From NCBI GenBank assembly GCA_017745195.1, contig JAGHZW010000180.1, forward strand, positions 47,978 to 111,977: a stretch of DNA of 64,000 nucleotides, in the 5' to 3' direction. A program made the position numbers and the translations under genes. Shown piece by piece: positions 1 to 64,000 of the stretch. Each line of letters starts with the position of its first letter. Position 1 is the stretch's first letter. This stretch comes from Pseudoxanthomonas sp. (GTDB lineage Bacteria; Pseudomonadota; Gammaproteobacteria; Xanthomonadales; Xanthomonadaceae). Below the pieces are notes generated by a model. That model saw nothing but the letters and a program-made list of their open reading frames with translations, was not told the origin of the DNA and made no database searches.

Positions 1-534
1 GGTGTGTTCAACCGGCTGCTGTGGGCCACGCCCGACGGTGCGCTGGTGCATTACGACAAGCGCCACCTGTTCCGTTATGCGGGCGAGCACAAGCGCTACG
101 CCGCCGGCCGCGAACGCCTGACCGTGGAATGGAAGGGCTGGCGGATCAATCCGCAGGTCTGCTACGACCTGCGCTTCCCGGTGTTCTGCCGCAACCGTTA
201 CGACGTGGAACGGGCGGGCGCGATGGACTTCGACCTGCAGATCTTCGTCGCCAACTGGCCGGCGCCGCGCGCGTACGCGTGGAAGACGCTGCTGCGCGCG
301 CGGGCGATCGAGAACCTGTGCTACGTGGCGGCGGTGAACCGGGTCGGCGTGGACGGCAACGAGCTGTCCTACGACGGCGACAGCGCGGTGATCGATTTCC
401 TCGGCCTGCCGCAGGTCGAGGCGCACGGCCGCGAGCAGGTGCTGACCACGACCCTGTCGGCGGCGGCACTGGCCGCGCACCGCGAACGCTTCCCGGCGAT
501 GCTCGACGCCGACGCGTTCGACCTGCGCGGGTAA
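1..534 (+). CDS. Nitrilase/carbon-nitrogen hydrolase family amidohydrolase (YafV/omega-amidase-like), 5'-truncated by window edge
   Basis: YDKRHLF, VCYDLRFP (catalytic Cys), VANWP and RARAIEN motifs typical of YafV-like nitrilase-fold enzymes; stop TAA 532-534. Confidence 0.88.
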   Translation, partial: GVFNRLLWATPDGALVHYDKRHLFRYAGEHKRYAAGRERLTVEWKGWRINPQVCYDLRFPVFCRNRYDVERAGAMDFDLQIFVANWPAPRAYAWKTLLRARAIENLCYVAAVNRVGVDGNELSYDGDSAVIDFLGLPQVEAHGREQVLTTTLSAAALAAHRERFPAMLDADAFDLRG

Positions 535-672
535 TCGCGGGGCTCCATCCGTGGCCGCGCATGGTGCGGCCGGCGCACGCCGCGCCGGTCGCAGCGATGC
601 CCCATCCGCGTGATGCGCCCGTCGCGGGCGCGGGCCTACGATGGCGTCCACGACGACCGTGGAGGACGCCCG

Positions 673-1137
673 ATGGCCACGCCTGGTTTCAAGCCCGACC
701 CGCTGCAACTGGCCTGCCCGCACTGCGCGGCGCTGAACCGCGTCCCGGCCGCGCGGACCGGCGACGACCCGACCTGCGGCCGCTGCCACGGCCGCCTGTT
801 CCCGGGTCATCCATTCGCGCTGACCGTGGCGAACTTCGACGCGCACGCGCAGCGCTCGGACCTGCCGTTGCTGGTCGACTTCTGGGCGCCGTGGTGCGGG
901 CCGTGCCGGACCATGGCGCCGGCCTACGAACAGGCCGCCGCGCTGCTGGAGCCGCAGTTGCGCCTGGCCAAGGTCGACACCGAAGCCGAGCCGGCGCTGG
1001 CCACGCGCTTCGGCATCCGCAGCATCCCGACCCTGGCCCTGTTCCTGCACGGTCGCGAACTCGCGCGGCAGGCCGGGGCGATGCCGCTGCAGTCGATCGT
1101 GCAATGGACCCGCCAGCACCTGCCGCCCGCCGCCTGA
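673..1137 (+). CDS. trxC: Thioredoxin 2 (zinc-finger thioredoxin)
   Basis: N-terminal CPHC...CGRC zinc motif plus WCGPC active site; GGAGGA RBS at 661-666 supports ATG 673. Confidence 0.92.
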   Translation: MATPGFKPDPLQLACPHCAALNRVPAARTGDDPTCGRCHGRLFPGHPFALTVANFDAHAQRSDLPLLVDFWAPWCGPCRTMAPAYEQAAALLEPQLRLAKVDTEAEPALATRFGIRSIPTLALFLHGRELARQAGAMPLQSIVQWTRQHLPPAA

Positions 1138-1154
1138 TACCGGAGCAGACCACG

Positions 1155-1646
1155 ATGGAAGAAACCCGCCAGGTCAAAGTGACCCTGCACCAGGAAGCGG
1201 CGGACGCGTCCGGCTATGCGTTCCGCGTCGCCTTCGACGACACCGCGATCCCGCAACTGGCCACCGACGAGTCGCCGCCGCTGGGGCTGGGCGGCGGTCC
1301 GGACCCGTCGCGCCTGCTGGTGGCGGCGGTGGCCAACTGCCTCAGCGCCAGCCTGCTGTTCGCGCTGCGCAAGTTCCACAACAGCCCGGGGCCGTTGTCC
1401 ACGCACGCCACCGCCACGCTGGCCCGCAATGCCGGCGGACGCTGGCGGGTGGCCCACATCCAGGCCGACTTGCGCCTGGCCGAAGTCGGCGCCGACCACA
1501 CGCAGCTGGAGCGGCTGCTGGCCCAGTTCGAGGACTTCTGCATCGTCACCGAGAGCGTGCGCCAGGGCGTGCCGGTCACGGTCGCGGTCAGCGATGCCCG
1601 GGGCGCGCATCTGCACGGGCCCCGGGGGGCCGGAACGGACGCCTGA
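1155..1646 (+). CDS. OsmC/Ohr family protein
   Basis: DESPPLGxGxGPDP, VANCL and EDFCIVTES motifs (two conserved Cys); GGAG upstream of ATG 1155. Confidence 0.85.
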   Translation: MEETRQVKVTLHQEAADASGYAFRVAFDDTAIPQLATDESPPLGLGGGPDPSRLLVAAVANCLSASLLFALRKFHNSPGPLSTHATATLARNAGGRWRVAHIQADLRLAEVGADHTQLERLLAQFEDFCIVTESVRQGVPVTVAVSDARGAHLHGPRGAGTDA

Positions 1647-1728
1647 CCGTGTACGGCCTGATAACGGCCGCCTGCTATATGCTCGGCCCGGCTCCACACC
1701 GCCTGTCCCTTCGAACGGAGAACGTCAC

Positions 1729-2166
1729 ATGAAGCACGTCCCGTCCCTCATGCTCGCCGTGCTGCTTGCCCTGGCCGCCACGCCGGCCGCGCACGCGGCC
1801 GGCGAAGTCGACTGCAAGCTGCACTTCAACCTGTCCGGCTGGTCGGCGATCTACAAGACCGCCAAGGGCAACGGCACGATCACCTGTGACGACGGCAGCT
1901 CCCTGCCGGTGAAGATCAGCGCCAAGGGTGGCGGCCTTACCGTCGGCAAATCGACGATCGAGAACGGCACCGGCGAGTTCTCCGGTGTGCACAGCATCCG
2001 CGAGACGCTCGGTACCTATGCGGCAGCCGAGGCCCACGCCGGTGCGGTCAAGTCGAGCGGTGCCCAGGTGATGACCAAAGGCGAGGTCTCGCTGGCCCTG
2101 GCCGGCACCGGCAAGGGCTGGGACCTGGGCGTGGCGTTCGGCAATTTCGTGATCGAAGCGCGCTGA
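1729..2166 (+). CDS. Small secreted Gly-rich beta-strand hypothetical protein (possibly DUF992/EipA-like)
   Basis: Sec signal (MKHVPSLMLAVLLALAATPAAHA), two Cys, clean high-GC3 codon use, GGAG RBS, followed by a terminator. Confidence 0.75.
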   Translation: MKHVPSLMLAVLLALAATPAAHAAGEVDCKLHFNLSGWSAIYKTAKGNGTITCDDGSSLPVKISAKGGGLTVGKSTIENGTGEFSGVHSIRETLGTYAAAEAHAGAVKSSGAQVMTKGEVSLALAGTGKGWDLGVAFGNFVIEAR

Positions 2167-2182
2167 TCGCCGCGATGGCGTG

Positions 2183-2216
2183 AAAAAAAGCGCCGCCCTG
2201 GGGGCGGCGCTTTTTT
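2183..2216. terminator. Bidirectional Rho-independent terminator
   Basis: AAAAAAAGCGCCGCCC-TG-GGGGCGGCGCTTTTTT between convergent genes. Confidence 0.92.
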
Positions 2217-2257
2217 ATCCAACGATGTGCCGCGTCGCGGACGTGGCCGGGGCCCGA

Positions 2258-3847
2258 TCAGCCCTGGCCACGCGGACCGCGGTTGCCGCCGCGCGGGGCG
2301 CCGCCAGGACGGCCGCCGGGACGGCCACCGCCACCCGGGCGTGCACTGCCGCCGGGACGCGGGCCACCGCCGCCGGGCCGTGCACCGCCGGGGCGACCAC
2401 CGCCTGGACGCGGACCGCGCGGGCCCGGATGCGAACCCGGAGTGGCGTGGTCGGACGGGAAGTGCGGGGCATTGCCCGGATGACCGTAGGGACGCGGCTT
2501 GCGCTGCTGGCCTGCGCCGGCACCCTGGCCCTGGCCCTGGCCGCCACCGAAGCCGCCGCCGGAATGACCGCCACCGCCACCACCACCGGGCCTGCCGCCC
2601 GGCTTGCCGTAGCGCGGCTTGCCGCCGGGGCCGGCGTTGCGGTGGCCGCTCGGACCGGTGTCCACGCCCTCGGGCACGTACCAGGTGCGGAACGCGGCCG
2701 GATTGCCGTCCGGCAGCGGCTTGGGTCCCTTTTCCTTGCGCTGCTTGAACGGCTTCTGCGACTGCTTGGCCGCCATCTCGCCGCTGACCGTGAGCCCGCC
2801 GTGGCCGCCCTTGCCAAATCCGCCCTTGCCGCCGCGGCCGCCACGACGATCCTCGCGGACGTGGTCGAAGCGGCGCAGCTCGCGGCCTTCATCGGCGGTG
2901 TTGTGGCCGTTGACGTAGGCCTGGCCGGGGCCGCGCTCGCGGCCGACGTGGACCGTGGCCTTGGCTGCGCGACGCTGGCCGATCACCGGCTGCAGGGTCA
3001 GGGTCGACGCGCTGGCGTCTTCCAGCGCCAGCGACTTGCGCAGCGCCTCGACCTGTTCGACCGGCAGTTCCTGCGACTGGCCGCGCAGCAGTTCGCGCGG
3101 CAGGCTGACGTTGCCGTAGCGGGTGCGCTTGAGCCGGCTGACCTGGCAGCCCTGCGATTCCCACAGGCGGCGCACTTCGCGGTTGCGGCCCTCCTTGACC
3201 ACGACCTTGAACCAGTCGTGCGAGTCGGTGCCGCCGATGCGTTCGATCTGGTCGAACTTGGCCGGGCCATCCTCCAGCGCCACGCCACGGGCGAGGCGGT
3301 CGACCAGGTTGTCCGGCACGGTTTCCTGGCCTTCCGGCGCGCGCACGCGGACCACGTATTCGCGCTCGACCTCATGCGACGGATGCATCATCGCGTTGGC
3401 GATCTCGCCGTCGGTGGTCAGCAGCAGCAGGCCGGTGGTGTTGATGTCGAGGCGGCCGATCGCGATCCAGCGCGCGCCCTTCAGGCGGGGCAGGGATTCA
3501 AAGATGGTCGGGCGGCCTTCGGGATCCTCGCGAGTGGTCACTTCGCCTTCGGGCTTGTTGTAGACCAGCACGCGCGCCGGCTCGGTCAGGGCCGAGGCGA
3601 CGAAGGCCTTGCCGTCGAGTTCGACGCGGTCGCCGCTGCGGATGCTCTGGCCGATCTGGGCGGTCTCGCCATTGACCTTGACCAGGCCATCGGCGATGCG
3701 CTGCTCCAGCGCGCGGCGCGAGCCGAGTCCGGCCTGGGCCAGGACCTTGTGCAGGCGCTCCTCGATCTTCGCGGCGGGCGCGGCGGCGGTTTCCTCGCCG
3801 CGCTTGAGCGACAGCTTGCCGAGGGTCTTGCGGGGTGTATCAGTCAT
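2258..3847 (-). CDS. rluB: 23S rRNA pseudouridine synthase RluB with long Gly/Pro/Arg C-terminal tail
   Basis: S4 domain (ERLHKVLAQAGLGSRR), YNKPEGEVTT, GRLDINTTGLLL (catalytic Asp), EGRNREVRR; downstream of scpAB. Confidence 0.9.
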   Translation of the reverse strand: MTDTPRKTLGKLSLKRGEETAAAPAAKIEERLHKVLAQAGLGSRRALEQRIADGLVKVNGETAQIGQSIRSGDRVELDGKAFVASALTEPARVLVYNKPEGEVTTREDPEGRPTIFESLPRLKGARWIAIGRLDINTTGLLLLTTDGEIANAMMHPSHEVEREYVVRVRAPEGQETVPDNLVDRLARGVALEDGPAKFDQIERIGGTDSHDWFKVVVKEGRNREVRRLWESQGCQVSRLKRTRYGNVSLPRELLRGQSQELPVEQVEALRKSLALEDASASTLTLQPVIGQRRAAKATVHVGRERGPGQAYVNGHNTADEGRELRRFDHVREDRRGGRGGKGGFGKGGHGGLTVSGEMAAKQSQKPFKQRKEKGPKPLPDGNPAAFRTWYVPEGVDTGPSGHRNAGPGGKPRYGKPGGRPGGGGGGGHSGGGFGGGQGQGQGAGAGQQRKPRPYGHPGNAPHFPSDHATPGSHPGPRGPRPGGGRPGGARPGGGGPRPGGSARPGGGGRPGGRPGGAPRGGNRGPRGQG

Positions 3848-4703
3848 GGGTCCTGCTCCGGCCGTCGTTGTCGTCTTCGGCCTGGGTTTCGGTTTCGGGA
3901 GCGTCGTCGGCGTCATCGGCCTCGGGCGCGGTGGAGGTGTCGTCGGTATCTGTGCCAGTGCCGGCGCCGGTGTCGCTGGCGTCGGCGGGTGTTTCGTCGC
4001 CGTCTGCGTCGCTGCCGGTGTCGTCGGCATCGTCGTCGGCCGTCGCGTCCGCATCGTTGGCGGCGAAGCCGTTGTCGGCGTCCGCATCCGTGCCCGCATC
4101 GGCGCCGGCATCGGCGGCGATGCCGGCCTGGGCGGGCGCGGCGTCCGGATCCAGCGGCAGCTGCGGTTCCAGTTCGCCGATGTCCTTCAGTTCCGACAGC
4201 GGCGGCAGTTCGTCCAGGCGCTTGAGGCCGAAGTAGTCGAGGAAGCCGCGGGTCGTGCCGTACAGCGCCGGCTTGCCCGGCACGTCGCGGTGGCCGACCA
4301 CGCGGATCCACTCGCGCTCTTCCAGCGCCTGGATGATGTTGCTGCTGACCGCCACGCCGCGGACCTGTTCGATCTCGCCGCGCGTGATCGGCTGGCGGTA
4401 GGCGATCAGCGCCAGCGTTTCCAGGGTGGCGCGGGTGTACTTGGTCTTGCGCTCGGTCCACAGCCGGGCGACCCAGGCGTGGACGTCGGCCTTGACCTGG
4501 TAGCGGAAGCCGGAAGCGACCTCGACCAGTTCCACGCCGCGCTCCTCGCAGGCGGCAGCCAGCTGCTCCAGCGCGGCTTCGACGCTGCCCGGCGGGGCCG
4601 GTGCGTCCTCGGGGAACAGCGCGTGCAGCTGGGCCAGCGCCAGCGGCTGGTTGGCGGCCAGCAGCGCGGCCTCGACGATACGGTTGATCAGCGCCTGGTC
4701 CAT
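3840..4703 (-). CDS. scpB: SMC-Scp complex subunit ScpB with acidic C-terminal tail
   Basis: [44 protein letters not shown] motifs. Confidence 0.95.
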
Positions 4704-4740
4704 GGATCTCGCAGGGTCTGGTGGCAGGGTGGCGCCGGCG

Positions 4741-5655
4741 TCAGCCGGCGGCCGGTTCGTTGGCGGCATCGCCGTCGTCGAACTCGCTGTGGAACTGCAG
4801 CGGTTCGTTGGTGTTGCCGATCGCCAGCGACTTGACGTAGATCGGCGCCAGCGGGGCGTCCTGGACGATGTCCAGCAGCTGCTCCTTGGCCAGCTCGAGC
4901 AGCGAGAGGAAGGTGACCAGCACGCCGAGCCGGCCTTCCTCGGCCGCGAACAGCGACTCGAAGCGGTGGAACTTGCCGTCATCCAGTCGCTGCAGCACTT
5001 CGCCCATGCGCTGGCGCACGCTCAGTGCCTCGCGGCGGATGTGGTGTCCGCCGAACAGCTCGGCGCGCTTGAGCACGTCGTGCAGGGCCAGCAGCATCTC
5101 GCGCAGGTCCACCGGCGGCGGCAGCTTCACCACCGCCCGGTCGGGCACGAAGGCCTGTACCGGGGTGGTGTCGCGGTCCTGGCGGGGCAGGGCGTCGATG
5201 TCCTCGGCGGCCTGCTTGAAGCGCTCGTATTCCTGCAGTCGGCGGACCAGCTCGGCGCGCGGGTCGGCCTCGTCGCCGTCCTCGCTGACCGGGCGCGGCA
5301 GCAGCATCCGCGACTTGATCTCGGCCAGGATCGCGGCCATCAGCAGGTATTCGGCCGCCAGTTCGAAGCGCAGGTCGCGCATCACGTTGATGTAGTCGAC
5401 GTACTGGCGGGTGATCTCGGCGACCGGGATGTCGAGGATGTCCAGGTTCTGCCGGCGGATCAGGTACAGCAGCAGGTCGAGCGGACCTTCGAATGCGTCG
5501 AGGATGACCTCCAGCGCGTCCGGCGGGATGTACAGGTCCTGCGGGATCTGCAGCAGCGGCTGCCCATGGACCACCGCCAGCGGCATTTCCTGCTGCTGCG
5601 GGGCCAGGTGCGGCTGCGTTGTCGGGGTCGCGTCTTGCGCGGGTTCGGAACTCAT
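4741..5655 (-). CDS. scpA: Segregation/condensation protein ScpA (kleisin)
   Basis: [44 protein letters not shown] motifs; start may be 5655 or 5670. Confidence 0.95.
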
Positions 5656-6039
5656 CTGCTCGAAAGCCATGCCCGGTACGGGGCGCGCCGCGCCGCCCGG
5701 GTACGGGCGTGCCGCGCCTGCGATGGCGGACGTCGCCGGGAAGCCGGGACGGGCGCCGCTACATGCACATCAATACAGGCCCGGCACCGTGAGGGCGGTG
5801 GCCGACAGCCGGGGAGGTCGTCTGCGTGCGGCGTTTCGCTGGGCAGCGGATCGGTCGTCGGGGCCGGGTGTCGAGCGCTGGTACGGGCGCTGGTCCCCTG
5901 TGGCTTGGCAGCCGACGGGCCGCTGGTCACGGCCGCATATGTGACAAGGGTAAGCGCTGGCCGGCAGGCTGTCCAGCGGAGGGCACGACGGCCGGGCGAG
6001 CGCCTACAATGTGCGTTCACCGGCTGGGGGCGACGCGGC

Positions 6040-6339
6040 ATGTGGTATGTGATCGAAGGGGTGTTCGGCAGCGACGTGATCGAGCGCCGTGCCGCGGCGC
6101 GGCCTGCCCACCTGGCCCGCCTGCATGCGCTGCGCGACGAGGGGCGGCTGCTGGTCGCCGGCCCATGCCCGGCGGTGGATGCCGAAGACCCGGGCGCAGC
6201 CGGCTTCAGTGGCAGCGTCGTGATCGCTGCCTTCGATTCGCTGGCGCAGGCGCAGGCCTGGGCGGGCGAGGACCCGTACGTGACCGGGGGTGTCTGCGAA
6301 AAGGTCGAGGTGCGGCCGTTCGTCAAGGTCCTGCCCTGA
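6040..6339 (+). CDS. yciI: YciI family protein
   Basis: [26 protein letters not shown] motifs; about 99 aa. Confidence 0.85.
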
Positions 6340-6437
6340 GGCATGGCGCCTGTTGTTGCGGTGCGGCATCGCAATGATGATTCATGGCCTTGATTCTGAA
6401 AGGTATTGAGTGCCGCCGCGCGGCTGGCGGAACGATC

Positions 6438-6451
6438 TGAAAACGTTTACA
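6438..6451. promoter_or_regulatory. Putative LacI-family operator
   Basis: Near-palindrome TGAAAACGTTTACA with central CG, 43 bp upstream of the LacI gene. Confidence 0.7.
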
Positions 6452-6494
6452 TTGCGGCTGCCGTCCGATACTGGAACAGGAGGCCGGGGGGACG

Positions 6495-7541
6495 ATGGGG
6501 CGCCAGGCAGTCACGATCCGCGATGTCGCGCGCGAGGCGAATGTCTCGGTGGCCACCGTGTCCCGCGCCCTGAACGGACACAGCAACGTCGCCGAGCCGG
6601 TGCGCCGGCAGGTCCTGGAAGTGGCCAAGCGGCTGCGCTACAGCCCGCACGCCGCGGCGCGCAGCCTCAGCAGCCGAAGCACCCAGACCATCGGCGTGGT
6701 CCTGCCCGACCTGCACGGCGAGTTCTTCTCCGAACTGATCCGCGGGATCGATTCGATCGCGCGGACCTCGTCCCGGCACCTGCTGCTGTCCAGCTACCAC
6801 GGCGATCCGGAAGAGCAGGCCTCCGCGCTGCGCGCCATGCGTGGCCGCGTGGACGGCTTGCTGGTCATGTCGCCGTACGCCGAGCGGCCGGGCTTCCTCG
6901 CCGACAACCTGCCACCGCTGCCGGTGGTGCTGATCAGCACCCGCCAGGACGAACCGGCCTGGCCGGTGTTCGAGATCGACAACCATGCCGGTGCGGTCGC
7001 GATGACCCGGCACCTGCTCTCGCTCGGGCATCGCCACATCGCCTTCGTCGGCGGGCCGGCGCTCAACCATGACGCGCGCGAACGCCTGCGCGGATTCCGC
7101 GACGCGATCGCCGCACAGGACGGCGCGCGCGGCAGCGAATTCGCCGGCGAATTCGACGAGGCCTCGGGCCATCGAGCCGGTTGCGAGATCCTGGCCGCGG
7201 ACGAACGGCCCGATGCGGTGTTCGCCGCCAACGACATGATGGCACTCGGCTGCCTGTATGCGTTCGCGCAGGCCGGCGTGGAAGTGCCGCACGACATCGC
7301 GCTGGCTGGGTTCGACGACATTCCGCTGGCGCGCTTCGTTCACCCGTCGTTGACCACGATGCGGGTGAGTATCGCGGAGCTCGGTGGCAATGCGCTCAAG
7401 CGGTTGCTCGCGCAGATCGATGCCAGCGAGCCGGCGGCCGCGGAGCACCACGTGCTCGTTCCCGAACTGGTCGTGCGCCACTCCAGCGGCGGGCCCGCCG
7501 GGTCGGCGCAGCCCGGCCCCGGCAAACGAAAAAGAACCTGA
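6495..7541 (+). CDS. LacI-family transcriptional regulator
   Basis: TIRDVAREANVSVATVSRALN HTH, hinge AARSL, sugar-binding domain (FAANDMMALG, GFDD). Confidence 0.95.
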   Translation: MGRQAVTIRDVAREANVSVATVSRALNGHSNVAEPVRRQVLEVAKRLRYSPHAAARSLSSRSTQTIGVVLPDLHGEFFSELIRGIDSIARTSSRHLLLSSYHGDPEEQASALRAMRGRVDGLLVMSPYAERPGFLADNLPPLPVVLISTRQDEPAWPVFEIDNHAGAVAMTRHLLSLGHRHIAFVGGPALNHDARERLRGFRDAIAAQDGARGSEFAGEFDEASGHRAGCEILAADERPDAVFAANDMMALGCLYAFAQAGVEVPHDIALAGFDDIPLARFVHPSLTTMRVSIAELGGNALKRLLAQIDASEPAAAEHHVLVPELVVRHSSGGPAGSAQPGPGKRKRT

Positions 7542-7580
7542 GACTGACCATCACGTCGTACATCCTGGGAGGGAAGATCG

Positions 7581-10547
7581 ATGATCGGCAAGCGCAACGC
7601 GAGACCTGCACGCAAGCTCCTGGTGGCTGCACTGACCGGTTGCCTGGCGCTGGCGGGCGCGCCGGCAATGGCGCAGGGCACCGGTGCCACCATCCATGGC
7701 CAGGTCATGGCCGACTCCACCCCGGCGGCCAATGCACAGGTCGTCATCATCAACACGGCGACTGGCCTGCGGCGCAGCGTGCAGGCGGGTGCGGACGGCA
7801 AGTACTCAGTCGCCGGCCTGCCGCCGGGCACCTATCGCATCGAGGTGCAGGCCGGTGGCCAGTCCTCGGTGCGCGAACTCACCGTCCAGGTCGGGCAGAA
7901 CGCGACGCTCAACTTCAGCGTGGGCGGCGTGGCCGAAACCGCGGCCCCCGGTGCCGCGACGACCATGGAAGCCGTGCAGGTGGTCGGCACGGCGGTGGAG
8001 CGGCGCACGCCGGAGGTGGTCACCTACGTGACCGGCAAGCAGATCGAGCTGCTGCCGCAGAACACGCGCAACTTCCTCGCCTTCGCCGACACCGTGCCGG
8101 GCATGGCCTTCGAGCAGAACCCGGCGGACGGCTCGACCCGCCTGCGCGGCGGCGTGCAGAGCGCCAACAACATCAACGTCTACATCGACGGCGTGGGCCA
8201 GAAGAACTACGTCATCAAGGGCGGCATCACCGGCCAGGATTCCAGCCGCGGCAATCCGTTCCCGCAGATGGCGATCGGCGAGTACAAGGTCATCACCTCC
8301 AACTACAAGGCCGAGTACGACCAGATCAGCAGCGCCGCGGTGACCGCGGTCACCCGCTCGGGCACCAACCAGTTCGGCGGCACCTTCTTCTGGGACTACA
8401 GCAACCAGGACTGGCGCGAACCCCGGGTCAGCGAGATGCCGCCGGCGAGCAAGACCCGCTCCTCGGACGAACAGTACGGCGTCTCCTTCGGCGGCCCGAT
8501 CATCCGCGACGTGGCCCACTTCTTCGTCGCCTACGAGGCCAAGGAATACAACGCGCCGCAGGACGTCACCCCCGGCGAGGGTCTGCTGATTTCCAGCCTC
8601 CCGCCGGAGCTGCAGCCGCTGTTCGGCAACACCAGCGTGCCGTTCAAGGAAGACCTGTACTTCGGCAAGCTGGACTGGTCCATCGGCGAGCGCAACCTGG
8701 TCGAACTGACCTTCAAGAAGCGCGACGAGAAGGGCATCAGCAACGTCGGCGGCCAGAGCGCATCCACGTACGGCACCGACACCCACGTATCCGAGGACCG
8801 CTGGGACCTGCGCTGGCAGTACAGCGACGAAACCTGGCTCAACGACGCGCACCTGACCTACGAGGACGCGTACTGGACGATGGAGCCGGTCAACTACGGC
8901 AACGGCTACGTGCTGACCACCGGTACGGCCAACGACGGCGCGCAGATCGTGCGCTTCGGCGCCGGCAACGGCGGCCTGCAGGACAAGGGCCAGGATGGCT
9001 GGTCGCTCCAGGACGACCTGACCTTCTTCGGCTGGGAGGCGCACACGCTGAAGATGGGCGTGAAGTACAAGAAGGTCGACCTCAACACCATCGAGCAGCA
9101 GCCGTACAACCCGCAGTTCTTCTACGACGTCAACGAAGGCGGGCAGCTGCCGTACTTCATCCGCTTCGGCAGCCCGGCGATGGGCACCACCGGTGGTGAG
9201 GTGTCGTCCGGCAACAGCCAGTTCGGCATCTACATCCAGGACGACTGGGAGGCGACCGAGAAGCTGACCGTGAACCTCGGCCTGCGCTGGGACTACGAGG
9301 AGACCCCCGCCTACCTGGACTTCGTGACCGATCCGGCGGTCATCACCGCCTTGAATTCGCAGGACCCGCAGGCGGGCGCAGCGCCGGGGCAGACCTATGC
9401 ACAGACGCTGGCGATGGGCGGCATCGACATCAACGAGTTCGTCAGCAACGGTGGCAACCGCAGTTCGTTCAAGGGCGCCTGGCAGCCGCGCGTGGGCTTC
9501 TCCTACGACCTGTTCAATGACGACCGGCACGTGGTCTTCGGCGGCGCGGGCCGCGCCTACGACCGCAACCTGTTCGACTACCTGCAGCTGGAGCAGACCA
9601 AGGCGACCTTCCCGACCCGCGAGCTGCGCGTGGACACCCCCGCCCATCCGTGCACGCCGGGCGATGGCAACTGCGTGGCCTGGGACCCGGCCCTCTACAA
9701 CCGCGATGAGCTGATGGCGCTGGTCAGCTCCACCCAGGCCGGGCGCGAGGTGTGGATGTTCGACAACGACCTCAAGGTGCCGTACGCCGACCAGTTCAGC
9801 ATCGGCATGCGCAATGCGGTCGCGCTGTGGGGCCATGACTGGAACACGTCGGCGACCGTGCAGCACATCCGCTACAACGACGGCCTGCTGCTGATCCGCG
9901 GCAACCGCCGTGGCGACGGCAGCTATTTCGACGACATCGGCAGTCCCTGGACCGGGGGCGGCGTGCCTGGCATGGGCGGGCTGATCCTGGGCATCAACGG
10001 CAAGGAGTCGCGCTCGACCCAGCTGTTGCTGAGCGTGGACAAGCCCTACACCTCGTCCAGCCCGTGGAACTTCAACATCGCCTATACCTATACCAGCGCC
10101 GAGCAGAACATCCACGAGAAGGATCCCGAGTACGGCTGGTACTACCCGCTGGGTGAGTGGTACGGCGGGGCGTGGACGCCGCGGCACCGGCTGGTGCTGA
10201 GCGGTTTCACCGACCTGCCGGGGGATTTCACCCTGGCCGGCAAGCTGGCCCTGGCCTCGCAGATCCGGCGCTGGAGCGACGTGTGGCCGCCAGCGTCAGG
10301 CCAGGCCATCGACATCATGAGCTTCGAGCCCGACGGCACGATCGGTTTCAAGCAGTTCGACCTGCAGCTGACCCGGGTGTGGAACACCGGCACCAACTGG
10401 AGCTTCCGCGTACGTGCCGACGTGCTCAACGTCTTCAATTGGGAGAACTGGGCGTCCTACGGCAAGGACTGGAATACCGGGCACATCAATGCCTGGGACC
10501 AGTACCCGACGCGGACCTTCAAGCTGTCGCTCGGTTTCGACTGGTGA
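7581..10547 (+). CDS. TonB-dependent receptor (Oar-like, with N-terminal carboxypeptidase-regulatory-like domain)
   Basis: Signal peptide, GLPPGTYRIEV N-domain, plug (RNFL, YKAEY, VTRSGTN), YIQDDW and NLGLRWDYE barrel strands, C-terminal aromatic (LGFDW). Confidence 0.92.
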   Translation: MIGKRNARPARKLLVAALTGCLALAGAPAMAQGTGATIHGQVMADSTPAANAQVVIINTATGLRRSVQAGADGKYSVAGLPPGTYRIEVQAGGQSSVRELTVQVGQNATLNFSVGGVAETAAPGAATTMEAVQVVGTAVERRTPEVVTYVTGKQIELLPQNTRNFLAFADTVPGMAFEQNPADGSTRLRGGVQSANNINVYIDGVGQKNYVIKGGITGQDSSRGNPFPQMAIGEYKVITSNYKAEYDQISSAAVTAVTRSGTNQFGGTFFWDYSNQDWREPRVSEMPPASKTRSSDEQYGVSFGGPIIRDVAHFFVAYEAKEYNAPQDVTPGEGLLISSLPPELQPLFGNTSVPFKEDLYFGKLDWSIGERNLVELTFKKRDEKGISNVGGQSASTYGTDTHVSEDRWDLRWQYSDETWLNDAHLTYEDAYWTMEPVNYGNGYVLTTGTANDGAQIVRFGAGNGGLQDKGQDGWSLQDDLTFFGWEAHTLKMGVKYKKVDLNTIEQQPYNPQFFYDVNEGGQLPYFIRFGSPAMGTTGGEVSSGNSQFGIYIQDDWEATEKLTVNLGLRWDYEETPAYLDFVTDPAVITALNSQDPQAGAAPGQTYAQTLAMGGIDINEFVSNGGNRSSFKGAWQPRVGFSYDLFNDDRHVVFGGAGRAYDRNLFDYLQLEQTKATFPTRELRVDTPAHPCTPGDGNCVAWDPALYNRDELMALVSSTQAGREVWMFDNDLKVPYADQFSIGMRNAVALWGHDWNTSATVQHIRYNDGLLLIRGNRRGDGSYFDDIGSPWTGGGVPGMGGLILGINGKESRSTQLLLSVDKPYTSSSPWNFNIAYTYTSAEQNIHEKDPEYGWYYPLGEWYGGAWTPRHRLVLSGFTDLPGDFTLAGKLALASQIRRWSDVWPPASGQAIDIMSFEPDGTIGFKQFDLQLTRVWNTGTNWSFRVRADVLNVFNWENWASYGKDWNTGHINAWDQYPTRTFKLSLGFDW

Positions 10548-10600
10548 GGTCCCGGCGGCCGTCCCGGGCACCTCTCCCCCCGGGGTGGCCGCCGCGTTTC

Positions 10601-10633
10601 CCCCGCCCGTGCGCCGCGAGGCGCCGGGCGGGG
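10601..10633 (+). other. GC-rich intergenic stem-loop after the TBDR gene (mRNA stabiliser or partial terminator)
   Basis: CCCCGCCCG(T)GCGCC-GCGA-GGCGC-CGGGCGGGG, no U-tract. Confidence 0.5.
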
Positions 10634-10654
10634 CGGGGTGGCCGATAATAGGCA

Positions 10655-12313
10655 ATGGCAAGAATGCGCAGGGGACTTCCGGTGAGTTGGCGGCAATTGA
10701 GAATCGCGGCGATGGTGGCCGTGGCGGTCTGGCTGGTGGCCGCGTGCGGTCGGCAGCCGCCACCGCCGGCGCAACCGGCACCGCCGAAGCCTGACGTGAT
10801 CATGATCGAACCCGTGCTGCCGGAGCGTCCGCCGCGGCCCGAGCTGCCGCCGCTGTTCCGCGACATCGAGAAGCGCACCTTCCAGTTCTTCTGGGACACG
10901 ACCAACGAGCAGAACGGGCTGACCCCCGACCGTTACCCGTCGCGGCCGTTCTCCAGCGTCGCCTCGATCGGCTATGCGCTGACCGCCTATCCGATCGGGA
11001 TCGAGAACGGCTGGGTGAGCCGCACCCAGGCCGTGGACCGCACCCTGGTCACGCTGCGCTTCCTGCGCGGCATCCCGCAGGGGCCGCAGCGCACCGGAAA
11101 GGGCGGCTACAAGGGCTTCTACTACCACTTCCTGGACATGCAGCAGGGCCAGCGCTACGACAGCTGGGTGGAGCTGTCGAGCGTGGACACCGCGCTGCTG
11201 ATGATGGGCGTGCTGTTCGCGCAGGCCTATTACGACAGCGACGACCCGCGCGAGGCGGAGATCCGCCGCATCGCCGACCAGCTGTACCGCAGGGTCGACT
11301 GGACCTGGCTGCAGCAGCGCAAGCCGCTGATCTCGATGGGCTGGTTCCCCGAGAGCGGGTTCATCGTCCACGACTGGATGGGCTACAACGAGGCGATGCT
11401 GCTGTACGTGCTGGCGCTGGGCTCGCCGACCCACTCGGTCAGCGAGGATGCGTGGACGGTGTGGACGCGCACCTACAACAACGACTGGGGCGTGTACTAC
11501 GGCCAGGAGTACCTGAGCTTCGGCCCGCTGTTCGGCCACCAGTACAGCCATGTCTGGATCGATTTCCGCGACATCCAGGACCAGTACATGCGCGAGCGCG
11601 GGATCGACTATTTCCTCAACAGCCGCCGCGCCGTGCTGGCCCACCGCGAGTACGCCATCGCCAACCCGATGAAGTGGAAGGACTACGGCGAGAACGTGTG
11701 GGGCCTGACCGCCAGCGACGGTCCGCAGAACACCCGCCAGATCTACCGCGAGGAGGAGCGCGAATTCCGCCACTACTCCTCGCGTGGCGCCGGCCTGCGC
11801 GAGAACTTCGACGACGGCACGCTCGCGCCGACCGCGGCGATCTCCTCGATCGTGTTCGCACCGGAGGTGGTGATCCCGGCCACCGAGGAGATGCACCGCC
11901 GCTACGGCGACTACCTGTATTCCAGCTACGGCTTCCTGGATTCGTTCAACCCGAGCTTCGACTTCGACATCCCGCTCAAGACCGGCCGCCTGGTGCCGGG
12001 GCGCGGCTGGGTGGCCAGCGACTACATCAGCATCGACCAGGGCCCGATCCTGGCGATGATCGCCAACTACCGCAACGAGTTCGTGTGGACGGTGATGAAG
12101 AAGAGCCCGTACATCCGCAAGGGCCTGGAGCAAGCCGGGTTCCGCGGTGGCTGGCTCGCGCCGGAAGACGAAGCCGCCGAGTTGCCCCGGGTCGACGCGG
12201 CCGCGGCGGCCGCGCGCGCGCTGGGCATGGCCGAGTCGCGCGCGGCGGCGGCCGAAGCGCAGGAGAAGCGCGACCAGCCCGCCAACAACCGCGCGCAACC
12301 GCCGCCGCAATGA
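10655..12313 (+). CDS. GH144-like (Glycoamylase/PF10091) probable endo-beta-1,2-glucanase, lipoprotein
   Basis: Lipobox LVAAC and Pro-rich linker; GFYYHF, ELSSVDTALL, YNEAMLLYVLALGSPTH, GPLFGHQYSH, WGLTASDGP, DDGTLAPTA, IDQGPI motifs. Start uncertain (10655, 10664 or GTG 10682). Confidence 0.8.
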   Translation: MARMRRGLPVSWRQLRIAAMVAVAVWLVAACGRQPPPPAQPAPPKPDVIMIEPVLPERPPRPELPPLFRDIEKRTFQFFWDTTNEQNGLTPDRYPSRPFSSVASIGYALTAYPIGIENGWVSRTQAVDRTLVTLRFLRGIPQGPQRTGKGGYKGFYYHFLDMQQGQRYDSWVELSSVDTALLMMGVLFAQAYYDSDDPREAEIRRIADQLYRRVDWTWLQQRKPLISMGWFPESGFIVHDWMGYNEAMLLYVLALGSPTHSVSEDAWTVWTRTYNNDWGVYYGQEYLSFGPLFGHQYSHVWIDFRDIQDQYMRERGIDYFLNSRRAVLAHREYAIANPMKWKDYGENVWGLTASDGPQNTRQIYREEEREFRHYSSRGAGLRENFDDGTLAPTAAISSIVFAPEVVIPATEEMHRRYGDYLYSSYGFLDSFNPSFDFDIPLKTGRLVPGRGWVASDYISIDQGPILAMIANYRNEFVWTVMKKSPYIRKGLEQAGFRGGWLAPEDEAAELPRVDAAAAAARALGMAESRAAAAEAQEKRDQPANNRAQPPPQ

Positions 12314-13632
12314 GGTCGATGTTCCGCAGCAGGCGCCGCCGGCTCGCCGTCCGCCTCGTCGCCCTGGTGCTGGCCGGACTGGCGGCGGGTTGCCGCGAAC
12401 GGGCGGCCGAACCGGTGCACTTCTGGGCGATGGGCCGGGAGGCCGAGGTCGTCGCCGAACTCGTCCCGGAGTTCGAGCGCGAAACCGGCATCGAGGTGGA
12501 CATCCAGCAGATTCCCTGGACGGCCGCGCACGAGAAGCTGCTGACCGCCTTCGCCGCCGATGCCCTGCCGGACGTGTGCCAGCTGGGCAATACCTGGCTG
12601 CCGGAGTTCGCCGCGCTGGGTGTGCTGGAGCCGTTGCAGCCGTTCGTCGATGCGTCGGCCGTGGTCGATCCTCCCGACTATTTTCCCGGCGTGTGGCAGA
12701 CCAGCGTGATCGACGGCCAGCTGGTCGGCATCCCGTGGTACGTGGACACGCGCCTGCTGTTCTACCGCAGGGACCTGCTGCGCGAGGCCGGCATCGCCCG
12801 GCCGCCACGGACCTGGGCCGAATGGGAGCAGGCGATGGCGGCGGTGAAGGCGCACGTCGGCCCGGACCGCTACGCGGTGCTGATGCCGGTCAACGAATTC
12901 GAGCAGCTGGTGTCGCTGGCCCTGCAGCAGGACGATCCGCTGCTGCGCGACCACGACACCCGCGGCAACTTCCAGAGCCCCGGTTTCCGCCGCGCGCTGG
13001 CGTTCTACGCCAACATGTTCGAGCAGCACTGGGCGCCGAAGATGTCCGAGACCCAGATCTCCAACGTCTGGGACGAGTTTTTCAACGGCTTCTACGTGTT
13101 CTACGTCTCCGGTCCCTGGAACATCCGCGACTTCCGCAAGCGCCAGCCGCCGGCGCTGGCCGGGCAGTGGGGAACCGCGCCTCTGCCGGGCATCGACGGT
13201 CCGGGCGCGGGCCTGGCTGGCGGCACCAGCCTGGTGATGTTCCGTGGCTCGCCGCGCCAGCGCGAGGCGTGGAAGCTGATCGAGTTCCTGTCGCGGCCCG
13301 ACATCCAGCAGCGCTTCCACGCCATGATCGGCGACCTGCCGCCGCGGCGCAGCACCTGGGAGCATCCGTCGCTGGTGCAGGACGAACTCGCCCGGGCGTT
13401 CCGGGACCAGCTCGAGCGCGTGCGGCCGGCGCCGCAGGTGCTGGAGTGGGAGCGCATCGCCCAGGAGATCCGCATCACCAGCGAGCGCGTGGTCCGCGGC
13501 GGCCAGCCACAGGACCAGGCCCTGCGCGAGCTCGACCAACGCGTCGATGCGATCCTGGAGAAGCGTCGCTGGATGCATGCACGCGACAACGGCGCGGCCG
13601 ATCCACCCGCCGCCCGGGAGGCGACGCGATGA
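12310..13632 (+). CDS. Sugar ABC transporter substrate-binding lipoprotein (CUT1)
   Basis: Lipobox LAAGC, LPDV, GIPWYVDTRLLFYRRDL motifs; ATGA overlap with upstream gene. Confidence 0.92.
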   Translation: MRSMFRSRRRRLAVRLVALVLAGLAAGCRERAAEPVHFWAMGREAEVVAELVPEFERETGIEVDIQQIPWTAAHEKLLTAFAADALPDVCQLGNTWLPEFAALGVLEPLQPFVDASAVVDPPDYFPGVWQTSVIDGQLVGIPWYVDTRLLFYRRDLLREAGIARPPRTWAEWEQAMAAVKAHVGPDRYAVLMPVNEFEQLVSLALQQDDPLLRDHDTRGNFQSPGFRRALAFYANMFEQHWAPKMSETQISNVWDEFFNGFYVFYVSGPWNIRDFRKRQPPALAGQWGTAPLPGIDGPGAGLAGGTSLVMFRGSPRQREAWKLIEFLSRPDIQQRFHAMIGDLPPRRSTWEHPSLVQDELARAFRDQLERVRPAPQVLEWERIAQEIRITSERVVRGGQPQDQALRELDQRVDAILEKRRWMHARDNGAADPPAAREATR

Positions 13633-14507
13633 ACCGTTCGCTCGCCGGCTGGATGTTCGCCGGGCCCGCGCTGGTGGTGATCGGCGTGTTCTTCGGCCTG
13701 CCGGTGCTGTCGGCATTGGCGCTGAGCCTGACCGACTTCGACCTGTATGCGCTCGCCGACCGCTCCAACCTGCGCTTCGTCGGCCTGCACAACTACCTGG
13801 AGCTGCTGCAGACGCCGATGTTCTGGAAGGCGCTGGGCAACACGACGTACTTCGTGGCGGTCGGCGTGCCGCTGTCGATCGCCGTATCGCTGGGGGCGGC
13901 GCTGCTGCTCAACGCGCCGGCCGCGCGCTTCAGGGCGCTGTTCCGCACCGCGCTGTTCGCACCGGTGGTGACCACGCTGGTCGCGGTGGCGGTGATCTGG
14001 CGCTACCTGTTCCACACCAGCTATGGCCTGGTGAACTGGGCGCTGGGCCACGTCGGCATCGCGCCGGTGGACTGGCTGGGCGACCCGCGCTGGGCGATGC
14101 CGACCATCATCCTGTTCGCGGTGTGGAAGAACTTCGGCTACAACATGGTGATCCTGCTGGCGGGCCTGCAGGGCATCCCGCAGGACCTGTACGAAGCCGC
14201 GCGCATCGACGGCGCCTCGCGCTGGAAGCAGTTCCTGCACATCACCCTGCCGCAGCTCGGGCCGGTGCTGCTGGTGGTCGGGGTGATCACCGTGTCCGGC
14301 TATTTCCAGCTGTTCGCCGAGCCCTATGTCATGACCCGCGGCGATCCGCTGCAGAGCACGGTCAGCGTGCTGTATTTCATGTTCGAGGAAGGCTTCAAGT
14401 GGTGGAACCTGGGCCGCGCCTCGGCGGTGGCGTTCCTGCTGTTCCTGATCATTCTCGGCGTGACCACGCTGATGCTGCGCCTCGGCCGGCGCAAGGAACT
14501 GGTATGA
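13629..14507 (+). CDS. Carbohydrate ABC transporter permease
   Basis: Multiple TM segments and EAA loop (LYEAARIDGASRW). Confidence 0.94.
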   Translation: MNRSLAGWMFAGPALVVIGVFFGLPVLSALALSLTDFDLYALADRSNLRFVGLHNYLELLQTPMFWKALGNTTYFVAVGVPLSIAVSLGAALLLNAPAARFRALFRTALFAPVVTTLVAVAVIWRYLFHTSYGLVNWALGHVGIAPVDWLGDPRWAMPTIILFAVWKNFGYNMVILLAGLQGIPQDLYEAARIDGASRWKQFLHITLPQLGPVLLVVGVITVSGYFQLFAEPYVMTRGDPLQSTVSVLYFMFEEGFKWWNLGRASAVAFLLFLIILGVTTLMLRLGRRKELV

Positions 14508-15340
14508 GCGCCGAAATCGGACAGTCGCGCTGGCACGCGCTGCTGGTCAATGCCGCGCTGCTGGGGCTGGCGGTGATCAGCGTGGCGCCGCTGCTATGGA
14601 TGGTGTCGGTGTCGTTCATGCCAGTGGGCGAGGCCAGCCGCTTCCCGCCACCGCTGCTGCCCTCGTCGGCGACGCTGGCCAACTACCACGAAATGTTCAG
14701 CCGCACCGGCATGGCCCGCAATTTCGCCAACAGCGTGCTGGTCTCGGTCGCCATCACCCTGGGCTCGCTGCTGTTCAACACCCTGGCCGGTTACGCCTTC
14801 GCCAAGCTGCGTTTCCCTGGGCGCGAGCGGGTGTTCCAGCTGCTGCTGGCCGCGCTGGTGATTCCCGCGCAGGTGGCGATGCTGCCGCTGTTCCTGATGA
14901 TGAAGCAGCTGGGCCTGGTCAACAGCTATGGCGGCGTGGTCGTGCCGGCGCTGGCGGGGGTGTTCGGCATCTTCCTGGTGCGGCAGTACGCGCGTTCGAT
15001 TCCGGACGAGCTGCTTGAGGCGGCGCGGATCGACGGGGCGGGCGAGTGGCGGATCTTTTTCTCGATCGTGCTGCCGATGCTCAAGCCGGTGCTGGTGACG
15101 CTGGCGATCTTCACCTTCATGGCCGCGTGGAACGACTTCATGTGGCCGCTGATCGTGCTCACCGACCAGGAGCACTACACGCTGCCGGTGGCGCTGGCCT
15201 CGCTGTCGCGCGAACACATCCAGGACGTGGAAATGATGATGGCCGGCGCGGTGGTCACGGTGGTCCCGGTGCTGCTGCTGTTCCTGACGCTGCAGCGCTA
15301 CTACATCCAGGGCCTGCTGCTGGGCAGCGTGAAGGGGTAG
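14504..15340 (+). CDS. Carbohydrate ABC transporter permease
   Basis: AGYAFAK, IPDELLEAARIDGA, WNDFMWP motifs. Confidence 0.94.
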   Translation: MSAEIGQSRWHALLVNAALLGLAVISVAPLLWMVSVSFMPVGEASRFPPPLLPSSATLANYHEMFSRTGMARNFANSVLVSVAITLGSLLFNTLAGYAFAKLRFPGRERVFQLLLAALVIPAQVAMLPLFLMMKQLGLVNSYGGVVVPALAGVFGIFLVRQYARSIPDELLEAARIDGAGEWRIFFSIVLPMLKPVLVTLAIFTFMAAWNDFMWPLIVLTDQEHYTLPVALASLSREHIQDVEMMMAGAVVTVVPVLLLFLTLQRYYIQGLLLGSVKG

Positions 15341-15346
15341 GTGGCG

Positions 15347-18300
15347 ATGAGGGTGCGTGGTTCTGTTGTCGTGTTCGTTCTCGCCATGCTCGCGATCGCC
15401 CGGCCGGCCGCGGCCCAGTCACGCCTGCTCGATGGTTTCGAAGACGCTTCGCCCTGGCGCGTGGTCACCTCCAACCAGGTCAGCGGCCGCCTGCGCCAGG
15501 TCGACGGATTCGAGGGCAAGGCGCTGTGCCTGGACTACGACTTCAACGGCGTGTCCGGCTACGTGGGCATCCAGCGCGACCTGCCGCTGGAGTTCCCGGA
15601 GAACTACCGCTTCGCTTTCCAGCTGCGCGGCGATTCGCCGGCCAACGACCTGCAGTTCAAGCTGCTCGATGCCAGCGGCGACAACGTGTGGTGGGTGAAC
15701 CGGCCGAAGTTCGCGTTCCCGTCGGACTGGACCGAGGTTCGCTACCGGCAGCGGCACATCTCCAGGGCCTGGGGCCCGGATCCGGACAAGGTCCTGCGGC
15801 GCAGCGCGAAGCTCGAATTCACGATCTACAACAACGCCGGCGGTGCAGGTTCGGTGTGCTTCGACGAACTGACCTTCGAGCCGTTGCCATCCGACCCGGT
15901 GGCGCCGCCGCGGGCGACGTCGGCACAGGCGAGCGCATCGCCGGCAACCGCCGCGCGTGCGATCGACGGTGACCTGGCCACCGCCTGGCAGGCGCGCGGT
16001 AGACAGCGGCTGGTCCTCGACCTGGGCCAGTTGCGCGAGTTCGGCGGACTGCGCCTGCACTGGTCCGCTGCAGGCAGGCGGCCGTCGCGCTATGCGGTTT
16101 CACTGCAGGAGCCGGGCGGCGGCTGGCGCGAGGTGCGGCGCGTCGAACAGGGGCGCGGCGATACCGACTGGATCGCCCTGCCGGAAGCCGAGTCGCGCCG
16201 CATCGCGCTGGACTTCGAAGGGACGGACTACGCGCTGGCCGAGGCGCAGGTGCAGCCACTGTCGTTCTCGGCGCATCCCAACGACTTCGTGAAGGCGGTC
16301 GCCGCCGGCCTGCCGCGTGGCTGGCTGCCACGCGGCTTCAGCGGTGAGCAACCGTACTGGACCATCGTCGGCGTCGACGGCGGCCACGAACAGGGACTGA
16401 TCGGCGAGGACGGCGCGGTGGAAGTCGCGCGTGGCGGTTTCAGCATCGAGCCGTTCCTGCTCGAGCAGGGCCGGCTGTTGAGCTGGGCCGACGTGCGTAC
16501 CGCGCAGGGCCTGCGCCCCGGCGGCATCCCGATGCCGAACGTGACCTGGACCGCCGCGGATGGCGGGGATGGTGCGCGACCACTGCTGGACGTGCTCGCC
16601 TTCGCCCAGGGAACGCCGCAGGACTCGCAGCTGGTGATGCGCTACCGGCTGGGCAATCCCCACGACGCGCCGCGCGAATACACGCTCGCGCTGGCGGTGC
16701 GGCCACTGCAGGTCAATCCGCCCAGCCAGTTCCTCAACACGGTCGGCGGGGTGAGCCGGATCGGGCAGCTGGCGATCGAGGGCGATGTCGTCGAGGTGGA
16801 CGGCAGGCCGCGCGTGTTCGCCACCGTGCGGCCGGATGCGGCGTTCGCCACCGCGTTCGATGCCGGCCTCGAAGTGATGCGGCTGGCGGGGAACGACATC
16901 CCCGCCACGACCCGCGTCGAGGATCCGACCGGGCTGGCGTCGGGCATGCTGCTGTACCACTGGACGCTGGCGCCCGGCGAAACGCGCGAGGTCGCGCTGG
17001 TGGCGCCGCTGGGCGCGCCGGCCCTTGCGACGAACGGTTTCGATCCGCAGGGTTTCGACCTGCACGCTTCGGTGCAGCAGGCGGAGGCGCGCTGGCAGGA
17101 CCTGCTCGGCCAGGTGCGGCTGCGCCTGCCGACGCAGGCGCAGGCGTTCTCCGATACCGTGCACACCGCGCTGGCGCACATGCTGGTCTCGCGGATCGGC
17201 GCGCGGCTGCAGCCGGGCACGCGCTCGTATTCGCGCAGCTGGATCCGCGACGGGGCGATGATCTCCGAAGGCCTGCTGCGGTTGGGGCGGCCGGAGGTGG
17301 TGCGCGACTACCTGGAATGGTACGCGCCGTACCAGTTCGACAACGGCAAGGTGCCATGCTGCGTCGACGACCGCGGCAGCGATCCGGTGCCGGAGAACGA
17401 CAGCCACGGCGAGCTGATCTTCAACATCGCCGAGTACTGGCGCTACACCGGCGACCGCGCCTTCCTCGAGAAGATGTGGCCGCATGTGTCCGGCGCGTTC
17501 GGCTACATGGAACAGCTGCGTGCCAGCGAACGCACGCCGGCCAATCGCGCGCTCGATCCGGCCTTCTACGGGATGATGCCGGCGTCGATCAGCCACGAGG
17601 GCTACTCGGCCAAGCCGATGCACTCGTACTGGGACAACTTCTGGGCGTTGCGCGGCTACAAGGATGCGGTGGAGATCGCACGCGCGCTGGGCAGGGACGC
17701 GGACGCCAGGCGGATGGCCGCGGCGCGCGACGAGTTCCGCGCCGACCTCGCCGCTTCGTTGCGCGCCGCTACCCGGCGCCATGGCATCGATTACCTGCCC
17801 GGTGCCGCCGAACTCGGCGACTTCGACCCGACTTCGACCACGATCGCGCTGGCCCCGGGGGGCGAGCAGGACTGGCTGCCGCGCGAGCTGCTGGAAAACA
17901 CCTTCGAGCGGTACTGGCGCGAATTCGAGCAGCGCCGTGACGGCCAGCGCGAGTGGAAGGACTACACGCCTTACGAGTGGCGCAATGTCGCCGCGTTCGT
18001 GCGGCTGGGCTGGCGCGAGCGTGCCTGGCAGGCGACCGAATACTTCTTCCGGGATCGCCGGCCGCAGGAGTGGAACCAGTGGGCCGAAGTGGTCTCGCGC
18101 ACGCCGCGCACGCCGTTTTTCGTCGGCGACCTGCCGCACGCGTGGGTGGCCTCGGACTTCCTGCGTTCGGCGCTGGACATGTTCGCGTACGCCCGCGAGC
18201 GCGACGACACCCTGGTGCTGGCCGCCGGGGTTCCGGTCGACTGGCTGGACGGCGAGGGCATCGCGATCGAGGGCCTGTACACGCCGCACGGCCGCCTCGG

Positions 18301-18502
18301 CTACGCCTTGCGTCGCGTCGACGGCGAACTGCGGCTGGACGTGGCTGCCGACGCGGGCCTGCCACCGGGCGGGCTGGTGCTGCCGTGGCCGTACGCGGGC
18401 GAGCCTGGCTACGCCACGGTCGACGGCAAGCCCACGCGGTGGCAGCAGGGCGAGCTCCACATCACCCGGCCGGGCGCGAAGGTGCGCATCGTCGTGCCCT
18501 GA
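15347..18502 (+). CDS. Secreted multidomain protein: CBM-like N-domain, discoidin (F5/8 type C, CBM32-like) domain and C-terminal (alpha/alpha)6 six-hairpin glycosidase-like domain
   Basis: Signal peptide; AIDGDLATAW...LVLDLG discoidin motif; YSRSWIRDGA, ENDSHG and SHEG motifs resembling six-hairpin GHs. Confidence 0.75.
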   Translation: MRVRGSVVVFVLAMLAIARPAAAQSRLLDGFEDASPWRVVTSNQVSGRLRQVDGFEGKALCLDYDFNGVSGYVGIQRDLPLEFPENYRFAFQLRGDSPANDLQFKLLDASGDNVWWVNRPKFAFPSDWTEVRYRQRHISRAWGPDPDKVLRRSAKLEFTIYNNAGGAGSVCFDELTFEPLPSDPVAPPRATSAQASASPATAARAIDGDLATAWQARGRQRLVLDLGQLREFGGLRLHWSAAGRRPSRYAVSLQEPGGGWREVRRVEQGRGDTDWIALPEAESRRIALDFEGTDYALAEAQVQPLSFSAHPNDFVKAVAAGLPRGWLPRGFSGEQPYWTIVGVDGGHEQGLIGEDGAVEVARGGFSIEPFLLEQGRLLSWADVRTAQGLRPGGIPMPNVTWTAADGGDGARPLLDVLAFAQGTPQDSQLVMRYRLGNPHDAPREYTLALAVRPLQVNPPSQFLNTVGGVSRIGQLAIEGDVVEVDGRPRVFATVRPDAAFATAFDAGLEVMRLAGNDIPATTRVEDPTGLASGMLLYHWTLAPGETREVALVAPLGAPALATNGFDPQGFDLHASVQQAEARWQDLLGQVRLRLPTQAQAFSDTVHTALAHMLVSRIGARLQPGTRSYSRSWIRDGAMISEGLLRLGRPEVVRDYLEWYAPYQFDNGKVPCCVDDRGSDPVPENDSHGELIFNIAEYWRYTGDRAFLEKMWPHVSGAFGYMEQLRASERTPANRALDPAFYGMMPASISHEGYSAKPMHSYWDNFWALRGYKDAVEIARALGRDADARRMAAARDEFRADLAASLRAATRRHGIDYLPGAAELGDFDPTSTTIALAPGGEQDWLPRELLENTFERYWREFEQRRDGQREWKDYTPYEWRNVAAFVRLGWRERAWQATEYFFRDRRPQEWNQWAEVVSRTPRTPFFVGDLPHAWVASDFLRSALDMFAYARERDDTLVLAAGVPVDWLDGEGIAIEGLYTPHGRLGYALRRVDGELRLDVAADAGLPPGGLVLPWPYAGEPGYATVDGKPTRWQQGELHITRPGAKVRIVVP

Positions 18503-18593
18503 CGGAGCTTGCGGATCGCGCGTCGCGGGGCCGGAACGGATGCAGGAAGCGGGGCGGCGCGGTCAGTCGAACGTTTCGGAAATCCCGATGTGC

Positions 18594-18619
18594 GAAGGGC
18601 GGCCCGCGGGCCGCCCTTC
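18594..18619. terminator. Hairpin between convergent transcription units
   Basis: GAAGGGCGGCC-CGCG-GGCCGCCCTTC perfect inverted repeat with weak U-tracts. Confidence 0.6.
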
Positions 18620-18647
18620 CACCTTCAGGCCATGGCGGAGCCGGGCC

Positions 18648-19307
18648 TCAGCGGGCACGGACCCCGGCGACGATCGCCGCGGCCTTGGCCGCGCTGGCCT
18701 CGACCTTGTCCCACTCGCCGGCCTTGAGCCAGTTCTTCGGCACCATCCACGACCCACCGATGCAGACTACATTCGGCTGCGACAGGTACTCGGACGCGGT
18801 CTCCTCGGTGATGCCGCCGGTCGGGCAGATCTTCAACTCGGCCATCGGTCCGGCCAGGCCCTTGAGCATCGACAGGCCGCCGACGGCGGTGGCCGGGAAC
18901 AGCTTGCACACGCGGAAGCCGCGCGCCATCAGCGACAGGAATTCGGTCGGCGACGCGCCGCCCGGCACCACCGGGATCGGCGCCTTGGCCAGCGCGTCGG
19001 CCAGCTCCGGCGGGGTGCCCGGGGTGACCAGGAAGTCGGCGCCCAGCTCGATGCACTTCTGCATCTGCTCGATGGTCAGCACCGTGCCCATGCCGACGGC
19101 AATGCCGGGCAGTTCCTTCTTCAGCGCGACCAGCGCGTCGAGCGCGGCCGGCGTGCGCAGGGTCAGTTCGATCGCGGTCAGTCCGCCCTTGAGCAGTGCG
19201 GCCGAGAGCTTGCGTGCCTCGTCGACGCTGTCGGCGGTGACCACCGGCAGGATGCCGGACTTGCGCAGCAGCTGTTCGGCCTGGGCCTGGGTTTCGGCGA
19301 TGCTCAT
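18648..19307 (-). CDS. eda: KDPG/KHG aldolase
   Basis: IELTLRT, GMGTV, FLVTPG, KLFPA, CPTGGI, IGGSW motifs. Confidence 0.96.
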   Translation of the reverse strand: MSIAETQAQAEQLLRKSGILPVVTADSVDEARKLSAALLKGGLTAIELTLRTPAALDALVALKKELPGIAVGMGTVLTIEQMQKCIELGADFLVTPGTPPELADALAKAPIPVVPGGASPTEFLSLMARGFRVCKLFPATAVGGLSMLKGLAGPMAELKICPTGGITEETASEYLSQPNVVCIGGSWMVPKNWLKAGEWDKVEASAAKAAAIVAGVRAR

Positions 19308-19471
19308 GGGGGACGACGGCTCCGGATGCGGGATTCGCGGCAATTCTAACGCCTGCGCCGATGGCGGATGCGTCGGTTGCCGTTGCATCGATCGCGCGGC
19401 AGCGTGGCGTGATGGCCGCAGCCGGCGGCAGCGCGCCTTCGATGCAGCATCGGCGGGCGCGTGCCTGCAAG

Positions 19472-19501
19472 GATGCCGTCGCGCATCCGCGCGACGGCAT
19501 C
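19472..19501. repeat. Perfect 13-bp inverted repeat between edd and eda
   Basis: GATGCCGTCGCGC-ATCC-GCGCGACGGCATC. Confidence 0.65.
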
Positions 19502-19511
19502 ATCTCGGGAC

Positions 19512-21425
19512 TCAGGCGTCCTTGGCCTCGTGCGGCGCCAGTGCGGCGTCCGCATCGCAGCCGAGCTCGTACTCGGCGTCGTAGTCCCAGGCGCCGCCGT
19601 CGTGCGCCGGCGGACCGCAGGAAATCGACAGCGCGCCCTGGTCGGCCGGGCCCACCAGCGCGCGGCTGTTGGCGAACAGGTTGCGGCCCAGGTCGTGCAG
19701 GGCAGGGCTGGTGTTGGCGGCGACTTCGCGGGCGGCGAATTCGGCCGCGTCGACCAGCACTTCCAGCACGCCGGATTCGCTGTCCAAGCGGACCAGGTCG
19801 CCGTCGCGGACCTTGCCGATCGCACCGCCACGGGCGGCTTCCGGGGTGACGTGGATCGCCGCCGGGATCTTGCCGGAAGCGCCGGACAGACGTCCGTCGG
19901 TGACCAGCGCGACCTTGCGGCCCTGGTTCTGCAGCATGCCCAGCAGCGGCGCCAGCGAGTGCAGCTCCGGCATGCCGTTGGCGCGCGGGCCCTGGTAGGT
20001 GACGACCGCGACGAAGTCCTTCGGCAGCACGCCGGCAGCGTGCAGCTTGTTGAGCTTCTGCGGCGCGTCGACCACCACCGCCTGCGCCTCGACGTAGCGG
20101 TGTTCGGGCTTGACCGCCGACAGCTTGATCAGGCCGCGGCCGATGTTGCCGCGGAGCAGGCGCAGGCCGCCCTGGGCCTCGAACGGCGCGGCGGCGGTGC
20201 GCACCACCGATTCGTCGGCCGAAACCGCTGCGGCCGGTGCCGAGGACAGCGTGCCGTTGTCGAGCCGCGGCTCGCGGGTGAACGCGCGCATGCCGTCCGG
20301 CACCACGGTCTTCAGGTCGTGCATCAGGCCGGCGTCGAGCAGCTCGCGGAACACGAACGGCACGCCGCCCGAGGCCTGGAAGCGGTTCACGTCGGCCTCG
20401 CCGTTCGGGTACACACGCGCCAGCAGCGGCACCACCTGCGAGATCTGGTCCATGTCGTCCCAGGTCAGGACCACACCGGCGGCACGGGCGACGGCGATCC
20501 AGTGGATGGTGTGGTTGGTCGAGCCGCCGGTGGCCATCAGCGCGACCACCGCGTTGATGATCGCGCGTTCGTCGACCAGGTGGCCCAGCGGACGGTAGTC
20601 GTCGCCCAGCGCGCTCATCTGCAGGACGCGGCGCACGGCCTCGTCGTCCAGCGCGGCGCGCAGCGGCGTGCCCGGATTGATGAACGAGCTGCCCGGCAGC
20701 TGCACGCCCATCGCCTCGAGCAGCACCTGGTTGGAATTGGCGGTGCCGTAGAAGGTGCAGGTACCCGGCGCGTGGTACGACTGCGCCTCCACTTCCAGCA
20801 GCTCCTCGCGGGTGGCCTCGCCGGCGGCGTAGCGCTCGCGCACCTCGGCCTTCTTCTTGTTCGGGATGCCCGCCGGCATCGGCCCGGCCGGCACGAACAG
20901 CGCCGGCAGGTGGCCAAAGGCGAGGGCGCCGATCAGCAGGCCCGGCACGATCTTGTCGCAGATGCCCAGGAACAGCGCCGCGTCGAACGCGTCGTGGCTG
21001 AGGCCGACCGCGGTGGCCTGGGCGATCACGTCGCGCGAGAACAGCGACAGCTCCATGCCGCCGCGACCCTGGGTCACGCCGTCGCACATCGCCGGCACGC
21101 CGCCGGCGACCTGCGCGGTGGCGCCCAGGCTGCGGGCCAGGGCGCGGATGCGCTCGGGGTAATGCTCGTACGGCTGGTGCGCCGAGAGCATGTCGTTGTA
21201 CGCGGTGATGATGCCGAGGTTCGGCGTGACGTCGGCGCGCAGGCGCGCCTTGTCGGTATCGCCGCAGGCGGCGAACACGTGGGCCAGGTTGGCGCAGCTC
21301 AGCGGCTTGCGGTTGGGGCCGTTGCGCACGGCCGCCTCGATGCCCGCCAGGTAGGCGGCGCGCGAGGGCGCGCTGCGCTTGACGATGCGCTCGGTGATGG
21401 CTTCGATCTTCGGATGCAGGCTCAT
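19512..21425 (-). CDS. edd: 6-phosphogluconate dehydratase
   Basis: [58 protein letters not shown] motifs. Confidence 0.97.
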
Positions 21426-21552
21426 GGGCGTGGGGCTATGAGGGGAGGAAGGAAACACCCGGTGGTGTCAGGACACGTCCGGGTTTTCGTTGATTGCCGG
21501 CACAGGAATGTGCCGGCGCTGCGAAGGATTCGCGTCAGGGAGGAGCTCGCAC

Positions 21553-22281
21553 TCACGCACACCAGTGCACGCGCACCGGTTCGATGCCGATGCCGAGCGC
21601 GGCACGGATCGGCAGCTCGCGGATGTCGTCGCCGTCGAGCGCACGCAGGAACACTTCGCGCTTGGTTTCGCCGCGCAACAGCAGCAGGCGGTGGCGGGTG
21701 TGCGCCAGGCCGAACGGGGTCAGGGTGATGCGCAGCGGCCAGTCGCCCGAGACCGGGCAACCGGTGGCGTCCAGCGCCGCGTAGGGCTGGTCGCTGGCCA
21801 GCACCCGCTCCAGGTCGACCGAACCGGGGAACAGCGACGCGGTGTGGCCGTCGTTGCCCATGCCCAGCACCGCCACGCAGGCGTCGTCGGCATGGCGTGC
21901 CTCGACATTGGCCGCATGCACCGACTCGGCCAGGGTCAGGCCTTCGCGCACCAGCGGCTCGAACCGGCCGACATCGGCACGCTCGAGCAGGCTTTCGCGG
22001 ACCAGTCGCGCGTTGCTGGCGCTGTCCTGCGGCGACAGCCAGCGTTCGTCGACCAGGCCGACGGTGATCTTCGACCAGTCCAGCGGCGCGACCGCCAGCT
22101 GGGCGTAGGCCGGCGCCGGCGTGGTGCCGCCGGAAAGCAGCATCCGCGCGCGGCCACGGATGGCCAGCTCCACCGCCAGCATCCGCTCCATATCCTGGGC
22201 GATGCCCAGGGTCCATGATTCCGGATCGCGGTGCTCGATCCATTCGATGCGCGAATCGGGTTTGACCGGCTTGGACTTCAT
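21553..22281 (-). CDS. pgl: 6-phosphogluconolactonase
   Basis: LSGGTTP, VDERW, SN, LGMGNDGHTASLFP, RITLT motifs. Confidence 0.95.
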   Translation of the reverse strand: MKSKPVKPDSRIEWIEHRDPESWTLGIAQDMERMLAVELAIRGRARMLLSGGTTPAPAYAQLAVAPLDWSKITVGLVDERWLSPQDSASNARLVRESLLERADVGRFEPLVREGLTLAESVHAANVEARHADDACVAVLGMGNDGHTASLFPGSVDLERVLASDQPYAALDATGCPVSGDWPLRITLTPFGLAHTRHRLLLLRGETKREVFLRALDGDDIRELPIRAALGIGIEPVRVHWCA

Positions 22282-23273
22282 TGCAGCTGGCCCTCCCGGC
22301 GAAGCAGGTCGACGGCGTAGGCGGCGGCGCCGAGCAGGCCGGCACGCGGATGGACCACGGCCAGCGAGGGCACCCGCGCCATGGTCGGCGAGAAGCGGCC
22401 CTTGTACTCGAAGCGCTGGCGGAAACCGGAATGGCGCAGCGAGTCGAGCATCTTCGGCACCAGCCCGCCGGTGAGGAACACGCCGTCCCACGCGCCGACG
22501 GTCAGCACCAGGTCGCCGGACACGGCGCCGAACACCGCGCAGAACACGTCCACTGCGCGCATGCCCAGCGCATCGCCCTGGGCGGCGCGGGCGGTGATGT
22601 CCTTCGGTTCGAGCAGGCCCGGATCCACCCCGGCGATCTCGCACAGGGCACGGTGGATGTTGACCAGGCCCGGCCCGCAGATCAGGCGTTCGTTGGAGAC
22701 CCGGCCGTACTGTTCGGAGAGGATCTCCAGGATCCGGATCTCCTCCGGCGTGCCGGGCGGGAAGCTGATGTGTCCGCCTTCGGTCTCGAGCGGATAGCAG
22801 CGACCGTCGCGGATCAGCAGTCCGCCCACGCCCAGGCCGGTGCCCGGGCCGAGCACGGCATAGGTGCGCGGCTGGTCGAGCGGGGCCGGCGTCCAGCTGG
22901 CGCCGCCGATCTGGACCACGTCCTCCGGCCGGTACAGGCTGATCGCCATCGCCTGCGCGGCGAAGTCGTTGATCAGGTGGACCTGGTCGAAGCCGAGCAT
23001 CTCGCGGGTGCGGCTGCGCGAGATGACCCACGGATGATTGGTGATCCGTGCCTCGTCGCCGTCCACGCGCCCGGCCACGGCGAACACGCCGCGTTCGACC
23101 TGCGCGCCGACCTGGTCGAGGTAATGGCGCGCGGTATCGGCCAGCGACGGGAAGTCGGCGACGGCGAACTCGCGCACGCTGTCGTCCAGCAGCGGCACCG
23201 CGAGCTGCGGGTCGGCCAAGGCGAAACGGGCGTTGGTACCACCGATGTCTGCGATCAGCAGCAGGCCGGTCAT
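22278..23273 (-). CDS. glk: Glucokinase
   Basis: ADIGGTNARFA, INDF, GPGTGLG, EGGH, GLLGAA motifs. Confidence 0.96.
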   Translation of the reverse strand: MTGLLLIADIGGTNARFALADPQLAVPLLDDSVREFAVADFPSLADTARHYLDQVGAQVERGVFAVAGRVDGDEARITNHPWVISRSRTREMLGFDQVHLINDFAAQAMAISLYRPEDVVQIGGASWTPAPLDQPRTYAVLGPGTGLGVGGLLIRDGRCYPLETEGGHISFPPGTPEEIRILEILSEQYGRVSNERLICGPGLVNIHRALCEIAGVDPGLLEPKDITARAAQGDALGMRAVDVFCAVFGAVSGDLVLTVGAWDGVFLTGGLVPKMLDSLRHSGFRQRFEYKGRFSPTMARVPSLAVVHPRAGLLGAAAYAVDLLRREGQLQ

Positions 23274-23275
23274 GC

Positions 23276-24748
23276 TCAGCCCCCGCGGCCCGTGGGGCGG
23301 CCAACCGCGTCGAACTGCGCCGGCAGGTAGCCGGCGGCTTCGCGCGGGCCCCAGGTGCCGGCCGGGTAGTACTCCAGCGGCGCGTCGCCGCGCTTCCAGC
23401 CCTCGACCACGCTGTCGGTCCAGGCCCATGCGGCCTCGACCTCGTCGTTACGCACGAACAGGGCATGGTTGCCGTGCAGCGCGTCCAGGAACAGGCGTTC
23501 GTAGGCGATGCGCCGGTTCTGGCCGGTTTCCGAGGACAGTTCCAGTTCCAGCGGTTGCAGTTCCAGGGTGCCCCATTCCGGACCGGCCAGGCTGCTCATC
23601 AGGCCCAGCTCGATGTCCTCCTGCGGCTGCAGGCGGAAGGTCAGGCGGTTGGGCGCGGCATGGGCGCCGTCCGGGCGCTCGAACAGCCAGTGGCTGACCG
23701 GCTTGAGGGTCACGGTGACCACGGTCGAGCGTTCGGCCATGCGCTTGCCGGTGACCAGGTGGAACGGCACCCCGGCCCAGCGCCAGTTGTCGATGTGGGC
23801 GGTGACGCCGACGAACGTTTCGACATCGCTGTCATCCGGCGGCGTGTAAGCCTGCACCGGATTGCCATCGATCGTGCCCGCGATGTAGCGGCCGCGCACG
23901 CTGTGGCGCTTGGCCTCCGCGGCGCTGAACGGACGCAGCGCGCGCAGCACCTTGACCTTCTCGTCGCGGATGCGGTCGGCGGCGAGCGAGGCCGGCGGTT
24001 CCATCGCCACCAGGCACAGCAGCTGCAGGATGTGGCTCTGGACCATGTCGCGCAGCGCGCCGGAGCGGGCGTAGTAGGAATTGCGCCCGTCCACGCCCTC
24101 GGTTTCGGAGACCAGGATGTTGACCGAGTCGATGTAGGTGCGGTTCCAGACCGCTTCCAGCAGCGTGTTGCCGAAGCGCAGCGCGAGCAGGTTCTGCACC
24201 GCGGCCTTGCCCAGGTAATGATCGATGCGGAAGATCCGGTCCTCGTCGATCAGCCCGCCGATGGCGGCGTTGATCTCGCGCGCCGAGGCCAGGTCCGAAC
24301 CGATCGGCTTTTCCAGCATCAGCCGGTTGGGCGCCTTGAACGCGCCGCCCAGGGCCAGGCCCTGGCAGGTGCTGATGTACAGACCCGGCGGGATCGACAG
24401 GTAGCTGACGCAGGGGCGGTCGACCAGGTCGCGCACCGCGTCGGCCACGGATTCGGGCGTGCGCATGTCCACCGAGCGGTAGTCGACCCGGGCCAGGAAC
24501 TGCTCGATCTGCTCGGCGGAGGGCGCGTAGTGGGCCAGGCTGGCGAAGCGCTCGCGCAGGATCCCGCGGAATTTCTCGGTGTCGTGCGGCGACAGCGCCA
24601 GCGCGCGCACGCGGAAGTTCTCCGGCAGCAGGCCATCGCCTTGCAGGCGCAGCAGCGAGGGGAACAGGTAGCGCTGCGCCAGGTCGCCGGTGGCGCCGAA
24701 CAGCAGCAGGGTGTCATGCATCCGGTGGGCTTCCGTGGGGTGTGACAT
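23276..24748 (-). CDS. zwf: Glucose-6-phosphate 1-dehydrogenase
   Basis: FGATGDLA, EKPIG, RIDHYLGK, RDMVQSH, RWAGVPF, AYERL motifs; start 24748 or 24721. Confidence 0.96.
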   Translation of the reverse strand: MSHPTEAHRMHDTLLLFGATGDLAQRYLFPSLLRLQGDGLLPENFRVRALALSPHDTEKFRGILRERFASLAHYAPSAEQIEQFLARVDYRSVDMRTPESVADAVRDLVDRPCVSYLSIPPGLYISTCQGLALGGAFKAPNRLMLEKPIGSDLASAREINAAIGGLIDEDRIFRIDHYLGKAAVQNLLALRFGNTLLEAVWNRTYIDSVNILVSETEGVDGRNSYYARSGALRDMVQSHILQLLCLVAMEPPASLAADRIRDEKVKVLRALRPFSAAEAKRHSVRGRYIAGTIDGNPVQAYTPPDDSDVETFVGVTAHIDNWRWAGVPFHLVTGKRMAERSTVVTVTLKPVSHWLFERPDGAHAAPNRLTFRLQPQEDIELGLMSSLAGPEWGTLELQPLELELSSETGQNRRIAYERLFLDALHGNHALFVRNDEVEAAWAWTDSVVEGWKRGDAPLEYYPAGTWGPREAAGYLPAQFDAVGRPTGRGG

Positions 24749-25139
24749 CGGGTCCGTGGCTTCTCTCGAGTGTCGTGTCCGGGAGGACAAAGGCATCGCA
24801 CGGGAGGTGGAGATTGCCCGCGCGGGGATATGCAAACTGTCGAAATATGGCCGTCCACCGCACTTCTTGTCCAGTGGTCAGGACGGTGTCCGTGGAAACG
24901 ATCATCGCGCGTCGCGGCCTCCGGCAAGGCCGGTGCCGGCGTTCCGGCGCGCACGTTCCGGCGACGGCACGGCGACCTGCAAAGCCTTGTCGCAGCTGCG
25001 TCATGCGTCCGCGTCCGAGGGCGTTGCGCATCCGCTGGACGTCGCCACGGCCGGGGGCGCATGCCATGATCCGGGACGCGCGCAGCGGACCTGCGATTCC
25101 CGCGCGGGTGTGGGCGCATACGTATTCCCGGAGGAGCGG

Positions 25140-26219
<1,080 letters not shown>

Positions 26220-26239
26220 CCTGCCTGGCCGCCCGGTGT

Positions 26240-27127
26240 TCAGCGGGCCAGGCCTTCCACGAAGGGTTCGACCCCCGCCGCCACGCCCTCGACGAGCAGC
26301 GGCGTGGCGTCGCGTTCCAGCGGCAGCACGGCCAGCGCCAGGCGCGGTGCCGTGCCGGCGGCACTGGCCAGGCTGCCGATCGCGGCGTCGGACTGGAATA
26401 CCTCGGCGCCCGCCTCGACCGCATCCGCGACCTGCAGCAGCAGGGTTTCGCGCTTGGCCCGGCCGAGGAAGTGGGTACGGGCGACGATCTCCTGGCCCGG
26501 GTAGCAGCCCTTCTTCACGCTGAAGGCGGCCAGCCGTTCCAGCCCGAGCTGCTGCGGCGTCCACTGCTCGCGCTGCGCTGCCGGCAGGCGCGGCAGCCCC
26601 AGGCGCAGGTCGGCGGCGGCCCAGGCCTGCGATGCGGCCGGATCGGCCGCGGTCGGGGCAGGGGACAGGCGCAGCGTGCGCAGCAGGCCGGGCGCGCCGT
26701 AGTCCAGCTCCAGCCCGGTCGCGTCGTCGCCCGCGAGCAGACCGCCGTGGGCCTGTGCGGCGCGGAACGCGCCCGCCACATGCAGGTCCGGGCGCGGCGC
26801 GATCACCAGCTTGCGCCGGAACACGAAGCGGCGCAGCGCATCGCCCAGTTCCGCCGCATCGAAGTCCGGCAGCACCAGCCGCAGCGACGTCTCGCCGCTG
26901 CGCAGCAGCGCGAACACGGCGATCACGCGGCCTTTGGGCGTCAGCAGCGTGCTCCAGTGCCAGTGTCCCGTGGCCAGCGCTGTCACGTCGCTGGCGAACT
27001 GCGCCTGGGCGAAGGCGACCGCGTCCGGGCCGTCGAGGGCGAGCACCGAATGGCCGTCCAGCGCGAAGAAATCCACAGGAAATTCCGTTGGATTCAAGGG
27101 GGATACGAAAGGCTGGTTGTCAGGCAC
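26240..27127 (-). CDS. ygfZ: Folate-binding Fe-S/tRNA-modification protein YgfZ
   Basis: Signature KKGCYPGQEIVAR; start codon uncertain. Confidence 0.92.
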   Translation of the reverse strand: MPDNQPFVSPLNPTEFPVDFFALDGHSVLALDGPDAVAFAQAQFASDVTALATGHWHWSTLLTPKGRVIAVFALLRSGETSLRLVLPDFDAAELGDALRRFVFRRKLVIAPRPDLHVAGAFRAAQAHGGLLAGDDATGLELDYGAPGLLRTLRLSPAPTAADPAASQAWAAADLRLGLPRLPAAQREQWTPQQLGLERLAAFSVKKGCYPGQEIVARTHFLGRAKRETLLLQVADAVEAGAEVFQSDAAIGSLASAAGTAPRLALAVLPLERDATPLLVEGVAAGVEPFVEGLAR

Positions 27128-27168
27128 GTTAACGGGGGCTTAAAATTTTGTGCGTTGCAAGGAGTCCC

Positions 27169-27345
27169 ATGATAGGTCAAAGCCCCGCGGTTCCCGAGCC
27201 TGCCGATGCGCAGGGCGATGGAACGCAGTCACCCGCCGACGCACACGCCGGCAAGGTGATGCCGCGCGAGTACGGCGGGCGCGAGGGTCCGGAGCCGACC
27301 CGCTACGGGGACTGGGAAAAGAACGGGCGCTGCGTCGATTTCTGA
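27169..27345 (+). CDS. DUF1674 / SDH assembly factor 4 (Sdh8/SDHAF4-like) small protein
   Basis: EYGGREGPEPTRYGDWEKNGRCVDF motif; AGGAG RBS before ATG 27169; directly upstream of sdhC. Confidence 0.88.
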   Translation: MIGQSPAVPEPADAQGDGTQSPADAHAGKVMPREYGGREGPEPTRYGDWEKNGRCVDF

Positions 27346-27403
27346 TCGCCGCGCCAACAGCCACGCGGCCCATCGCCGCACAGCCGAGACAACGAGTCAG
27401 CGA

Positions 27404-27796
27404 ATGAGCAGTCGCGAACGCCCCCTGTCACCTCATCTGCAGGTGTATCGCTGGCAGATCCAGATGGTGACCTCGATCCTGCACCGCGCCACCGGCGTCG
27501 TCCTCGCCGTGGGCGCGCTGGTCATCGCCGCAGGCCTGCTGGCACTGATGCTGGGCCCGGAATCCTGGGCCTGCTTCACCGGCCATGCCGGCGCCTGGTA
27601 CGGCAAGGTCTTCCTGTTCGGCTGGAGCTGGAGCTTCGCCTACCACCTGTGCAACGGCATCCGCCACGTGGTCCAGGACTTCGCCATCGGCTACAGCATC
27701 CCGGCCTTCGTCCGCAGCAGCTGGCTGTCGGTGGTCGGCAGCCTGGTCATCACCGCGCTGATCTGGGCCTGCGCACTGAACGGAGGTGGCGCATGA
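27404..27796 (+). CDS. sdhC: Succinate dehydrogenase cytochrome b556 subunit
   Basis: [26 protein letters not shown] motifs. Confidence 0.96.
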
Positions 27797-28191
27797 GCGC
27801 GAGCAACGGCAACCGGTTCCGCACCCCGCTGAAGAACGTGCGCGGCTGGGGTTCGGCCAAGACCGGCACCGAGCACTTCATCCACCAGCGCCTGACCGCC
27901 ACCGCGCTGGTCATCCTCGGCCTGTGGTTCGTCTGGTTCGTGCTCGGCCTGGTCGGCAGCGACTACCTGACCGCGACCGACGCGGTGTCCAAGCCGTGGA
28001 ACGCGGTGCTGCTCGTCGGCTTCCTCGCCGCCACGTTCTGGCACGCGCAGCTCGGCCTGCAGGTCGTGCTGGAGGACTACATCCACCATTCGCTGCTGGC
28101 CCTGATCCTGCAGACCGGCGTGAAGTTCATCGCGGTGCTGGGCGCGCTCGTCAGCATCTTCGCCGTCGCCCGCATCGCGCTGGCCGGCTGA
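27793..28191 (+). CDS. sdhD: Succinate dehydrogenase membrane anchor
   Basis: [30 protein letters not shown] motifs. Confidence 0.95.
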
Positions 28192-28217
28192 GCCGCGCGC
28201 AAAGGAATAGAGAACCG

Positions 28218-30008
28218 ATGTCCGCCTACAAGATCACCGAACACAAGTACGACATGGTCGTCGTCGGCGCCGGCGGCGCCGGCCTGCGCGCCACCTTCGG
28301 CCTGGCCCAGAAGGGTCTGCAGACGGTGTGCCTGACCAAGGTCTTCCCGACCCGCTCGCACACGGTCGCCGCGCAGGGCGGCATCTCCGCCGCACTGGGC
28401 AACATGGGCGAGGACGACTGGCGCTACCACTTCTTCGACACCATCAAGGGTTCGGACTGGCTGGGCGACCAGGACGCGATCGAGTACATGTGCCGCGAGG
28501 CGATCCCGGCGATCATCGAGCTGGAGCACTACGGCGTGCCGTTCTCGCGCACCGAGGAAGGCAAGATCTACCAGCGCCCGTTCGGCGGCATGACCACCAA
28601 GTTCGGCGAAGGCCCGCCGGCCCAGCGCACCTGCGCGGCGGCCGACCGCACCGGCCACGCCATGCTGCACACGCTGTACCAGCAGTCGCTGGCGCACGAC
28701 GCGCGCTTCATGATCGAGTACTTCGCCCTCGACCTGATCTTCGACGAAGAGGGCGTGTGCCGCGGCGTGCTCGCCCTGGACATGGCCGAAGGCTCGCTGC
28801 ACCTGTTCCGCGCCCACGGCGTGGTCCTGGCCACCGGCGGCTACGGCCGTGCCTACTTCAGCGCCACCTCCGCCCACACCTGCACCGGCGACGGCGGCGG
28901 CCTGGTGATGCGCGCCGGCCTGCCGATGCAGGACATGGAGTTCGTGCAGTTCCACCCGACCGGCATCTACGGCGCCGGCTGCCTGATCACCGAGGGCGTG
29001 CGCGGCGAAGGCGGCATCCTGCGCAACTCCAATGGCGAGCGCTTCATGGAGCGCTACGCCCCGCACTACAAGGACCTGGCCTCGCGCGACGTGGTCAGCC
29101 GCTCGATGACCATCGAGATCCGCGAAGGCCGCGGCGTCGGCGAGCACAAGGACCATATCCTGCTCGACCTGACCCACCTGGGCCCGGAAGTGATCAACGA
29201 GAAGCTGCCGGGTATTGCCGAGAGCGCGCACATCTTCGCCGGCGTGGACGTGACCAAGCAGCCGATCCCGGTGATCCCGACCGTCCACTACAACATGGGT
29301 GGCATCCCGACCAACTACCACGGCGAAGTCGTGCGCAAGGTCGGCGACAACCCCGATGCGGTGGTGCCGGGCCTGTACGCGATCGGCGAGGCGGCCTGCG
29401 TGTCGGTGCACGGCGCCAACCGCCTGGGCTCCAACTCGCTGCTCGACCTGGTCGTGTTCGGCCGCGCCGTGGCCAACCGCTGCGCCGAGACGATCAAGAA
29501 GAACGCCCCGCACAAGCCGCTGGCCTCCGATGCCTGCGACAAGGCGCTGTCGACCCTGGACAAGCTGCGCAATGCCGATGGCGACACCCCGACGGCGGTG
29601 ATCCGCGACCGCATGCAGCGGACCATGCAGTCGGACGCGGCGGTGTTCCGTACCAGCAAGTCGCTGAAGGAAGGCTGCGAGAAGATGGCCGACATCTTCG
29701 CCAGCTTCGAGGACGTGAAGGTTTCCGACCGCTCGCTGGTCTGGAACTCGGATCTGATCGAGACCTACGAGCTGAACAACCTGCTGCTGAACGCGGTGGC
29801 CACGATCAACTCGGCCGAGCAGCGCCACGAGAGCCGCGGCGCGCATGCGCACGAGGACTTCCCCGAGCGCGACGACGTCAACTGGCAGAAGCACACCCTG
29901 GTCAGCGTCGACGACAAGGGCGCGTGCAGCTTCGACTACCGTCCGGTGCACATGTATACGCTGTCCGACGACGTGGCCGTGGTGCCGCCGAAGCCGCGCG
30001 TGTACTGA
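28218..30008 (+). CDS. sdhA: Succinate dehydrogenase flavoprotein
   Basis: [16 protein letters not shown] (covalent FAD His), [17 protein letters not shown] motifs. Confidence 0.98.
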
Positions 30009-30015
30009 GGCCGTG

Positions 30016-30090
30016 ATGCAGCGTCCGACCGCCTTCCACCTCCACGACGCGCGCCCCGCGCGCGTCACGCTCGCCCCGCGGGCCGCCTGA
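30016..30090 (+). CDS. Putative 24-aa small protein between sdhA and sdhB ([24 protein letters not shown])
   Basis: GAGG (30007-30010, overlapping the sdhA stop) 5 nt before ATG; ORF nearly fills the intergenic gap; GC-ending codons. Confidence 0.45.
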
Positions 30091-30106
30091 GCCAACGAGA
30101 TCAGCC

Positions 30107-30889
30107 ATGGCAGAGTTCAGCCTCCCGAAGAATTCCCAGGTCAAGAAGGGCAAGCACTTCCCGGCCAAGGGCGCGAAGAACCCGCGCACGTTCAAGGTCT
30201 ACCGCTGGAGCCCGGATGACGGCGCCAACCCGCGCACCGACACCTACGAGGTCGACCTGGCCGCGTGCGGGCCGATGGTCCTGGACGCGCTGATCAAGAT
30301 CAAGAACGAGATCGACCCGACCCTGACCTTCCGCCGCTCGTGCCGCGAGGGCATCTGCGGTTCGTGCGCGATGAACATCGACGGCACCAACACGCTGGCC
30401 TGCACCAAGGCGATCAGCGACTGCGGCAAGGCCGAGGTGCCGATCTATCCGCTGCCGCACATGAGCGTGGTCAAGGACCTGGTCCCGGACCTGACCCACT
30501 TCTACGCGCAGTACGCCTCGATCAAACCGTGGATCCGCACCCAGACCCCGGCGCCGCCGGACCGCGAGCGGCTGCAGTCGCCGGAAGACCGCAAGAAGCT
30601 CGATGGCCTGTACGAGTGCATCCTGTGCGCGTGCTGCTCGACCAGCTGCCCGAGCTACTGGTGGAACGGCGAGCGCTATCTCGGCCCGGCGATCCTGCTG
30701 CAGGCCTACCGCTGGATCATCGACTCGCGCGACGAGGATACCGGTGCGCGCCTGGACGACCTGGAAGATCCGTTCAAGCTGTATCGCTGCCACACCATCA
30801 TGAACTGCGCGCGGACCTGCCCGAAGGGCCTGAACCCGGCCTTGGCCATCGCCGAGATCAAGAAGCTGATGATGGAACGGCGCTCCTGA
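30107..30889 (+). CDS. sdhB: Succinate dehydrogenase iron-sulfur subunit
   Basis: [22 protein letters not shown] and [12 protein letters not shown] clusters. Confidence 0.98.
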
Positions 30890-30905
30890 TCGCCACGCGA
30901 CGAGT

Positions 30906-30940
30906 AATAAAAAAGGCCCGGGAAACCGGGCCTTTTTATT
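30906..30940. terminator. Bidirectional Rho-independent terminator
   Basis: AATAAAAAAGGCCCGG-GAAA-CCGGGCCTTTTTATT between sdhB and the convergent response regulator. Confidence 0.93.
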
Positions 30941-31484
30941 ACTTGACCTGCTGCTTGCCGAGCTTGCGCGCCAGCGTGCGCCGGTGCATGCCCAGCCGGC
31001 GCGCGGTCTCGGAGACGTTGAACCCGGTTTCGGCCAGCACTTCGTGGATGCGTTCCCATTCCAGGGTCTTGATCGAGGTCGGGCGTTCGCCGAGGCCGAC
31101 CTGGACATTGCCCTCGGCGCGGCCGAAGGCGGCCTCGATGTCGTCGGTGTTCGAGGGCTTGGCCAGGTAGTGGCAGGCGCCGAGCTTGATCGCCTCCACC
31201 GCGGTGGCGATGCTGGCGTAGCCGGTGAGCACCACGATCAGCATGCCCGGATCGCGCGCGTGCAGCGCCTGCACGCAGGCCAGGCCGGAGCCGCCGTTGG
31301 CGAGCTTGAGGTCGACCACCGCGTAGCCGGGCGCGAAGCCGTCCAGCAGCGCATCCAGCTCCACCTGGCCTGCGGCATGCCGTACTTCGTAGCCGCGCCG
31401 CTCGAACGAGCGGATCAGGGTGCGGGCGAACGCCTCGTCGTCTTCGACGATCAGCAGTCGGCGCGGGGCGGTGTCATTCGTCAT
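30939..31484 (-). CDS. RegA/PrrA/ActR-family response regulator
   Basis: REC domain (IVEDD, VVDL, LTGYASIATAVEAIKLGA, YLAKP) plus LEWERI...NVSETARRLGMHRRTLARKL HTH; start could be up to 31502. Confidence 0.9.
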   Translation of the reverse strand: MTNDTAPRRLLIVEDDEAFARTLIRSFERRGYEVRHAAGQVELDALLDGFAPGYAVVDLKLANGGSGLACVQALHARDPGMLIVVLTGYASIATAVEAIKLGACHYLAKPSNTDDIEAAFGRAEGNVQVGLGERPTSIKTLEWERIHEVLAETGFNVSETARRLGMHRRTLARKLGKQQVK

Positions 31485-32853
31485 CGGCATCATCAAGGTC
31501 ATGGTCCGGCGCGGCGGCGGGCAGGGCGAGCGCGGACAACGGCAACTCCAGCACGACCTCGGCGCCGCGCGGCATGCGGTTGGCCGCGCTCAGGCGGCCG
31601 CCGAGGCTGCGGGCGACGTTGAGCGAAAGGAACAGGCCCAGGCCACCGCCCGGGCGTCCCTTGCTGGAATTGTAGGGTTTGCCGAAGCCGGCAAGTGTCT
31701 CGGAGGTGAATCCCGGGCCGGCGTCGCTGACCTTCAGGCGCAGGCATTCGCCGTCCTGGCCGAAGCGCGTGACCTCCAGCCCGACCCATTCCGGCGAGGC
31801 CTCCAGCGCGTTGTCGAGGATGTTGCCGATCATCTGCTTGAGGCCCGAGTCGGAAACGATGGGCAGGTCCGCGTCCAGGTGGCGGCGATAGTCGAGGGTC
31901 TGCACCGGCCGGGTGGCGCTCCATTCGCTGACCAGTTCGTCCAGGAACACCGCCAGCGTGGTCTGCGCCGGCGCTTCGCCACGCGCATCGCCGGCCGAAA
32001 GCAGGATCCCGGTGACGATCGACTTGCAGCGGCCCAGCTGGGCCTGCATCTCGTCCAGGTCCTGCTGCAGCTCCGGGTTGTCGGTGAACGGCGCCATCCG
32101 CCGCCAGTCGCCCAGCAGCACCGACAGCGTCGCCAGCGGCGTGCCCAGCTCGTGCGCCGCGCCGGACGCGAGCAGGCCCATCCGCACGATGTGTTCCTCC
32201 TCGGCGGCCTGCTGGCGCAGGTCGGCCAGGCGCGCGTCGCGGTCGCGCAGGATCCGCGCGATCCGGCCGATGAACAGCGCCGCCAATGCCGCCGCCAGCA
32301 GGAAGCAGGCGAGCAGGCCCTGCACGTAGGGATCGGAGATGCCGCGCGACGGATCGACGGTCAGCGATATCGCGCCCGGGAACAGGACCAGGCCCAGCAC
32401 GCCGAGGCTGCTGGCGGCCACCACCACCCAGCTGGCCCAGCCGGGCAGCAGCACCGCGCCCAGCGCGACCTGCAGCAGGTACAGGAACACGAACGGATTG
32501 GTGATGCCGCCGCTCAGGTGCAGCTGCGCGGTCAGCGCGCCGACGTCGACCAGCAGCGCCGCCAGCAGGGCCACGTCGCCCACGTCCTGGCGCGGGCGCC
32601 AGAACACCAGGCTGGCGAGGTTGAACGCGGCCAGGTAGCCGGCCACGTTGAGCATGGTCAGCAGCGGCAGGCGGATGTCGAGCACGAAATGGACGAAGCA
32701 GATCGTGGCGACCTGGCCGACGATGGCGATCCAGCGCAGCTGGATCAGCTGCTGCATGTTGCGCATGCCCGCGCCGCGGGCGGTGTCGGTGCTTGCGCTT
32801 TCCAGCGCCAGCCGGTTACCGGGGCCGGGGCCCGGCGTTCGTGCTGCTTGCAT
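31474..32853 (-). CDS. RegB/PrrB/ActS-family sensor histidine kinase
   Basis: LIQLRWIAI, SGGITNPF, AAHELGTPL (H box), NILDNA, DAGPG, GLGLFL. Confidence 0.9.
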   Translation of the reverse strand: MQAARTPGPGPGNRLALESASTDTARGAGMRNMQQLIQLRWIAIVGQVATICFVHFVLDIRLPLLTMLNVAGYLAAFNLASLVFWRPRQDVGDVALLAALLVDVGALTAQLHLSGGITNPFVFLYLLQVALGAVLLPGWASWVVVAASSLGVLGLVLFPGAISLTVDPSRGISDPYVQGLLACFLLAAALAALFIGRIARILRDRDARLADLRQQAAEEEHIVRMGLLASGAAHELGTPLATLSVLLGDWRRMAPFTDNPELQQDLDEMQAQLGRCKSIVTGILLSAGDARGEAPAQTTLAVFLDELVSEWSATRPVQTLDYRRHLDADLPIVSDSGLKQMIGNILDNALEASPEWVGLEVTRFGQDGECLRLKVSDAGPGFTSETLAGFGKPYNSSKGRPGGGLGLFLSLNVARSLGGRLSAANRMPRGAEVVLELPLSALALPAAAPDHDLDDADDE

Positions 32854-33646
32854 CCATTGGCTCCATCGTGCGGTCATCGCGCCAGCGGCGGCGGATGCGC
32901 CGTTCTTCCAGCGCGAACCGCCAGGCGCCGCCTGCCACCAGCAGCGCCAGTGCGAACCAGGTCAGCGCGTACCCCAGGTGGCTGTCGCGGAACCGTACCA
33001 CCGTCAGCCCGCCACGTGGCCATGGCGTGCCGGCCTGGGCGGCGGAGGCCGCATCGGCGTCGACGAAGAACGGCAGCACGCCATCCAGTCCGCGATGCGC
33101 GGCGATCGCCTCGACATCGCGTGAATACCAGCGCTCCTGCGCCGGCACGTTGCGGCGCAGGAAGCCGCCGCCGGGCTCGGACAGGCGCAGCAGGCCGGTC
33201 ACTTCGGCAGGGTGCGTGGCTGGCGCGGCCACCTGCGCGTCTTCCGGCACGAAGCCGAGGTTGACCAGGGCCACGCTGCCATCGTCGCGCCGCAGCGGCC
33301 GCAGCAGCCAGTGGCCGGCGCCGGCTTCGGTCACCGCCTGGGTGCGGGTGTCGTGTCCGGCCAACCAGGTGCCGTGCAGGCTGACCCGGCGGTATTCCTG
33401 GTCGCGCGGCGTGGAGGCGGCCCAGGCGGCGGCATCGGGAGCCGGGACAGGCGTCGCATGGATGCGCGCATCCACGCGGGCGATCAGGTCATGCTTCCAC
33501 TGCAGGCGCTGTACCTGCCAGATGCCCAGCGCGGCGAACAGCGCGAAACCGGAGAGGAAGGCCGCGGCCAGCAGCACCAGCGCGAGCGGGCCGCGCGGCG
33601 GACGCGCCGTCGCGTCCGCCTGCCGTCCGGTGTCGTGCGAACCCAT
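32816..33646 (-). CDS. SURF1 family oxidase biogenesis protein
   Basis: LGIWQVQRLQWK, VNLGFVP, HLGYALTWF motifs. Confidence 0.92.
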   Translation of the reverse strand: MGSHDTGRQADATARPPRGPLALVLLAAAFLSGFALFAALGIWQVQRLQWKHDLIARVDARIHATPVPAPDAAAWAASTPRDQEYRRVSLHGTWLAGHDTRTQAVTEAGAGHWLLRPLRRDDGSVALVNLGFVPEDAQVAAPATHPAEVTGLLRLSEPGGGFLRRNVPAQERWYSRDVEAIAAHRGLDGVLPFFVDADAASAAQAGTPWPRGGLTVVRFRDSHLGYALTWFALALLVAGGAWRFALEERRIRRRWRDDRTMEPMDASSTNAGPRPR

Positions 33647-33693
33647 GCGGCTCGATCCCGTGCGTGACCCGGCCCGATCCGGCACGATCCGGC

Positions 33694-34125
33694 TCAGGGC
33701 TGGATGCGCGCCTCGTGCGGCGACATCGGCATCATGTTGGTGTTGAGGTGGTACATCACCCACAGCGAGCCGGACAGCACGATCACCACCAGGACCACGG
33801 TGAAGATCAGCGCCAGCATGTTCCAGCCGCCTTCCGAGCGCGGGTTCATGTGCAGGAAGTAGACCATGTGCACCACGATCTGCACCGCGGCGAAGCCCAG
33901 GATCACCAGCGCGGTGGTGCCGGAGTCGGTGATGACGTGGTTCATCACCAGCCAGAACGGGATCGCGGTCAGGATCACCGACAGGATGAAGCCGGTGACG
34001 TAGTCGCGCATCGTGCCGTGTGCGGCTTCCACGTGCTCGTCATGCGGCGCGTGCTCGCCACCATGCTCGTCATGGTGCAAGCCGTCGTGGCCATAGGTGG
34101 CATGCGGATCCTGGTGCCCGCTCAT
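33694..34125 (-). CDS. cyoD: Cytochrome bo3 ubiquinol oxidase subunit IV, His-rich N-terminus
   Basis: [34 protein letters not shown] motifs. Confidence 0.94.
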
Positions 34126-34772
34126 GGCAGCACTCCCATCAGGTAGACGAAGGTGAAGACGCCGATCCAGACGACGTCGAGGAAGTGCCAGAACATCGAC
34201 AGGCACAGCAGGCGGCGCTGGTTGGGCGCATGCAGGCCGAAGCGGCCCACCTGCACCATCAGCACCACCAGCCAGACGATGCCGAAGGTCACGTGCAGGC
34301 CGTGGGTGCCGACCAGGGCGAAGAACGCCGACAGGAACGCACTGCGCTGCGGGCCGGCGCCTTCGTGGATCAGGTGCGCGAACTCGTACAGCTCGATGCC
34401 GATGAAGGCCAGGCCGAACAGGCCGGTCACCGCCAGCCAGGCCAGCACGCCGGGGATGTGCCGGCGCTGCATCGCCAGCATCGCGAAGCCATAGGTGATC
34501 GAGGAGAACAGCAGCATCGCCGTGTTCACCGCCACCAGCCGCAGGTCGAACAGGTCGGCGCCGGTCGGGCCGGCGGCGAAGCTGCGGCTGAGCACGCCGA
34601 AGGTGGCGAACAGGCAGGCGAAGACGAGCAGGTCGCTCATCAGGTACAGCCAGAAGCCGAGCAGGGTGCCCTGCTGCGGGTGGTGCTCGCCGGCCAGGTC
34701 GTAGAACCGGTCCGGGGTGGTGTCGACCGGCGGCACGGCGTCGGCGGGATTCAGGGCGATCGCGTCAGACAT
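34122..34772 (-). CDS. cyoC: Cytochrome bo3 ubiquinol oxidase subunit III
   Basis: [34 protein letters not shown] motifs. Confidence 0.95.
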
Positions 34773-36777
34773 GGGCGTTCAGCAGGGCAGTGCGCTGCTC
34801 CTCGGTCCGGGTCACGGTCTCGGCCGGGATGTGGTAGTCGCGCTTGTAGTTGAAGGTGTGCACGATCGTGGCGACCAGGATCGAGGCGAATGCCACTGCG
34901 GCCAGCCACCAGATGTGCCAGACCAGGGCGAAGCCGAGCACCGTGCTCAGGCCGGCCAGGACCACGCCGGCGGCGGTGTTCTTCGGCATGTGGATCGGCA
35001 GGAAGCCGGACAGCGGCCGCTTGGCCCCGCGCTGCTTCATGTCCCACCACGCATCGTTGTCGTGCACCACCGGGGTGAAGGCGTAGTTGTAATCCGGCGG
35101 CGGCGAGGAGGTGGACCATTCCAGGCTGCGCGCGTCCCACGGGTCGCCGGTCACGTCGCGCAGCTGTTCGCGCCTGCGGAAGCTGACGAAGATGCAGATC
35201 AGGAAGCAGGCGATGCCCAGGGCCACCAGCACCGCGCCGAAGGCGGCGATCTGGAACCAGATCTGCAGCGAGGGATCCTCGAAGTGGCTCATGCGCCGGG
35301 TCACGCCCATCAGGCCCAGCACGTACAGCGGGGTGAAGGCGAACCAGTAGCCGGACAGCCAGAACCAGAACGAGAGCTTGCCCCAGAAGTCGTCGAGCTT
35401 GAAGCCGAACGCCTTCGGGAACCAGAAGGTCATGCCGGCGAACAGGCCGAACACCACGCCGCCGATGATCACGTTGTGGAAGTGGGCGACCAGGAACAGG
35501 CTGTTGTGCAGCACGAAGTCGGCCGGCGGCACCGCCAGCAGCACGCCGGTCATGCCGCCCACCACGAAGGTGACCATGAAGCCCATGGTCCACAGCATCG
35601 GCACCTCGAAGCGGATCCGCCCGCGGTACATGGTGAACAGCCAGTTGAAGATCTTCGCGCCCGTCGGGATCGAGATGATCATCGTGGTGATGCCGAAGAA
35701 CGAGTTGACGCTGGCGCCCGAGCCCATGGTGAAGAAGTGATGCAGCCACACCAGGTAGGACAGGATGGTGATCACCACCGTCGCGTAGACCATCGAACTG
35801 TAGCCGAACAGGCGCTTGCCCGAATAGGTGGCCACCACTTCCGAGAACACGCCGAACACCGGCAGGACCAGGATGTAGACCTCCGGATGGCCCCAGATCC
35901 AGATCAGGTTCACGTACATCATCGGGTTGCCGCCGAGGTCGTTCGTGAAGAAGTTGGTCCCCACGTAGCGGTCCAGGGCGAGCAGCGCCAGCACCGCGGT
36001 CAGCACCGGGAAGGTGACCACGATCAGCACGTTGGTGCACAGCGCAGTCCAGGTGAATACCGGCATGCGCATCAGGGTCATGCCCGGCGCGCGCATCTTG
36101 ATGATGGTCACGATCAGGTTGACGCCCGATAGAAGCGTGCCGACGCCGGCTATCTGCAACGCCCAGATGTAGTAGTCCACGCCCACGTCTGGGCTGTAGT
36201 CGATGCCCGACAGGGGCGGGTAGGCCAGCCAGCCGGTCTTGGCGAACTCGCCCACGAACAGCGACAGCATGACCAGCACCGCGCCGGCGGTGGTCATCCA
36301 GAAGCTGAAGTTGTTGAGGAACGGGAAGGCGACGTCGCGGGTGCCGATCTGCAGCGGCACCAGGTAGTTCATCAGGCCGGTGACCAGCGGCATGGCCACG
36401 AAGAAGATCATGATCACGCCGTGGGCGGTGAACACCTGATCGTAATGGTGCGGTGGCAGGTAGCCCATGTTGTCGCCGAAGGCCATCGCCTGCTGCAGGC
36501 GCATCATCAGCGCGTCGGAGAAGCCGCGCAGCAGCATCACGATGCCCAGCACCATGTACATGATGCCGATCTTCTTGTGGTCGATGCTGGTGAACCAGTC
36601 GTGCCACAGCGTGCCCCACAGCCGGTAGCGGGTCAGCAGGTAGAGGATGGCCAGGCCGCCGACCACCACGCCGGCGAAGGTGGCGACGAGGATCGGTTCA
36701 TGCAGCGGCAACGACTCCCAGCCGAGGCGGCCGGTGAGCGGGTTGTACGGTGCTGAGGTGGAAATCGGTGCGGACAT
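34765..36777 (-). CDS. cyoB: Cytochrome bo3 ubiquinol oxidase subunit I
   Basis: [17 protein letters not shown] and HHYDQ (quinol-oxidase signature), WGHPEVY, WLHHF, HFH motifs. Confidence 0.97.
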
Positions 36778-36826
36778 GTCTGGAACTTCCGTCGGCAGGC
36801 CGCCGCGGCGGGCGGCAGGCGCGCGC

Positions 36827-37882
36827 TCAGGGCGCGAGGCGGGAAAGGGCGGTGTTCAGGCCGGAGGCCGGTGCATCGGTGGAGGCGCACATCGCCGACG
36901 GCACGTAGCGGCGGCCGCGCAGGTCGCCGACCCGGCGCTCCTGCAGGCCTTCCTCGCCACTGCGGCCGGCGCCGTTGCCGGCGTCGATGGCCATCATCTC
37001 GTGCGCGCACATCCGGCGCGGATCCACGCAGCGGTTGAGGATGGCGTCGAACAGGTTGTCCTCGACGCTGCCGAAATGCCGCACCGGTTCGCGCTCGCTG
37101 GGCTTCTCCAGCGCCAGGTAGGCGTCGCGGTCGAGCTTGTCGCCGCCGCGCACCTGGGCCACCCAGCCGTCGAAGCCGGCGTCGTCCAGCGCGTGGAAGC
37201 GGAAGCGCATGCCGGAGAAGCCGGCGCCGCTGTAGTTGGACGAGAAGCCCTCGTACTCGCCCGGGGAATTCATCACCGCGTTCAGTTCGGTGCGCATGCC
37301 GGGCATGGTGTAGACCATGCCGGCCAGCGCCGGGATGTAGAACGCGTTCATCACCGTCGAGGACGTCATCCGGAACTCGATCGGCCGGTCGACCGGCGCG
37401 GCCAGCTCGTTGACCGTGGCGATGCCCTGTTCCGGATAGAGGAACAGCCATTTCCAGTCCAGCGCGACGACCTCGACCACCAGCGGCTCGGTGCCCTCGG
37501 GCACGGGCCGGCCTTCGGCGATCCGGTCCAGCGGCCGGTACGGGTCGAGGGTATGGGTGCTGATCCAGGTGATCGCGCCCAACGCGATGATGATCAGCAG
37601 CGGCGCCGCCCAGATCACCAGCTCCAGCTGCAGGGAGTGGTCCCAGTCCGGCTTGTAGGTGGCGTCCTTGTTCGAGGCCCGGTAGCGCCAGGCGAAGAAC
37701 AGGATCAGCGAGATCACCGGGACGATGATGATCAGCATCAGCAGGGTCGAGACGATGATCAGGTCGCCCTGCTGGCGGGCGATGTCGCCCGGGGCGTTGA
37801 GCACGATGGTGTTGCAGCCGGCCAACGGGATGATCAGGCCGGCCGCCAGCAGGAGCCGGCGCAGGGGAGTGGAGATGGCCAT
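36827..37882 (-). CDS. cyoA: Cytochrome bo3 ubiquinol oxidase subunit II
   Basis: Lipobox [30 protein letters not shown] (no CuA ligands). Confidence 0.95.
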
Positions 37883-38085
37883 CTGAATAGGGGAGCTGGT
37901 GGGGTCGCAGCGGGCTGTCACTCTACTCCCGGTGCGTGAAAGCGGCGATTGGGCGTTTTGTCCTATTGGCCTGCCCCGGCGAGGGTGGGACCCTGTACCG
38001 CCGACCCCGGCCCCCGGTGGCGACTGCACGCCGGCAAACGCGTGCGGGTGTAGCCTTCCCGCAGGCCCAGCACAGTCCTCTCGCG

Positions 38086-39411
38086 ATGTCCTCGATCCCC
38101 GCCAGCCCCACCGTCTCCGTCCACGGCCAGGACTCCGGTTCCCATGCGCAGGTCGCTCCCGGCGAGATCGCCGTGGGCGTGGTCATCGGCCGCACCTCCG
38201 AGTATTTCGACTTCTTCGTCTACGGCATCGCCTCGGCGCTGGTGTTCCCGAAGGTGTTCTTCCCCTTCGCCGAGCCGCTGCAGGCGACCCTGTATTCGTT
38301 CGCGGTGTTCGCCCTGGCGTTCATCGCCCGGCCGCTGGGCACGGTGCTGTTCCTGTGGATCCAGTCGCGCTGGAGCCGTGGCACCAAGCTGACCGCGGCG
38401 CTGTTCCTGCTCGGCACCAGCACCGCCGGCATCGCCTTCCTGCCAGGCTACGAGAAGATCGGCATGACCGCGGTCGTGCTGCTGTCGCTGTTCCGCAGCA
38501 GCCAGGGTGTCGCCCTGGGCGGTTCCTGGGACGGCCTGCCGTCGCTGCTGGCGCTGAACGCGCCCAAGCACCGGCGCGGCTGGTACGCGATGCTCGGCCA
38601 GCTCGGCGCGCCGGTGGGTTTCATCGTCGCCGCCGCGCTGTTCTCGTTCCTGTATTCGAGCCTGTCCAACGCCGACTTCTACGACTGGGGCTGGCGTTAT
38701 CCGTTCTTCGCCGCGCTGGCGATCAATGTCGTCGCGCTGTTTTCGCGCCTGCGCCTGGTGGTGACCCACGAGTACTCGCAGGAAATGGGCGAGCACGAGC
38801 TGGAGCCGGTGCCGGTGACCGAGCTGTTCCGGGTCAAGGGCCGGCACGTGTTCATCGGCGCCTTCGCCGCGCTGGCCAGCTATGCGATGTTCCACATCGT
38901 CACCATCTTCCCGCTGTCGTGGATCCAGCTGTTCACCGAACAGAACATCAGCCGCTTCCTGATGGTGCAGGTCGCCGGCGGCTTCCTGGCCATCGGCGGC
39001 ATGCTCGCCTCGGGCGTGATCGCCGACCGCTTCGGCCGGGTGCCGACGCTGGGCGCCACCGCGCTGGCGATCGCAGTGTTCAGCGGCTTCGCCCCGACCC
39101 TGCTCGGCGGTGGCCCGGTGTCGCAGCAGGTATTCATGCTGGTCGGCTTCCTGCTGCTGGGGCTGTCCTACGGGCAGGCCTCGGGCGCGGTGACCCGCAA
39201 TTTCGGCAGCCGCTACCGCTACACCGGCGCGGCGCTGACCACCGACCTGGCCTGGCTGATCGGCGCGGCCTTCGCGCCGCTGGTGGCGCTGGGCCTGTGC
39301 GCGAATTTCGGCCTGCCGTACGTCGGCCTGTACCTGCTCTCGGGGGCGGTGTCGACGCTGGCCGCGCTGCTGCTCAACCGCTGGCTCAAGCAGCGCGAAG
39401 CGCAGGGCTGA
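38086..39411 (+). CDS. MFS transporter (MHS-like, cyo-associated)
   Basis: EYFDFFVYG, ARPLG, WGWRYPF motifs, about 12 TM segments; divergent from cyoA. Confidence 0.9.
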   Translation: MSSIPASPTVSVHGQDSGSHAQVAPGEIAVGVVIGRTSEYFDFFVYGIASALVFPKVFFPFAEPLQATLYSFAVFALAFIARPLGTVLFLWIQSRWSRGTKLTAALFLLGTSTAGIAFLPGYEKIGMTAVVLLSLFRSSQGVALGGSWDGLPSLLALNAPKHRRGWYAMLGQLGAPVGFIVAAALFSFLYSSLSNADFYDWGWRYPFFAALAINVVALFSRLRLVVTHEYSQEMGEHELEPVPVTELFRVKGRHVFIGAFAALASYAMFHIVTIFPLSWIQLFTEQNISRFLMVQVAGGFLAIGGMLASGVIADRFGRVPTLGATALAIAVFSGFAPTLLGGGPVSQQVFMLVGFLLLGLSYGQASGAVTRNFGSRYRYTGAALTTDLAWLIGAAFAPLVALGLCANFGLPYVGLYLLSGAVSTLAALLLNRWLKQREAQG

Positions 39412-39529
39412 CTCGGCGGCACGTTTGGTTCCAGCGGGCCGGGCATCGCACGCCCGAAAGGCGCTCATGCTCGCCACCACGCCCGCTGCCGGCGACAATG
39501 TCGGCCTGTAATCCGATCCGGCTCCCGAC

Positions 39530-39793
39530 GTGACCCTGCAGGACATCGACCCCGCTGCCGACCTCCGCCGCCTGCGCTGGCGCTGCCGGCGCGGCATGCG
39601 CGAGCTGGACCAGCTGTTCGAGCGCTGGCTGGCACGCGAATATCCGACTGCGGGCGACGCCGAGCGCGGCGTTTTCCTACGGCTGCTGGATTGCGAGGAC
39701 GATAGGCTCTGGCGCTGGTTCATGGGCTACGAGGCCTGTCCTGATGCCGAACTCGCCGCACTCATCGCCCGGATCCGCGCCTTGCCGGCTTGA
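39530..39793 (+). CDS. sdhE: Succinate dehydrogenase assembly factor SdhE (Sdh5/YgfY)
   Basis: [14 protein letters not shown] signature, [12 protein letters not shown]; GTG start. Confidence 0.93.
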
Positions 39794-40208
39794 GTGGCGT
39801 CCTTCGCGCTGGCTGCTGGGCGCGCTGCTGATCCTCTCCCTGCTGGCGCCGCTGTCGGTGCTGGGCTCCGACCTGCCGCGCCCGCTCGCCTGGCCGCTGG
39901 CGATCGCGGCCGCGGCCCGGGGCCTGTGGCTGGCGCGACGCGAGTCGGGCAGGGCGCCGCGGCAACTGGTGCTGGGCGCGGCGCGCACTCCGGGCGGTCC
40001 GCTGGACACGCTGGACGGGCGACCGCTGCAGGCCTGCCACGTCACCTGGCGCGGGCCGCTGGCCTTCGTCCACGTGGTCGATCGCGCCGGGCGCGGCGAG
40101 CGCCTGGCCTGGTGGCCGGACACGCTGCCACCGCCGTCGCGTCGTGAACTGCGGCTGGCCGCGGCCGCCCGCGCGGCTTCGCGCCGCGACCGGCCGGTGG
40201 CACCATAG
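39744..40208 (+). CDS. YgfX-like membrane protein
   Basis: Follows and overlaps sdhE; WRPSRWLL, two TM segments, WWPDTL...RRELR C-terminal motif. Confidence 0.65.
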
Positions 40209-40254
40209 CCGCTTCGACCGCCGGGGTGAGCCGGCAACGGACATCCAGGGCCCC

Positions 40255-41496
40255 ATGTTCAAACCCGTCCAAGTGGCCATCGGCCTGCGCTACCTGCGGG
40301 CCAAGCGCCGCAACGGCTTCATCTCCTTCATCTCGCTGGCCTCGATCCTCGGCATCGCCCTGGGCGTGATGGTGCTGATCACCACGATGGCGGTGATGAG
40401 CGGCTTCCAGAAGGAAATCCGCGACCGCCTGCTGCAGTTCGCTGCCCATGCCACGGTGGTCGCCGACGGCGTGCCGATGCAGGACTGGCAGCACGCCCTG
40501 GACGTGGCCGCGAAGGATCCGCGCGTGGCCGGTGCCGCGCCCTTCATCGAGACCGAGGCCCTGCTGTCGGGCCCGCGCAACCAGCCGGCGATGCTGCGCG
40601 GCGTGGTGCCGGACCTGGAGGACCGGGTCTCGGTGCTGGCCAAGAAGATGAAGCGTGGCACCGCCGCTTCGCTGACCGACGGTTCCTACAACATCCTGCT
40701 CGGCCAGGAACTGGCGCTGTGGCTGGGCGTGGACGTGGGCGACACGGTGATGGTGATGGTGCCCGAGTTCCAGGGCTCGCCGATGGGCGCGATGGCGCGC
40801 TACAAGCGCTTCACCGTCAGCGGCGTGTTCGAGGCCGGCTACAACGATATCGACCGCGGCCTGGCCGTGGTCCACATGGCCGACCTGCAGCGCGTGCTGC
40901 GCCGCGACGGCGCCAGCGGCGTGCGGCTGATGCTGCACGACATGAACCAGGCCTACGAGGTGGCCCGCGACCTGGCGCTGAAGCTGCCGGGCTTCTACAG
41001 GGTCAGCGACTGGACCCGCGAGAACGCCAACCTCTACCACTCGCTGAAGATGGAAAAGACGGTGATGGGCATCCTGCTGTCGCTGATCATCCTGATGGGT
41101 GCCTTCACCCTGGTGAACTCGCAGGTGATGCTGGTCACCGACAAGCAGGCCGACATCGCCATCCTGCGCACGCTGGGCCTGACGCCGGGCGGGGTGATGC
41201 AGGTGTTCATGGTCCAGGGAACGCTGATCGGCATCATCGGCACCGTGCTCGGTTTCGTCGGCGGCGTGACCCTGACCTGGAACCTGGAGCGGATCCTCGA
41301 TGGCATCGAGGCGCTGTTCAACGTGACCCTGCTGCCGGAGGACGTGTACTACATCACCGGCCTGCCGACCGACATGCAGACCCAGGACGTCGTCCTGACC
41401 CTGATCGTGGCGCTGCTGATGAGCTTCCTGGCCACGCTGTACCCGGCCTGGCGCGCCGCGCGCACCCAGCCGGCGGAGGCGCTGCGCTATGAGTGA
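40255..41496 (+). CDS. lolC: Lipoprotein-releasing ABC permease LolC/E
   Basis: [44 protein letters not shown]...PAEALRYE. Confidence 0.92.
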
Positions 41497-42226
41497 AAAC
41501 AACGCCGCCGCGGGAGCGACTCCGATGCAGGATTCCAGCGAAGCGCTGCGCGCCGAGGGCCTGGGCAAGACCTACGCCGAGGGCAAGCTGAAGACCCATG
41601 TGTTCGATGGCCTGGACCTGCGCGTGGCGGCCGGCGAGACGGTGGCGATCGTCGGCGCGTCGGGCGCCGGCAAGAGCACGCTGCTGCACCTGCTTGGTGG
41701 CCTGGACACGCCCAGCGCCGGCGAGGTGTACGTGGCCGGGCAGAAGATGTCGGCGCTGTCGGACGCGCAGCGCGGCCGGCTGCGCAACCGGGCGCTGGGC
41801 TTCGTCTACCAGTTCCACCACCTGCTGCCCGAGTTCACCGCGCTGGAGAACGTGATGATGCCGGTGCTGCTGGCCGGCGGCGATGTCGAGGAAGGACGGC
41901 AGCGGGCGTCCGCGCTGCTGGAATCGGTCGGCCTGGGCCACCGCCTGGCGCACAAGCCCGGCGAGCTGTCCGGCGGCGAACGCCAGCGCGCCGCGGTCGC
42001 CCGGGCGCTGGTCAACCGCCCGGCCTGCGTGCTCGGCGACGAACCCACCGGCAACCTCGACGAAAAGACCGCCGCCACCGTGTTCGAGCTGATGCTCGGG
42101 CTCAACCGCGCCCAGCGCACCAGCCTGATCCTGGTCACCCACGACCGGCGCCTGGCCCGCCGCCTGGACCGCGTGCTGGAGCTGCACGACGGCAAGCTGC
42201 GCGAGCTGGCGCCGGGCGCGGTGTAA
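41489..42226 (+). CDS. lolD: Lipoprotein-releasing ABC ATPase
   Basis: [35 protein letters not shown] motifs. Confidence 0.95.
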
Positions 42227-42277
42227 GGCGAGCGGGCGGAAGATTGCCTGCGCGGCCGGATCCTTGCCGCCCGCGGG

Positions 42278-42731
42278 TCAGTGGGCCGCGCCGACCCGCT
42301 GCCAGACCTCGAGTTCCACGCGCTTGCCGTCCTGGTGCCGCTCCAGCGTCCAGGTGTCGCCATCGAGCACGTAGCGGAACCGGTATTTCCGCCTTCGATC
42401 AGCGGGAAGGACGTCGTGCTGGGCGATTCGACATAGTGACGGCCATCGGTTTCGCAGGTGCCGCCGCCACCGGCCCAGAACTTCCCGGCCTGGGTGATGG
42501 CGAAGGCGAAATGGCATCGTCGATCACCTTGATGCCTTCCACGTGCTGGGCGATGTAGTCGGTACGTTGTCCCTGCTCGTCGATGAACTCGCCCGAGACC
42601 AGCCGCCAGGCGCCTTCCAGTTCCTGTGCAGCGGTGGCGGCGGTCGTTGTCGGGTTCGCCGCAGCGAGCGCAGGCAAGGCAGCCAGGAGCAGGGTGCAGG
42701 CGTGGCGGAGCGGGAATCGTGCGGTCGTCAT
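42278..42731 (-). pseudogene. Secreted lipocalin-like beta-barrel protein gene with two apparent -1 frameshifts
   Basis: Signal peptide and LEGAWRLVSG motif in one frame; continues as HFAF...[14 protein letters not shown] in a second frame after about 42515, and as [14 protein letters not shown]...LEVWQRV in a third frame after about 42390. Confidence 0.7.
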
Positions 42732-42764
42732 CGTGGGCATCCGTGCGGTGGCGGGGGAGGGGCT

Positions 42765-43055
42765 TCAGTCGAGGCGCTGGCTGCTGCGGTCGGCATGGCC
42801 GAGGTCGCGTTCCGGCGCGATGACGTCGCGCACGCGTTGCTTGAGCTCGACGATGTCCGGAAAGCGTCCTTCCTCGCGCCGGGACCATACGCGCTGGCCG
42901 TCCGCATGGACCTCGAACACGCCGCCGGTGCCCGGGCACAGCACCAGTTCGGCGATTTCGCCGTCGAAGGTGGTCAGCAGCTCCTGCGCCATCCACGTCG
43001 CCCGCAACAGCCAGCGACACTGGGTGCAATACGCGATCTCGATGCGGTGGCTCAA
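42765..43055 (-). CDS. SelT/SelW/SelH (Rdx) family protein
   Basis: IAYCTQCRWLLRATWMAQELLTTF, GGVFEV, GRFPDIVELKQRVRD...PERDLGH; start uncertain (TTG 43055 or ATG further upstream). Confidence 0.88.
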   Translation of the reverse strand: MSHRIEIAYCTQCRWLLRATWMAQELLTTFDGEIAELVLCPGTGGVFEVHADGQRVWSRREEGRFPDIVELKQRVRDVIAPERDLGHADRSSQRLD

Positions 43056-43198
43056 GGCGGGATCCGGGGTGGCGCGACGGGCCCAGTATCGCCGAACGGC
43101 GCCGGTACGGGCACGATGTTGCCGGCGGTGGTCCATGCTGCCGCCGGCCGTCCTGGTGCCCACGCGGACCGCCGTTCGTCGACTTCAGAGGAGGGGAT

Positions 43199-43447
43199 AT
43201 GACCATCGAATTCCTGGCCCGCTTCCTGGCGTGGTGCCTGGCCTTCAACTACCTGGTGCTGCTGGTGTGGTTCTTCGTGTTCGTGTCAGGCCGCCACTGG
43301 TTCCGCGACCTGCATGGGCGCTGGTTCAAGATGCCCGACGCGACCTTCGACGCCATCCACTACGGCGGCATGGCGGCCTACAAGCTCGGCATCCTCCTGT
43401 TCAACCTGGCGCCGCTGGTCGCGCTGCATCTGGCGCGCGGCGGCTGA
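43199..43447 (+). CDS. Small membrane protein (DUF6868-like)
   Basis: FLAWC..FNY..LLVWF, LHGRWF, FDAIHYGGMAAYKLGILLFNLAP; GAGGAGG RBS. Confidence 0.8.
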   Translation: MTIEFLARFLAWCLAFNYLVLLVWFFVFVSGRHWFRDLHGRWFKMPDATFDAIHYGGMAAYKLGILLFNLAPLVALHLARGG

Positions 43448-43563
43448 GAAGGCGGGCCACCGGCGCTCGTCGCCCGAGGCGGGACGAGCGCCGGAAACGG
43501 TCGAATCCTGCCCTGCCTGTCTGCGCGGGGGGCCGGCGCGGCGAGGCAGTCCCGCGTCGCGCG

Positions 43564-43908
43564 TCAGCCGGCGACCTTGCTGGCGTACGCGTCCATCACC
43601 CTCGCCGAATACACCAGCGCCGCCCCGGCGTTGACTGCCACGGCCACGCCCAGTGCCTCGGCGATCTCCTCGCGGGAGGCACCGTGCCGGACCGCCGCGT
43701 CGGTATGCACGGTGATGCAGCCGTCGCACTGGCGGGTGACCGCGACGGCCAGCGCGATCAGCTCGCGGGTCTTGGCGTCGAGCACGCCGGTCTTCTCGCC
43801 GGCGCTGCCGAGCTCCGCATAGCCGCGGACGGTACCCGGGCTGAGCTTGCCGAACTCCCTGATCGTCGTGCCCAGCTGCTGCTGGTAGGCATTCCAGTCG
43901 AACATCAT
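43564..43908 (-). CDS. Carboxymuconolactone decarboxylase / AhpD-like protein
   Basis: LDAKTRELIALAVAVTRQCDGCITVH (CxxC), GASREEIAEAL; GGAGGA RBS. Confidence 0.9.
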   Translation of the reverse strand: MMFDWNAYQQQLGTTIREFGKLSPGTVRGYAELGSAGEKTGVLDAKTRELIALAVAVTRQCDGCITVHTDAAVRHGASREEIAEALGVAVAVNAGAALVYSARVMDAYASKVAG

Positions 43909-44006
43909 GGTGGATCCTCCACTGTGGGTGGGACTGCGATGGCGGCCCCGTTCGCCTGCGTCACTGCCAGCGGGTCCGCTTCGATCGAGCGGCGAGGCGA
44001 CTGCGG

Positions 44007-44177
44007 TCAGGCGTTGTCGCTGGATGCGCGGAGGGTCCGGAGGCCGACAGCCAGGAACACGAGGCCGAGGCCGAGGAACACCGGTTTCCAGCCGAACGCC
44101 GCGGCGGCGAAGAACAGCGCGCCCGCCGCCGAGAACACGTATCCGCTGCGCTTCTTCGAGGCTTGCCGGGCTTGCAC
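44007..44177 (-). CDS. Unlisted 56-aa two-TM small membrane protein (MQARQASKKRSGYVFSAAGALFFAAAAFGWKPVFLGLGLVFLAVGLRTLRASSDNA)
   Basis: AGGAG RBS 5 nt before GTG 44177; basic N-terminus, two hydrophobic stretches split by WKP; GC-ending codons; TGA 44009-44007. Confidence 0.65.
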   Translation of the reverse strand: MQARQASKKRSGYVFSAAGALFFAAAAFGWKPVFLGLGLVFLAVGLRTLRASSDNA

Positions 44178-44381
44178 GCGGACTCCTGGATGGCTGCGCG
44201 CCGCGCCGACGATGCGGCCCGTACAGCCGGTTCCCGGTCGCAGGCACGGCGCGTTTCCGAGTATGCACGGCGGTCGTGGACGATGGACGGACGATTCCTA
44301 CCCCGGTCCGGTGTTCCGGCCGATGGCGTCGCCCCGGGCCGGCGATAGCCTGTGCAGGTCATCCGGGTGCAGGGACGCGCC

Positions 44382-46862
44382 ATGGAAGTGTTCGGAGGAA
44401 GGGGTGGTGCCGGCACGCACGACATCGATGCGACGGGCAGTCGGCAGGGCCTGCGTTCGATGGCGGCGATCCTGGCGGGTCTCGTCGCCTGGCCTTGGCG
44501 CATTCCCGTCCGGCCCGTGCATCCGTCCGGTCCGGCCTGTGCGGTGATGTGGCTGGCCGGCGCGATGGCCAGCCTGTTCCTGCCCACGCTCATGCCGGCG
44601 CCGCTGCGCTGGTCGCTGGCGATCGTGGGCGTGATGGCCTGGCTTCGCCCATGGCGTGGCCGTGCATTCGGCGCGCTGCTGGCGGGCGCCGGCTGGGCGG
44701 CACTGCACGCCGGCTGGGCGTTGGCGCTGTGGTTGCCGGCGGACCTGGAAGGACGCGAGACGCGCGTCAGCGGCCAGGTCCTGGACCTGCCGCAACACGA
44801 GGAACGACGCACGCGCTTCCTGTTCCGGGTGGACGGCGACGCGCCGCCGGCGCTGCGTGGACGTCGCCTGCAGCTGTCGTGGTACGACGACTTCGGTGCG
44901 GCGGCGGCTGGGCGGCGCATCGCGCTGCGGCCGGGCGCGCGCTGGAGCCTGCAGGTGAAGCTGCGTGCGCCGCGCGGGTTGTCCAACCCGGGTGGGTTCG
45001 ATGCCGGCCGCTATGCGCTGGCGCAACGGATCGGTGCGACCGGGTACGTCCGTTCACCGCAGCTGGCGCGGGAACTGGCGGCGGCGGGCGGCATCGACGC
45101 CTGCCGCGACGCCACCTCGGCGCGCATCGACAAGGCGGTGCCATCACCATCCGCGCGTTTCGTCCGTGCGCTGGCGCTCGGCGACACGCGCGGATTGTCG
45201 GATACGGACTGGGAGACGCTGCGGGCGACGGGGTTGACCCACCTGATCGCCATTTCCGGGTTCCACGTCGGCCTGGTCGCCGGCTTCTGCGCATGGCTGG
45301 CCATGGCCATCTGGTGGTTGCTGCCTGCGCTGTGCCGGCACTGGCCACGTGCGCAGGCCGCTGCGGTGGCGGCGGTGCTGGGCGCGGGCGGATACGCCGC
45401 GGTGGCCGGGTTCGCGCTGCCGACGGTGAGGACCTTGCTGATGATCGCCGTGGTGGCGGTCGCGCGTCTGCTGCGACGCCCCCTGGATACTTGGCAGGCG
45501 CTGTCGTTGGCGCTGCTAGCGATCGTGCTGGTCGATCCCCTGTCGGTGCTGCAGGCCGGCTTCTGGCTCAGCTTCGCCGGCGTGGCCTGGCTGGTGTGGT
45601 GCCTGCCGGCACGGGGCGATGACCGGCACGTGCTCCGGGATTTCCTCGCCGCGCAGGGCGTGGCCACGCTGGGACTGTTGCCGCTGGCGGCGGTGCTGTT
45701 CCTGCAGGCATCGCTGGCCGGGCCGCTGGCCAACCTGCTGGCGGTGCCGTGGTGGAGCCTGGTGGTGGTGCCGCTTTCGCTGCTGGGGACCGGCCTGGAA
45801 GCACTGTACGCCGGGGCCGGCACATGGGCCTGGCGCGCCGCAGCGGCCTGCTTCGATCCAAGCTGGCGCCTGTTCGAGTGGGTGGCCGGCAGCCGTTTCG
45901 CCCTGCAGTGGCTGCCCGAGGCGCGCGCCTGGGCATTGCCGCTGGCCCTGGCGGGCACGTTCTGGCTGCTGTTGCCGCGCGGGCTGCCGGGACGCCCGCT
46001 TGCGGTACTGCTGTGGTTGCCGCTGCTGTGGCCGCCACGCGAGCTGCCGCGGCCGGGTGGGGTGGAACTGCAGGTGATCGATGTCGGCCAGGGGCTGTCG
46101 GTCCTGGTGCGCACGACGCATCACGCGCTGCTCTACGACGCGGGACCGGCGGTCCTCGATGGCTGGGACGCCGGCGAACGCGCGGTGTCGCCGGCCCTGC
46201 ACGCGCTGGGCGTCGCGCGTCTGGACCGGGTGGTGATCAGCCACGCCGACCAGGACCATGCCGGCGGCTGGCCCGCGGTCGCACGCGCCTTTCCGGTGGC
46301 CGACTCGCTGGCACCGGCCGGCGCGCGGCTGGCCGTGCGGTCGGACTGCCATGCCGGACAGGCATGGCGCTGGGACGGGGTCGAATTCGTGTTCCTGCAT
46401 CCGCCCGTGCACTTCCCGTACCTGCGCAACGAGGCCAGTTGCGTGCTGCGGATCAACTCACGGCACGGGACGGTGCTGCTGCCCGGCGACATCGGCGAGG
46501 TGGTCGAACAGCGGTTGCTGCGTGATCCCGCGCAACTGCATGCGGACGTGGTGGTGGTGCCGCACCACGGCAGCGGCGGTTCGTCCAGCGCCGCTTTCGT
46601 GGCCGCCACTGGCGCGCGGGTGGCGGTCGTGGCGGCCGGACATGGCAACCGCTTCGGCCATCCACGGCCGGAGGTCGTGGGCCGCTGGCAGCGGCATGGC
46701 GCCGAAGTGCTGGCCACGCCGGTTTCCGGGGCGGTGCGGATCTGGCTCGACGCCGGCGGGCTGGCGGTCCGCGAACGCCGCGCCTGGCGGCCGCACCTGT
46801 GGGATCCGTCCGGCCCGCCACCGTACGCGCGTCCGCGGGATGGCCCGGACGCGGAGCAGTGA
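44382..46862 (+). CDS. comEC: DNA internalization competence protein ComEC/Rec2
   Basis: NPGGFD, GLTHLIAISGFHVG, GFWLSF, IDVGQG, SHADQDHAGG, LLPGDI, PHHGS, NRFGHP motifs; start uncertain (44352-44547). Confidence 0.92.
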   Translation: MEVFGGRGGAGTHDIDATGSRQGLRSMAAILAGLVAWPWRIPVRPVHPSGPACAVMWLAGAMASLFLPTLMPAPLRWSLAIVGVMAWLRPWRGRAFGALLAGAGWAALHAGWALALWLPADLEGRETRVSGQVLDLPQHEERRTRFLFRVDGDAPPALRGRRLQLSWYDDFGAAAAGRRIALRPGARWSLQVKLRAPRGLSNPGGFDAGRYALAQRIGATGYVRSPQLARELAAAGGIDACRDATSARIDKAVPSPSARFVRALALGDTRGLSDTDWETLRATGLTHLIAISGFHVGLVAGFCAWLAMAIWWLLPALCRHWPRAQAAAVAAVLGAGGYAAVAGFALPTVRTLLMIAVVAVARLLRRPLDTWQALSLALLAIVLVDPLSVLQAGFWLSFAGVAWLVWCLPARGDDRHVLRDFLAAQGVATLGLLPLAAVLFLQASLAGPLANLLAVPWWSLVVVPLSLLGTGLEALYAGAGTWAWRAAAACFDPSWRLFEWVAGSRFALQWLPEARAWALPLALAGTFWLLLPRGLPGRPLAVLLWLPLLWPPRELPRPGGVELQVIDVGQGLSVLVRTTHHALLYDAGPAVLDGWDAGERAVSPALHALGVARLDRVVISHADQDHAGGWPAVARAFPVADSLAPAGARLAVRSDCHAGQAWRWDGVEFVFLHPPVHFPYLRNEASCVLRINSRHGTVLLPGDIGEVVEQRLLRDPAQLHADVVVVPHHGSGGSSSAAFVAATGARVAVVAAGHGNRFGHPRPEVVGRWQRHGAEVLATPVSGAVRIWLDAGGLAVRERRAWRPHLWDPSGPPPYARPRDGPDAEQ

Positions 46863-46997
46863 CTGTCGCGGCACCGGCGCCGGTTGCGGCTGGAACGTGC
46901 GCCGGGCCGCGTTCCCGGCCGGGCGGGCTGGCGCCGGGGGCGCGCTGCCGTCATCCTTGTCGTTCGTCGACGCGGCCTGGTGCCGGAGGTGGTTCAG

Positions 46998-47696
46998 GTG
47001 TGGGAGCTGGTCAAGGCCGGTGGGTGGCCGATGCTGCCGTTGCTGCTGCTGGGCGTGGCTGCCCTGGCGATCATCCTGGAACGGCTGTGGAGCCTGCGCC
47101 GGGCCGAAGTCATGCCTGCCAAGCTGGGCGGGGAGGTCCGCAACTGGGCCTCGCGTGGCCAGCTGGACCCGAGTCATATCGAATCGCTGCGCCGCAACTC
47201 GCCGCTGGGTGCGCTGCTGGCGGCGGCGCTGGACGTCCGCAACAAGCCGCGTGACGTGATCCGCGAGCGATTGGAGGACACCGGTCGCCATCTGGTTTTC
47301 CGGATGGAGAAGTTCCTCAGCGCGCTGGGCACGATCGCCTCGGCCGGCCCGCTGCTGGGCCTGCTCGGCACCGTCGTCGGCATGATCCAGATGTTCCTGG
47401 GCATCCTCGACCACGGCCTGGGCGACGTGAACCAGCTGGCCGGCGGCATCGGCAAGGCGCTGGTGTGCACCGCCACCGGCATGATCATCGCGGTGCCGGC
47501 GCTGATCTTCCATCGCTTCTTCCGCAGCCGCATCGCCGGCTACGTGATCGAGATGGAGCAGGAGGCCACCGCGCTGCTCGACGCGCTGGAAAACACCCGC
47601 GCCGGCGCCGCGCCGGCTCCGGTCGCCACGGCCGCGCAGGCCACCGCCCGCGTCGCCGCCGCGCGGCCGACGCCGGCCGCTCCGGTCCGCAACTGA
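46998..47696 (+). CDS. exbB: MotA/TolQ/ExbB proton channel protein
   Basis: GGWPM, LGTIASAGPLLGLLGTV, GIGKALVCTATG; GGAGG RBS before GTG. Confidence 0.88.
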   Translation: MWELVKAGGWPMLPLLLLGVAALAIILERLWSLRRAEVMPAKLGGEVRNWASRGQLDPSHIESLRRNSPLGALLAAALDVRNKPRDVIRERLEDTGRHLVFRMEKFLSALGTIASAGPLLGLLGTVVGMIQMFLGILDHGLGDVNQLAGGIGKALVCTATGMIIAVPALIFHRFFRSRIAGYVIEMEQEATALLDALENTRAGAAPAPVATAAQATARVAAARPTPAAPVRN

Positions 47697-47703
47697 GTCC
47701 GCC

Positions 47704-48123
47704 ATGCGCATCCGCGACCAGCGCGCCTATGACGAGCCGGCCATCGACCTGGTGCCGCTGATCGACGTCATCCTGGTGCTGATCATCTTCTTCGTGATCA
47801 CCACTACCTTCGACGTGCGTTCGACCCTGCAGCTGCAGCTGCCGGTGGCCAGTCCGCAGGCACCGCCGCCGGCGCGGACCCTGAACATCCTGGTCAATGC
47901 CGACGGCCGCTATTTCATCGGCGAGCGCGAAGTGCTGCGCACCGATGTCGAGGCGGTCAAGCAGGCGATCGTGGAAACGGCCGGCGAGGACCGCGACCAG
48001 GCGGTGATGCTGCGCGCCGACGCGCGCACGCCTTACCAGGCCGTGGTCACCGCGCAGGATGCCCTGGCCCAGCTGGGCTTCCGCCGCATCGCCATCGCCA
48101 CGGCACCGGAGCCGCAGTCTTGA
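47704..48123 (+). CDS. exbD: ExbD/TolR family protein
   Basis: IDLVPLIDVILVLIIFF, LRADA motifs. Confidence 0.9.
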   Translation: MRIRDQRAYDEPAIDLVPLIDVILVLIIFFVITTTFDVRSTLQLQLPVASPQAPPPARTLNILVNADGRYFIGEREVLRTDVEAVKQAIVETAGEDRDQAVMLRADARTPYQAVVTAQDALAQLGFRRIAIATAPEPQS

Positions 48124-49871
48124 GCGAGCGCCACGCGCCGGTCTGGCCGATCTACCGGCGACTGCTGGGTTACACGCGGCAGTACCGGGGTTTCCTGGCC
48201 GCCGCCCTGGTCGGCATGCTGATCGAGGCCGGGGCCGGCGCGGCTTTCATCTGGCTGATGGATCCGCTGACCAACCGCGGCTTCGTCCGGCCCGAGCCGC
48301 AGATGGCAGTGCTGCTGCCGCTGGCCATCGTCGGCCTGTTCGTGCTGCGCAGCCTGGCCACGTTCACCACCGACTACGGCATGGCCCGCACCGGCCGCAG
48401 CGTCGTGCGCGACCTGCGCGAGCAGGTGCTGGCCAAGTACCTGCGCCTGCCCTCGACCCAGTTCGACACCGAGTCCACGCCGGTGATGGTCAGCCGGCTC
48501 AACTTCGACACCGAGCAGGTCACCCAGGCCAGTTCCGAGGCGCTCAAGACCCTGGTCACCGACAGCCTGACCATCGCCTACCTGCTGGCGCTGATGCTGT
48601 ACCAGAGCGTCAAGGTGACTTTCGCGATGCTGCTGATCACGCCGCTGATCGGGGTGATCGTCTGGTACGTGGGCAAGCGTTACCGGCGGATCAGCGGCGG
48701 CATCCAGGACGGCATGGGGCGGATGGCGGCCAGTGCCGAACAGTCGCTGGCCGCGCAGCAGGACGTGAAGATCCACGGCGCCCAGGCGCTGGAGATCTCG
48801 CGCTACTCGCTGTTGGCCAACCGCATCCTCGGCCTGAACATGAAGGTCGAGAGCACCCGCGCCGCGGCTTCGGGCATGGTCCAGCTGCTGGCGGCGATCG
48901 CGCTGGCGCTGATCGTGGCGGTGGCGGTGCGCGAGGCGCTGGCCGGCCGGCTCAACGCCGGCCAGTTCATCAGCCTGATGACCGCGATGATGGGCATCAT
49001 CCCGTCGCTGCGCCGGATCACCAGCGTGCAGACCGCGGTCGCGCGCGGCGTGGCCGCCTCCGAGCGGCTGTTCGCGATCCTCGATGCCGAGGAGGAAGCC
49101 GACACCGGCACGCGCACGATCGGCCGCGCACGCGGCGAGCTGGCGTTCGACCGGGTCAGCCTGCGCTACCGCGACCAGCCGGGCTTCGCCCTGGACGACA
49201 TCAGCTTCACCGCGCGGCGCGGCACGGTCACCGCGATCGTCGGCCGTTCCGGCAGCGGCAAGACCAGCCTGGTGCGGCTGGTTCCGCGCTTCTACGAGCC
49301 CAGCAGCGGCCACATCACCCTCGACGGCGTGGAGCTGCACGACTACCGCATGGCCGACCTGCGCCGGCAGATCGCACTGGTCGGACAGAAGGTGATGCTG
49401 TTCGACGACACGGTCGCGGCCAACATCGCCTACGGCACGCAGGCCAGTCCCGAGGCGATCCGCGCCGCGGCCGAGGCGGCCAACGCCTGGGAGTTCATCG
49501 AGCGCCTGCCGCAGGGAATGGACACGCCGATCGGCGAGAACGGCGCGTTGCTGTCCGGCGGCCAGCGCCAGCGCCTGGCGATCGCCCGGGCGATCCTGCG
49601 CGACGCGCCGGTGCTGATCCTGGACGAGGCCACCGCGGCGCTGGACAACGAATCCGAACGGCTGGTGCAGGACGCGTTGCAGCGCCTGATGCCCGATCGC
49701 ACCACCTTGGTGATCGCCCACCGCCTGTCGACCATCGAGCACGCCGACCAGGTGCTGGTGCTGGACCAGGGCCGGCTGGTCGAGCGCGGCAGCCACGCCG
49801 AACTGATGGCCGCCGGCGGCCTGTATGCGCACCTGCACGGCATGCAGTTCCGCGAGCGCAGGACCGGATGA
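48120..49871 (+). CDS. msbA: Lipid A export ABC transporter
   Basis: TMD plus NBD ([24 protein letters not shown]); upstream of lpxK; TTG start overlaps the exbD stop. Confidence 0.93.
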
Positions 49872-49893
49872 GTCCGGCACAGGGAAGGATCGA

Positions 49894-50898
49894 ATGAGCA
49901 AGGGCGCTCCACGTACGCCGGCCTGGTGGTTCGGCGACGCTCCGGTGCCGGCATGGGCGCAGCTGCTGGCACCGGTCTATGCCGGCCTGGCCGCGCTGCG
50001 CCGGCGCCTGTACCGCGGCGGCCTGCTGCGTCCACGCCGCGCCGAGGTGCCGGTGCTGGTGATCGGCAACCTCGCCGCCGGTGGCGCGGGCAAGACGCCG
50101 CTGACGATCGCGGTCGTGCAGAAGCTGCGCGAAGCCGGCTGGCGCCCGGGCGTGGCCAGCCGCGGCTACGGTCGCCTGGATCCGCGCACGCCACGCTGGG
50201 TGACGGCCGAAACGTCCCCGGAAGAGGGCGGCGACGAACCGGTGCTGATCGCGCGCAGGCTGGCCGTGCCGGTGCGTGTGGACCGCGACCGTGCCGCCGC
50301 CGCGCGCGCGCTGGCCGAGTCCGGCTGCGACATCGTGGTCTGCGACGACGGTCTGCAGCATTACCGGCTCGCCCGCGACGTCGAGATCGAGGTGGTCGAT
50401 GGCGCACGCCGCTACGGCAACGGCCGGATGCTTCCGGCCGGGCCATTGCGCGAACCGGTCGAGCGCGGCCGTTGCTGCGACTTCCGCGTGGTCAACCTGG
50501 GCCACGGCGCGGAGCAGGGCGGCACCGGCTTCGGCGAATGGCCGATGCACCTGCAGGCGCGTGCGGCCCTGCCGATCGCCGGTGGGCGGCCGCGCGCGCT
50601 GGCGTCGTACATCGGCATCCGCGTGCATGCGGTGGCCGGGATCGGCAATCCGCAGCGCTTCTTCGACATGCTGCGCAACCTCGGAGTGGGCGTGGTGCCG
50701 CATGCGTTCCCCGACCACCACGCCTATCGTGCGGAGGACCTGCAGTTCGGCAACGATCTGCCGGTGCTGATGACCGAGAAGGATGCGGTCAAGTGCGCGC
50801 CGTTCGCCGATGCGCGCTGCTTCTCGGTGCCGGTCGACGCCGAGTTGCCGGCTGCGTTCTGGGTGGGATTGCTGGACCGGCTCGACCGCCTGCGCTGA
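49894..50898 (+). CDS. lpxK: Tetraacyldisaccharide 4'-kinase
   Basis: [46 protein letters not shown]. Confidence 0.96.
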
Positions 50899-50992
50899 GC
50901 CGCCGGCCTGCCGGATGCAGCCGGCCGCTGCGCGCCGCCCGCCCATCCGCGGGACGGACTCCTACAATGCCGGCCTGGCTCCGGAGGACCAT

Positions 50993-51772
50993 ATGGGATC
51001 TGCCATCGATTTCGTCGTTGCCGTACCGGCGCGCTACGCCGCCAGTCGCCTGCCGGGCAAGCCGCTGCGCCTGCTCGGCGGCGAACCGCTGGTGCTGCAC
51101 GTCGCCCGCCGCGCGCTGGCCGCCGGTGCGCGCGAGGTGTGGCTGGCCACCGACGATGCGCGTGTCGCCGATGCGGTGTCCGGGATCACGGGCGTGCGCG
51201 TGGCGATGACCTCGGTCGATCACGCCTCCGGCACCGACCGCCTGGCCGAATGCGCACGCATGGCCGGCTGGGACGAGGACCTGATCGTGGTCAACCTGCA
51301 GGGCGACGAGCCGTTCGCCCCGGCCAGCGGCATCCGCGAGGTCGCGCAGGCGCTCGCCGCCAGTGGCGCGCCGATGGCGACCCTGGCCGAGCCGGTCGCG
51401 GACGCCGCGACCCTGTTCGATCCGAACACGGTGAAGCTGGTCCGCGCCACGTCCGGTGATGCGCTGTACTTCAGCCGCGCGCCGCTGCCATGGCCGCGCG
51501 ACGCCTTCGCCCGCGACCGCACCGTGCTGCCGCCGGGAGGACACTGGCTGCGGCACATCGGCATCTATGCCTATCGCGCCGGTTTCCTGCAGGCCTTCGC
51601 GGCGATGCCGCCAGGAAGCCTGGAGCGGATCGAATCGTTGGAACAGCTGCGCGTGCTGGAAGCCGGTCACCGCATCGCGGTGGCGCTGGCGCCCGAACCG
51701 TTCCCGCCAGGGGTAGACACGCCCGAGGACCTGGAGCGGGCCGAGTCGCGCCTGCGCGCGGGCGGCGCATGA
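50993..51772 (+). CDS. kdsB: 3-deoxy-manno-octulosonate cytidylyltransferase
   Basis: [43 protein letters not shown]. Confidence 0.96.
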
Positions 51773-52272
51773 TGGCGGCATCGACCCGGCTGCTTGTGGT
51801 CTGCCTGGGCAACATCTGTCGCTCGCCGATGGCCGAAGGCGCGTTGCGCGCGAGGATCGAGGCTTCGCCGCTGGCCGGCAGGATCGAGGTCGACTCGGCC
51901 GGTACCGGCGGCTGGCACGCCGGCGAACCGCCGGATCGCCGCGCCATCGCCTGCGCGCGCGGCCACGGCGTGGACATCGGCGGCCTGCGCGCCAGGCAGC
52001 TGCGCGTCGATGATTTCCAGGCCTTCGACTGGCTGCTCTGCGCCGACGCGGACAACCTGCACGATGCCCGCCGGCTGGCGCCGCCGGGCCTGGCCGCGCG
52101 CGCGGTGCTGCTGCTCGACTGGGCCGGCACGGTGGCCGGCGGCGAGGTGCCGGATCCGTATTACGGCGGCCGCGACCACTTCGAGGACGTCTGGCGACTG
52201 GTCGATACGGCCGCACAGGCGGTCGTGGCCCGCCTGTCCATCGGGGCAGGGTCCGGCATAATCGGGCCATGA
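51769..52272 (+). CDS. Low molecular weight protein-tyrosine phosphatase
   Basis: [22 protein letters not shown]. Confidence 0.94.
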
Positions 52273-53681
52273 ACGCGGCTACCCTCCCGGAACTCCCCCG
52301 CGAACTGCCCTGGCTCAACGCCCAGGCGGCCTCGCTGCACGAATTGCGCGGCCGTCCGGTCGTGCTGGCTTTCGTCAATGCCGCTTCGGTCTGGTGCGCG
52401 CAGCGCCTGGCCGAGCTGGCGCAGTGGCAGGCGCGCAATCCGGGGCGGATCCAGGTGCTGGTGATGCAGGTGCCCCGCTTCGACAGCGAGCGGGTGCCGC
52501 AGCGCTCGCTCAAGCTGCTGCGCCGGCTCGGGGTGACTTCGCCGGTCCTGCTCGATTCCGACTGGGCCGCCTGGCAGCGCTATGGCATCGAGGCCTGGCC
52601 GACACTGCTGCTGATCGACGCCGAAGGTCGCGAGCGCGAGCGCATCACCGGCCTGGGTGGAGATATCGAGCGGGCGCTGTTCGCGCTCATCGAAGGCCTG
52701 CCGCGGCCGCTGGACGAGGACCTGCTTTCGACCGAGACGCTGCCTGAGCCGAGGCTGGCGCTGCGTTTCCCGGCCGGCATCGCGGCAAGCGCCGAGCGCC
52801 TGTACATCGCCGACAGCGGCCACCACCGCGTCCTCGAATGCAGCCATGGCGGGCGGATCCTGCGCCAGTTCGGGCTGGGCACCGCCGACTTCATCGACGG
52901 TCCGGCCGACCAGGCCGCATTCAACCGGCCGCAGGGCCTGGCGCTCGAGCGCGAATACCTTTACGTCGCCGATACCGGCAACCACGCGCTGCGCCGCATC
53001 CACCTGCCCAGCGCGCAGATCGACACCCTGTGCGGCACTGGCCGTCCCGGCGATCCGGTCGAGGGCCCGGTCAATCCGTCGGCGCGCAGCCCCTTGAACC
53101 ATCCGCTCGCGCTGGCCGTGGCCGGTAACCAGGTGCACATCGCCAGCGCCGGCGACAACCGGATCTGGAGTTGCGACCTGGGGCGGACCGAGCTGCACCT
53201 GCGTGCCGGGTCCGGGCGCCTGGAGATGCGCGACGGCAACGCCATGATGGCCGCCTTCGCCCAGCCGGCCGGATTGGCCGCCGTGCAGCAGGCGCTGTAC
53301 GTGTGCGATGCGCTGGGCTCGGCGGTGCGCTCGCTGCAGTTGCGCACCGACCTGGTCCAGACCCTGGTCGGGCAAGGGCTCTGGGAATTCGGCGACGCCG
53401 ATGGCCCGCGCTCCAGCGCACGCCTGCAGCATCCGCTTGGGATCGCGCTGAGCGCCGATGCGCCGCTGCTGTGGATCGCCGACAGCGGCAACGGCATGCT
53501 GCGCACGCTGCGGCTCGGTGGCGGCGAGCTGTCCACCGTCGAGTTGCCGCGGCGCCTGCACGGGCCGACCGGCCTGGCCATCGCCGGCGGTTCGGTCTGG
53601 ATCGCCGAGACCGACGCCCATGGCGTGCTGCGCTACGACATCGCCACCGGCAGCCTGGAAGACGTGTCGATCAGCGAATGA
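52269..53681 (+). CDS. Thioredoxin-like plus NHL-repeat (beta-propeller) protein, NHLRC2/SOQ1-like
   Basis: WLN..., LRGRPVVLAF, YGIEAWPTLLLID thioredoxin-like domain; repeats FPAGI, YIADSGHHRV, FNRPQGL, YVADTGNHALR, FAQPAGL, LQHPLGI. Confidence 0.82.
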   Translation: MNAATLPELPRELPWLNAQAASLHELRGRPVVLAFVNAASVWCAQRLAELAQWQARNPGRIQVLVMQVPRFDSERVPQRSLKLLRRLGVTSPVLLDSDWAAWQRYGIEAWPTLLLIDAEGRERERITGLGGDIERALFALIEGLPRPLDEDLLSTETLPEPRLALRFPAGIAASAERLYIADSGHHRVLECSHGGRILRQFGLGTADFIDGPADQAAFNRPQGLALEREYLYVADTGNHALRRIHLPSAQIDTLCGTGRPGDPVEGPVNPSARSPLNHPLALAVAGNQVHIASAGDNRIWSCDLGRTELHLRAGSGRLEMRDGNAMMAAFAQPAGLAAVQQALYVCDALGSAVRSLQLRTDLVQTLVGQGLWEFGDADGPRSSARLQHPLGIALSADAPLLWIADSGNGMLRTLRLGGGELSTVELPRRLHGPTGLAIAGGSVWIAETDAHGVLRYDIATGSLEDVSISE

Positions 53682-55546
53682 ACGACCCGGTTGTACCCGC
53701 GTTCGACGGCAAGGCCTTCGTCGCCCAGTTGAGTACCGCGCCCGGCGTGTACCGCATGTACGCGGCCGACGGCGGCCTGCTCTATGTCGGCAAGGCCGGC
53801 GCGCTGAAACGGCGCGTGGCCAGCTATTTCAGCAATACGCCGAAGACCCCGCGGATCCTGTCCATGGTTGCGCAGATCGCGCGCATGGAAGTCACGGTGA
53901 CCCGCACCGAGGCCGAGGCGTTGCTGCTGGAAAACCAGCTGATCAAGTCGCTGGCGCCGCGCTACAACGTCTCGTTGCGCGACGACAAGAGCTATCCCTA
54001 CGTGCTGCTGACCCAGGAGCGCTGGTCGCGGCTGGCCTTCCACCGTGGCCCGCGCGCGGTGCCGGGGCGCTACTTCGGCCCGTATGCCAGCGCCGGCGCG
54101 GTGCGCGAGACGATGGACCTGATGTTCAAGCTGTTCCGCCTGCGCAGCTGCGAGGACAGCGTGTTCCGCAACCGCAGCCGGCCGTGCCTGCAGTACCAGA
54201 TCGGCCGTTGCAGCGCGCCTTGCGTGGGCCTGGTCGAGACCGACGAATACGCCGAGTCGGTGCGCCGCGCCGCGCTGTTCCTGGAAGGACGCAGCGACGA
54301 GCTGGGCGAGGAACTGGCAGCCGCAATGGAGGCGGCCAGCGCGCAGCTGGAATTCGAACAGGCCGCGCGCCTGCGCGACCTGCTGGCGACGTTGCGTGGA
54401 CTGCAGGCGCGGCAATACGTGGATGGCCATGCCGCCAACCTCGACGTGCTCGCCTGCGCGATGCAGGGCAGCTCCGCCTGCGTGCTGCTGCTGGCCTTCC
54501 GCGACGGTCGCAACCTCGGCACACGCGCGTTCTTTCCGCGCACCAACGGCGAGGACAGCGCCGAGGAAGTGCTGGCCGCGTTCGTGTCCCAGTACTACGC
54601 CGAGCAGCCACCACCGGCGGAGATCGTGCTCGATCGCCCAATTCCCGATGCCGGCCTGATCGAGCTGGCGCTGGCCGAGGCGGCCGGTCGCAAGGTGGTG
54701 CTGAAATCCAGCGTGCGCGCCGAGCGCGCCGGCTACCTGGACCTGACCCGGCGCAATGCGCAGCTCGCGCTGGCCACCGAGTTGGCCAGCCGCGGCGCGC
54801 AACAGGCGCGCAGCGAGGCGCTGCGCGAGATGCTCGGCCTGGCCGAGGTGCCGGCGCGGATCGAGTGCTTCGACATCAGCCATACCCTGGGCGAGGCCAC
54901 GGTCGCTTCGTGCGTGGTATTCGACCCGGCCGGCCCGGTACGCAACCAGTACCGCCGCTACAACATCGCCGGGATCGAACCCGGAGACGACTACGCGGCG
55001 ATGCGCCAGGCGATCGAACGGCGCTTCCGCCGCGCGCTTGAGGCCGGGGCCGAACCGGGCGCCAATGCGGTGCTGCCCGACGTACTGCTGATCGATGGTG
55101 GCGCGGGGCAGCTGGCGCAGGCGCGCGAGGCGCTGGCGGACCTGGGCGTTGAAGGCGTGCTGCTGGTCGGCGTGTCCAAGGGCGAACAACGCCGCGCCGG
55201 TGACGAGACCCTGGTCCTCGCCGACGGCCGCGAAATCCGCCCGGGTGCGGCGTCGCCAGCGCTGCAGTTCATCCAGCAGGTGCGTGACGAGGCACACCGT
55301 TTTGCGATCACCGGCCATCGCGGCAAGCGACAGAAGGCGCGCACCACCAGCCGGCTGGAGGACATCCCCGGCATCGGTCCGCGCCGGCGCGCGGCGCTGC
55401 TGCGCCATTTCGGCGGCCTGGTCGGCCTGAAGGCGGCGGGCGAAGAGGAGATCGCCCGCGTGGAGGGCGTCAATGCCGCCCTTGCCGCGCGCATCTACGC
55501 TACCCTGCACGGGCTGGCGCCACCGGCCGAACCCGCATCCGGATAG
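53678..55546 (+). CDS. uvrC: Excinuclease ABC subunit C
   Basis: PGVYRM, LYVGKA, RDDKSYPY, FEQAARLRD, IECFDISH, LIDGGAGQ, VRDEAHRFAI, HhH. Confidence 0.97.
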   Translation: MNDPVVPAFDGKAFVAQLSTAPGVYRMYAADGGLLYVGKAGALKRRVASYFSNTPKTPRILSMVAQIARMEVTVTRTEAEALLLENQLIKSLAPRYNVSLRDDKSYPYVLLTQERWSRLAFHRGPRAVPGRYFGPYASAGAVRETMDLMFKLFRLRSCEDSVFRNRSRPCLQYQIGRCSAPCVGLVETDEYAESVRRAALFLEGRSDELGEELAAAMEAASAQLEFEQAARLRDLLATLRGLQARQYVDGHAANLDVLACAMQGSSACVLLLAFRDGRNLGTRAFFPRTNGEDSAEEVLAAFVSQYYAEQPPPAEIVLDRPIPDAGLIELALAEAAGRKVVLKSSVRAERAGYLDLTRRNAQLALATELASRGAQQARSEALREMLGLAEVPARIECFDISHTLGEATVASCVVFDPAGPVRNQYRRYNIAGIEPGDDYAAMRQAIERRFRRALEAGAEPGANAVLPDVLLIDGGAGQLAQAREALADLGVEGVLLVGVSKGEQRRAGDETLVLADGREIRPGAASPALQFIQQVRDEAHRFAITGHRGKRQKARTTSRLEDIPGIGPRRRAALLRHFGGLVGLKAAGEEEIARVEGVNAALAARIYATLHGLAPPAEPASG

Positions 55547-55572
55547 CGCGCTCACGGATAGAAGCGAACACG

Positions 55573-56211
55573 ATGAAGTTGACCGTCCCGACCTGGCTGA
55601 CCCTCCTGCGGATCGTGCTGATCCCGGTGCTGGTGGTCGTGTTCTACCTGCCGTACAAGTGGACCAACTTCGCCTCGGCCGCCATCTTCGTCCTGGCCGC
55701 GCTGACCGACTGGCTGGATGGCTGGATCGCCCGTCGCTACCACCAGTATTCGGCGTTCGGCGCCTTCCTCGACCCGGTCGCCGACAAACTGATGGTGGCC
55801 GTCGCCTTGTTCCTGATCGTGCAGGGCCATCCGACGCCGTGGATGGCGTTCTGGGCCTCGGTCATTGTTGGACGCGAGATCGCCGTATCGGCGCTGCGTG
55901 AATGGATGGCCGAACTGGGCCAGCGGGCGACGGTCAAGGTGGCCACGATCGGCAAGATCAAGACCGTGGCGCAGATGGTGGCGCTGTCGTGCCTGCTGTA
56001 CGCGATCAATCCGCGCCAGCCACTGCATCCGGGAACCGACATCTGGTTGGGCGAGCCGATCTTCCACCTCGGCGACTGGCTGCTGGCGGGCGCGGCGGTG
56101 CTCACCCTGTGGTCGGGTTTCCAGTACCTGCACGCGGCCTGGCCGGCGTTGCGCGACGACGAGCAGGCGGCGGCGGACCGGACGCGTGAAGAAAAGCAGA
56201 AACATGGTTGA
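55573..56211 (+). CDS. pgsA: CDP-diacylglycerol--glycerol-3-phosphate 3-phosphatidyltransferase
   Basis: TDWLDGWIAR...FGAFLDPVADKL, GKIKT motifs; uvrC-pgsA-tRNA synteny. Confidence 0.96.
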   Translation: MKLTVPTWLTLLRIVLIPVLVVVFYLPYKWTNFASAAIFVLAALTDWLDGWIARRYHQYSAFGAFLDPVADKLMVAVALFLIVQGHPTPWMAFWASVIVGREIAVSALREWMAELGQRATVKVATIGKIKTVAQMVALSCLLYAINPRQPLHPGTDIWLGEPIFHLGDWLLAGAAVLTLWSGFQYLHAAWPALRDDEQAAADRTREEKQKHG

Positions 56212-56242
56212 CAGCGCCGACCAAATCTCTAAAATGCGCGTC
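56208..56242 (+). promoter_or_regulatory. Sigma70 stable-RNA promoter for the tRNA
   Basis: TTGACA (56208-56213, containing the pgsA stop codon), 16-bp spacer, TAAAAT (56230-56235), then a GC-rich discriminator. Confidence 0.8.
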
Positions 56243-56248
56243 TCCCAA

Positions 56249-56324
<76 letters not shown>

Positions 56325-56363
56325 GACATCCGATCCGGTAGTCGCCCCGGCGACCAGGGATCG

Positions 56364-56394
56364 AAAACAGACCCCGGTAACGGGGTTTTGTTTT
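56364..56394 (+). terminator. Rho-independent terminator after tRNA-Gly
   Basis: AAAACAGACCCCG-GTAA-CGGGGTTTTGTTTT. Confidence 0.8.
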
Positions 56395-56434
56395 GTCCGG
56401 CCAACGCTGAATGAACTGCGGCGGGTGCGCCGCC

Positions 56435-56507
56435 GATCCGGCAGCGGAATGCGCGTGCAGCGGACCGTGAACCGCGCGCGTGGCTTCGATTCCGCCCCGG
56501 GCTCTTT
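56435..56507 (+). pseudogene. Decayed tRNA-Cys-like relic
   Basis: GATCCGG...GCGGAAT...TGCAGCGG...CCGC...TTCGATTCCG.CCCGGGCT aligns by eye to a tRNA-Cys scaffold; anticodon loop altered, stems mismatched, no CCA. Confidence 0.55.
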
Positions 56508-56514
56508 TGGATCA

Positions 56515-56544
56515 GACGAAGGCCCGCAGAAGCGGGCCTTCGTC
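56515..56544. terminator. Hairpin/terminator at the 3' end of the giant minus-strand operon
   Basis: GACGAAGGCCCGC-AGAA-GCGGGCCTTCGTC, perfect 13-bp stem, 18 bp from the stop at 56562. Confidence 0.75.
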
Positions 56545-56561
56545 GTGTCCGCGATGCGCCA

Positions 56562-59500
56562 CTAGACCTCGAAGACTTCGGCGTATACGAGCCGTTCCTC
56601 GACCACGATGCGACGCCGCGCCGGTGCGCCGGCGACCGGCACCGTGCGGTCCGTGTAGTAACGCTCGAACTCGCGCAGCATCAGCCGGCCGACCTTGCCC
56701 CGCGGCAGCGTCGGCAAGGTGGCGCTGGCGCGCCAGAACGGCGGGTCGAAGATCACGCCGGGATCGATGACGGTGATGTCGCCGATGTCGGCTACGGGAG
56801 GGCGGGTCGTCGCACCGGTTCCCGGCCGGACGCCGGTGTCGAGCACGGTCCGCACCTCGGCCCGGTCGAAGCGCAGCGCTGCCCCATTGCGCAGGTTCAC
56901 CTGCACCTGCGGCGGGGCCGGGCGCACCAGCGGATCGGTCGTGGCCACCGGTGCGGCCTGAGTGCTGGCGTTGACGGCGTCGGTTCCGGTCAGCGATGTC
57001 GCCAGCACCGCCTGGTCCTCCCAGGCCAGGTCCGAATCGATCTTCGCGTCCCGCGTCTGCCAGACCAGTTCGATGCGGTTGCGGCCGTTCTCGCCGGGCA
57101 CGAACGGCCCGGTGAACGAGATCCCGAAGTACTCGCTTTCGCTGGTACCTGGCGGGTTGTGGCGCCGCATCGGTCCGCGGGCCGGGACCGGGCCGCGCAA
57201 GGCCAGGCTGAGGGCCTGGCCGTTGCGCGACAGGCTCGCCGTGCGGCGCGGCAGGACCTGGGCATATTCGGCCAGGACGACGTTGGAGATGCGCGCGTCG
57301 GGCATGGCATGCGGCTGATAGCGCACCAGGGCCAGGCGTACGAAGGGCAGGTACGTTGCGCCCGGATCGAGTTCGATGTCGCAAAACCAGAGTTTGCGAC
57401 CAGGGTCGAAGTGGACGCGATGGCCGACCACGTGCGCCTGCAGTCCACTGCCGGGCAGGGTGACCGCTTCGTTGGCGACGGCAGCGGCGAAGTCGCCGAC
57501 CCGCGAGCGCGGATGCGGAAGCGGCGCGTCCCAGAGTGGATCCAGGCCCCACTGGGTGACAAATGGCAACTGCTGCGGCGTGATGCTGGCGAACGTGCTG
57601 TCGTTGCCGGCGATGACGACGCCCAGCAGTTCGCCGTCGCCGGAACTGAACCAGGGCCGTTCCAGGTACACGCGCAGGCCGTTGCCGTGGCGCGTACTGC
57701 CCAGGCTGCCACCGGCCGTGCCATTGCGTTCCCAGCGGAAGGTCGGCACCACGTAGACGATTTCCGGAGCGTCGGGCATGGCGCTGGCTGGAACGACGGC
57801 GCCGCCCGTGCCGCCGCTGGCGACGTTTTGCACCGGCGCGCCGGCATCCTCTGCCGCATCGAGTCCGGGTGCGGTGTCGATGCGCACGCGCTGGGGTTCG
57901 GCGACCGGGCCGTCGTGGGTGATGCGTGCGGCGTCGGCGAACAGTTCCGAAGGCAGGTATTCGCGGAAGCGGGTGGTCGCGCGCAGGAAGTAGCGGACGA
58001 AGCGGAAACGGGTATCGCCGAATTCGTGGCGGTTGCCGGGTACGGCGGGCCGTTTGGCGAGGTCGTTGTCGTTGACCTGGCCGCCGACCGGTTCGAAATC
58101 GCGCTGTTCGGCCACCGCGCCCTGCAGGGTGAAGACGTTGGCGTGGTTGTCGTGCAGGCGGATTTCGGCGAGCACCGCTTCGTGCTCGACCCGTTTCGGA
58201 AGCTCGGCGGCGGGATCGTCGATCCACTCCTGCCATTGGCCGACGACCTCGAACTGGCCGGTGCTCGGTCCATGCAGGGTGACGCGGCGCGCGATCAGGG
58301 TCGCGGCCGGCGCGCCGGCCTCGCGCTGCACGCCCAGATACTCCAGTCGCGGCGGACAGACCGGATGCTGGGTGGCATGCACGAGGACGAGATCGCGCCA
58401 CGGCGTGAGCATCCAGTTGGCGCCCGCCAGCGCCTGGGCACGCAGTTGCTGCCGTGCGTCGCCGGACTGCCAGTTCGGCAGGCCGAAGTGGCCCACCAGG
58501 CGGTCATGGACGAAGCTGGCGTAGCGCAGCCGGGCGATGTGGCCCTTGGGCAGGAACAGCGTCAGCAGGCCGGCATCCAGATCCCATTGCGGCGCGGCCG
58601 CGGTGGTGTGGGCATCGCCGCATGGCGGGCTGTCCACCTCGCCGGGCTGTTCGACCAGGCACAGGCGCAGCGAACGGACGTCGTCCGGCCAGTCGTTGGC
58701 CAGGTGTTGGCCGGGGTCGTCGCCGATGTCGCGGTCGAAGTCGACCAGCAGCACCCAGCTCTTGCTCGCCGGCAGCCAGGCCGCGCGCATGCCGGGCGCG
58801 GCGATCACGCCGGACAGGCCGGGTGCGAGCGGTTGCAGGGCCTTGCCGGCCACCAGCTGCTCGATCCCGGGTACGCCATGCAGGGCGATGCCGGCGCTGG
58901 CGGGATCGCTGAGATAGGGCACCGGAACGATGGCTTCGCGATGGACCAGGTACTGGCCGGCCGCGAACCGGTCGCGTGCAGGATCGCCGGCTTCCGGCGG
59001 CGCGATCGTCTCGCCCGTGCCCTGCACCGTGGCCACGGCGGCGGCGCGCTGCGGCGTGACCAGTTCGATCTGGGCGCCCGGGTGGGGGTGCAGCAGCGAG
59101 CCGGATTCGCGCGCGGCGATGGCATAGGCCTTCTTCACCCGCGCCGGATCGCCGCTGCCCACGGCCTGGTCGAACATGCCGTGCAGCTCGCAGGTCTGCT
59201 GCGAACTCTTCGGCGGAACGACGTGGCGTTCGGCGGTTGCGGTGTATTCGAAATCCGGGTTGGCGTAGAACTCCGACAGTTCCGCACCGATGCGCGCGCG
59301 ATAGCCTTCCGTGCCGGTATCCAGGTCGCTGCGCAGCACCAGGCGTTCCAGCGATTCGCCTTCGGTGATGCGGCTGGCGAGTACCAGCGCGGGCGGCTCG
59401 ACCGGATCGAAGCGGCCGTAGGTGAGCGGATCACTGGCCTGCTCGAACTCTCCCAGCGAGCGCTCGTCCAGGTCCAGGCTGTTGCCGGCCACGTCGACCA

Positions 59501-61481
59501 GGCGCGCGCGCACCCGGTAGGTATTGCCGTAGCGCAGCCGCGGCAGCGAGCCTTTGGCCGCATGCACCGTGACGGCCAGGCCGTTGCCCTTGTCGGGATC
59601 GAGCCGCGGCGCATCGTCCGCTTCGACGATTTCCTCGGTCTGCAGTTGCGTGCCCGGCTCGGTGCGGCTGCGCAGGGTGCGGCCCGGGCGCGGCGCGGCC
59701 AGGCTCCAGCCGCTCCAGCGAAACAGCGTCTCATGCAGGTACTGGTCGTCGGGGGTGGCAGCATCGCCGCTGGTGGATGCCCCTTTGACATAGCCTTCGT
59801 CCGGCGGCAACGGCACCTCGCGCGCGTCCTCGAGCGGCGTGGCCAAGGCGGAATACGCGCAGACCCGCTGCTGCAGCGAGCGCCAGCGGCCGTCGCTGGC
59901 GTCGTGGATGTCGACGCGATAGCCGCGCAGCATGTCCTCGGCGTAGAGGACGACGTTGGCGGCCGCGTCCGTTGACTGGAGGGCGCCGTTGTTCTGCGCC
60001 GCGGCGGCGGCCTGCGTCGCCAGCTGTGGCGCACGGCCGTGGCGGGAGATGCCGATGCCGCCGGCACGCAGCGCCGCCACCGGCTGGTGGTCGCCGGTGG
60101 TGTAGGTGACCTTGCCGTCGGCACCCAGCTCGAGGTGCTTGCCGACCAGACGCTGCGCGCTGAGCAGGAAATCGACGGTCTTCAGCGCCGCGCCGTCGGG
60201 ATCGAGCTGGTACACGTCGAAAGCGCTGGGCTCCTTGTCCTGCGACGCCGGCAGGTGGCTGTCGTTGGCCTGCCACAGGCGCAGCAGGCCGTCGGCATGG
60301 TCTTCGCTGCGCGGGCGCGGCAGGAAGCGGTCCTTCGTCGCATGCCATGCGGTCCGCGGAAAACGGTCGCCGGCGACGTCGTGGTACTGGCCGGGCGAGG
60401 TGATCTCCAGCTGCATCAGCCCGCCGGCGGGCACGGCCGCAGCCAGTGCCTTGTCGATCGCTGCGCCGTCCTTGAGCACGCAGTCGATGACCAGCCCGAG
60501 CCGCCGCAGCAGTTGCGGATGGTCGCCATAGCTGGCTACGCGCTGATGGAAATCCCACTTCGGCGTCTCCGGTGCCGGCGTCATGTTCTCGAAACCGGGA
60601 CGACGCATGGCGAGCTGGTCGCGGGTGGGCACCGTGCGCTGGTAGAAGCGGTCCGCCTGCCACATCGCGTATTCGGCCGGGCCGGAGAACCGCTCCATCA
60701 GCTGCGCGCGGCGTTCGCGCTCGGTGGGGTTGGCCACCGGAATGCTGCCATCGCGGATGCGGGCCGGATCCTGCCAGTCGGCGGGGAGGGCGCGCAACGG
60801 GAAGCTGGCGTTGTCGCCCTTGTGTCCCGGCTCCCGCGGCCATTCGACCTGGCCCTTGAAGCAGCTGCCCGGGCCGAACACGGCCCTGTTCACCGCCGCC
60901 TCGTGCGGGCGCGGGCCATCGCCGCGCTTGGGTCGTTCGTGGAAGCGGTCGAAACCGGGCAATGGCAGCTCCAGCGCACGGTCGCCCAGCGGGATCTTCT
61001 GCGTGCGCGTGCCGAGCTCGGCGAGCATTCCCTTCAGCGTGGGATCGGCGCTGCGCCAGGGTAGCAGCCGCGGGTGCTCGCCGGCGCCGGCCTGCAGCGA
61101 CAGCGACTGGTAGTGCTGGCGGACGAAACCGAGCACGTTGCGCAGCGGATACGAGCGCAGGTTGACCCGGCTGAAGTCGCGGAACACGTATCCGGAAACG
61201 AACACGGTCTTGGGGAACAGATGTCGCCACAGCGCGCTGTCCGGAGCCAGGGCGGGATCGGCCGGCAATGGCTCAAGGCCGACGCTGGCGCCCCCGATGC
61301 GCAGGGCGAAGGTGATGTCCTGCACCGTGCGCGGCCAGTCCAGCCACTCGGGAAAAGGGCCGAGGTGCTGTTCGGCGGCGCTGCCCGGCGTCAGCCGCGG
61401 CGAGACCACGATCGATACCCGCCAGCGACCGTCGATGCGGCCATGGGGGACGACGCTCCACACGATGTTTTGCTTGGCCAT
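56562..61481 (-). CDS. Giant uncharacterised protein (1639 aa), no evident signal peptide, beta-sandwich/FN3-like motifs
   Basis: 4.9-kb ORF with natural protein composition; ATG 15 bp after the upstream stop with AAGGA nearby; downstream hairpin; motif LPRLRYGNTYRVRARLVDVAGNS. Confidence 0.85.
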   Translation of the reverse strand: MAKQNIVWSVVPHGRIDGRWRVSIVVSPRLTPGSAAEQHLGPFPEWLDWPRTVQDITFALRIGGASVGLEPLPADPALAPDSALWRHLFPKTVFVSGYVFRDFSRVNLRSYPLRNVLGFVRQHYQSLSLQAGAGEHPRLLPWRSADPTLKGMLAELGTRTQKIPLGDRALELPLPGFDRFHERPKRGDGPRPHEAAVNRAVFGPGSCFKGQVEWPREPGHKGDNASFPLRALPADWQDPARIRDGSIPVANPTERERRAQLMERFSGPAEYAMWQADRFYQRTVPTRDQLAMRRPGFENMTPAPETPKWDFHQRVASYGDHPQLLRRLGLVIDCVLKDGAAIDKALAAAVPAGGLMQLEITSPGQYHDVAGDRFPRTAWHATKDRFLPRPRSEDHADGLLRLWQANDSHLPASQDKEPSAFDVYQLDPDGAALKTVDFLLSAQRLVGKHLELGADGKVTYTTGDHQPVAALRAGGIGISRHGRAPQLATQAAAAAQNNGALQSTDAAANVVLYAEDMLRGYRVDIHDASDGRWRSLQQRVCAYSALATPLEDAREVPLPPDEGYVKGASTSGDAATPDDQYLHETLFRWSGWSLAAPRPGRTLRSRTEPGTQLQTEEIVEADDAPRLDPDKGNGLAVTVHAAKGSLPRLRYGNTYRVRARLVDVAGNSLDLDERSLGEFEQASDPLTYGRFDPVEPPALVLASRITEGESLERLVLRSDLDTGTEGYRARIGAELSEFYANPDFEYTATAERHVVPPKSSQQTCELHGMFDQAVGSGDPARVKKAYAIAARESGSLLHPHPGAQIELVTPQRAAAVATVQGTGETIAPPEAGDPARDRFAAGQYLVHREAIVPVPYLSDPASAGIALHGVPGIEQLVAGKALQPLAPGLSGVIAAPGMRAAWLPASKSWVLLVDFDRDIGDDPGQHLANDWPDDVRSLRLCLVEQPGEVDSPPCGDAHTTAAAPQWDLDAGLLTLFLPKGHIARLRYASFVHDRLVGHFGLPNWQSGDARQQLRAQALAGANWMLTPWRDLVLVHATQHPVCPPRLEYLGVQREAGAPAATLIARRVTLHGPSTGQFEVVGQWQEWIDDPAAELPKRVEHEAVLAEIRLHDNHANVFTLQGAVAEQRDFEPVGGQVNDNDLAKRPAVPGNRHEFGDTRFRFVRYFLRATTRFREYLPSELFADAARITHDGPVAEPQRVRIDTAPGLDAAEDAGAPVQNVASGGTGGAVVPASAMPDAPEIVYVVPTFRWERNGTAGGSLGSTRHGNGLRVYLERPWFSSGDGELLGVVIAGNDSTFASITPQQLPFVTQWGLDPLWDAPLPHPRSRVGDFAAAVANEAVTLPGSGLQAHVVGHRVHFDPGRKLWFCDIELDPGATYLPFVRLALVRYQPHAMPDARISNVVLAEYAQVLPRRTASLSRNGQALSLALRGPVPARGPMRRHNPPGTSESEYFGISFTGPFVPGENGRNRIELVWQTRDAKIDSDLAWEDQAVLATSLTGTDAVNASTQAAPVATTDPLVRPAPPQVQVNLRNGAALRFDRAEVRTVLDTGVRPGTGATTRPPVADIGDITVIDPGVIFDPPFWRASATLPTLPRGKVGRLMLREFERYYTDRTVPVAGAPARRRIVVEERLVYAEVFEV

Positions 61482-61496
61482 GTCCTTGGTCTCTTC

Positions 61497-64000
61497 TCAG
61501 GCGAAGGCGTCGCAGTACTCGCGCCAGCCGTAGGTGGTTTCGTCGTCGATCAGCGCCAGCTCGTCGGCCAGCGGCAGCAACGGGTCGGTCGACAGGCCCA
61601 TGAGCTGGCGCAGGGTGGGATCGCCGTTGGAGCCGGCGAATTTCTTCTCGCAGCTGATGGTGACGCTGGCGCTGAAGAAGAAGACCTCCACCTCGATGGT
61701 CAGCTCCGCGCGGCCCACGCACTTGCCGCTCTCGAACTCGTAGCGCAGCTCCAGGTACAGCTCCAGCGAGGCGGTGATCAGCCCGAGCACGCTGACGTGG
61801 CCCTCCAGGCGGAAGTAGCCGGTCAGCGAGCACTCGTCCTGCTCCATGCGGAAGTAGATGCCGGCCATCACCGAAACGCCGCCCGACGCGACCCCGAAGT
61901 CCACCGAGATCGCCGCGCCGAACTCGAACGCCGCCTCCAGCAGCTGGATGCCCGACGGGTCCAGGGTGATGCCGAAGAAGCCGCCGCCGCCGAAGCACCA
62001 GACGGTGAGGTGGAACGGCTGTTCGCGGGTGCAGAAGTTGAAGCGCACCGACAGCGGCTGGCCGATGAACGGCACGGTGAAGCCGGCGCCGAGGCTGAGG
62101 TTGGAGATGTTGAGCACGCCGCAGGTGATGCTGGGCAGCGAGACGTCGAAGCCGGCGTCGATGCCTTGGGCGCTGATGTCCAGGTAGGGCGGGTCGGAGA
62201 AGCCGTCCAGCGGAATCAGGTCGCGCAGGGTTTCCACGAAGGACAGCGGACCGACGAACTTGATGTCGCTGAGCAGGACGTCCACGCCCATCTTCGCCGA
62301 CGAGTCGACCTTGAACTCGATTTTCTCGAAGTTCAGTTCCAGGAAGCTGGCCGGGGCGATCAGCACCAGGTCGAAATGGTGCAGCCCGCACAGCACCTGG
62401 ATCTTCGGTGCGCCGCCGCTCTTCTTGACCCTGGCCTCCACCGCGATGATGAACGAGTGCGGGTCATGGACGACGAACAGCGGGGCATCGGCATCGAAGC
62501 CCCAGCTCTTGATCTCCGGCTTCCAGTCGAAGCGGATCACCAGTTCCTCGCCGAGCAGGTTGCCCAGTGCGTCGGCCACGCCACCGAGCGCATCGAGCGC
62601 CGTCTTGACGCCATCTAGCGTGCCGAGGATCGCATCGCGCGGTGCGCCTTCCAGCAGGGGGAACGCGGCGATGTCGTCGCGCACGTCGCCCAGCGCACCG
62701 GCGACAGCGGTCAGCTTCGGCGCCAGTTCGTCCGGGTGGGTAAGCAGTTCGCCCAGCGACTGGCCGGGGGCGTCGTTGGCGAGCAGATCGTCCAGGGCGT
62801 CGAACAGCGTCTTGCCATGGCCGTAGAGCGCGAGGATGGTGGACACGCCCGCGATGAGGGTGAGGCCGCCGCTGACCGCCCCGTTCACTGATTGCCGGAA
62901 GCCGGCCGGCAGTTGCGCCTGCGCCGCGACGGTATCGCGCAGGTCCTTCAGCGCGTTGCCCAGCTTGCCATTGCCCTGCGGCGGGTCGAGCAGGTCGTCC
63001 AGTTCGATTCCGGCCAAGGTGTCGGCGAGGTCGAACGTGCGGTTCTGGAGGGTGTCGAGCTCGGTGCGGACGGCCTGCGCCAGGTCGGTCACGGCCTTGA
63101 CCTTGGCTTTCACCAGCGCGGCCGGCGCGGCGCCGAAGGCCGGCGCCTGGCTGGCGATGTCCTCCAGCGTGCCGGCGAGCACCTCCAGCGCGGCGCGCGC
63201 CAGGCCCGCGGGCTGCTGCGGCAGCGCCGACAGCAGCTGGTACAGGCGCATCAGTTCGCCGAAGAACGATTCGATCTTGCTGCTGGCCTCGGAGACGAAC
63301 TTCGGCACCTTGTCCGGATTGCCGAGCAGGTTGCCCACTTCCTTGATCACCGCCGACAGCGGGATGCAGCCGAACAGCAGGGGAAGCGGCAGACTGCCGA
63401 GGGTGGGTGTTGCCGGGAAGAACTGGTCGGGCACGACCTTGCCGGCCAGCACCTTGCTGACGTCGCCGGCGGTGGGACCAAGCGCGCGCGACAGCGCCGA
63501 CGGAAGCAGGTTGGGCATCACGAAGCCGCCGCTGCGATCGCCCTGGCGCGAGAAGTCCAGGGTGCCCATGCCGGAAGCGGATGCGATGTCGACGAACACT
63601 TCGCCCTTGTTCTGCGTGGCATCGAAGCCGCGGCGGGCGTAGGTGTCGTTCCACGCCAGCCGGTTCTGACCGGGGCTTCCGCTCAGCTGCGAAAGCGGTG
63701 CGATGAAGGCATCGGCGCCGTTCACGCGGGGGAAGAACATGGGCCGTGTCAGGCCCTGGCTGTAGGCCTTGAACGCATTGATCGAAGTGCTGTTGCCGGT
63801 CGCCGGTACATGCGCACCGAAGCCCATCGCCGCCACTTCCACCGAGGTGTCGCCGGGCTTGACGCTCGGTGCCAGCGTTACCCGCTGGCGGCGGAGATCG
63901 GCGATGGTCCACGGGCGGCGCTCGGGCTGGTCCCAGCCATTGGCACCGGAGAAGGCCAGGTTCGCCGCCTCGGTCGCGCCCTTCAGGCTGCCCTGGCTGC
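61497..64000 (-). CDS. Giant uncharacterised protein (>830 aa, 5'-truncated by window edge) with helical insert and long beta-rich C-terminus ending WREYCDAFA
   Basis: I checked that the frame has no stop from 63842 up to the window end, so the listed GTG is probably not the true start; GC-ending codons. Confidence 0.85.
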   Translation of the reverse strand, partial: SQGSLKGATEAANLAFSGANGWDQPERRPWTIADLRRQRVTLAPSVKPGDTSVEVAAMGFGAHVPATGNSTSINAFKAYSQGLTRPMFFPRVNGADAFIAPLSQLSGSPGQNRLAWNDTYARRGFDATQNKGEVFVDIASASGMGTLDFSRQGDRSGGFVMPNLLPSALSRALGPTAGDVSKVLAGKVVPDQFFPATPTLGSLPLPLLFGCIPLSAVIKEVGNLLGNPDKVPKFVSEASSKIESFFGELMRLYQLLSALPQQPAGLARAALEVLAGTLEDIASQAPAFGAAPAALVKAKVKAVTDLAQAVRTELDTLQNRTFDLADTLAGIELDDLLDPPQGNGKLGNALKDLRDTVAAQAQLPAGFRQSVNGAVSGGLTLIAGVSTILALYGHGKTLFDALDDLLANDAPGQSLGELLTHPDELAPKLTAVAGALGDVRDDIAAFPLLEGAPRDAILGTLDGVKTALDALGGVADALGNLLGEELVIRFDWKPEIKSWGFDADAPLFVVHDPHSFIIAVEARVKKSGGAPKIQVLCGLHHFDLVLIAPASFLELNFEKIEFKVDSSAKMGVDVLLSDIKFVGPLSFVETLRDLIPLDGFSDPPYLDISAQGIDAGFDVSLPSITCGVLNISNLSLGAGFTVPFIGQPLSVRFNFCTREQPFHLTVWCFGGGGFFGITLDPSGIQLLEAAFEFGAAISVDFGVASGGVSVMAGIYFRMEQDECSLTGYFRLEGHVSVLGLITASLELYLELRYEFESGKCVGRAELTIEVEVFFFSASVTISCEKKFAGSNGDPTLRQLMGLSTDPLLPLADELALIDDETTYGWREYCDAFA

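Follow-up and report, generated by a model that had tools for sequence, protein, structure and literature searches.

A two-gene cassette of large proteins from Pseudoxanthomonas sp. with a possible role in membrane attack

Introduction

The binary and β-pore-forming toxins, a class that takes in the anthrax PA type, Vip1/Vip2, PirAB, aerolysin and MACPF/CDC, combine two linked genes, often without a signal peptide, with amphipathic hairpins that have hydrophobic tips and of which one or two refold. As outlined in PMC11062931, the umbrella toxins of Streptomyces (UmbA/B/C) are secreted multi-protein particles with a Tat signal on one subunit and variable lectin modules, and are defined by an ALF-repeat subunit and a variable C-terminal toxin.

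Here, we describe two adjacent genes, termed A and B, in a window of Pseudoxanthomonas sp. DNA (the whole 64,000-nucleotide stretch that was analysed) in which a sequence-only reading had seen a candidate undescribed multi-protein system. The pair was not assigned by sequence to any of the families named in this paper and, by analogy, may work like a binary pore-former. It shares with the binary and β-pore-forming toxins the gene linkage, the frequent lack of a signal peptide and the tipped hairpins, and copies of it are found on plasmids of the Bacillus cereus group, but no sequence match to A or B was found in Pfam, NCBIfam or PDB sequences, A is predicted to hold about six pre-formed hairpins per chain and the pair has no enzymatic subunit. 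The resemblance to the umbrella toxins, as far as that outline goes, is one of logistics (a Tat signal on one subunit and variable binding modules), whereas A and B lack ALF repeats, a trypsin-like domain and a polymorphic toxin at the C-terminus (no Pfam match; the C-termini are invariant) and form a system of two genes found in six phyla. The unit spans 10 kb and is intact over these phyla and thousands of sequence clusters, yet it has neither a family name nor a whole-fold match. A literature search returned no description of the family, which is a weak test as the family is unnamed.

The gene pair

Both genes lie on the minus strand, 15 bp apart, as the sequence-only reading had reported.

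56562-61481, minus strand: gene B, an open reading frame of 1639 aa
61482..61496, minus strand: A–B spacer of 15 nt with an AAGGA ribosome-binding-like site
61497..64000, minus strand: 3' part of gene A, residues ~721-1553 of 1553, assigned from sequence, conservation and a model of the homologue P0245

The contig extends 4.9 kb past the window end and holds the remainder of gene A, the full product of which is 1553 aa. The start codon, picked by inspection, is at contig position 114135 (window-equivalent 66158), 2,158 nt (~2.2 kb) beyond the window edge. A version of 1825 aa that runs through masked bases was dropped, as homologues begin near the chosen ATG. Upstream of gene A there follow, in order, ~730 nt of intergenic DNA, a gene that we take to encode a LacI-type regulator, tRNA-Leu and a gene that is presumably nucleotide-sugar dehydrogenase-like. 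Because the start of gene A is followed by intergenic DNA, the LacI-type gene and tRNA-Leu, the cassette is a self-contained unit of only two genes; the expectation that more genes of the system would lie past position 64000 was not borne out.

The GC3 of the two open reading frames (0.87-0.89) matches that of the flanking housekeeping genes, and full-length homologues exist for A and for B; on both grounds we regard them as real genes. Across 111 A–B pairs the spacer has a median of 14 nt and is at most 50 nt in 99.

Motif searches found no Walker A, HExxH or thioester (C[GA]EQ) motif in either protein; with no RHS match in Pfam either, the earlier statement on such motifs holds. The highest 19-residue hydropathy is 1.19 in B, with no window resembling a transmembrane helix, and 1.89 in A, with one marginal window, and neither protein begins with a hydrophobic helix. 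The blocks rich in aromatic residues, glycine and proline that had been proposed as conserved cores (among them VSIVVSPRL, WFCDI, GGGGFFGI and WxxYCxAFA) do sit on invariant or near-invariant alignment columns. Both A and B are highly conserved and without catalytic motifs.

Distribution and linkage

Relatives of B numbered 404 among 7,998 candidates scored and relatives of A 1,093 among 7,991, with 1,458 among 7,997 for a Bacillus query; a profile search with A collected 3,294 clusters at 50% identity (E≤1e-30, fragments counted in). Judged by these sequence matches, the pair occurs in at least six bacterial phyla, its named sources being Pseudomonadota, Acidobacteriota, Gemmatimonadota, Bacillota, Actinomycetota and Chloroflexota. 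Besides the Bacillus plasmid copies there is a divergent form on Agrobacterium plasmids (A of ~3,000 aa, B split), and cultured organisms that are not pathogens, such as Cupriavidus metallidurans CH34 and Streptomyces, have copies too. Phage records gave no match to B. In a species-genome collection, 387 stretches fit two strict patterns, which are biased to this clade, and from this count the pair would be rare per genome.

To assess linkage, 160 loci containing B were fetched, a locus being testable when it held the B start and more than 300 nt upstream of it. Thirty-six were set aside: contig ends truncate 34 of them, and two near-identical loci (L129 and L131) hold only the C-terminal half of B, without A, and look like remnants of the pair. 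Gene A stands immediately upstream of B in all 124 testable loci, 123 of them scored by script and the other (L039) having a frameshifted A gene that is still directly before B. The reciprocal comparison covered plasmids only, where 19 of the 23 records with either gene hold both; the four single-gene records are weak partial matches. The obligate pair with patchy cross-phylum distribution that the sequence-only reading had envisaged is thus what these loci display: homologues of the two genes are neighbours, and no full-length match to a characterised system was found.

No third conserved gene accompanies the pair, as judged from clustering 2,298 flanking ORFs and from Pfam scans of 128 + 87 proteins, and neighbourhood scans found no linked anchoring or export gene. 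Of the large multi-protein system first suggested, the association of A with B therefore stands, as a predicted tight complex, and the larger multi-gene apparatus does not. No A–B fusion was seen among the best 150 of thousands of representatives.

Insertion site

The cassette adjoins a tRNA locus, the left flank of which comprises the following.

56249..56324, plus strand: tRNA-Gly(GCC), part of the host locus and outside the cassette
56435..56507 (about), plus strand: decayed full-length tRNA-Cys, left flank of the insertion site
56515..56544, no strand: 13-bp GC-rich hairpin, found in the sequence and with counterparts in congeners

Together A and B make up an insert of 10 kb, missing from most congeners, that separates tRNA-Cys from lacI; the gap between these two markers is 54-840 nt in congeners versus about 10.4 kb here. 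The tRNA-Gly and the decayed tRNA-Cys are present as first described, the latter being of complete length with many substitutions, including some in the anticodon loop; the congener copies are intact. One of 22 other Pseudoxanthomonas genomes, G470 (85% nucleotide identity; 57% complete), carries A and B at this site too, beside an intact tRNA-Cys. A search of 150 genomes of the family gave one weak match (G145, E 7e-5), which was rejected as a family member when the profile search did not confirm it, and we conclude from these searches that none of the 150 holds a true match.

The equality of GC3 between the cassette and its flanks implies that the insertion is not recent or that the donor genome was similar. 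No integrase, attL/attR duplication or flanking repeat was seen at the site. The hairpin had been taken as the end of the A–B operon. It is present, but a similar GC-rich hairpin lies 3' of tRNA-Cys in several congeners without the cassette, and for this reason we consider it the probable terminator of the tRNA operon itself, working from either side and not specific to the cassette.

Structure of the A protein

Models were made of homologues within a limit of 1,200 aa, and positions were mapped from these onto the window's own A and B. The A protein begins with a disordered stretch of ~140 aa rich in Lys and Ala, which lies outside the window and in this clade is basic (median net charge of +5 in the first 30 residues). 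It continues with a conserved β-rich N-half, a variable helical insert, a C-terminal amphipathic sheet and a terminal helix with the WxxYCxAFA motif. Two of these regions lie in the window.

62559..63311, minus strand: A residues ~950-1200, variable amphipathic-looking helical insert, placed by profile gaps in homologues with helicity read from the sequence
61638..62195, minus strand: A residues ~1322-1507, antiparallel meander of about 12 strands, from the homologue model, fold search and position mapping

The variability of the insert was read from profile gaps in the Bacillus, Streptomyces and Agrobacterium homologues; it is nearly missing in Bacillus-type homologues and about 1000 aa long in the Agrobacterium plasmid form.

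The model of the A homologue P0245 (1017 aa; 36% identical in the alignment) has a pLDDT of 88 and a pTM of 0.77 and is almost all β. Its residues ~800-995 form about 12 antiparallel strands, which match outer-membrane barrel segments with Z 10-12 (best Z 12.0, rmsd 9.0) and superpose on the FhuA, FemA and Mtr-complex barrels with an rmsd of 3.3-3.5 Å over ~180 residues. The model thus predicts that A ends in a sheet curved like a half or segment of a large β-barrel. The barrel matches are generic, with many tied rows at 3-14% identity. Whole-chain fold searches with A were filled by one domain and barely covered the N-terminal 700 residues of P0245; no β-groove, MACPF or aerolysin chain was among the best 50 Foldseek rows for the whole-chain models.

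The strands of the sheet are 12-18 residues long, with a hydropathy difference of 3-5 between a hydrophobic face and a conserved small/polar face, and five hydrophobic hairpin tips lie on one edge. Strong amphipathy is local, with 38.6 alternating windows per 1000 aa in the last ~190 residues versus 3.1 in the N-half. Against controls drawn from this genome and order, Gly, Ser, Ala and Thr make up 56% of the polar face of A, compared with 41% in TonB-receptor barrels, 38% in TamB, 21% in AsmA and 19% in YhdP. Aromatics make up 12% of its hydrophobic face, compared with 3-9% in lipid grooves and 31% in outer-membrane barrels, and the mean volume on this face is 136, compared with 125-135 in TamB, YhdP and AsmA. 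The sheet chemistry is mixed and does not separate a pore from a groove.

With the outer-membrane β-barrels (FhuA, FemA, the Mtr complex and CymA), A therefore shares a barrel-like segment in its last ~190 residues and an amphipathic meander with a polar face of small residues. It differs in that the sheet is open, not closed in one chain (rmsd 9-12 Å to small closed barrels), and in having no aromatic enrichment, no Sec signal, no profile similarity and an obligate soluble partner, B; A is also found in bacteria without an outer membrane. An RHS/YD shell, as in Tc B/C or teneurin, was rejected for A, with Foldseek TM-scores of 0.09 or less, no RHS Pfam match and no internal repeat.

The B protein and the predicted A–B complex

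The B protein divides into two halves.

59412..61481, minus strand: B residues 1-690, α/β N-half, from the model of homologue L132 and mapping
56562..59411, minus strand: B residues ~690-1639, a tandem array of three to four fibronectin-III/Ig-like domains whose insertions vary, holding the GLRVYLERPWFSSG and PFVRLALVRYQP motifs, from the model and fold search

The model of the L132 homologue (residues 2-1201, 34% identity) has a pLDDT of 89 and a pTM of 0.73. Its C-half comprises three to four FnIII-like domains, one of which is matched with Z 9.4 and an rmsd of 2.6 Å over 92 residues, and tandem FnIII arrays match this half with Z ~8; the N-half had no specific match in whole-chain fold searches, in which, as for A, a single domain took up each list. 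Ranked by E-value, the Foldseek matches of B are led by α-2-macroglobulin and complement C3-C5 (4.5e-7 and weaker), which likewise have many Ig-like domains. This identity was rejected, as the TM-score is 0.10 or less, the rmsd is 47-60 Å and there is no thioester motif; the likeness is generic.

A complex was predicted for a single fragment pair, the last 360 aa of A and the first 560 aa of B, both taken from L132, which share 41% and 32-33% identity, respectively, with the window copy. The ipSAE was 0.82 (0.84, 0.79 and 0.82 in the separate runs), compared with 0.00 for the best of three controls; in calibration, 116 of 157 solved complexes and two of 215 mismatched pairs came up to the mark, a rough guide since our own alignments were used. 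About 390 contacts are formed, and the runs agree in at least 80% of them. The pLDDT is at least 84 for B and only 60-65 for the A fragment. A sequence search of the PDB turned up no comparable complex, which makes recall by the predictor unlikely. A and B very probably form a heterodimer, as far as such models can tell. Inter-chain covariation over the 111 pairs (effective number 48) gave noise.

In the predicted complex, B rests on the last strands of A, where it covers their conserved polar face and their hydrophobic tips, and on the A terminal helix. In two A strands it is the residues of polar parity alone that touch B, including near-invariant Glu, Met, Gly and Tyr, and those of hydrophobic parity are untouched; three of the hydrophobic tips are inside the interface. 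The B segments predicted to clasp the sheet are ~275-320, ~427-445 and ~565-650.

Export signals and fused modules

Tat-like N-termini (a twin-arginine followed by a hydrophobic stretch) were found in 20 of 137 diverse A representatives, compared with none of 1155 internal windows, and in eight of 44 A genes from divergent loci. The window's own A has no signal peptide at its N-terminus, and a Tat signal is likewise absent from its 120 closest relatives (120/120), from 119/119 Bacillus-type A proteins and from 163/163 B proteins. The earlier observation that the 1639-aa protein has neither a Sec/Tat signal nor a transmembrane helix extends, as far as Tat is concerned, to these B proteins. Heterodimers can pass through Tat by hitchhiking, with the signal on one subunit only, as outlined in PMC10924467; the one-subunit signal in part of the A family would fit such hitchhiking of B.

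Some A homologues are fused to further modules, namely PG_binding_1, an Rv2525c-like glycoside hydrolase, Big_2 and cohesin, the last in a form with a hydrophobic helix. Propeller-like repeats were recognised by eye in five more, below the Pfam threshold.

Relation to other families

The cores of A and B had no match in Pfam, NCBIfam, PADLOC, PHROGs or PDB sequences, in line with the proposal of an undescribed system. PHROGs matches were limited to the low-complexity N-terminus of A and a 65-residue insert of one Bacillus B, PADLOC (2023 library) matched none of six proteins, and a viral structure library gave nothing specific for A or B. DUF6603 (PF20248) loci, patchy giant-gene clusters in four of 301 genomes, came up as no more than a lead, on an Atlas feature similarity to A of 0.75-0.76, but their gene set is unlike A–B. 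This identity was dropped: four DUF6603 loci gave no A or B HMM match, the profile probability was 1.7% and there is no PF20248 domain.

Possible function

The sequence-only reading had offered a toxin-delivery or secreted assembly and a lipid-bridging apparatus; the evidence leans towards a membrane-acting complex that is released. The explanation that we tentatively prefer, while giving it somewhat less than an even chance, is that A and B make up a released two-subunit membrane-attack particle. The chains would assemble during synthesis, with B keeping the A sheet soluble. Export of the folded pair would come next: in homologues whose A bears a twin-arginine signal, B would ride along with it through Tat, and signal-less copies such as this one would depend on cell lysis, vesicles or some other route. 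The fibronectin-III arm of B and the swappable modules of A would bind the target surface. Possibly after B has been loosened by proteolysis, the sheets of two or more A chains would then meet at their edges and make up a large barrel in the membrane of the target.

We favour this reading because several features would fit action on another cell: the predicted half-barrel is amphipathic, of bilayer length and shielded at its tips, its owners include bacteria that lack an outer membrane as well as bacteria that have one, the surface-binding modules can be swapped, and the spread is patchy and mobile. The strict linkage of the genes, the predicted complex, the polar face, which in its small residues is closer to TonB-receptor barrels than to YhdP and AsmA (TamB being close as well), and the peptidase genes near some divergent and plasmid copies also speak for it. 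As in β-pore-forming toxins, the amphipathic hairpins are long enough for a bilayer, and the homologues in Bacillota and Actinomycetota speak against a role in the outer membrane of the owner. The attack-particle reading is weakened by the low confidence of the A fragment in the complex, the aromatic-poor hydrophobic face, which is like lipid grooves and unlike outer-membrane barrels, the missing Tat signal in this copy, its close relatives and Bacillus-type A, the generic barrel matches, and the finding of neither an immunity gene nor a toxin domain with the pair. Since B sits on what would be the pore-lumen face, it would have to move or serve as a plug.

A more far-reaching version, which we think unlikely, would make the family an unrecognised class of pore-forming weapon with thousands of members, in which a pre-folded half-barrel is paired with a fibronectin-armed plug, two or more heterodimers close a barrel in the membrane of a rival or predator, and swappable wall- and sugar-binding modules retarget it. 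If pores do form, their architecture would be new among membrane-attack proteins, and the pair would be a newly found participant in competition among soil microbes.

The foremost alternative, though improbable in our estimate, is an anchorless lipid carrier, in which the A sheet would curve into a greasy, concave groove or cavity with the variable helical insert as its lid and would ferry or extract lipids or other hydrophobic molecules, with B as outer scaffold and docking arm. The aliphatic face of A fits such a carrier as well as it fits an attack particle, its composition (aromatics and mean volume) is like that of TamB, YhdP and AsmA, and B, being placed on the polar face in the predicted complex, leaves the greasy face free. 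A hint, but no more, comes from a faint Foldseek match to microsomal triglyceride transfer protein (rank 48, E 4.7e-3, TM 0.06). The TamB/YhdP/AsmA bridges are, like A, long and β-rich, with a hydrophobic face of small aliphatic residues, but neither A nor B has an N-terminal membrane anchor, the strong amphipathy of A is confined to its C-terminal ~190 residues and A has an obligate FnIII partner. Profile comparisons of A with TamB (19 sequences, ~830 C-terminal residues), YhdP (1) and AsmA (1) gave probabilities of 0.9% or less. The presence of the pair in one-membrane bacteria tells against this proposal. Were lipid carried, the pair would be an anchorless carrier that works in one-membrane bacteria too.

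A structure on the owner's own surface, with A–B units linked through their free edge strands in a polymer that serves as coat, adhesin or lattice on its wall or membrane, seems distinctly improbable: the tandem FnIII domains, the fusions to peptidoglycan-binding, Big_2 and cohesin-plus-hydrophobic-helix modules, the Tat signals of some A proteins and the high conservation without catalytic motifs would suit it, but an export signal is missing from most members, the pair has no linked gene for anchoring or export, and a distribution of one in 22 congeners with no true match in 150 family genomes is unusual for an envelope building block. Least probable of all is an intracellular defence complex on the logic of gasdermin, with A perforating the owner's membrane once B senses infection or is cleaved, for which the signal-less copies of this clade, the insertion next to a tRNA, the patchy spread and occasional protease neighbours speak, but the outward-pointing Tat signals and wall- and sugar-binding fusions, the lack of a PADLOC match and the mostly housekeeping neighbours do not.

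Neighbouring genes

Among the 215 scanned proteins the flanking genes are overwhelmingly housekeeping and not of the defence-island kind. A T6SS or eCIS identity was rejected in the absence of conserved sheath, tube or baseplate neighbours; one locus (L161) carries a lone sheath gene, and VipB was not found in the pair's own genome (87.6% complete). Of 13 close co-oriented downstream genes in divergent loci, four encode peptidases, each of a different family; of the eight such close downstream genes scanned in the near (proteobacterial) clade, none does. The association of divergent loci with peptidases is suggestive, the sample being small and kinship not controlled. Two plasmid copies are flanked by astacin and papain-like genes.

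tRNA-Cys at the insertion site

The insertion site carries a degenerate tRNA gene:

56435–56507, decayed tRNA-Cys

No intact tRNA-Cys was found anywhere in the genome assembly to which the window belongs (G000); as this assembly is 87.6% complete, an intact copy may be unassembled. The sole tRNA-Cys call in the assembly, at C202:21288–21381, is 94 nt long and unlike the gene of the congeners; it looks spurious. The congener G470, which carries the A–B pair at the same site, retains an intact tRNA-Cys.

Variant forms of A and B

Some A homologues have an N-terminal extension of approximately 400 residues which appears to be β-rich (for example L132:5919–7187). It is present in 42 proteins drawn from the A-homologue searches (Bacillus query and A profile) and has no Pfam match. 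Using a looser pattern, a Tat-like motif was found in 24 of these 42 proteins. In the variant on an Agrobacterium vitis plasmid (L088:1–12645), A reaches approximately 3000 residues with a long helical insert and B is split into proteins of 1262 and 592 residues. Some Bacillus and Streptomyces B proteins (L083, residues ~895–960; L084; L093) contain an insert of approximately 65 residues which matches two PHROGs of unknown function.

DUF6603 loci

The DUF6603 loci (L179–L186; genomes G015, G433, G292 and G256) form a separate, patchily distributed giant-gene cluster, consisting of a DUF6603 protein of 1500–3400 residues, a gene encoding 500–680 residues and one or two proteins of at least 1100 residues. 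No homology of A or B to these loci was found, and the term 'DUF6603' was absent from the literature searched. One congener, G015, carries the cluster.

Cassette neighbours and copy number

In the A. vitis plasmid the A/B variant is followed directly by a Dpd defence operon, and the locus also encodes a small protein whose N-terminus is signal-like. The Bacillus plasmid cassettes L083 and L089 are surrounded by NRPS/PKS genes, and one of the two has as neighbours genes for a radical-SAM peptide maturase, a DUF1906 protein and a papain-like protein. At a single locus a co-oriented phage-tail-sheath gene (L161:7317–8477) lies 56 nt downstream of B. One metagenome contig (L146) contains two cassettes approximately 5 kb apart.
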